Assembly (NCBI GenBank): GCA_012295275.1
Contig: CM022673.1
Span: forward strand, 2,170,001 to 2,234,000
Direction of reading: 5' to 3'
Source of the DNA: Chrysomallon squamiferum
Lineage: Eukaryota; Animalia; Mollusca
DNA: 64,000 nt
The notes under the pieces are model-generated. The model was not told where the DNA came from. It made no database searches and worked only from the letters and a program-made list of their open reading frames with translations. Below, one piece after another: positions 1-64,000 of the stretch. The translations under genes were made by a program, and so were the position numbers. Numbering within the stretch: position 1 is the stretch's first letter; each line of letters begins with the position of its first letter.

Positions 1-87
1 AAACTGAAAATGAGACCATTCCACTCTGATTTAAGTGATACAACATTTACATCTTCACAAACCAACATACACATCTGATATTACACA

Positions 88-118
<31 letters not shown>

Positions 119-624
119 ATATTAACGAAGTGTCTCAAAAGTCAATATTTTGAAAAATAACTGGGATTTACGAAAAACTGGCTTAAGACATGAAGAATAT
201 ATTTATTTCCAAGTACTGCCACAAATTACACACAATTCGACATAAACCAGTTAACGTTTTGCAATACAAATTTACTCAAAAAATACATATCTTTACTAGA
301 GCATAGCATTTGTAAAAATACATACTGTGTCACTGAGATAGACACACACACACAAACACACACACATACACACACACATACATACATACATACATACATA
401 CATACATACATACAAACACACACACACACATATACACACACACAAGGATCCATTCTTTTCGAAATATTTTAAATTATAATACGTTATCGTCTGCGGCATA
501 ACATAAATGCATATCTCAAAAAAATGCAGGACACGAGAAGAGTTAATACGCCGACTGCAGCGAGTAACACGTTCAGTAACTTCCACCAAGTTCCCAGCCC
601 ACCCTCTAACAACGTAGATGTGTG

Positions 625-745
625 TTATTTATACAGATCTGCTCGCAGCACGTGATGTTACTTACCTATTCTGCTCTGATTCAGAGGCTGTGGTATGTGG
701 TTGATTCGGCCAGCTTCCCGTTTGCTCAGTGCAGGTTCTGTATAG
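625..745 (+). promoter_or_regulatory. Candidate TATA box and 5' non-coding exon of the lectin gene
   Basis: TATA-like tatttata at ~626-633. Donor-like ag|gtacgt after 745 could splice to the acceptor at 1126. No transcript support. Confidence 0.4.
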
Positions 746-1131
746 GTACGTTGTAGTATTTGTTTTAGAACTAGTTCAGCCAGTTTTCTGTTGGGCGTAC
801 TTGTAATAACGTCGACGTTTGCCGAGTAAAAAGGATTTGGCTTTGGTTTCTGACGTTATCTTCATAGTGAAAGGGATTTATATGTGATTGTTTTTTTCTA
901 AAGGAAAAAACAACAAAACTTCTCGACAATAATATAAATTGGAAAATTAAGTCGGTGCATTTGTTTGTGTGGATATTTGGAAATCCATAACCGTTCTTTT
1001 CTGAGCACCTACCAAAAAAAGGAAAAAAATAAGCAAAACCGGATAATACAACAACATTTTGATATCAGCTATATTAGCGTCAGTGATTTCTGTGAAGAGG
1101 AGTTTCAGAGAAATTTCATTCTGCAGATATC

Positions 1132-1617
1132 ATGGGTCAGGATGCAAGCAAAGGCTCGGCGCACTACACCAGCGTTCCTGGGATGATCCGCCATTGGTCG
1201 AGCGGGAAGTTCATTCATCCTTCCGGCGGCGAAGAGAACCCAGACAACGACACCAAACTGGTCGTGCACGACGCCATCCACGCCAACATGCAGTTCCGCT
1301 TCGTGCAGTTCGAAGACGTCTGGGGCTACATCGAACACGCGGCTAGCGGCAAGGTCGTGCACCCGCAGGGCGGAAGCCACGACCCGGACAACGGCACCAG
1401 TCTAGTGCTGCACGAAGACAGGCACGCGGCGGCTCTCTTCTCCTTCGACTACAGCAACCACCTCATTCAGCACCGCAGCGGCAAGTTCATCCACCCACAG
1501 GGCGGCAGCGTCAGCCCCGACAACGACACGGAGCTCGTGCTGCACGAAGACGTTCACGACGGCATGAGATGGGTCGCTGTGACCAAAGACAACGTGGAGA
1601 CTCCTATATACATGTGA
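1132..1617 (+). CDS. Mytilectin (MytiLec/CGL-like) beta-trefoil galactose-binding lectin, 161 aa, single coding exon
   Basis: Three internal repeats of H-x-x-SGK-x-x-HP-x-GG...PDN-x-T-x-LV-x-H-x-x-x-H, plus WGYIEH. These match MytiLec-1/CGL as recalled (SGKFLHPYGG...TKLVLHSDIH; WGYIKHVASGKIVHP). Acceptor ctgcag ends at 1126, 5 nt before the ATG. GC-rich codons in AT-rich flanks. No signal peptide and no aerolysin-like domain. Confidence 0.93.
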   Translation: MGQDASKGSAHYTSVPGMIRHWSSGKFIHPSGGEENPDNDTKLVVHDAIHANMQFRFVQFEDVWGYIEHAASGKVVHPQGGSHDPDNGTSLVLHEDRHAAALFSFDYSNHLIQHRSGKFIHPQGGSVSPDNDTELVLHEDVHDGMRWVAVTKDNVETPIYM

Positions 1618-1715
1618 TGACGTTTTGTTGTAACAGATGTTTAATAACCATTTCTTCTTCTTCTCTTTTTCTTTTTTTTTTTTTTCTTTTATTATCAATG
1701 TTTGTATTAATTTTG

Positions 1716-1746
<31 letters not shown>

Positions 1747-3804
1747 CTTGTTTTATTAAGGTGACTTGACAGTTTAATAATCTATGAATAGACATTTTAA
1801 TTTTCTTAAAACATCTGCTTTTTTTTTCTTGCTTTTTTTTAAATATTTGTTATTCATCTGCTCTCTAAATATTTTTAAAGCTTAGGTATTGTTTACATAA
1901 ATATGTTACTCATTTGCTTTCTAAATGTTTTCTATGCTTAGGCATTATTCGATAATATAAACTGCTGTTTCACAAACTGAAGTCTTTTTTCCTTAGTTAC
2001 CTTTGTTTAATATTATAAAAATCATGATACATTACTAGAAATATAAAGGATCAGCTTTAGTAATTATTTTACTGATATACAGTTCATAAAATTTAAAATA
2101 AATTTAAATAAAAAAAAAATCTTTAAAGTTGATTGTTATAATATATTATAATTCACAGATATTAAATATAAAAGGTTATCTCTGGCTATATTTTCAGTCT
2201 CTAATGTTTAAATTCTAATCTCGTAGTAAATTCAGTATTAATTATGTTTAAAATCTGAAATAAGGATGACTCGGTTCAGGTTGTACCTAGTTTTGACCTT
2301 TTTAATTCTAGAACACACGAACAGGTAAAACGTGGATTCTCAGTTTACAGAAAAATCTCTTTCATCTCCTGGCAGAGATGGATTCTGACACAACTCAGTG
2401 GAAATCTCGCTCAATGGCGGCTGTGTTTCTCACAGGGTTAAATGTCTGTTTCTAATGCGAACAGATGCAAAACTACAAAATTGTAACGCACGCGCTTAGT
2501 GTGGGAGTGTTTTAATATTAAAATAATTTTATGCTGAGGCCGATTAAGATAGTTGGTAAGATAGTGTGAACATTTAAAAAACAAAAGAATCAAATACCAT
2601 GTCGTAGGTATTTAAACTATACAGGCTATCACATTACTATTAATACTATGGCTGGTACTACTACTACGTCCAACACTAAACCCACAACACTTTTACTTTG
2701 TTGCTGTTACCACTCCTTTCATAGTATTACCAGTGCTGCACTACAATTATTGTCACCACTACTATTATGAATAATAAACCCCTAAAACTATTACTGATAT
2801 TACCCACTGCTCATATAGCGTTATTACTGCTGTACTGCTATCCCATAACTACCATTAGTATCACTACTGCTATTACTACTACTACTACGGCTATATTATA
2901 CTACTACTATTCTGTGATTACTACTACTGTTTTTACTATTATTAATATATACTATAATTACTATCATCATCATCACTTTCTTCTGATTATTATTATTGTT
3001 ATTACCAAGAATAGTACATGCACAATTTTTTATTTCTTTTTTTTTAACTTGCCTATTCCTAATTGCCAAGAATTATTTATAATTTTTTTAAAATAAATCG
3101 ATAAAAAAAAAAAAAAAAATATTTTTCCCTGACTGACTCACTGTTACTTAATAAATGACTTACAGTTCCATCCACATCTGATCTCATCCACTAGGCGTTT
3201 TGAAAGAAATACGGCAATTTGGATTTCGTTCCAATCTTTCACAAAGACCAGCCGCCATCTTTGATTGCATTATCAGACTTTGAAACTCGATCTAGCTAGA
3301 AAGTGTTTATACATCCGGAGCCGACTGAATTGGCACGCAGTCCGCGAGCACCAGTCAATTTGCCTTTCTGCCGTCTCTTCGCGTAACTGCAGGGTATCGG
3401 AAACTTAAGATCCTAACGTGTAACGGGTTGCCATAACCATAACGCTAAACGGAATAACAAAATGCAATCAACCAAGTTATATTACTCTGATTAAAACTTG
3501 ACCATAAATCCAGCAGATAACTGGTCAAATTCATCTGGGAGCTGAAATAGAGAGATCCACACGTTAGACAAGAAAAGGAATAGGTTTTTAATGTGAGGAA
3601 ACTTTCTGCGCGAAAGAGATAATTTATTATTTATGCAAGCTAAAAACGAAATAAAGAGTGTTCTGTTCGTGTAGTAATGATCTGATAGTGCTTACAGTCA
3701 GTGCAAATTCTTGGCTAAATTTATAACTGTTGGACAATAACAGTAGGTATAAATAAACCAGTTTTTTGGTATTACTTACAAAATTTGTAACCATGTTTGA
3801 TTCA

Positions 3805-3891
<87 letters not shown>

Positions 3892-5484
3892 TTCTACATT
3901 CCTCTCTCTCACTCTCTTTCTCTCAGCTCTCATTTTCTGTTTAAATAGTTCATTAAATTTTCTATTTCTATCTCACTCATTCTCTATCTATCTATCTCTC
4001 TATCTACCTATCTATCTATATGTCTATCTATCTTTCTTTCTTTTTTAACTATCTGTGTATGTATCTGTCTTTCTCTCGATTAGATGTATGCATATATTAC
4101 TGAATATGCTAGTATATGTCTGGCTGTGTATATAAGTACACCTGTTAAATAGTATGTCTATTACTGTCTATTACGTATGTATATTATGTACGGCTATATG
4201 TATACAAAGATATTTAATATTGTTATTAATATTTCAGAGCGATCAGTTTTATACAAACAATAAGTTAAGCACGTTCGTGAAATTCTGAGCGCATGTTAAT
4301 AACGAACTCAATATCTGTTCAGTCTATATTGTAGTCTCGCAACAAAAAATCACAAAGAAAAGGAAAATATAATACATGACACTAAGGTTGTCTAGCAACC
4401 ATGGCCTCCATTTTCCTTGTGCGTTACCTTCTTCTTTAAATATCCTGGAAAACACGTGTGATCACTGAAGCGTATGACAGAGAATATAAACAACATTTGT
4501 GTTTAAGAAACCAGTACCTGCCAAAAAGAGAAGTCATGTAAATGTGTTTTAGTAACTTGGACAGAATTTGATAAAAGGGAATTTAATTCAGAATTATGGT
4601 GAGTTAAATTGTGTTTTTAAGTTTCACATAATCCAAACTGATTTAAAAATTTAATTTTTAGTATTCTGAGCTGAAATTTGTTATTTAAAGTTTATCTAAT
4701 TTAAACAGATTCGAAAATATCAAAGTTCGGCTAAACATCTTATTCAAGTTGTTATAAACCTACGTTATATTTTTATTTTATAAGCAATTTTAATAGATCA
4801 CTTTAATTTGATCCAGTTAGTTGTTGTGTGTTAGTAACTAAAAAAAAAAAAAATTAAAACAAATTTACTAATATGAAGTTTCGTTAAGAGAAAGAAGACA
4901 GAAATTTTAAATTAAATGTTGTCTCTAGTTTTTACCAGTAAAAGGATTAATTTTACTTTTTCTAGCACTTTTTAAGAGAGACGTATCTAGTATTAGCCAC
5001 TGAAAGAGTTAATTACATCGCATATTGTTTAGAGTTAGCTGTCAAGAGAGAGAAAGGATAAATATCTTGGTTAAGTATCTCTCTTGAATTTACACGTAAA
5101 AGGGTTAAAGATATTCATTTACTGCCAGATGTTGAGAGAAAAGTGTCTTGTATTGATCAGAAAGAACTAATTAGAAGGAATGTTTCAGGAATGTTTCTTT
5201 AATTTAAAGAACACTAGGTCTTTAAGACAATCTCGGATGAGCAAGTTACAACTGACAAACTGACAGGACAGCTGACACACAGACAGTCAGACAGATCACC
5301 TCTGTCTCACTGATATACTGATTTTCAGAAAAGGAATAAACTAAAGAAACCAAGCAAGGAAACTAAGTGATTGACGGACACACAGACACAGAGAGATCAA
5401 TGAACAATTCACCGTTAATCAAAATAATTGTTATCAGAGACAAACTATCCACACACACAAACAGAAAAAAAATATATATATATA

Positions 5485-5531
<47 letters not shown>

Positions 5532-5794
5532 TAATAAAAAATAATAATAATAATATATATATATATGATATAATATAAATAAATAAATAAATAAATAAAT
5601 AGAAATAACGAATTATTGTATTCAGACATTTTTGATTCCTAACAACAAAATGAATGGACAGTGTGAAACACTATTTCTATAGCCGTAAACATAACAAAGT
5701 AAACTGCGATATGTATTATGTTACATTGGCCTACTTCTTTTCAACAGCAGTGGATTAAATTCTGGCAAGTATTTAAAGGGCTGTACACAGCAGG

Positions 5795-5873
<79 letters not shown>

Positions 5874-6258
5874 ACACATAATACATTTTCTCTCTGACAT
5901 TTATTTTATCTTTCTCTCTGACTGTCTGCCTGTCTTTCTCATTTCTTTTATTTCAGTCTATTTTATTTTAAAATGTATTTAAAGTCATAAATCAACTTTA
6001 TCGAGCGCTGTTTGTGAAACTGACGGATTCTTGGTATGAAGATCAGAAAGAAAACTTCAAAAATATTTTTCATTTGCGCCACTAGTTTTGTGAAGCAAGT
6101 AATTTGTTGATGTGTTTAACCTACTGTGAAATACGTGTCTGCTTCTGTCTGTAGATATGGCACGAACTGGAAACACACAAATAGATTTCTGTTTGACGCG
6201 AATATATCTCTCTCGCTGAATTCGTCTGTATTTGTTTTGAATAATTCTCGATAAAATC

Positions 6259-6294
<36 letters not shown>

Positions 6295-6359
6295 ACTATA
6301 AAATATAACAATAAATAAATATAATACAGTACGTTTATTTATTTATTTATTATTTCAAG

Positions 6360-7037
6360 GAAGAAGAAAACATACCTCAAACGAAACCGGTTACCATTAT
6401 TCTTCTCGGAAAATCTGGACATGGCAAAAGTGCTTCCGGTAACAGCATTATGGGTAATGACGTTTTCGTTTCCGGTTTTTCGAAGAATCCCACAACACTG
6501 TCAGTGCAACAAGAGGAAACAGTTATAAACAAGAGATGCGTGACGGTTATTGACACCCCGGACCCCAGATTACTAACGAGGAAAGACATCCACTTTCTTA
6601 ATAAACTAAACGCTGTATTGCTGCTAGTTTTGCGATGCGGTACAAGAATGACAAAAAATGAGAGGACCAGTATCGACAAATTAAGGACAATTTTCGGATC
6701 CCAAGCTTTCACAAATCGAGGAATTATTCTGCTGACACATTGTGATCTCTTTCCATTGGTGAGAGTTCAAAAGGACACCTCTTTCCTCGATTCGGCATTA
6801 ATGGAGGAATTTGAAAACAGAATTGTGTTCTTAAGCAATAGAGAGGAAAATCACCTGACCCAGATCACTCAGATTGATGACGTAATGATTCTGGTCGACG
6901 ACATTTTACGTAGAGAACTCAATAATGTTAAAAGGAGTATGTCTCTTAAACAGTTATTATGCTGTTTGAAAAGAATAACTCCTACACTTTGTCAGATTAG
7001 CATGAAAATAAAATTTGTTATTGAGTTAATAATATAG
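6360..7037 (+). CDS. GIMAP / AIG1-type GTPase (main exon; upstream exon and start codon not identified)
   Basis: From acceptor tttcaag| the frame reads EEENIPQTKPVTIILLGKSGHGKSASGNSIMG (P-loop G1), then VTVIDTPD (G3), LLLVLRCGTRMTKNE...IFG (AIG1 conserved box), IILLTHCD (G4) and EFENRIVFLSN. Extends ORF 6450..7037 upstream. Confidence 0.88.
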   Translation, partial: EEENIPQTKPVTIILLGKSGHGKSASGNSIMGNDVFVSGFSKNPTTLSVQQEETVINKRCVTVIDTPDPRLLTRKDIHFLNKLNAVLLLVLRCGTRMTKNERTSIDKLRTIFGSQAFTNRGIILLTHCDLFPLVRVQKDTSFLDSALMEEFENRIVFLSNREENHLTQITQIDDVMILVDDILRRELNNVKRSMSLKQLLCCLKRITPTLCQISMKIKFVIELII

Positions 7038-7088
7038 GTAATTTTGTGCTAATATCTTCATAACTTTTAAATATCTTTTTATTTGGAA

Positions 7089-7134
<46 letters not shown>

Positions 7135-7783
7135 AAACATGCACAGGCAACGAATATGATAAAGCTAGCGGATTATGATATGGCTAACACATACATAACC
7201 AGACACGCGTATAAAATAATACAATTTTATATAACCACAGATACCTACAAATAAATATACATTGACAAACCCTATAATGAAGTCTGCAAAGATGGATTTA
7301 AATATAGTGATGTTCTAAGCTTTAGAAAAAGTCCTAACAAAAAATAAAGAAAATTAATCTTAAAGGTCATTTGAGGTTGTGAGACTAACAATAACTCTCT
7401 TAGCTTACGGTTAAATCGAGCTCTGAGCGGGGGACATCTGATATGAAGAGAGCAGAGGTTTTGCGTTCCTGTTTCAGAACACCCTGACATTTGAGTCAAT
7501 AGCTTATCTCCGATCAGCTCAAGAGCCTTCAGCGGTGTTCAGTTGTTAACATCCAAACAGCGTTTAACAGAACTTATCAGTGATATTTTGATCTAAGAGG
7601 AACGTAAGGAAAATCTATGAAGATTACTGTTACTTACAAATGCAGTTTATTTAACTACACTGGTTTTAAGTAAATGTAGCACAGTTTGGTGCACAAAGAA
7701 ATGTAATTCTCAGCGAACTAAAGAAGGCCATTCAGTGTTCTGTGAATATACACTGGCTTTTTAGTGACACGTTTTTATTATTG

Positions 7784-7836
<53 letters not shown>

Positions 7837-7942
7837 TGGACTGACTTTTCTCTTCTTTCTTCTCTTTTCGGTTTCTTTTATTCTCTAAAATTATTTTCTA
7901 CGTATAAATTTTAATTATTGAATTTACCGAAAATGTTTAGGT

Positions 7943-8103
<161 letters not shown>

Positions 8104-8549
8104 CAACAAATTTTGAAGAAAAAAAATACGTGTACTGAAAATCAGTTAGTAAAAATATGATTACAAAAACTTTATTTACTATTTTGATAAAACTACTACT
8201 AATAACAAGAAGAACACACGTTTTGAATAACAACCTTTTAACTTGTCCCTAACTTCATTTAATCTAGAAAAACAGAAAGAAAGTACAAGAAGAAAGAAAG
8301 AAAAATAAAACATAAAAAGAAGGGAAAAAAAAGACAGTTTAAAAAATAAAAATATCAATAAAATGGAGAAATTTTATTTTATTTTGTTTTTCAAATACAC
8401 CAACACATCAATCTGGAATTACTTTTAGTAATTAATTGATTCTGAAATTGAAAACATCACAGACAAAAGCCGGGGGTCGCGAGGTCAGTTCTTTGGTTGA
8501 TTCCAGTTTTTAATTTTCTGATTCGGCAAGCAATGAACGACTATCTGAT

Positions 8550-8926
8550 CAAAGACTGTAACATATGTCCGTTACGAGAAAGTGTAGATGTGTCAAAGAT
8601 TGTAATATATGGCCGTTACGAGAAAGTGTAGATGTGTCAAAGATTGTAACATATGTCCGTTACGAGAAAAGATGTGTCAAAGAGATGTCCGTTGTGTATC
8701 AAAGATTGTAACATATGTCCGTTACGAGAAAGTGTAGATGTGTCAAAGATTGTAACATATGTCCGTTACGAGAAAGTGTAGATGTGTCAAAGATTGTAAC
8801 ATATGGCCGTTACGAGAAAGTGTAGATGTGTCAAAGATTGTAACATATGGCCGTTACGAGAAAGTGTAGATGTGTATACGATTGTAACATATGTCCGTTA
8901 CGAGAAAGTGAAGATGTGTCAAAGAT
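8550..8926. repeat. 44-bp minisatellite, about 8 copies
   Basis: Unit caaagattgtaacatatgtccgttacgagaaagtgtagatgtgt repeated head to tail, with one rearranged copy. Confidence 0.95.
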
Positions 8927-9011
8927 TAGAAATTAGTAACAGCACTGCAACACACACATACTGGAATTTCCTTTAACCGAACTAAACAATTCGGTAAAGT
9001 AGAAACAGCTA

Positions 9012-9064
<53 letters not shown>

Positions 9065-9885
9065 GTTATTATTATTATTAAAGAAAGAAACAGTGTTAGT
9101 ATGTATATATGAATGTATCCATTATCAATTTGTTTATATTTATAAGCCATTTTTGTGACTGATTTGTTGAGTCTCAATAGTACAACAACAACAACAACCA
9201 GAAAAAAAAAAAAAAAAAAGAAAATTAACGCATTTTAATTATTTCCTTGGCTCGAAGCTCTCAGAGCTGATCAAGCTGATCTTATTGACGCTGTTCTGTT
9301 ACGGTGATTGGTTTTGATGTCTCAGCTGCTTCCAGTTTTATCAAGTGATTGGCCATTTTCTGTTAGGTCGTCCAATAACAGGCTCCGTAGCGATCTTGAG
9401 CGTAAAATTTGCACCAGCGATTCCAATTAGTCTGATAACGAGATACCACTCGACAACTGTCGAATCCCAAATAGGTTTTAATCTCGATGAAACGTAAAGC
9501 TGAAACTGTGGTCGCGGGAGAGGACGGTACCTACTAACATCAGCTGGTGCGTAGTTTTGTAGAAGATTCAAGCAGAACGCTTTTTGCATTCTTGTAACAT
9601 ACGTAAAAAATAGCATGTGATGTCTAAGAGGAATCATTGTTTTATACGATAGGCGTAGAAATTTAATATAATAAATCGCTTGATTTTAAAATAAAAAAAA
9701 AAAAATAAATAAATAAAATAAAATGAAAGCTTTCAGAAAAAAATAAATAAATCGTTAAAAATAAAATACGAAAATGAGGTATTTTCACGCCCAAAAAAGA
9801 ATATTGACTTTTTTTTTTTTTCATTTTTTTTTTTTTTAAATTTTACTGTTGTTGTTTTATTTTTGCAGAAAAAACAGAGCATGTT

Positions 9886-13605
<3,720 letters not shown>

Positions 13606-14097
13606 TTTTCATCATAGCTTTAGTTCATCCCTACACATTCTCGTACTGTCAATCCGCTATTGAAAATCCATTCCTCACAAGCACGGTCTCACATAACAAC
13701 ATTTCTGCAACAGCTCTCGTTCACTTTTAACACTCGGAACAGATTTGACCCGCGTTTAAACGATAGCTTACAGCCAATGCGATTAGCGGTTAAATAAAAC
13801 TCAGTCTGTATAGCATTATGAACACATAATCGCCATTTTGTCGATTAAAAAAAAAAAAAAAACATCAGGATGATGTGTCTATAAGAAAGAATGATGATTT
13901 CTGGCGAGAAAATGTCGTCGTCGACCGCCACGTTTAACGTACACATCATTTCAGGAGTTCATATCCTAACTTGTACTGAAATAACGTTGTAAATCCGTCC
14001 TTTCGAGGTAGATCGATTTATTTACGCGTCGAATAAAACAAGAGTTTTCTCCCTTGTATCGTTAGCCACTTGTTTTATATAACAAACATACACACAC

Positions 14098-14129
<32 letters not shown>

Positions 14130-14722
14130 TTGAAATGAATTGTATTATATTCTAACCTGGACCGCCAAAATTCAGCTCCAAACCATTTATTTTATTTTAT
14201 TTTTGTTTTGTTTTGTTATTAACGTTCCAGACATCCAGGTAGACAACTAATACAAATTTCGTTGCAATATAAGTATGAACTGTATGTCTATGTTGGGAGT
14301 TTGAAATTAAATAAATAAATAAATAAATAAAAGAAAAAGGAACAAGGATAATTGTTATACTTTAAAGATGAAATTAATATTAAATACAATTATGAAGATA
14401 AAAATTGTAATTTTTTATTGTTGTTGTTGTTATTATAAATAATGATAAATAGTATGAATTAAAATGTGTATTTTAACGAACGTTTCGAATGTTTATTGTG
14501 AAAAAAAAATATAATGTAGGTTTCTTTCGAATAATAATAAGCAGCGAAAAAAAGAAATGAAGAAAAAAAAGGAGCCAGCAGCGGTATTAAAATGACTTAA
14601 AAGAATGAGCCACCATATTTTCATTTTTCGTTTCTTTATACGTAAATTGTTCCTGTCGTGTTCTGTTACATCAAAACATAAAGCGTGCCCGAGCCAAATG
14701 TTACAGATGTAGTTGTTACAAG

Positions 14723-14815
<93 letters not shown>

Positions 14816-16971
14816 CGCGCGCAGACAAACAGTATCATTATTTTATGATTAACATCCTGACCACTACCATTTTCAACAGCAGTTCGTTCTGAGCATCATA
14901 CAAAACATATTATTTCAACGACGTAGTATTTTGTTGATTATGGTTGACTTGGGGGAAAAGCTACGGTTCAACATACCATGATGTACAAACTGACACGTGA
15001 AGAAAGCTACGATATGACGTAACGTTTTTGGTTCCGCATGAACTGGTTAACACAAATCAGCTTGGTACTGGTAGGATTTGCTACGACTTAGCATAGATAG
15101 CCCGTTGTTCTACAACACGTTAAAACATAGTTTGAGAATTGTAACAAGAACGTCTTTCTTTGTCGTTAACAAACGGAGCGTGATGGGGAGAACAAATGTA
15201 GGTCAAGGGGAACATATTTGTTTAGTAAGAGGTCGTGGGAATGTAACAAAGAAAAACAATTCTTTCTTCTTGCTTGTAATCGAAGTGGATATAATCCCAG
15301 CAAGTAGAAGCTAGTCTGTAGATACGATTTCATTTCTATGGTTATGAAAACTGCGTAGGAATCAAATCATTTGTTAGTAATAACATGCTACTCGCAGTCA
15401 CTGTGTTATTAATAAATTAGGTAACTGAGTTTTAACAGTGTACGTAACACCTTACATCCGTATTTTGGTAATAGCAATACCAGTATTTCTAATGTTTTCA
15501 TATTAATAATAAATATGTTCCCCGTCGAAGCTTTGTTTCGATAATAATTGGCAATGCAGCACTGCAGCTGTATTTCATAATAACAGTACAAGGAAATCCA
15601 GTCTTGCTTGTGATAATAAAGAGTACAGAGCAGGCGTCGGTAACATTTTTCGAGAAGCGAGGCGCGTGAGGATATCAGGCTGGACACACTACAAATGAAA
15701 GTTGTTTTCCCCTTAAAATTAGGCGTGACATTCAGATCGCCCCGCGGGACGCAGTTTGCCCGCCTGTGACTGGAATACGTGATCCTATTTTGAAGCTGTT
15801 TTTATAGTAACAATAGAGTAATTCAACCATGCAGCTGTGTTTTCATTACAACTCTATAGTGTTTACAACCATGCAGCTGTGTTTTCATTACAACTCTATA
15901 GTGTAATCCTGTCTTACAGCTGTATTTATAGTAACAATGACTTTAATCCAGCCTTGCCTCTGTGCTTTCATAGCAATGGTATCTTGTCCAGTCTTTTGGC
16001 TGGGTTTCAACAAATAGGTTACTTGAACTTTGCATTGACGTTTTAATAGTAATAACTGTTATGTTTCCATAGTAATAACCGATGATCCAACCGTATAGTG
16101 TTTCAGTGCTAATAAGAGATGATCTATGTCACGTCTTTGTTGTGATATTAAAAACAGGGTTACCAATATTTCATTATGTTTTGATATTAATAATAATATC
16201 TGCCATTGATGATTTGTTTTTATAATGATACATAATCCAGCTTTCGTTTGAAAATTATTTTATATTTTGTGTTGTATTGTAATTTGATAACGCCTATCCA
16301 CGATATCGTTTAGATGTAGCCACGTTTTGATAAGAGTCATGTTTACAAAACAGGCACCAGATGGCAGGATGTTTTAATTATTATTTTTTGTTATTACTGA
16401 ATCAGGAAATATAATACGATAAAAATAAAATGGCGAACATCTGTTGTAACTGTGCAGTACAATCAAGCAATGTGTCACAGACGAAACCGAGATGGTTCGA
16501 AAGATAATAATTTTATTACAAGCAGAATGCATCTGTTAAACGTTTATGTTTAATCTCCTTCTTGAACTGTATTATTTATTAAGTAGCTTATTATTATTAT
16601 ATATAGTAGTAGTCGCAGCAGCAGCAGCAGCAGTAGTAGTAGCAGCATTACTATTTGTATTTCATTTATTTGTTTGTTTGTCTGTTTCATTAGTTTTACA
16701 ATGACTCCATATTAATGCTTATTATGCCCAACGCCTAGATCCAATAATAAACGTTTTTAGTATGACTACGTGCTAATAAGAGTCAGATGATGCCCCCGTT
16801 TGTTTCGTTTCCTGTTTACTTCGCTACGTGTCAGATGACGTCATTGTTGTTACTTTTTTTTTTTTTTGTAACATGGTGGGTTTCATAAAAATGACTGTCA
16901 TTCCACTGACGTGACACATTATTATCTTGTATAGTTTATAGAAGAAATCCATAACGTCAATGTTACTGGGT

Positions 16972-17007
<36 letters not shown>

Positions 17008-18390
17008 TATTGAAAAAAAAGAAAGAAAAAAAAAAAGTGTGAGCTATCCCAGTTTCCAACGCGTCACCGCCATTTCATATATAAAGATGACAGGCACATA
17101 GTTAAATCGTCTGCAATAAATAATTATTATCTTCATTTTTTATTTATTTTATTAATATATAACACTTATGTCTCGCGAAAATAAACATTAAACTGCTACT
17201 TATTTCAATTAGCCCTGCTCTTTAAGCATTCTGAACGTGTGCATTCAGTTGTGCTAGTCGTTAAGTAAACCCAGTGGAAAAATAAAGCTGCAGGAGTGGT
17301 TAACCCTGTTAAAAAATGTCTGAGTCGTTATGTCATGGCGTCCTTGGTCATACTTTGAGCTTGTTACGAGTCAGCCTGTCGGAATGAGCGAATAGTTAGT
17401 TACGTGACTTACTCATAGCGTCAACTGGCATGGCTGGTATAAGATAGGTCTTATGCTAGATAATCATGATGATGAGACAATAACGAAATAAAATAAAATA
17501 AAAATGATATTAACTAAATAAATAAAGATGATGGTATATGATGATGATGAATAAGAACAAAAATTGTTTCCCTGAAATTTATGTTCTAAAGATGGCGTCG
17601 ACATAGAAATAGGCTTACAAGCTAGAAAACTGAGATAATTTATTGGTTCGTTCGCGTGTCATGTGACCAATGTCCTTTATAAAGGTCATTTAGTTGTTTA
17701 AACGAGTTGGAAAACTTAGCGTGTTTTTATATCATGGTTATAATTCGAATCAGTAAATAACTCTGAAATGATTTACAAGTTCTGTCGGACGTTTTATTAT
17801 TATATATATATTGTTTTATTATATATATATTTTACAACAAAATGTCCATACCTCAGATGACGTCATAATAAAAATAAAAATGGCTATCGCACTGCACATT
17901 CACAGATGTTTTATTATTGATGATGCTGTTTTGTTTTATTTGTTTGTTTATTTGTTAAATTGTTATTGTTGGTTTTTATTTTATTATTTTATTTTATTTT
18001 TTTTTTTTTTTTATTATTATTTTTTTTTTTTTTTTTTTTTTTTTGGTTACCGTAAACAAATAAAAAGATGTGTTAGAAATATTCGGGATGTATTTATGTC
18101 ATTTTTCAAATAACTTAAACTCGAATTGATTACACTTATTGAACTTTATGGTCTGCTTATCGAGCCGCGGGCAACACACTTGCATTGTGCACGATAAAAG
18201 AACGAACGGAAAGCGCACAGACAACAGTGCAGTGAATTTGCGAAACGCTCTATGAATTTCATTATCGCCGTTTCTTATCCTTTTATAACTTCTGTTATAT
18301 TCGTTTATGGTTATTATACTGCTTTAGAATGGTAGGAAGGTTCAATAAATTGTAATAAACCAGAACATGATTCATTTCAAGTGTTAATAA

Positions 18391-18461
<71 letters not shown>

Positions 18462-19391
18462 TAAACCAAAATTGTCACATTTGAGAATAAATAAATAAGA
18501 CACGGACATTTAAAACACGTAGAACAAAACTCGGACAAAAAGAACAAAAGGGACAAGCTGTACAAATCAATTGTCTAGGCTCTTGTTTTACTGTTCCGGA
18601 CCACCTGTTATCACAAAGTGCGACAATAACAAAGTACTGTTAAAAACAACACTTTATACGCTCGCTGTGTTTTTATCACTCACGGTTGGACTTACGACCC
18701 TGCATTTGAGTACGTGCAAGCCGGCAGCTTCTGACAACTCCAGAAAATATAGGAAATCAGCTCTATCTATACGCGATGACGTCACTACAAATAAAATGGC
18801 GGCTCAGAAATAGTTTAATGTTTTAATTTTTTTAAATATTTATTAAGATAAGATGGCTATAATATAAATAAATAATCAAAAAAAAATAATATATTTACCC
18901 TGTTTCTTAATAATTTAATAATCTACAGTAACCTTTAAGAGCACGAACACAAGGAAGCATAACTAAATACGTATAATACAAACAAAACACAGACATTATA
19001 ATACACGGAGCAAAATACGGACAAAAGAAACAGGGACATTTATACCATAGAGGACATCACGTAGACACTTTATACAAAAGACGGCAAAACACACGGTAAC
19101 AAAGACAAACAACAGGCTTGTACTTTAAACTGTCAACGTGACAACAGTCACGTACACAATCAATTCGTTTTGTTTCTGACACGTGCCACTCAATTTTCGG
19201 TGAATTCAAGCAGCTGTCAATCTTAAACGTGACGTGTCACAAGCCAGACAGCAAAAACAAACAAGGTGGCGCTGCGATTTCTTAATTTAGTTCACGTACA
19301 TGTTTGTTTGATAAATAATTATTTTTACTTATTAATTATATTACATTATCTTATATTTTATTTTATTTTATTTTGGTTACAGTTTATACTA

Positions 19392-19437
<46 letters not shown>

Positions 19438-20677
19438 TTAGGCTTATTTTATTTATTTAAGTTGATATATCTTTATTTCATTTATTACAAAAGGAACTTA
19501 CATCACGCCCTAACAGAAATTTGTTTAATCCCCAATAAGGTAAATGTATTTACTGATAGTCGGAAATGACGTCATATAGGAGTGTCGTATAGGAGTGTTA
19601 ATCAGGGTCTACGAGAGACGGGGTGCAGCCGGTATTTTGTTCCGGGGCCCTGCAGAAAGCATGCATTAATTGAATATGTTTGTTACATTATCTGATCATG
19701 AAAATAAAGCATTTACGAGAGTTTGGTGCAGATTTACTGAACATCAAATTGTCAATTTTGAGAAAAACCTTATTTTTGCTGTATTTATCGAGATTTATTT
19801 TTTCAAGAAACCTTTATCTAACACTGTCGACACACAGTTGAGCCAAACTAACTCTATGAAATAAAAACAAATAATAAAAATAAAAACCCTAACAAATTAA
19901 TGTTATTTAATTCGGCTGATATATTTATACATTTATTTTTCTTTATCATTATTGTTATTATTTTATTATTTTTTATTTTTTATTTTTAATATTAATGGTT
20001 TTGGACGTTGTTTGTTGGTTGTTTATTTATTTATTTATTTTGCTTTGTTTGTTTTGGAAGCGTAGCTGGCGTACCAAAGGCAATCATAGTAAGCATGGTT
20101 TGAGTGTTGTTTGTTTGTTTGTTTGTTTCACTCTTTGATTGTTTTGCACGTGTATCTCGAGCTTCACGGACGGTATTTATGGCGTGCATGTTATCTCGCA
20201 TTTTAATTATTTTTATTTTTATTTTGTTAATGAATACCTGCTTGTGTGGTCATTTCCTAGACCTTCTCTGACGTCAGGGCCAGCTGGAAATAATCTTAGC
20301 TGAGAACACAAATCAAATTTTAATATCTATTCATTTGACTGGTCAAGACATTTATCAAGAGAAAATCCAATATAATTATAATTAACACCATAATATAAAT
20401 AAGATTTATAAATAATGTTCACCTCTTTCCTGTTTGTTCTTCATGTCCATAACCACGAGTTACTCTTTATTCACTTGTGGTAAACAGAAAAGTAATAACT
20501 TCGTGGGTGCATTGACATTAACATCAGCAAAAAATATTTTATTTATGCAGAGAGAAAACTGCATACGTGGATCTTTTTTCTATTAACGGTGTCGATGTCA
20601 ACAGAGAGAAATGTCTCAACAGCTAAAAATGTCGGAACCAAATAAAAAAAGATTGATTTACTAAGGCTTTATATTAA

Positions 20678-21096
20678 AGTGTACCTATGGCGATACGAAT
20701 AAGTAGTTTAATAACATTCTTTACACATCCACGTTAATATTATAGTGCTTTAGACAACCTATTATTACTTGTAACAAAGTATGACAGTAAAATACTGTAA
20801 ATAAAAAAAAAAAAACCCATCTAAATTACGCTGTTTTACCCGCCTACGTAGCATACTGATATCTGTATACCGTGAGAAGAAACCTAACACTCTGAAAAAA
20901 AGGCTATTAAATCCACAACGCACGCGATGACGTCACGACTACAGAAACATGGCCGCAGTAGATATTTTAAAGCTGTTTTCTTTCGTTGTTACACTTCGAT
21001 ATTAACTAAAATCTGACTTTAGAATACAAATAAAACGTAACTTGAAAGAATGCAGAATAATATTTAGACTACTTCATATCTCTGTAGTTATACACT
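20678..21096. mobile_element. Decayed non-autonomous DNA transposon (MITE) with TTAA-like target site, Kolobok/piggyBac-like
   Basis: Left end ttaa|agtgtacctatggcgatacgaataagtagtttaa is an imperfect inverted repeat of the right end tttagactacttcatatctctgtagttatacact|ttca. Confidence 0.55.
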
Positions 21097-22689
21097 TTCA
21101 GGTACTCTACATATAACGGGCACGCGGAAATCATTCAAATTCCGGTTTAGTTAGGGTCCCATTTTGAGAACATTTATTGTACTACCATGATATCAGACAT
21201 TCATTTTCTGACTGAAAGTGTCACTTTAGTATTGATACAAGTGCAGCAGTGAACAGATTTATCCATTTCAACTTGTAGCATTTGTCTTCATAAATATGTT
21301 GTTGCTTTTGTTTTTTCTGTTCATGTAGTTTAATTTATGTGTTACTACAAACTTGTTTTTTTTTTTTTTTTTTTTTTTTTGTTGTTGTAGCAACTGCTAA
21401 GTATAACTACGTGATACAAAATTTGAAGTTGTTAAATTAAGTATTCCATATCTTGGTAATGACGTCATAACATTTCGTATTTTTTTAATTATTATTATTT
21501 TTTTTTTTTTAATGTCAGGCACGGTAACATCCGACAGTGATTGATTAATTGCAGAGGAGTGAATGTTGTGCATTTGTAATTTATTTTTAGTATATATGTT
21601 GTTTTGTTTTTTTATGTTTTGTTTAAACCTTGTAATGACATTTACTTCCTGTTGAAAGTGGGAACATGTTTGGCAAGCCCATCAGTTTCGATTAATCCAG
21701 CAGCTGCCTAGAGGGCTTTGAAGGATGAGATTTAAAAGATCGCTCTGGACGCCTCAAACTTCGTTACCATGGAAACCGTAATTACTCCACGCTCGCATGT
21801 CTAGGACTATCGATTTCCTTTCAATGCGCAGTTAAATTTATTTCTTCTGCGTAATCAAATTTGTCAAGGGCAGAAAAAAGAAGAAAAATCAATAACCCTC
21901 GAGCTGTTCGATGAGATAAAACCGCCTCCAGCTACGCTGCGTGGCAGATGTTTTTATGTCTTTCTTTTCTTTATTTTTTTCCCAGAAGGATTTATCATCT
22001 CTCTCTTTGTCATCGGTTTCTCTTGTAATGTCTCGCTGATATCCTGTTCATGCCACTCTAAAAAAGGATAGCGTAGGCATTTCCTCTTTTCTCTTTCTAT
22101 CTTTTTTTTTTTTTATTTTTTTTTTTTTTTATATATATATATAAAGGAACACTGGCCCAAATCTATAAGAGTGGAGATTTTTAAAAGATGGCAGCATTAC
22201 ATGCACCACATCAGATAGCACTGTTCGGCAAAGGATATTTGAACTGACTTCTGAATTACAAATATTCCAGATCAACTCTAAATGTAACTTGCTTCTATTA
22301 GACACTGGAGTTAAATAGAGAATGTTGTTGTAATTAAGTTTAGGTTTAATATAATTTTTTGCTGAATCTTCTATTTTCATCTCTAAACAATTTAGGCAGA
22401 GGAGAGATATAGGTTGCAAACGATGCCCGAAAATACTTCTTTTGCATTCACCATTGTGGAACTGAATACGCTGACCATTATGACATTGTGTACATAAATC
22501 ATTATTTCAGGGAAAAATCCCAGAAGATTAAAGCATGTTAAAGCATGATTATTAGAATCGCGAAATGAGAGCCGATGTTCAGTCTTTAAAGTAACAAATA
22601 AATAATTTTGTTATTATTTGTTTAATGATGTACAATGTGTATGCACACTTACACTCAGACTGACATCCATACGTATAATTTTTGTTTAT

Positions 22690-22752
<63 letters not shown>

Positions 22753-23085
22753 ACGGTTTAATGGGGGTATGTTTTTTACTATCTCATTATCTCAAAAATT
22801 ATATTTATTACATTTACTTTATTACTGTATTACTGGACTCATACCGTTTTATTAACACAAAATCCCGGGTCACTCTAAGATCGAAAGTAATTAAATATTT
22901 CTATTACTTTCCTTAATGGCTATACCGTTAGCACCCTAAGTTATACAAGTAAATTCTGTAACGCAGTATTTATTGTCTTTAATTAGCAAATACACATTTG
23001 AGAGATCCTTGAATTGTGGACATTCTGAATTTATCTTTGAAAATATGTCTTTTGATATGGTATTTAGGCTGCGAAATATAAGAAG

Positions 23086-23179
<94 letters not shown>

Positions 23180-23659
23180 CTCAGTCTTCAAATTTCTCAC
23201 ACCCTGTCTCTTTGTTTATAGTCATCTATCGTATTTTCACACACCCTAACACACCTAAACAAGCAAATACATTTACATCTCTGTTAATGGTTTAGAAAGT
23301 CTAAGAGCTATTCAACACAGACTGTAAAATAATTATTCTTCATATGACAAGCTGCCCTTTAATTTAACCAGATAACCATTGCCTTTTACATACAAATGTC
23401 GTTAGCATGTTCGACGATTTATGAAAATTGTGATTAATGCCTTATTCATTCTATAAACAGACGATAATATTTGGCTTCCTTACAAGCTGCTACCATAACC
23501 AGGAGACTTTGACATCGAAGGAATCATTTTGTTGGGTGTTTATTAATCCTTGATTTGTGGGCGAGCTGCTTTAAAAGATGGATGCGATAAGTAAAATGCA
23601 TATTTCATAATTATACATAAGCAACTGACGCTTGCCTAAAAGTAAATAATTATTCAAAA

Positions 23660-23708
<49 letters not shown>

Positions 23709-24218
23709 GTATGTATAATGTATATTCTTATAATACTTAAACAGACACATTTAATGGAAACCAATACACAATTTTACAAGCTGAAATTCGGAATTTTACG
23801 TTATTAAATTAAAAGAAACATTTTTGAGCCATCATTTTAAAATACTAAACATGTCACCTTTATTAACGTTCTACAACATTTTGAAAGGGAAAAGTTAACA
23901 GTATATCGCTCTTGACTTAAATACCTTGCACTGTTCAAGTCACCTACTTAGGAGGGGTTCGGTCGAATTCTGTTCACCAATCTGACTTCTGTTCTCTCGA
24001 TATATTTACACACTTCTGTTACTAGTATAATATTTCTGGTTATCACACGGATGTACATAGAACACTTAATTTATGTTAATATTTAACAAAAATTTAAATA
24101 AATAAATGTGTAAATGCATTTTACAAATCTCGTTTCAAGAATTTGATATTTTACTCAAACGTTTATAACATTTTCTCACTCCACGTGTCAGACAGAACTT
24201 TGAAAACTGATTACATTA

Positions 24219-24255
<37 letters not shown>

Positions 24256-25441
24256 CAAAAAATAAAATAATGACACAAAGTAAAGGTTTTAAACAATATG
24301 GGCATGAAGATAAATTATAAAGCAAGCATATTAAATATGAGGAAAATTCAAAAGTGGTTTCTTATTACATTCTAAAGCTACTTACAGATAGTTAAATTTG
24401 TAAATATTTAAAAAGTTGTTTAGTTGCACTGGTGGATGTTCGTGCATGCCGCGTGTAGGCGAGAGCCACAACGTCGCCTACGTAGCTTCTAAAAAAAATT
24501 GCAGCGTCCCACAGGTTAAATATATTTACATTAGAGAGACACAGTAACCGAAGAACGAGGATGTTGGTTTTCAGCAATGTACCAGTATTAAAATGACATA
24601 TTAACCTTTTTATTCTCCTTAATTAATATTTATCTTTTACCTTCTTTATTATTGTTGTTGTTGTTGTTGTCTGTTTTGTTTTGAAGAAAAAATGAAAAAT
24701 ATAAAAAAAAAAAAAAAAAAGACACACACGCATACAGTCAAACCAGGCATAATGCTAGAAATATTCAGTCATTTCACATAATGCCTATCACTACCAGTGA
24801 TATCGCGTAATGCGGAAAATGTTCTCACATTTCACGAACTTCTGTTACACAAAATGTCTGAAAGCGATCGTACAATTTGTGCAAAACGCTTGTTGACGAC
24901 ATCTGATGGTCATTTGCTGCACTGTTTATTGTTTTATTTATCTGATGTTAGGATATTTAGTTCAGACCGAACAGAACCATGGGGTATCTCTGGAAACAGC
25001 ACGTGATGTTAATGTTCGAAGAGTAGTTACATTTAGAACTTAGGGCTAAGCAACAAGAAAGAAATGTTTTCACATAATGTCATGTTCAGTGATAACATAT
25101 AGTAGTTATATCATTTACTTACATTTTTCAACTGTAAGCCAAATTCTCTTTATTGGTAGCAACAATTTCTAAATACGATGTGCTGAGATGATGTGCCATC
25201 AATCTCAAACAGTCAGGAACAGTGATGGAAATGTTTGGCGAATCGTAGGAGACAGTGATCCAATACTTTTCAGTTCCCAATTTACGTACAATTTTCTGTA
25301 CTACCAGGGAATCAGAGATGTTTATTAGCTAGCTTCTGTCAAATTTATAACAATTAAAATTGAGTTTATTTCTTATAATCATAGATGCATATTCTACTCA
25401 ACTTTACTAAAAACATATATATATATATATATATATATATA

Positions 25442-25655
25442 CAGGGTGGCCCAAAAGTAGGTTTACAGTTATTAAACTATTGTTTATATGCTTGAAGTTA
25501 CTTGCTAAGTACAATTAACCTAAAATACAATGTTGAAGGAGGACATTTTGAGCACCTGAGAGATTAAACAGTTTCTGTTTAATGCTTGAAACATGCTTGT
25601 AATTTAATATAAATTGCCTATGTAATATCTGTAAACCTACTTTTGGGCCACCCTG
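25442..25655 (+). mobile_element. Tc1/mariner-family internally deleted element (MITE), 214 bp
   Basis: Perfect 27-bp TIRs (cagggtggcccaaaagtaggtttacag at 25442-25468 and its reverse complement at 25629-25655) with TA on both flanks. Internal remnant encodes YNVEGGHFEHLRD*, a typical mariner/maT transposase C-terminus. Confidence 0.93.
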
Positions 25656-26641
25656 TATATTAGATTATATTATAAATTGTTTTAATAATAACACAGTCTT
25701 ACTTCACTGAATTAACAGTTTTATATGAGGACGTGCACGACGCACACGGCTGTATCTAGTACTGTGTAACTATTGCATAGATTTGATGTGAGATGCCTTT
25801 ATCCGTTGTAAATTCGACTCAATAGCAAGTTTTTACGTGATCTTCTTGGATTAAAAATTGACACGATAAGCCTGAAGCAGATAATATACTTGTCTTTCTT
25901 TCCATATCAATCTGTTAAATGATTTAGTATAATGCCTGGACACGATTATCAGTTATTCCATAAAATGACTAAACACTTTAGGCGTTATATGACATTGCTG
26001 GTGGCTATAGGCATTACGACAAATGACTGAATATTTCAGGCATTACATATAGTGATTCTTTTCGCAAATTGACTGTAATATATATAAATGACCGAATATT
26101 TCAGGCATTACAAGTATTGACTGTAATATATATAAATGACCGAATAGTTCAGGCATTACACGTAATGACTAGTTTCCAAGTTGACGGTAACATATACAGA
26201 CACGGTCTTCAAAGGAATAAATAACTATTTAAAAAATGCACAGAGATAAAATATATTATTCATGCATTAATTTAGAAGAGTGATATAGCAACAGATGTTT
26301 ATCCAGTAATGCAGCAACAAAACTTGCCTACGCATAGATTCTAGGGTTTCATTGCGTTCAAGGATGTCATCAAGTTTGATGAAGTGTCATTTATTGCACT
26401 CGTATATAATTAAAAACAAAAAAAGTACTTCAAACAAGAATTTTTTTTTTTTTTAATAAAACAAATTTAAAATAAATAAATAAATAAATAAATAAATACG
26501 CAGTTTAATAAAACTGTTAAACAATATTAATGATGCTTTATTTATTTATTTTATTTTTATTTATTTATTTACTACTACTACAATTATTACTACAATTACT
26601 ACTATAACTGCCTCTACTACTCCTATCATCACCATTGCTGC

Positions 26642-26727
<86 letters not shown>

Positions 26728-28352
26728 GTAGTATTAGTAGTAGTAGTAGTAGTAGTAGTATTATTATTATTATTATTTCTGTGGATGAAAAGCCTATGAA
26801 ACTATTTTGACTCCAATTAGGGTAAGTCAGTATGCAATTCTTACGTTTAGCAGTCTATTACTTTATTTTAAAGCAACAGACCGCGCATGCGCGCAATGGC
26901 GTCTTGTACTTTCCGGGACCTGTGAGCGACACATCTAACAGTGCATTAGCGTTTTATAACTGAAATTAAGTTGATTATTTGAAAAATCAGTTATAAATAG
27001 AAGATATGTTTTAGTTAACAACAAATTAACCTCCAATTATCTTTATGTTGTCATGTCGTTAAGGAAGTAAGTGATAAATTGATTTCAAGTTCCAGCTTGC
27101 ATTTTACATTTAGACTTATTGAAAATGGGTTAAACGCTTTCATTGTTAAGTTTATATAAAATAGTTTACATATATAAATACAATGGAAATATGTAATTTA
27201 ATCAAACTAATTACTACAGTTAATGATATTTTAATACATTATATATATATATATATATCTTCTTTATTTTTCCGTTCAACTCTCAAAATATATGTGTGAT
27301 TAGATTATACAACGTAACATAAATGTCATTATGTTGATATTTTTACATTTTTCATTCAGTTTTGTTAGACTAATTATGCACTTGGAATTAATTTGTGCTC
27401 AACGTCAGGCAGAGTCGAAGAAAGTCCTTATGCATCTATTGGGCTTGTCAAACACTTCGTGAAAGCACTGAAAGAAGTTTTCAAATGCATTTGCAACATG
27501 TTGTCACCAATGTCAGAAGCAAAAGCCAAAGATGATATTTTCATCTCACCAGATGTTTGCAAGATGCTTCTGTCACAATAATAAAAAAAAATTAAAAATT
27601 AAATTTAAAAAAAGATGGGAAAACAAATGACACCAAAAGGAACGAAATGCTTGAAGTTCGTTTAGGGAAGTGCTTGAATAATATTTTCCTGGAAATTACG
27701 AACAATTAATAGAAAAACTAATAGACTTTCGTAAATCTTGAATACCGGATATTTAATGAAATTGCGTTTCCTCCAATCTCACCTAAATTTCTTCAGTGAC
27801 AAAATGGATGACATCAATGAATAGCACGAACAAAAGAGTTTATCAAAATATATTTAAATCTTTATACACTGATATCAGTAACTTTTACGAAAGATTATTT
27901 AATTTTCAGCGAAGTGTTTTAAAAGTTGATGTTGACTTTTGAAGATTATCCCAGTAAAACAAATAAAAGTGTGTGTTTGTGTGAGTGCGTGTGTGTGTGT
28001 GTGTATGTGTTTCTGCTGGGACACGATTGTTTGTTTTCTTTGTTTGTTTTTGCTTTGTTTGTTGAATATAATCTGACATTTTAGCATATTTCTAATTGTG
28101 GTAAAATGGAAATAAACCTGATTTTGTTTTCGGTGTGTCTGGTCGTGCATGCAACATTCTTAAATTTACGAGAAAGCCGCTATGAAAGATCAATTGTTTT
28201 TAATTTGAAAATGTAACCTTTGGATTAGAAAACGCAGAGTTGTTATTTGAAATTCATTACGAAACCGCACTGTAGTTATAAATGTAACTTAAAGTTGCTG
28301 GCTTGATTGAAAGATAAACTCAAACATAAATCCTTTTAATGAAGAGAACCAA

Positions 28353-28386
<34 letters not shown>

Positions 28387-30484
28387 ATTAAATAAATAGT
28401 ACGGTGTGAGAATTTTGATATTTAAGATGTTAGTTTTATTTTAATTTATTTATTAGTAGTAGTAGCAACAATATATGCGACTGTTGTAGTAGTAACAATA
28501 ACAGTCTGAGGAAGGTAAACAGCAGTAATAGCAATTCATTTAATTTATTTCATCAAAAAATGTTTCTTTGTTTTCTCTCCACATTTTCAGATTTTTATTC
28601 TGATTAAGATGAGAAATACTGTATTAAAGTTAGCCTAAAAAGCAATACGTGAAGTGAACACCTGATTTTTAATTTTTTTTTTTTTTTTTTTTCTGCAATT
28701 AATCAAAAAAAGAGTTATAAATAACATATTGTATTATATTTATGTAATACGTTAAGTAATCAGGACCATGATGAGAAAGACAAACTAAATATTTATTATA
28801 CAACATTTTTAATTAATCAAGATTTAATCCGTTTCGTTAAAATAGAATCCATGCCGCTAACTAACGACTTCTTTCTTTTGATATTCTTTGTGTTTTCTTC
28901 GGATCAACTTCGCTTCCAAGTTTAAAATAAACCAATCATAAACTAAGCATTTTAATCTTTTAACAATTCCGTCCCAGAAACTCTTAGTATTAAAAGATGT
29001 TCTAGATTAAATAAAAACGTGACTATTGTTGTCTAGTAAACTGACGTTTCACTATAGTAACAATTATTGCTCCGAGCATTAACAAAATTATTATTTTTAA
29101 AAATAGATATATTTTGAGATCTTTTAAAGATTAAAATCGACTTTGCGAGAAATGAAGTATATCTATTGTTATATTTGACAAATGCTGTGCTGAGTCTAAA
29201 ACACTTTGGTTGTTCTGCAGTCTGCTTAGGTACGTGATGAAGAATACCGGAACAACAATGCATCCTTGTCACAGTCTCTTCATAACTGAATCTTGTAAAT
29301 AATAATTTAAAAATTAACTAATCAATGAAAAAGCAATCAGCCAGCCGGCCAACTTAGACTGTATTTATCTGGAAAGAAGGTTTAAACACGTTTGACTTGG
29401 TCACACAGTTTAACAACAGGGAAGTTTCATTTAAATGATAGTTTTGCTGCCAGTATAAAAGTCTAAGGAGGTTTCTTCTTTCATATACGATACGTATTTA
29501 TCAAAAAAAAAAAAAACACCCTAACAATTAAAATGTTTAAAAAGTCTCTGAATCATTAAGCAAATCAACAATACTGCATAATAATATGTAATAGAATGCC
29601 CCTTTTTTTCTCTCTTTTGTTTTCAAACAGCAACAAGAACAACAAAAATAATAATAAAAATTAAATAAATAAATAAAGTCAACAAAAAAAATAATTTAAA
29701 AAAATAAAATTTTGATTTTTTTTTTAGTTTTTAATTTTCATTTCATTTTTTTCTTCTTCTTTTCTTTTTCGCTTTGTTTTAAGAATCTACACCGCAACAA
29801 CCAAAACTGATGCACTGTAATACACGTACAAGCATTTACAACAACAACAACAAAAAATGGTTTCGTATAAAATACGTTTTAAAAAAAAGTCATGAAAGAT
29901 AGTATTAAGAGAATATTTTATCCTCTGTGCTTGGATAAATTTAAGTAATTTATTATATAATTATGACGGTTATTTATTTCCTAACAGCTGTGATGTTATA
30001 GATTGATAAATAAAACAAAATAAAATAAATCGACATAAGATGACAGTTAACAGCTTTGCCGAGTCAAAATATTACCAGGCTAACACCACCGTGTCAAAAC
30101 GCACGTCTGTTAGTGGAAAAATTACACCGCTCTTAAATAATCTGATTAATGAAATGTTCCGTATTCTTAAATAATCACTTATGATTGCGTTAAAACATAC
30201 TAGGACTATTAATTTGTTAAGTGTTAATAAACCAGTTTAATACTTTCTTATATTTATTATTATATTTATTCCAGTTTATATATGTGTCATGTATAAATAA
30301 ATAAAAGTTGTCCTGTACAACAGTGACGTCATATTTTATTAGCAGACGAACATTCATTCCAATGTGTAACAATTAGGTACCATATGAAAAACACTGTAAT
30401 ATTTTCAAACTTGTATCGTCTTCTTTTTTTCCTTCTTTTTCATATTATTTTTTTTTTTTTTTTAAAATTATTTAGACTCATGGC

Positions 30485-30600
30485 TGAAATGCTTTTTCCT
30501 ATCCCAGTCATAACGCCGCTACTATTGGTTTATCAAAGGTGTGTGTTTTCGTGTCTATGGTACCCATACAAATCATCCCTTGCTGCTAATAAAAACAAAA
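30485..30600 (+). mobile_element. Decayed fragment of a mollusc SINE-like dispersed repeat
   Basis: ...ttcctatcccagtc...tggtttatcaaagg...tgtctatgg...atcccttgctgctaat resembles, from memory, an abundant gastropod SINE central domain. A related fragment lies at ~31660-31770. Confidence 0.45.
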
Positions 30601-31017
30601 ATGTATCTGTTCTATAACGACAGCGGACTCCGTCATAAATTACACGAATGAACCATAGCCATATCTATGGCACAGTATTATGTTGTATACAACAGCAGAC
30701 CAAAAATGCATTTAGAAAAATAATTCTAAGAAAAATGAGATTTCCTTTCCTGTATTCATTTAACATCAAAACTCTATAGCGACAAAACATGTCTGTACAA
30801 AGTTTCTCAAAAGCAAGCTAAAAAAACGACCTAACCTCGATTTCGAGCACCAAGGTCACCTTTCTCACTAAGATACCAGCGTGAATATGACGTCATCATG
30901 CAGAAAATTACTTCATTTATTAATATTGTCATTTGTTTCATTTTATTTAATGGAAGAGTTTATGGCGGGGTTTCTCCGTTGCCCTATCCACTATTTGTAA
31001 TACATTATATCCCTCTC

Positions 31018-31073
<56 letters not shown>

Positions 31074-31659
31074 GTATGGAAATTAATTTATTATTTTCTT
31101 TTTTTAAATCATGAATAAAAATTATTATACAGAAGAAAGAAAAGAAAAAAAAAAAATATATATATATATATATAAATAAATGTTGAAAACAGTCTATAAT
31201 AATCTAACACGTCCCCATCAAATCAGACAGTTATAAAAATAAATCCGTTGAATGTCTAAAACATTTGGCTGCTTGCCAAACCGGCTAGTAATGACCGAAC
31301 AAAGGTCACTGACACGTTTTCCTAATGGAACGCCGAGCACGAGACTTAAATGAGCGGAAATTTCCATCGAAATATTCCACTGCTATTCTGTGGGGTTTTT
31401 CCATTAGGGCAAGACGCCGTGGGTGGATAAAGTGCAGCTGTCGGCATTTATGTCACGATGTTTCTTTGTCTAGTTTTGTAGACTGTTTATTTAATGATTT
31501 TGTCCGTAAGTGGGAAAGTCCAAATATGCACGTTTCGGCTGGTTTGATCAAAATCTGTTGTATTTCACATTACGTAACAGTTATATTATCAAAGAAAAGG
31601 TTATACCCTATATCTGCAGTTGTGTGTTACTGACTCGAACATAATCGGTATTAGCTGCT

Positions 31660-31770
31660 GTGTTGAGACATTTCCTGTTCCACAAGTCTCCGGACAGGCA
31701 CCAAAAGCCATGGTATGTGCTTTCCTGCCTGTAGGAAAGTGTTTGTGTTCCTTTTGCTAGGGAAAAACAT
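31660..31770 (+). mobile_element. Decayed fragment of a mollusc SINE-like dispersed repeat
   Basis: ...tttcctgttccac...caaaagccatggtatgtgctttcctgcctgtaggaaagtg...ccttttgcta. Same recalled SINE core (caaaggccgtggtatgtgctatcctgtctgtggg). Confidence 0.5.
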
Positions 31771-34082
31771 AAATATTTCCAATTTAGAACTTGGCTTAAA
31801 AAAAGAGGGATTGTTAATATCTATGTTTAATCAGTTACATTGTAGCGTCTATTTATTGACAAATGTTTGAATCGATAAAAGCGGCCATACATTTTGTTTG
31901 CCACAGCCCCTAAGTACCGACTAAGTGTGACAAAAAAGAAAGACTTCTTTTTAAAAATAATTATTGACTAAATACATACAATATAATAAAGTTGAAATTT
32001 TATTGTTTTTAATTTTTCGTAAATTTAAACGTCTGCGCGCGCATTAATGGCAAACAGGTTTTAGTCTCCCGTACGTGTACACAAACACAAATTCCTTTAG
32101 TTTGAAATAACTGACAGTTTTGCATAATAGCCTATGCTAATGTTGTACGAATTGCAATCATTTGCCTGCAAGTATTAGCCTATGATTAGATTTTCTGAAT
32201 TTATGTACTTTCATTATACCCGATTCCTAGAAACATAATACAACATTACATTTTCTTTTCCTTATGTTATTTCATTCCAAAAATTAAACTTCATTTCAGT
32301 TCGTTTTGTAGGCTATTTGGAAATTTAAGAAATACATGAAACTGGAGTGGTTTTAACTAAATGTATTTCTTTTTACTAGGATGTGAAGTGGACGTTCAGA
32401 GAGTTGCAGTACGCGTTGTAGGACAACATTATCGATAAAACGGAGAGACTCGCCCCACTCATAGACAAAATATCGCATGACTCGTTCAGTAACTCGTAAA
32501 AAAAACCAAAAAAAAAAAATAAAATGAGCTACTACTCATTTACAGATTTTATTTCATAATGTTTATTTTTTTTTTTTTTTTAAAAAAAAGAAAAAAAAAG
32601 AAGGTTCCTGTCTCCGTGCATATGAAAGAAGATAAACTGAAAACTTTGATTAGTAATTCAGTAAGTCACGTTTCCGACAAGAGATAAAAAAAAAAAAAAT
32701 GAATGATGGACTGTAGTCTTGTGTTAACTGATCTTTCCCGACTCGCCTGCACAGTTAGTGAAACGTACTGGTATAGCTAGCGTTCTGTTTCTGGATAGCC
32801 GAGGTGGGGGAAAATAGTCTTGTTATTAATCGGAAGACGACAAAAGGTTTCTTTTTACCAATATAAACAAAATAATAAATCAACATACAACCTACATTAA
32901 ATATTCCAGGTATTAAGAATTGTGTTTTGAATCTGACATATTTACGTCAAATAAACAATTTCAGAACTGAATGTTGGTATATTCCAATTTTCAACGACTT
33001 GCTTATCGGTGTACATATATCAAATAACCGACTTAAGAATCTAATTTTTGAAGAAAAAAAAATCGATGAATATAAATAGTTACGCTCTAATAATAAATAC
33101 GATAATTATGCTGATAATTGTATGACGGGTTATCGTTGATAGTGATAATTTAATCGACGTGGGGTTATTAAATTAGCTAAACGAATTTATACTAAATGGA
33201 TATTCATAATATACACAGCAAGATTTCATCATAGTCGGTCTGCTCAAATGTATCCGATGACATTTACTAGATTCGGTTACCTGCCTTTTCTAAAGCAATA
33301 AATCATTTTAAAATAAAATCTTTTTGACATGGTATAATCTTTCGAGGAAAAAGAAAACTAAACATTGTAGTGAATAATCAACGATCATGATAAAATGTGT
33401 AGGTAATTCAGTCTCTCTTCCCCCCTTCCCCCTCTCTCATTCACACGCACACACAGACACGCACATACACACTTTATTTAAACAAAGTGAGCATCCTAAT
33501 CTTCTTTCATCGTTACCGGCCGTCAGTGGTTATATTTCAGGCATACAATCATAAAAGAAACTCGAAAAGAAAGAAGAAAAAACATAAGGTAGGGATCTCT
33601 GATACCCACAACGTAACGTATACCAATGATTTTCACGACAGATCGAGCGTTTTCGTTTGTAAACTGGAGTCAACATGAGCTTTAATGCTGTGTTTGAGAA
33701 ACGGCCACCTCCTGAATTGAATACACCTGTAACATCATGAACAGTTATTTCAACAGTGATGATGTTAAAGAATAACCTCGCTAAGCTACTCGGTGTATTA
33801 TTCGTTAAAAAGCAGTAAACACTGGATAGTCAGGAAAGCAAAGGAAGTGGACATAATTAAAGTTCTTTTTAGAGCTCTGGTTGGAACAAGAAATGTCCAG
33901 CGAGCGATACCGAAGATTGATGTTGCGACATTCCGATTATGGTCATCACGTTAACTTTTGTATGTATGAGAAAAAAAATCAACAACCAAAGCCAGTTCTA
34001 ATACATCATCTTAAGAAATGTGCTCATAACTGCATGGAAGTAGAACCTATTACTGTTTCTCGTAATCATTTACAATAAAGTG

Positions 34083-34144
<62 letters not shown>

Positions 34145-36276
34145 AAAAAATAAGACATTTGCAAAAAATCTATATTTCAGCGATGATTGTCTGCGTCAGC
34201 GAACACAATGGTTTTAATATTTATGAAAAACGATAATAAATATATAAATAAATAAATAAATAATGTTACAGGTGCGCCTCGACATAAAAACCAAGTATTC
34301 TGATATTTTGAATTAGCACATTTGTTAAAAATAAAACGATAAAGTTATATTACAATATGCAGATTCGATTTAAAAGCAACCCATCAAATTGTTCCATAGT
34401 TTTTGCAGAATGTTAACAGCAAATATATTTTAACAAGTGCATACACTTAAAATATGCTTCAGACAAAAGGTTACAGTGACACGATTGGGATTACGTGATT
34501 TGTGATAACCAACATATACATTTATATTAGTTTCGTCTCTATCTGTACGTGTACATATAATTAAATACTGTCCGCACGAGAAGTTCTTCAGTCATCTCAG
34601 TTTTGAGTAGGAGAAAGGTCAAAGATCACTCAGGTTTTAAAGCGGGTTCTAAGAAAGCGGCACACCCGAGCTTCGTCTGTCGTTATAGTGGTGACATTTT
34701 AAACTTAGAGTCTGTCTCATCCAGGTTCTCAGTGCCTGTATCGTTTTATTTAAATTAATGACCCTTCTTTTTTTTTCCACCTTGTCATTCGGTTTTTTTC
34801 ATTTTATTTTATTTATTTTTTTTTTTTTTTTTTTGCGATCTGTTCTGGTTTCTTTGTTGTTATTTCTTTTCTGGGTTTTTTCTTTCATTTTTTTTTTTTT
34901 TTTTTTTTTTTTTATTTGTGAAGAGTTATGTTATTTTTGTTGTTTGTCTGTTTACTTTTTAAACCTATCGGTAAAAGACATAACAGTTTTTTCATACACA
35001 CGCCGCTGGAGCTGGATGCAGGCAAAAGACTGCACCCGAGAGAGTTGATCCTGTAAGACATCGCTGTGAGGACAAGCTGCTCATTTAACAGCAACGGTCT
35101 GCTCTCAAAAACAGTGAGTAAACAAATGACAGTTAAACACAGATTCAAGTGTTTGGATTTGAAATGGACGAACTGACGCCAAATATTTGACTGTTTATTA
35201 AAACAACATCTCTGTATGATTAGCTTCAAAATTCGAATAGCTGTGAACACGTACAACATTTTGGAATAATAACAACACAATAAATTTTAAAAAAATAAAA
35301 TAAAATAAAAAAAAAAAAAAGTCACTAGTCAATCCGCCATTTTGAAAAGTTTTTTTTTTTTTTTTTTTATCAACTGAAGGTCCGTGTTAGTAACTAGGAC
35401 TTTTACTATGTTAGAGAGACAATATGGTGTTAAGTGAACCTGTGATAAAACATGATACACTATCGTCGAACCGTCATCCTATCAGACATTAGGAGCATGA
35501 TAACATCGATGCATCATCGTGTCAGTTTATCTATTCTACGTCAGGATATTAATAAACTAATCGTTGATTAGAGTTTCAGTCTGGCTTTTGTTTGACCGAC
35601 CTTGAAATGCTGAAGTCCATAAAACAATCAACAAAGGATTAAACAAGGGTTGTTAAAGGATTTATCACAATAAATTTCTATCACAAATCACGTAACCCTT
35701 GTTAGTCACTATCATTGTATCAAGCATAAAATGTATAATATTATGCAACAAAAGCCAATGATAATAATTAAGCAAACCGGTTTATCTGATCCTGGTTGTA
35801 TAGATAATATCTGACTAAGCCACCAAAATTAACATGGTTGCCATGTTAAATGTGTAACGTCGACTAGGCAATGAGTAATCTTCAAGTAATCTAATAAAAG
35901 GATATGACACGTTCAAAATCACTATGACGCCGTGATGTCTGATTCATACTAAGGATCAACGCCAGAAGTCTGGGCAAGCCGTCCATCACGTGATTCTTGT
36001 TCAACAAAAGAAGGCAGAAAAAAAAAAAAAAAAAAAAAAAAAACCTGGCACATTGCCAACCCACTAAATTCTTTGTTCTCGCAGCTGCTGAGTGGGATTG
36101 GCTTGATGCCAAAAGCAGAGCTATCGTATTTCGCAGCGGGGAGAAAAACCGGTTTTCTGTTGTTTATCAAGCGTTTGTTTGTTTAACACACAGCCTGACA
36201 AGAGATAAATAAGTATTTTTCACGTGATTTTTGAAAAGAATGATAAAACAACAGAGGCAAAATGTACGTTGTTGTC

Positions 36277-36340
<64 letters not shown>

Positions 36341-37379
36341 ATTATATACAGAAACAGACGCAAACTTTTTTTTTTTTTTTTATATTGTTGTTGCTAGTTT
36401 CCGATTTAAGAAATAATTGTAACGAAAGAAAGAAAGAAATGAAAGATTTTAAGGATACGGTTGAAACAGAAAACCACAACGACACCTTAACACATTATTA
36501 ACCTTGATTATCCATGGGCCAAGAATCGGTCATATGCAACTTTTCTGTTGACAGAAAAACAGAACACGGCAATCCACTAAACTGAAGAAAGGCGCTAACT
36601 TCAGCAGGAATGAAGAAAGAGCAGACCATGGCCAGTTGAAAATGAAAATGGCAAAAGCATATTCAGCCATTCCTGAAAATCAGACTAAGGATAGATCCCC
36701 GTAAACTAGTGATAATGTTACACTGAAATAAATCAGCAATTCGAGTAAGACTGAGCGAAAAAAATAATAATAAAATGGCTACCATTAATGGCATCTTTTC
36801 AGTAAGTTTGCGGTGTCCTTTTGAAATAATGTCTCAAAACTGTTATCAGCTTTTTCGACAAAATTATAGCCATATTAAATAAGCTATAATGACGTTTTTT
36901 TTAATAATATTTTTATTTTTATATATTTATTTATTTATTGCTAAAAATGTTACACGGCCTTTTTTAAGTAGTAATTTATCTATTTTGAATTAATAAGAAA
37001 ATGTATGACGTCATCAGTTATATGGCACAGAAACGGAGTCTGTAATGTGTGACTGGCAGATTACTATTATTGTTGTTGGTAAAAAAGTACATTTCAATTA
37101 ATTTATAAACTGATTTATTTTAATGACGTAAAATTTCTTGTGACGTAATAAAGATGTCCTGTAATTATAAATCGGCAACATAAAAATAAAATTTATAATA
37201 ATAATAATTATTATTATTATTATTATAATTATAAAAATTAATATCCCATTATGAGCTTTGTTTTTGTAATACCCAGACAAGGTTACACACCAAACCAAGC
37301 TGGAACTAGTTTATTCAGGAAAGAGCAAGTAGAAACTAGATCATACCAGCTAAAACTGGATTTCGTCTTCATATACTAG

Positions 37380-37570
37380 TGGCGTCGGGAAAGGCACGTC
37401 AGTCTGCCTATTGGGAGCAAATCCGGTAGAAGCTGATATCATCGCGTGACCTTCCTGTGAAACCAGCAAGAAAAAAAATTGGATCGTTGCCAGTGCCGTC
37501 TTTGGGGGCGTGGCTAAAGATTGCTGAGCATCTCTTATAGACAAGGGGAGACAATCACGGTTTCCCGCCT
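37380..37570 (+). promoter_or_regulatory. CpG-containing promoter region of the TRIM gene
   Basis: GC- and CpG-rich patch 100-280 bp upstream of the ATG. It holds ACGTCA (~37396), ATTGG boxes (~37410, ~37478), an Sp/KLF-like GGGGCGTGGC (37505-37514) and an E2F-like TTTCCCGC (37561-37568). Confidence 0.6.
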
Positions 37571-37662
37571 AGAAGCAAAATAAATTTCTTCTTTTCTTTT
37601 AACAAGGAGAAACATTTGCAGTCAATTTTACCTTGATATATATTTTGTTTACATTGTGCAAA

Positions 37663-46741
<9,079 letters not shown>

Positions 46742-46870
46742 CATTTCATTTCTTTTGATTTTTCTGTTGTTGTTTTTTTTTGAGAGAAATTTATAAGAGG
46801 AACTTTTCCAGAATCTCTCTTAAAGAGAATATTTTGGACATTACTTACTTGTGAAAAAACAAAAAAACAA

Positions 46871-47162
46871 GTGTATGTGTGTGTATGTATATAAAGCCTA
46901 TATTCTGTATGTGTGTGTATGTATGTATGTATGTATGTGTATGTGTGTGTGTGTGTATATAAAGCCTATATTCTGTATGTGTGTGTATGTATATAAAGCC
47001 TATATTTTGTATGTTTGTGTATGTATATAATGTATATAAAGCCTATATATTCTGTATGTGTGTGTATGTATATAAAGCCTATATTCTGTATGTGTGTGTA
47101 TGTATATAAAGCCTATATTCTGTATGTGTGTGTATGTATATAATGCCTATATTCTGTATGTG
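46871..47162. repeat. ~34-bp minisatellite just downstream of the TRIM stop codon (probable 3' UTR)
   Basis: Unit tgtatgtgtgtgtatgtatataaagcctatattc, about 7 copies with variable microsatellite cores. Confidence 0.9.
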
Positions 47163-48013
47163 CCAATGGAAATAATTGATGAACAGATGTAATTATGACT
47201 TGAGTGCTAATTGTAACAATTAGGTAAATCATTGCTGTTTGGTTTTGTAACTGTGAGAATCTGTCGCAAGCGACTGCTGACTTTCTGTTTTATTATTCAG
47301 TTGGCTTCTAGTTCTTATACAAGTTTTATTTTCTTGATATAATTTTTTCTTCCTTTGTCTGAAGTCAAACTTGTCTCATGACCAAGAATAGTAGTAGGTA
47401 AAATATTTAAATATTTTTTATTTGCTTTTGCAAATCTTTAACCTGACAGTCTATGCAGCATTGGAATATGTTGGGGTTTTTTTGTTTCTGTATATATTAT
47501 TTCATTGAAAAATATGAGATTTACTAAGTTGACACTGCCATTTTAAAGATTAGTTACATATCTAGAACATTTTAATTTTAAAATATTGTTTCATTTACTT
47601 GCATAGCTCCACCAAATATTCATTTTTCTTGTACATCTCTATCCACACTGAAATTTGCTCCTTCAACCAAAGAAAATAAAAAGAGATTATTTTCACCACT
47701 GAAATACTTCTCTCTACCTCAGTGGAACATGACAGTTATATAGTAACTTATTAATATTGAAATATGCTTATTAAATTTTCATCAGTTTATTTATTTAGTG
47801 GATATAAAGAGTATTTTCCACAGTATTTATAAAATATGGTTTTGTTATTAATTTGTTTTCAAATTATTTAATTTTTTCTTTTCTTTCTTTTAGTGATTAA
47901 ATATAAAATGTTTGGGAGGTTTTTCTTTCTTGTTATTATTTTTATTTTTTAATTTATTTTTTATCTTGTATGTTGTGGCATTTCGAACAAGAAAAGTGTT
48001 TGAAATTTATATA

Positions 48014-48044
<31 letters not shown>

Positions 48045-48490
48045 TTTTTTTTCTTAAATTTATTTCTTACGTTTTTTATAAATTCTAAAATAATTTAATA
48101 ATGAATTTCTATAATTTATCATTATGTTCCATAAAATAAACATTTTACCTTTTTTTCAGAATTTTTGATTTTACAGAAAATATTGAATGTTTATAAATAA
48201 ACATAATTAATTAGAAATATTTAACTGACCAAATTGTATTTATTTGTTCAAGAGTTACTGATATTCTTATATTATAATGTACTTATTCATACCATCCTGA
48301 CTTTAATTGTTTAGGTTATTTCATTCAAATATATAGATACAAAATTCAATATCACATACATCTCATTATACAATTTCATCCAGTTTAATGCATTTATTGA
48401 ATTATTTTTAGTTTATTAACCTATTATTATTATTTACTGTAACAAACTTTTCTGATACAAGTTCATGCAGTTAAAAGTATTATTATTATT

Positions 48491-49250
48491 GGGATTCGGA
48501 TTGTCAACTGTTGTTGGACATCTTACCTTGTACTGCTGGATCTAGCCCACGGACATAAACACTGACTACTGAACAGAGAACATTCCCTAATGTATGTGTA
48601 TTCTAGGAGAGTGATCTTCTGCAGTTCTGCTATGGGGATGTTGACTAGGAGTTTGCTGGTGTGTTTCTCCAGTCCAGCATCATTAGCCCAAATGCACTGA
48701 TTACAACTGGCAGTGTAGTAATGTACCACATCGTCATGGTCTGTTTCCAGGTCTTTGAACGTGGACAATTTCTCATCTGCTTCCTTGATTGAGACATTGC
48801 TTTCTTGAAATGGTCATGTCTTCGAGCAGAGAGGTCTTTATCATCTTTTTCTTGACGCTGATATCCAGTCCGTTTGAAATCTCATTATCAGTGTGTATCT
48901 GTATGTTCAGCAAAACGGATACTTCTTCAGTTTCTTGCCGATGTTTGTACCAGTTCTGTGCAGCTGGCCGTTTGTGGTGCTGGCAGATCTACCAATGCTT
49001 GCATGTTGCTGCCTTGTCTTGTGTCGCGGGATGTACTCGGTTCTTGGCAAGCATGGTGCATCCAGAGACAATGTGGTCGAAAGTTTCAATCAGCATCCAG
49101 CACTTCGGGTTGATGTCATCCTTTATTATTCTGTTGCCAGCCTCTGGTCTTTACAAACCCTCCTGCTCAAACCCTCCTGCTCAGTCTCGAGTCCCATGCA
49201 GGTCTTTTGTTCATCCCCGTAGGATACTGCCTGCATCTTCTGGACATGTT
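48491..49250 (-). mobile_element. 5'-truncated, decayed non-LTR retrotransposon with restriction-like endonuclease (R4/Dong- or NeSL-like 3' end)
   Basis: Minus-strand fragments broken by frameshifts and stops: GLETEQEGL, IIKDDINPKCWMLIETFDHIVSGCTMLA (zinc-knuckle remnant), NIQIHTDNEISNGLDI (PD-motif region), KEADEKLSTFKDLE, GLEKHTSKL..IAELQKITLL. Flanked by (TTA)n tracts. Confidence 0.82.
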
Positions 49251-49358
49251 TATTTATTTTTATTATTATTATTAAAGTTGAAGGCTAATTGTATTGGAAA
49301 ACGTTACATAAAATGATAATGTAAAAATGTTTTATATAGAGCTGAATATTCATGTTCA

Positions 49359-49389
<31 letters not shown>

Positions 49390-49958
49390 GTTCCTGTTAG
49401 TAGAGTCAATTTGTAAAACCACATTTATTTATTTTATTCAAAAAATATTTTGTACTTTTTATTACTGGTTGTTTTTGTGAAAGAAATGAAATCACATTGA
49501 ATATAAAGGTGTTTGTGTTGTTTGTTTATTAATTGCTATAGGATATATGATCTATGTGTGTTCATGCATATGACTGTTGTGTGTAAGTTTGCTGTTACTA
49601 CTAATTAACAATGCTATAAAATGGTACCTTAAATTGTTATTCTTGTTGCTGTTATCAGTTTCCATCTGTTATTGATTCTTAATACAATATTATCAAAATA
49701 AAGAAATTAACTATAATAAAATAAAGAATAAGTTCAATTATTGAAAAAAAAAAAAGGAGGAAAATTGTGTGGGAATGTGGCTGTGTACATATAAACAAAC
49801 CTGTAAGCGATCGTACACAAGAAAATGGTAGATACACAACAGTCCAATAAAAGATTATTTAGCTGAATGAAGCTAAACAAAATATTAAATAAAATAGAGG
49901 CAAGAATCTCTAACACTTCAGTCGACAAGCAAATACGTACCACAGTATTAATTAGCAT

Positions 49959-50073
<115 letters not shown>

Positions 50074-50577
50074 ATGGGATATTTGCATATAATTTTCTCA
50101 CACAGTATTGATTTTGCGTATATTACCCTAAAAATGAATTTAAACATGAAACTAAACAAATGTCATGTTAGTACGCTATAAATACATTATTGTTAATCAA
50201 TAAAAACAATAATAATAAGTTTTTTTTTTTTTTATTCATAAGAATAATTTTATTTTATTTTATTTTAAATTTAAACTGAACACAACATTATTAAAGTAAA
50301 ATATTTTCCCAAATAACTACCAGTAAGGCACAATTATAAGATGTTACTGATAGCCGTTTTCTTTGTTTGTTTTTATTTACAGTTGTTGATACGCGATATA
50401 AACAACATATAAAACAGTATCAATATAAAAACAAGTCATCAAAAAGATATTGTCTATGGCATCACTTCGTATTTGGACCACTGATCACAAACTGAACCTG
50501 CGATGGAGTATTCACGAACTGGCCATGTCTTTTATTGTAAACGCGACTAAATTTTCATATTTATTAGTAAGTACGTG

Positions 50578-51039
50578 CAGTGGCGGACCTGCATTTTTGG
50601 TGCCCTGAAGTTTGAACTCTTCGGGACCCTTCGCAAGAAGCAAAGAGATCTGGTTAACCACTGTTACCTTCTTCGGTCGGCTTGTTCAGTGACAGATCAT
50701 TGTAAATCTTTTAAATATGTAACAACATCTCAGAAATGAATTACTTGACTTGAAATCTGAAGCTTAAGTTTCATTAGTTTCATAATAGATCCACGCCTAA
50801 AGCTTAAGTTTCATTAGTTTCATAACAGATCCATCTCTGAAGCTTAAGTTTCATTAGTTTCATAATAGATCCATCTCTGAAGCTTAAGTTTCATTAGGTT
50901 CATAATAGATCCACCCCTGAAGTTTAAGTTTCATTACTTTTGTAACAGATCCGCTCATGAAGTTTAAATTTGATTAGTTTCATAATAGATCCACCCTTGT
51001 AGCTTAAGTTTCATTAGTTTCATAAGAGATCTGCCGCTG
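50578..51039. mobile_element. hAT-like MITE containing a 40-bp x 7 minisatellite
   Basis: Termini cagtggcggacc and gatctgccgctg form an imperfect inverted repeat. 8-bp flanks agtacgtg (50570-50577) and agttcgtg (51040-51047) match 7/8. 40-bp period from 50761 to 51039. Confidence 0.75.
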
Positions 51040-51986
51040 AGTTCGTGGGATATGGCAACATTTTCTACTCCTGACTAATGAATTTTCACAATGACTCAGT
51101 TAAGCAGTGCTACGACCACTACTCGCATCCATAGTTCTTGTCTGTTTTAATAATCATTAATGGCAGTAAAGCAAGGACTGTAGTATGACTGTACTGAAAT
51201 GTCAATTGTGAAAGGAGCAGCAATAGTAATAGCAATAGAAATAGTATTATGACAATAATAACAGAAGTTGTAATAGTATAGTAGTATCTGTAATTGTTAT
51301 TACTATTACTATTATTATTGCTGTTGTTGTTATTATTACCTTTTGGTGGATATATATATATATATATATTTCAGAAAAAGAAAAAGGTTCAAGAATTTAC
51401 CAAATACACTGATAACTTTTTTCTTTTTCATAATAATATTAAAAATAAATGAATGAATAAATAAAAAATAAATAAATCATCAAACTATATATTTTTGTAA
51501 TGAATTTATTAACGTTTTTGCAAAGAAAGTAACACACTGTCGCCATTAATTGTGTTGTATCCTTTTTTTTTTTAATAAAAATATTCGAAAATTCAGTGTA
51601 TCAAAAGTTACCAATAAGGCGATAGGTGAGGTATTAGGAAAATCTTAAGTTCATGGGAAGTACAGTATATATTTCAAAATATATAATTTGAACAGTGACT
51701 ACCATCTGAAGAAAGTAAAATTCACAAACAATTAAAAATCTGTTTCAATAATAATAATAATAAAATAAAAGGTGAAGTTGTTCGTATATACCCTAAAGAA
51801 GCATAAGTACGGTTCATTTTGTAAAAATTAGTTACGCACTTTCTGTTTCTCTTTTCTTCATTTAAAACAGTTTTTCTACATTTCGTTTAAAGCTTTTCAT
51901 ATTTTACAAATTTGTAAACGGTTATTTCAGCAGGCTGGTCATTTAGAAATATATGATCTTTATAAAAATTATAACTTATTTTAACC

Positions 51987-54779
51987 CTATACTTCAGAAT
52001 TGAAACCACTTTCTTTGTCGCAGCTTCTGTTGCTGGACAAATTTTGGCACGATCCTCTTGAATCTTCTGCTATCATAACTTTATGGATGGGAACTTTGTT
52101 AACTTTGTGTGCGGGAGAGTTAGTGGTTAGCAGCTGGACAACTTCTTCTTCGTCCACAAAGTCTGAATTAACAGGACATCTGATAGAAGTGACTCGAGAT
52201 TTCGAACGTCCTGGTTTCATGTAACCGTTGACCATCTGAGATATGAAGTCAAATTCTTCGTCGTCTTCAACGTAAGCCGAATCTCGACTGTTTCCACTGA
52301 GCAGCATATAACCTTCCTGTCCAGGAGTTAAACTGAACCTTTTTGAAGATGGATGGTAGAGTTCTATTAACTGCGGTTTCGTTAGCTCCACGAGACTGTT
52401 GGATCGACACACCGTCGACTGGATGAAGTCGTGTTCCGCCAACGACTGGGTGAAAAATCGAAGATGAATGTTTTTATCGACTTCTTCCGATCTCTTCTTG
52501 CGCGATCTAGAATGTTCTCTGTCGCCGATGATGTCACATAAAGGACCGTTCACGTCTGAGCTCTTTTTCCCCGGGCTTCTCTTTTTGTGTTTGTGTCTTT
52601 TCTTTGGAACTGCGCTGCTGTTGTTTTTATCGTGATCTCTATCGTGCGAGTCTTTGTTAGCGCAGCCAGATATCTGACAGTCGTTTCTGTCCATCTGAGG
52701 CGATTTGTGCGACTGGGTATCATGGTCATGACATACAACCGTTGGTAGAGACACTGCAGCATCGACTGCCTTGCCAACAGCAGACACAGGCAAATCGTAG
52801 TGGCAACAGTTGTTCGGGTCCAGAGGACTCGATTCAGTGCTGCAGCACGGAATGCTGTGTTTCCAGTTGTTTTTTCTAACCTTTCCCGTCTGACTGTCGT
52901 GGAACTCGACACTTTCTGAGCTGTCCTCGTAAGTCACAATAGGCAGAGCAATTTGTGTTTTTCCCGATGGGTCTTCGAAGTAAGAGTTGTCTCCCTTATA
53001 CACGTTAGCGTTGTATGCCGCGTCTTTGGAATGTTCCGATGACAGCTGTCCGTCGTTGTAATCCGTGCTCACGTATGTCTCAAGTGTGCTCGTGATTTTG
53101 TCTTGGTTGTCACTAGACGCAAACTCGCGATGAAGTATAACTTCAGAATCACCGATTCCGCGATACCTATATTTTTTATTATCTACTTTTTTAACTCGCT
53201 TTTTGTCTTTATTTGACTTAGATTGACTGTTGGCACATTTCAGACACGCCTCACAAACAGGTTTGTCCCATTTACCTTGCCTCTGTTCATATTCTGACTC
53301 CTGTTTTTCCGAAAGCCCGGTACTTTTCGTAGTTTTTCCGTAACTAACATCGACATTGTAGTTGAGAACTCCATACACGTTACTCCCAGAACTGACAGAA
53401 TTAGGATTCCCGTTATTCTTTTCTCCTGGCACCAAGCTGTTTAAACCCGAGGGTCTACGAGACGCTCCCCACGAGAGGGACGCGTGACGATTGCTGGCTC
53501 TGGAAAAATGTCGAGCAATCGAAGAATCTTCTAATCTACGACAAAGGAGGACGCAGTCCTTCTTAAACTGTTTCGTCAGAATAGCGTACAGGAAAGGATT
53601 TGCACAACTGTTGAGCGGCAGGACGAAAATTGTCAACACTTTGGCCTCGTTCAGCTGAATCAGCTCCTTGCCAAACGCTGCAGCAAGAGAGAGGATGGCT
53701 ATGGGCGCCCAGCACAGCAGATCCGTGAACACGAGTAACGCCATTCGTTTGGCAACTCGAGTGTCGTTAGAGTTCCACGCCTGCGAGTCGCGAATGCTGA
53801 TGTACATGAGTAGATAGCAGCTCAGTATCACAAAGAAGGAGAGACCGTTAAACACCATTATGTAGCAGACGTATCCTGTAACAGAAATACAGCGGTCTTT
53901 TAAAATGATGGAATAATATACAGCCATTAAATCACAGATTAAATGAACATAATATCCTGCAGAATAATTTGTCTTTTAAAACTATAGAATACTAAAAGCA
54001 ATTAAACACAGGTTAAGTTGATGGAGTCATACATACAAGAATCCAGCAGTATCATAATCTAAATATACAGAAACCTAGAAAAGATAAGTTAAAGAACATT
54101 TTTGTCTACAGAAATATTTATATTTTTAGCTGTGATCTAGGAGATATGGGTAGTATAATTAACTGTTAAATGTAATAATAATGATAATGGTAATGATGAT
54201 GATGATCATCATCACCTTGATCATGATTTAGCCAATTACAAAGCAGGATCAAACATTTAATACAGTATTTCACTCAAACGTAGATATATTTTCAGTAAAT
54301 ATTTAATTCAGGAGGACTGTTAGTAAGGGTTTTTGGATTGTATTTTTGATCTATTTACCTTTTGATATAAGACTTTTGATCTCAAATGGGAGACAGACGG
54401 CAAATGTTCTGTAGTCGCTAATACCAAACAGTGGCAGACTTGCAAGCAACGTGGCGTAAATCCATCCACCAAGCATAATGTAACCTTTAAAAAATAAATA
54501 ATAATAATAATAATAAAAATAGTAAATAACCTTATATACGTATGTATGTATGTATGTATGTATGTATGTATGTATGTATATGTGTGTATATATGCATGTA
54601 TGCATGTAACGACATATAGTATATTAAATGCATTAATATAGACATGTGTGTGTATATATATATATATATATATGAATGAATATTTGACTGTGTTTATATT
54701 ATTTTATATATGACTGAATCAAAGACAAAGACAGGGACAGAAAGAGATACAGACAGAGAGAGAGAGATGAGAGAGAGAG

Positions 54780-54875
<96 letters not shown>

Positions 54876-56871
54876 GAGTGTTTTAGTGACAGTCTTTTGT
54901 TGAGCTGCATGGCGTGTGTGATCGCATAAAATCTCTCGAGAGTTATCACAGTCAGTGTGAAAACACTCAGCTCGCTGGACAGCACTCCCAGAAACCCGGA
55001 TATTACGCAGCCAGGACTCATCTGCCACCAGATGGCGTGTTTCCGGAACTCTCCTGAAGATTAAAAACAAAAAATAAATTTCCTGTTTGAACTGAAGGGT
55101 GTATTACTCAAAAAAAAAAAAAAAAAAAAAAAAAGGAAAGAGATAAAAATAAAGAATAATGCACTGATAAGATTGCAGTTTAAATAAATACACTTTAAAT
55201 AAAGTGATCCCAGATTTAAGTTGACGAGTACCTAAAGTAGAAGCGTCCACAATGGCGAGAAAGCCGAGGTAGATGCCCATGAAGAAGTCGGCGCAGGCGA
55301 GGTTGCAGATGAGGAATCGAGGGACGTCCATCTTCGAACGGCTGGTGACGGACACGAAGAGGACGACGCCGTTGCCGAGAAGAGCCAGCATGAAGACAAT
55401 CCAAACCCCGCAGCGCAGAGACCACCACCCAAACAAGTCATCACACGGCATGAATGGTCCTGGAAATATTAGTGGAAGTAGCATTTGTAGTTGCAGTAGT
55501 AATATCAGTATTTGTAGTAGCACTTGTAGTTGCAGTAGTAATATCAGTATTTGTAGTAGCATTTGTAGTTGCAGTAGTAATAGTAGTATTTGTAGTAGCA
55601 TTTGTAGTTGCAGTAGTAATAGTAGTATTTGTAGTAGCATTTGCAGTTGCAGTAGTAATAGTAGTATTTGTAGTAGCATTTGTAGTTGCAGTAGTAATAG
55701 TAGTTCCTGTAGTAGTAATAGTAGTTGTAATAGTAATAGTAGTATTTGTAGTAGTAATAGTAATTATTTTACAGGTAGTAGTATTTGTAGTTGCAATAGT
55801 AATGGTAGTTCTGGTAGTCGTAATAGTGACTGTAATAGTAATAGTAGTATTTGTAGTAGTAATAGTAATTATTTTACAGGTAGTAGTATTTGTAGTTAAT
55901 AGTAATGGTAGTTTGGTAGTAGTAGTGTAATAGTTTGTATTTGTAGTAGTAATAGTAATTAACAGTAGTATTTGTAGGCAATAGTAATGGTAGTTCTAAT
56001 AGCAGTAATGGTTGTAATAGTAATAGTAGTATTTTGTTGTAATAGAAATAGTAGTTGGGTAGTAAGTGGTAATAGTTGTAATAGCAACAGCAGAAATAGT
56101 ACTTATGGTAATGGTACCATAGCAACAGCAGTAGTAGATAGTAGTAATAGCAGCAGTGATAGCAGTAGTAGTAATGGTGTTGGTGGCTAGTAGTAATAAT
56201 ATTGGTTTGCCATGGAGTTGTTTTAGTAATAGTAACAATGTGTAACAGTTTTACTTGTAGTTGTTGTTGTAGTAGTAGTAGTAGTTATTGCTGTAGCCGT
56301 CCGTAATAAAAATGGATTAAAATGAGTCGTAGTTAAAGTAGTAGTAGTAGTAGTAGTAGTATAATAGTAGTAGTAGCAGTTTAGTAATTGTTCAGATAGT
56401 TATATTATAATAATAGCATTGGTAGTAATTTGTTGTTTTTGTTGTTGCTGTTGCTGTATGGATAGAGATGAAAGAAAAAAAAACAAACAAAAAAGCAGTA
56501 ATAGCAGATGTAGAAGTAAATAATGAAAATATCTCAGTATTTCACCTGGTTTAGGTTTGCAGTTGATGGGCGGTCTGGCAATGACCAAGTCGTGGGCGTA
56601 CTCTCTTGGTTTGTAGTCTTCCAGGTATTTGCCGCTTCCTTCTGGAAACGTTGATTCGTAGTCCGGGAAATCAGTGTCGTACGAGCCGAAGTTTTCAAAA
56701 ATATTGTCAACCACGAACGACTGATTTACAGCTAGAAGGAAAATTTAATAATCATAAAACTAAAAATAAAATAGACAGACAGATAGGTAGACATACATAC
56801 ATACAGAGGGACAGACAGATAGATTAAAAATAAATTCGATGAACAAACACAACATAAATTGATTATATTAC

Positions 56872-56917
<46 letters not shown>

Positions 56918-56939
56918 GTTGTTGTTGTTGTTGTTGTTG

Positions 56940-56994
<55 letters not shown>

Positions 56995-57295
56995 GATAGA
57001 AAGATAGACAAATATTTTTTATTTTTATTTTTTATTTTTATTAAATCTGAATTTTGGAGAACAGTTACATGTAAAATACGTACAAAGTGTTTCCCAGAAC
57101 TCGGACACATTCTGAAAGGCCTCCCACACTCCCCCCACCGGTTTGTCCCCGTGCATCCAAGTTACGTCTTCCTTCAGCTGTATTTTATTTTTAGTCTGAA
57201 ACAGTAAAAGTAAATGATTTCAAATGTTTCATATTCAGCTCTATTTCCACATTACCACAACTTCCTAAAGTGCTAGTTATATTTCTATCATAAGC

Positions 57296-57333
<38 letters not shown>

Positions 57334-59387
57334 TTGTAATGTTTTCTAAGTTAAGAAATCTATTGTAAAGGAATGAATATTCCAAAAAATAACAGCTCAC
57401 ATGACTTTTACTGGACACACATACACAGACACATACACACACACACAGACACGCAGACACACACTCACATTTGCGATCACACTGTGAAACTCCATTGCAA
57501 ATAAAGCGGACATGAACGAGTCTTTTCCCACTAACAGTTCTAAACAGTGATAACAACAACCACGTCACCGTCATTTCACAATTATACTACATCTACAACA
57601 TAACACAGCACTTACTTCAGTCCCTGTATCAAGGAAATCACAGCAATGATAAGCGTATGAGAGAATGAGAAGTTTTATTTTAGGGAAAGCTTCCTTTCTG
57701 GGAAATTCTCGAAGTTCTGGATTGTGATACGTTTTCAGTTTGTTCAGATTCTGAAGACCACTTTCAGGCAGCATTGGAATATGGTTGTCACCCAGATTCC
57801 TGAAATATTTTACACATTTTGCTTTAATAATTGTTTTTAATGTAGATTCACAAGTCTCACGTTCCTTAAATGATATTTCAATTTGTATTAGTAAATGGCA
57901 AGGCATGTCCAAAAAAAGAAAAAATTCTTCTGAAGAGAAAAATAATCAGTTCGTTGCACATTTTACAAAAAGAGGAAATGTTTAATATTAGAGTACCATC
58001 TACAAAAGCAAATATTTCTATTATAAAATGATAATAAAAAGGACAATAAACGTTTAGCTAATTTTTCAATTCGATAGACATTACGGTTATTATTGTCTAC
58101 GGAAGGAAAAGTTGTTACTCTTCTTTCGAGGCTTGAATCTTTGACGTAATCGTTTTTTCTCGGGTTTCCGTAACAGGATGATTTAGCAACTGTTTAAAAA
58201 TCCAAACTACACTTGAAAAGTTATGATAAAGGCAGAATGTTTTTTTTAAAAAAATATATCCTCAACAAACTTAAACGTAATATGAAGCGTGCTGCAGTTA
58301 AAAACTTACAAGTCTTCAACATTCATCAGTGGAATGAAAGCTGCGGGATGAATTCTGCTTAACTTGTTGTGTGAGAGGTCTCTGTTTTAAATAAATAAAC
58401 AAATAAATAAATAAATAAATAAATAAACAATCAAACAATAAAAACCAACAAAAAAACCCAAGAACAAATATTAATAAATGCCAACAAAGACATACATATA
58501 TACGTTCATACATACAGATACAGACAGACAGATACATAGATAGATAGATATAGAGATATATAGACAGATATATAGATAGATACGTAGATACATATATATA
58601 TATATAGATAGATAGATAGATAGATAGATACATAGATACATACATACATACATACATACATACATTATACATACATACAAACATACAGACAGATACATAT
58701 GAATACACCCAAACACACATAAATACATACCTTCATTCATTCATGTATACATACATACCTCCATTTATATGCATATCGTACGTATTTTTATGCGTACACC
58801 TTTTTAGATACATTCATGCATACATTCACACATACACACACATACACACACACACAAACATACAGACATATATTCATACACACAGTCGACATACAGAGAG
58901 AGAGACAGAGAGTAATGTATATACTACGTACAAATAAAGTAATTTGTCTAAACCATAAAAGGCATCTTCAGGGATGTGAGTGATGTAGTTGTGACCCAGG
59001 GTCAGATCCGTGAGCTCGTGCAGACCTCGGAATGGACTTCCTTCCAGTGACGTAATTTCATTGTTTCCCATATTTCTACAGCAAGTAAAAAGAACCAGAT
59101 ATATCACCGCTATATTTAATTAATTCCATGTATTTGTACAAATAAATAAATAAATAAATAAATAATGATGATGATAATGATGATGATGATGATGATGATG
59201 ATAATAATAATAATAATAATAATGATGATGATAATAATAATAATAATAAACAAATACATGATTTAATCAAGGATTCCACAACTCTTGACATAATGAATAT
59301 TTTTTTTACTTATATTTAATAACAATGATGTTATTTCAAAATACAACACAGTGTTCAATTATTCGTAACGTATTGCTTGTAAAACTG

Positions 59388-59443
<56 letters not shown>

Positions 59444-62400
59444 TTATATTTCACGTAAGTAAAACTCAGTGTTAAGCAATTAATATTGTAAGCTCAGGTG
59501 TAAAAAATATTTTATTTAAAGTTGACTGTATATTTTTTGATATTGCGTTTCGTTAGCTTGTATTATGAAACATCTGTAAACTGCAACACAATATTTCATG
59601 ATTTTCGCCTCGAAATTGTCGTAATACTAATAATCGTAATTCTCCGTAATAAGAGTCTATTATTATTTTCTGTTATTATCATAGCTTAATAGCCTAACAA
59701 TGATACGCTCGAAGGTTCAGTTAAAATTCGATATTTCATTAAATAACATAATAATCGAGACGTGTGTATTATCTCATGAAATCAATATGTGTATTATTAC
59801 ATCACATAATTAAATTGTATATGTGTGTGTGTGTGTGTGTGTATTCCATTATTAAACAGAAAGACCTAATGTATTGTATGATCAAATAAACATATATATT
59901 ACATCATGAAGTAACCAAATATACTACATTATCAAATAAACAGATATATTACATCATCAAATAAACAGATATATTACATCATCAAATAAACAGATATATT
60001 ACACCATCAAATAAACAGATATATTACACCATCAAATAAACAGATATATTACACCATCAAATAAACAGACGTTTTACACCATCAAATAGATATATTACAT
60101 CATCAAATACACAGATATATTGCATTGATACTGTATTAATCTGAACAGTCTGACCTATGTGTATTTACTGAAACAGAGAGATGAAGTATAAATAAAACCA
60201 ACTTACAAGTTCAACAGAGCGGAACACCCCGTCACATTTGGGAGTTGATCAATTCGATTAGAGTGGACATCTCTGAAATTAAACAAACAAAAAGTAAATT
60301 AATAAGCAAATAAATAGATAATTAATTAAAAGATAGGCAGAAATAGGCAGATACACAGTTGGATCAGTCTGATGACAATGATGATTATTCATGTGATTGT
60401 CACTATCATCAATCATCATTATCAGAAAGAAGAAGAATATATACAAAACATTTATTTAAATAGAACATTTTGTTAAAAGAAACATCATCATATATATTAT
60501 TTTTGTACAAAGGTTATATGATACAAGAGGAACTTATCGATCAGTAACAAGGCATTTATTTACATGTTTTTTCCCATGATCAAGAAAACACATACCACAA
60601 CTTTTAATAAACCAGTCGCTTGCTGTAACTGAAAATAGTCAAGTATATTCTGCAATATATCAAACCAATGGATATAAAAATATTTGGTTTGACGTAATAT
60701 AACACTGATTTCTCATAAATAGTGCATATATAAATATGTGGCTCTCAAACGTTTGAAATAATAAGTATATCCTTTATATCTTATAACTAACAGATGTTAA
60801 TAAATACATGGTCCAGACATTTTGAAATATTATATTAATGATCTTTTATAATTCATATGTGTACAAATATACAGTCCACTGTGTTGACAGTAATAGTTTT
60901 ATCACTGATCCCTAATAATGGGTGTAATCGAAAATACGGTCCAAACTGCTCTGCGTAATATATGCTTGATCACATAGAAGATTAATAAAATAATGGATAA
61001 CAAAAATGTTTGACTGAAATCACGTCTTGCTTGTCTGTTGAAGTTCTCTGTCAACGTGTGCTGGATTTGACGTAACTAGCTCGAGCAGAAAGATTAACGG
61101 TAACAAACAGAGTTTACAGACGAGTGGCTGTTTAAGCCTGAACACGAACATGGTTTTCATCTTCAGGCTTGTTTAAAATGAAACGTTCCTGACGGAAGAA
61201 TTAGTCTTCATGATGCTGGAAGATGTTTGAACGAAGATGGATTGAATCACAGAGAGATCCGAAACTTCGGGAAAAAAAATGAAGTTGTTGTTGTGCTGGA
61301 TGTAAACTTAGAATAATAGTAATTGTTGCTGCTGTTTATAGTACTCGTAGTAGAGGGGAAACAGTTGTATCAGTTGTAAAGTGGATGATAACGTAGTACC
61401 ACTACAAGAAGGAATAGTAGTATATTAATATTAGTTGTTATTGTTGTTGTCGTAGCTTCTCAAGCACATAATAATCTTATAAAACTTATTTCTTCATTTG
61501 TGGAACATTATTTCAACATTTTAACAAAGTGTATATTTTTAAAAACAAAACATTAAAAAAGAAGCACAAAATAGAAACCTACAAGCAGTACAAAACGAAG
61601 AACCCAGTATTTACTAAATCGATACTTACAAAGTTTTAAGAAGTGGTAAATGCTGACACATATCAGGGGGGATAACTCTGATATTTGCTCTGTCGAACCT
61701 CAGCCCATCCAAACTTGAGGTTCCCTGCAAGTCTGGGAATTCCGTCATGTCGTGTGCCTCTGATAGATAGCTGAAATAATACGTACACTACATCTTTAGG
61801 AGTACGAATATACATAGCTGAAATAATACGTACACTACCTCTGAATATAGATAGCTGAAATCTTTAATACGAATATACAGTGAAATAATAAAACAGTATC
61901 TTTAGTAGTACGAATATAGATAGCTGAAATAATACGTACACTACATCTTTAGGAGTACGAATATACATAGCTGAAATAATACGTACTACAGTTAAAACGT
62001 ATCTTTAGGAGTACGAATATAGATAGCTGAAATAATACGTACACTACATCTTTAGGAGTACGAATATACATAGCTGAAATAATACGTACACTACATCTTT
62101 AGGAGTACGAATATAGATAGCTGAAATAATACGTACACTACATCTTTAGGACTACGAATATACATAGCTGAAATAATACGTACACTACAGGTAAAACGTA
62201 TCTTTAGGAGTACGAATGTAGATAGCTGAAATAATACGTACACTACATATTTAGGAGTACGACTATAAAGCCTAAATAGTTATTATAATGTTGTATATTT
62301 CCAAAAGATTAATTTTGGTTTTTTCACACCAATCTTTATTAAAATAAAATAAGATAAAAAAAAAAAAAAAAAAAAATAATTATAACAAGTTCGTGAGAAT

Positions 62401-63223
62401 GGAGTCAATATTTTTCCATTTACTTTGACATTATTTTACCTCTGACAATTAAATCCTTTCCCTTGCACCTTGAAAACCCCCAACAAAAACACGTAAAAAT
62501 AATAATAATAAAAAAAAATTTCTAATATTGATAGACTTAAAATACGCTTAAAATAATTTTATCCATGCTGAGAACTTCAGTAATGCGTTCTCTGCAGGAT
62601 ATGGACTGTCAAGTTTAAAAGGAAGAATTTATATTTTATCAATAATAACTTAATTCATTCATTCATATTGGGTTTTTTGCCCTTTTTTTTCCTGCTGCTG
62701 CTGTATTGCTCTTTTTTATGTTTTTTTGTTTTGTTTTGTTTTGTTTCATTTTTATTTTCGTGTTCTAATCACTACTGAAAGACTGCACTTACGAATCAAT
62801 ATTTTTTTTTAAGGAAAAACGATTTGTTGTATTAATCGATGAAACTATGACAATAAAACCAAAAAAATTTCAAAAATCAAAATTAAATAAACAACAGTCG
62901 ACTGACAAATAATAATGATGTAACATTTTAATGGCTGCGCCTAAAAAAAAACAAATACAAAAACAAAAAAATAACAGTCTTGCCAGTTGATATTCTTTAA
63001 TGATTTTTATTTTCAGAAAATGGAATTTGAAATTATAACTTTTTACTCACATTTTCCTAAGTTTGGGTAAATTAGAAAATGCTTTCTTTCCAACTGACAT
63101 GATTGGATTTCCTTTTAGCTGTAATAACATAAGGTTCTTGTTTTCTGCGAAGCTATAGTCAGGAAGATATTCTATTTTGTTGTCGTCGATATCTCTGTAA
63201 AAAAAAAAAAAAAATAATAATAA

Positions 63224-63287
<64 letters not shown>

Positions 63288-63948
63288 AATAATAAAATGT
63301 TATTAATTATTGAGAATATAAATTTAATTATACTATCATATTTTTACTGTAAAAAGCAAATACTTTTTAAAATGGAAATCGAAAATAAAAAATACAATGG
63401 AATTAAATTAAATTAAATTAAATTAAATTAAAGGAAAATAAAAGAAAAAGAAAATCAAACGACAAAACAAAAGGTAGCCAATGAGTCTATAATAACTTGC
63501 ATCATTATCACGTGTTAATCATAATATTTAAATATTTTTTGTTTGTTTCTTAATATATTCAATGGGATGGTTATAATAATATTGCTGAAAAGTATGGCTA
63601 TATTTAAGAAACGTTATCTAGTACTACAAAATAAAATATCTCCTTCTCTGTGTGTTTTATTTTCTAGATATACTCAGAATATGTGTTCATTTTCTAGGTA
63701 TACTCAAAACGTAGTTTTCTCTAAAATAATTTTCTAGGTAAACTCAAAATATAGTTTTTTTTTATGCTTATTTTCTAGGTAAATTCAATATACAGTTTCT
63801 CTTTAATTATTTTCTTGGTATTTTCAAACTACAGGTTTTCTGTATGTTTATTTTCTAGGTATACTCAAAATATACTTACAATTCTTCTAAATCTGGCAGT
63901 GACTTTAAAGCTACAGGAATTTTTTTCAACCTGTTTTTATTCACTTGT
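51987..63948 (-). CDS. rk: Type-B leucine-rich-repeat GPCR, bursicon receptor (rickets/LGR2)-like; 5' end lies beyond the window
   Basis: Phase-consistent exons (minus strand): 63880-63948, 63051-63194, 61630-61770, 60207-60272, 58932-59075, 58310-58381, 57616-57799, 57084-57195, 56546-56731, 55232-55459, 54874-55053, 54359-54484, 51987-53875. About 11 LRRs lie in the window. Hinge YAYHCC...[25 protein letters not shown]; 7TM with [70 protein letters not shown] and [11 protein letters not shown], all closely matching rickets as recalled. Confidence 0.92.
55470..56400. repeat. (GTA/TAA)-rich compound repeat with a 39-bp higher-order unit, in an LGR intron
   Basis: agtagcatttgtagttgcagtagtaatagtagtatttgt repeated about 6 times, decaying into GTA/ATA triplets. 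Source of several spurious long ORFs. Confidence 0.9.
59920..60121. repeat. 25-bp intronic minisatellite
   Basis: Unit acatcatcaaataaacagatatatt, about 8 copies. Confidence 0.9.
61766..62262. repeat. 47-bp minisatellite (~10 copies) that includes an LGR exon acceptor site
   Basis: Unit atagctgaaataatacgtacactacatctttaggagtacgaatatac. tagctgaaat recurs at 61768, 61815, 61852, 61921, 61968, 62024, 62071, 62118, 62165 and 62223. Confidence 0.95.
63648..63876. repeat. Degenerate 30-45-bp tandem repeat abutting an LGR donor site
   Basis: Six copies of ttattttctaggtatactcaaaat-like core, ending just before the donor at 63879. Confidence 0.75.
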
Positions 63949-64000
63949 CTGAAAAATACATTATTCTTTATAATCTTTTATAAAGAAAAAACATTAATTC

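Follow-up and report, generated by a model that had tools for sequence, protein, structure and literature searches.

A stand-alone mytilectin of Chrysomallon squamiferum with a conserved, predicted N-myristoylation signal

Results

The lectin gene and its surroundings

The window, i.e. the whole stretch of 64,000 nucleotides of Chrysomallon squamiferum DNA that was analysed (contig CM022673.1, positions 2,170,001 to 2,234,000), carries near its beginning an ORF for a proto-type mytilectin (Table 1). The ORF is closed by two stop codons and displays a GC content of 0.60 and a GC3 of 0.80, as against 0.26–0.39 in the non-coding flanks. The encoded protein (161 aa, pI 5.65, no Cys) matched MCL, MytiLec-1 and CGL with an E-value of about 1e-49 (4e-49), residues 18–156 of the query being aligned on residues 5–143 of the chain. 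Identity to these three lectins is approximately 50%, and the alignment is ungapped with an offset of 13 residues, from which it follows that the N-terminal extension of 13 residues relative to MytiLec-1 and CGL, as claimed by the first-pass annotation, is real. By inspection, this extension is hydrophilic and lacks a hydrophobic core of the kind found in signal peptides. An AlphaFold2 model based on a 28-sequence alignment (mean pLDDT 92.9) contains twelve strands and superposes on MytiLec-1, MCL and CGL with a TM-score of 0.90 and an rmsd of 0.8, and the three HPxGG repeats of a mytilectin-type beta-trefoil are present.

Pfam returned a sub-threshold RicinB_lectin_2 match and nothing else, while the ESM Atlas matches were generic ricin-type clusters. 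Of the named relatives, a 'lectin-like' protein of Gigantopelta aegis is the closest (79% identity over the full length). The lectin had been described as lacking a pore-forming domain, and indeed the ORF stops at 1617, and a tblastn search of the window with five chimera-length relatives, in which the lectin part alone finds a counterpart, detected no pore-forming tail and matched positions 1132–1614 only. The AIG1 frame listed in Table 1, which belongs to an immune-linked family, lies 4.7 kb downstream of the lectin.

Table 1. Features of the window and their positions
Feature	Positions	Strand	Basis
Proto-type mytilectin ORF, 161 aa, beta-trefoil lectin	1132..1617	+	Single exon; translation, structure search, tblastn
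Met1-Lys7, predicted N-myristoylation motif (Gly2, Ser6, Lys7)	1132..1152	+	Translation; disordered in model
Residues 8-13, variable spacer linking motif and domain	1153..1170	+	Alignment columns 8-14, 18% identical, with indels
Beta-trefoil domain, residues 17-150, 12 strands	1180..1581	+	AlphaFold2 model, fold search
Ala48 at CGL Asp35 (sugar site 1), Asp lost	1273..1275	+	Offset-13 mapping; PMC6316223
Asp96 = CGL Asp83 (sugar site 2), kept; Ala in four closest relatives	1417..1419	+	Offset-13 mapping
Tyr107-Ser108 at MytiLec-1 dimer Phe-Phe position	1450..1455	+	Alignment; one-residue numbering shift inferred
Asp140 = CGL Asp127 (sugar site 3), present in each of the five proto-type members	1549..1551	+	Offset-13 mapping
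Start context of ATG 1132: A at -3, G at +4	1126..1135	+	Sequence
Candidate upstream exon containing ATG 655, in frame if joined to 1127	638..745	+	Frame arithmetic; no splicing seen
Candidate GT-AG intron	746..1126	+	GT at 746, AG at 1125-1126; contigs X1, X2 and X3 cross without a joint
AIG1 (GIMAP-type GTPase) domain	6315-7037	+	240-aa stop-to-stop frame, E 2.6e-28
44-bp tandem repeat	8549-8927		Two arrays (3.2 and 5.3 copies; matches 90-94%)
Glycosyltransferase family 10 (fucosyltransferase) frame	9886-11055	-	Both Pfam domains
B-box zinc-finger frame, TRIM-like	40270-41568	+	Pfam
Rhodopsin-family 7TM receptor, two pieces	51987-53975, 55104-55763	-	Pfam; second frame opens with low-complexity repeat

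The start codon

The first in-frame stop upstream of ATG 1132 lies at 1093. An A at -3 and a G at +4 constitute a strong start context by the Kozak rule, and the context of ATG 1132 is stronger than that of ATG 655, which, if unspliced, opens a 33-aa upstream ORF ending at 756. The first-pass annotation had pointed out that 655–745 is open and could be spliced in phase 1 to 1127, and the arithmetic is correct: the segment is 91 nt long, is followed by a GT at 746 and an AG at 1125–1126, and keeps the frame to 1132. Such splicing would add 33 residues and bury the motif. It had been named as one of the results that would speak against the proposal, and spliced transcripts were sought in RNA contigs placed on 445–2620, which are assembled contigs from one study (X1, X2 and X3). 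In three of three runs the contigs extend over both candidate splice sites, by more than 31 letters to either side, and none shows a splice joint, bearing in mind that they may contain DNA by carry-over; a fourth run (X5) gave no contig in this region. Contig cover is absent at 445–656 and past 1647, which hints at RNA over DNA and is not evidence of it; six of the seven coding differences in the contigs are silent and none lies in the motif. A stronger argument for ATG 1132 than these contigs is that the NCBI models of the G. aegis relatives begin at the same Met-Gly. MytiLec-1 does have an upstream exon with an in-frame ATG, yet the isolated protein is without that extension (PMC4882566). 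Two metagenome scans for genomic loci of orthologues, aimed at the conservation of the upstream exon and its ATG, gave 149 and 434 pattern matches, none of which was confirmed. Overall, we regard translation from ATG 1132 as very probable.

The N-terminal motif and its conservation

The protein begins M-G-Q-D-A-S-K, and thus Gly2, Ser6 and Lys7 occur as originally described. Gly2 directly follows the initiator Met and Ser6 is in place, which fits the GxxxS/T consensus for N-myristoylation (PMC2133112, PMC3724820), while Lys7 is favourable as it makes a salt bridge in NMT structures (PMC7048800). Furthermore, residues 1–7 have pLDDT values below 50 in the model, as befits the accessible, unstructured N-terminus of an N-myristoyltransferase substrate. 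Counting against the modification, a dual-lipidation screen in yeast found Gly8, which the window lectin has, to be disfavoured (rare), and Lys7 to be neutral (PMC3724820). Judged from its sequence, the lectin is likely to be N-myristoylated.

Across the five close stand-alone members compared (P0001, P0002, P0003, P0015 and P0016), columns 2–7 are 93% identical, columns 8–14 18% and the domain 80%. As conservation equal to that of the motif is reached by 34 of the 158 six-column windows, and variability equal to that of the spacer by just one, the distinctive part is the contrast of a conserved tip with a freely varying spacer. All 12 fetched peltospirid-type homologues start with Met-Gly, and Gly2 is retained down to 43–44% identity; Ser6 and Lys/Arg7 are each found in nine of the 12, while the remaining three carry Asp6, which is outside the consensus. 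These 12 proteins share ancestry, and the figures are therefore counts and not independent trials. By comparison, a Met-Gly start occurs in two of 158 Met-started non-peltospirid homologues, this background being the set fetched before the search seeded with MG-proteins (two near-duplicates dropped), since a background that includes the results of the MG-seeded search is inflated for Met-Gly. A hand count of the 124 sequences in File S1 of PMC10744619 gave Met-Gly in five of the five peltospirid entries (three with Ser6) and in two of the other 119 mytilectins, with Gly2 plus Ser/Thr6 in 0/119.

The 12 peltospirid-type proteins represent four paralogue classes. Every class includes a named G. 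aegis protein, and the scaffolds of these four differ in length; P0003, P0015, P0030, P0166 and P0169 were assigned to their classes by likeness. Two of the four classes are chimeras of approximately 300 aa, one with Ser6 and the other with Asp6 and Cys10. Fisher tests on '4 of 4 paralogue classes' were discarded because the classes share ancestry. In the chimeric class of P0030, P0165 and P0166, Gly2 and Asp6 are accompanied by Lys/Arg7 and by a Cys10 that is conserved and might be palmitoylated. The conservation of the motif in orthologues, named beforehand as a check, holds there and in the three other paralogue classes. Conversely, the motif had been presented as the property of one variant; it is common to pore-forming-type paralogues and consequently belongs to the family of this lineage, not to the stand-alone lectin alone. 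In a scan of prokaryotes, one weak mytilectin-like match was noted (1/101; Actinomadura L001, 3001–3147, 38%, E 6e-6).

History of the motif

A careful tree was calculated from 50 chosen lectin domains (LG+G4), with the first seven residues omitted for rows starting with MG. A single clade (support 86/91, not starred) unites the nine core peltospirid-type rows; nested in it, with no resolved branching order, are the stand-alone group (99/97) and the two chimeric groups (100/100). A quick tree placed the stand-alone clade as sister to the Ser6 chimeras (SH-aLRT 93), an arrangement unresolved in both careful trees and dropped. Chimeric mytilectins are considered ancestral (PMC10744619, section 2.2), and since the chimeric paralogues carry the motif as well, the sequences suggest that it is likely older than the loss of the pore-forming tail.

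The search seeded with divergent MG-proteins exposed two further MGxxxS clades, both well supported. One (100/99) consists of six rows in which MG(A/Q)AGS is invariant, among them the krill protein CAL4061825 of Meganyctiphanes. This krill protein is annotated as starting at the MG motif; the remaining five rows are longer automatic calls with the motif inside them, and three cluster members of this clade, each of 161 aa, begin at it. Members of this krill-containing clade (P0140, P0181–P0185 and the cluster members) have sugar sites that are degenerate and end in an acidic tail that contains Cys. The krill mytilectins in File S1 of PMC10744619 carry signal peptides rather than the MG motif. 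The second clade consists of four MGGAxS rows (100/100). On the careful tree the MG motif needs at least three label changes, and for an earlier set a single clade of 12 MG rows was rejected (p-AU 0.005), possibly due to the single bivalve-like row P0029. The chimeric mytilectins P0029 and P0164 start with MGxxxT and group with bivalve-type rows. The occurrence of MGxxxS in separate clades reflects either repeated gains or an old subfamily.

Sugar sites

CGL has three sugar sites built from His, Gly, Asp, His and Asn/Glu residues (PMC6316223), and 11 of these 15 positions are identical in the window lectin by the offset-13 mapping. All six site histidines and two of the three site aspartates are kept, the changes being Asp35 to Ala, Asn119 to Asp, Asn27 to Asp (as in MytiLec-1) and Glu75 to Gly. 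The four closest relatives lack the site Asp at both site 1 and site 2, and in the other MG clades most sugar-site residues are gone. These losses weaken the glycan arm of the original proposal, and glycan detection is not supported in the form in which it was put forward, as the sites are partly degenerate. From the sequence, it is a fair expectation that one or two sites work, possibly with altered specificity.

Membrane binding and dimerisation

According to the two-signal rule, stable anchoring of a myristoylated protein needs a palmitoylatable Cys or a polybasic cluster (PMC5170614). The window lectin has no Cys, two Lys/Arg residues in the first 20 and a pI of 5.65, and thus lacks a second membrane signal. 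Dimerisation could double the lipid per complex. A Phe-Phe double mutant renders MytiLec-1 monomeric (PMC6983116), and this Phe pair is absent in five of five stand-alone proto-type members, being a feature of the mussel proteins and not general to the mytilectin family. A two-copy structure prediction, run without an alignment, scored 0.00 and counts neither for nor against a dimer. Hence the description of the lectin as 'anchored' or 'tethered' was overstated: with no Cys, no basic cluster and the Phe pair lost, weak and reversible partitioning onto membranes, rather than a fixed anchor, would be somewhat favoured by analogy with proteins that obey the rule.

Discussion

Comparison with known lectins and trefoils

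The window lectin resembles MytiLec-1, MCL and CGL (PDB 3WMU/3WMV, 5VBK and 5DUY/5F8S) in fold, size, the six site histidines and the absence of a pore-forming domain and, as far as inspection shows, of a signal peptide, but differs by the MGxxxSK-bearing extension of 13 residues, the site-1 Ala, Tyr-Ser in place of the Phe pair and the pI of 5.65. With the G. aegis 'lectin-like' proteins XP_041365421/422/423, which bear automatic names, it shares 75–80% identity, length and the N-terminal motif, whereas the site-2 Asp of the window lectin is Ala in them. It has the clade, the single-exon ORF and the Met-Gly start in common with the peltospirid chimeras (PMC10744619, File S1; G. aegis XP_041368082 and XP_041377859), while the C-terminal pore-forming-type domain is a feature of the chimeras; as Pfam is blind to the chimera tail, the label 'pore-forming' is that of PMC10744619.

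Galectins act as sensors of vacuole damage and are leaderless galactoside binders, as the window lectin is predicted to be, and the role hypothesised here would be similar. Since the window lectin is a beta-trefoil and not of the galectin fold, it can at most be said to work like a galectin damage sensor; to our knowledge, no galectin is lipidated. Hisactophilin, a His-rich actin binder of Dictyostelium and no lectin, is likewise a beta-trefoil, and was not among the fold-search matches listed for the lectin model. It bears an N-terminal myristoyl group according to titles cited in PMC9945329, while that of the window lectin is predicted. No lipidated mytilectin was found in the literature searched (titles and starts of abstracts, mostly of non-subscription papers), in agreement with the first-pass annotation. 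The mytilectin family and the peltospirid chimeras are already published, and NCBI has the G. aegis orthologues with automatically assigned names; that literature contained no mention of the lipidation signal they share or of a stand-alone form in peltospirids.

A tentative mechanism and its alternatives

As a whole, the explanation that we tentatively prefer, at somewhat less than even confidence, is that of a myristoylated cytosolic mytilectin which samples membranes weakly and is held firmly at exposed glycans. The mytilectin would be myristoylated co-translationally at Gly2, and would likely stay cytosolic, associating with the inner faces of membranes in a loose and reversible manner. Firm capture would take place only where galactose-type glycans are exposed, for example at damaged vacuoles that hold bacteria. 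Glycan binding as the second signal at damaged or symbiont-containing vacuoles is speculative and, in our estimation, rather improbable. Peltospirids house intracellular symbionts in bacteriocytes (PMC7895826), which is a setting and not evidence of lectin function. The earlier interpretation stands in part, namely as regards the motif, its conservation and the lack of an observed spliced upstream exon, and is not supported in its original form as regards 'anchored', 'this variant' and glycan detection.

The myristate could alternatively serve non-classical export by a membrane or vesicle route, the lectin acting outside the cell like the mussel mytilectins. Export of the HASPB type requires a second acyl chain, and the window lectin has no Cys. 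Nevertheless, Leishmania HASPB is secreted non-classically and its N-terminal acylation is required (PMC3491706), other lineages acquired a signal peptide at the corresponding N-terminal position on three occasions (PMC10744619, section 2.2), and the chimera tail is predicted to be similar to pore-forming proteins that usually act from outside (PMC10744619). Moreover, the mussel mytilectins are without signal peptides yet described as extracellular (PMC10744619, section 2.2), so that a missing signal peptide is no proof of a cytosolic role; on the other hand, these mussel members are exported without any MG motif, and we consider the export route unlikely. About equally doubtful is that the myristate is a structural or switch element as in hisactophilin, the trefoil drifting from sugar binding and its main ligand not being a galactoside. 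A myristoyl switch is known in that beta-trefoil (titles cited in PMC9945329), sugar-site residues decay across the MG-bearing clades and not one of the five proto-type members retains the dimer Phe pair, but the window lectin keeps all six site histidines and two of three site aspartates, a variable six-residue spacer lies between motif and domain, and the protein is not enriched in His as for a pH switch (15/161, equal to 13/148 in the motif-free scallop-type mytilectin P0026).

That the lectin is not myristoylated at all, with Gly2 kept by descent or for Met removal and acetylation, an N-degron or a binding site, appears less probable again. MytiLec-1 is N-acetylated (PMC4882566), three peltospirid-type proteins are without Ser6, and the single clade of the nine core proteins means that one gain covers three classes; set against this, Ser6 and Lys7 are kept along with Gly2 while the following residues are free to vary, and GxxxS recurs in separate clades, a single clade of the earlier 12 MG rows having been rejected. 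Splicing of the upstream exon, for which the frame and the GT-AG sites are compatible and the MytiLec-1 gene offers a precedent, is judged quite improbable given the Met-Gly starts of the relatives, the stronger context of ATG 1132 and the unspliced contigs.

Implications for the mytilectin family

Gastropod mytilectins have been reported from Peltospiridae only, and the set in PMC10744619 records proto-type mytilectins just for Mytilus, Lingula and pectinids, the stand-alone peltospirid form not being included. The present finding corrects this published distribution, as stand-alone mytilectins also occur in peltospirid snails. A far-reaching extension, which we regard as a long shot, is that the whole mytilectin family of the peltospirid vent snails has turned inward, with lipid-tagged lectins and lectin-pore-former chimeras on the cytosolic face of symbiont vacuoles recognising exposed or escaped bacteria and helping to control symbiont load, and with lipid-tagged mytilectin-like trefoils having separately arisen or persisted in the krill-containing clade. 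Mytilectins have been described as lectins that are soluble and leaderless, with no settled view of how they travel or where they act. If true, a myristoylation signal that is conserved would represent a third targeting mode besides the absence of a leader and the signal peptide, and the lipid would also be carried by lectin-pore-former chimeras, in animals that house bacteria intracellularly.
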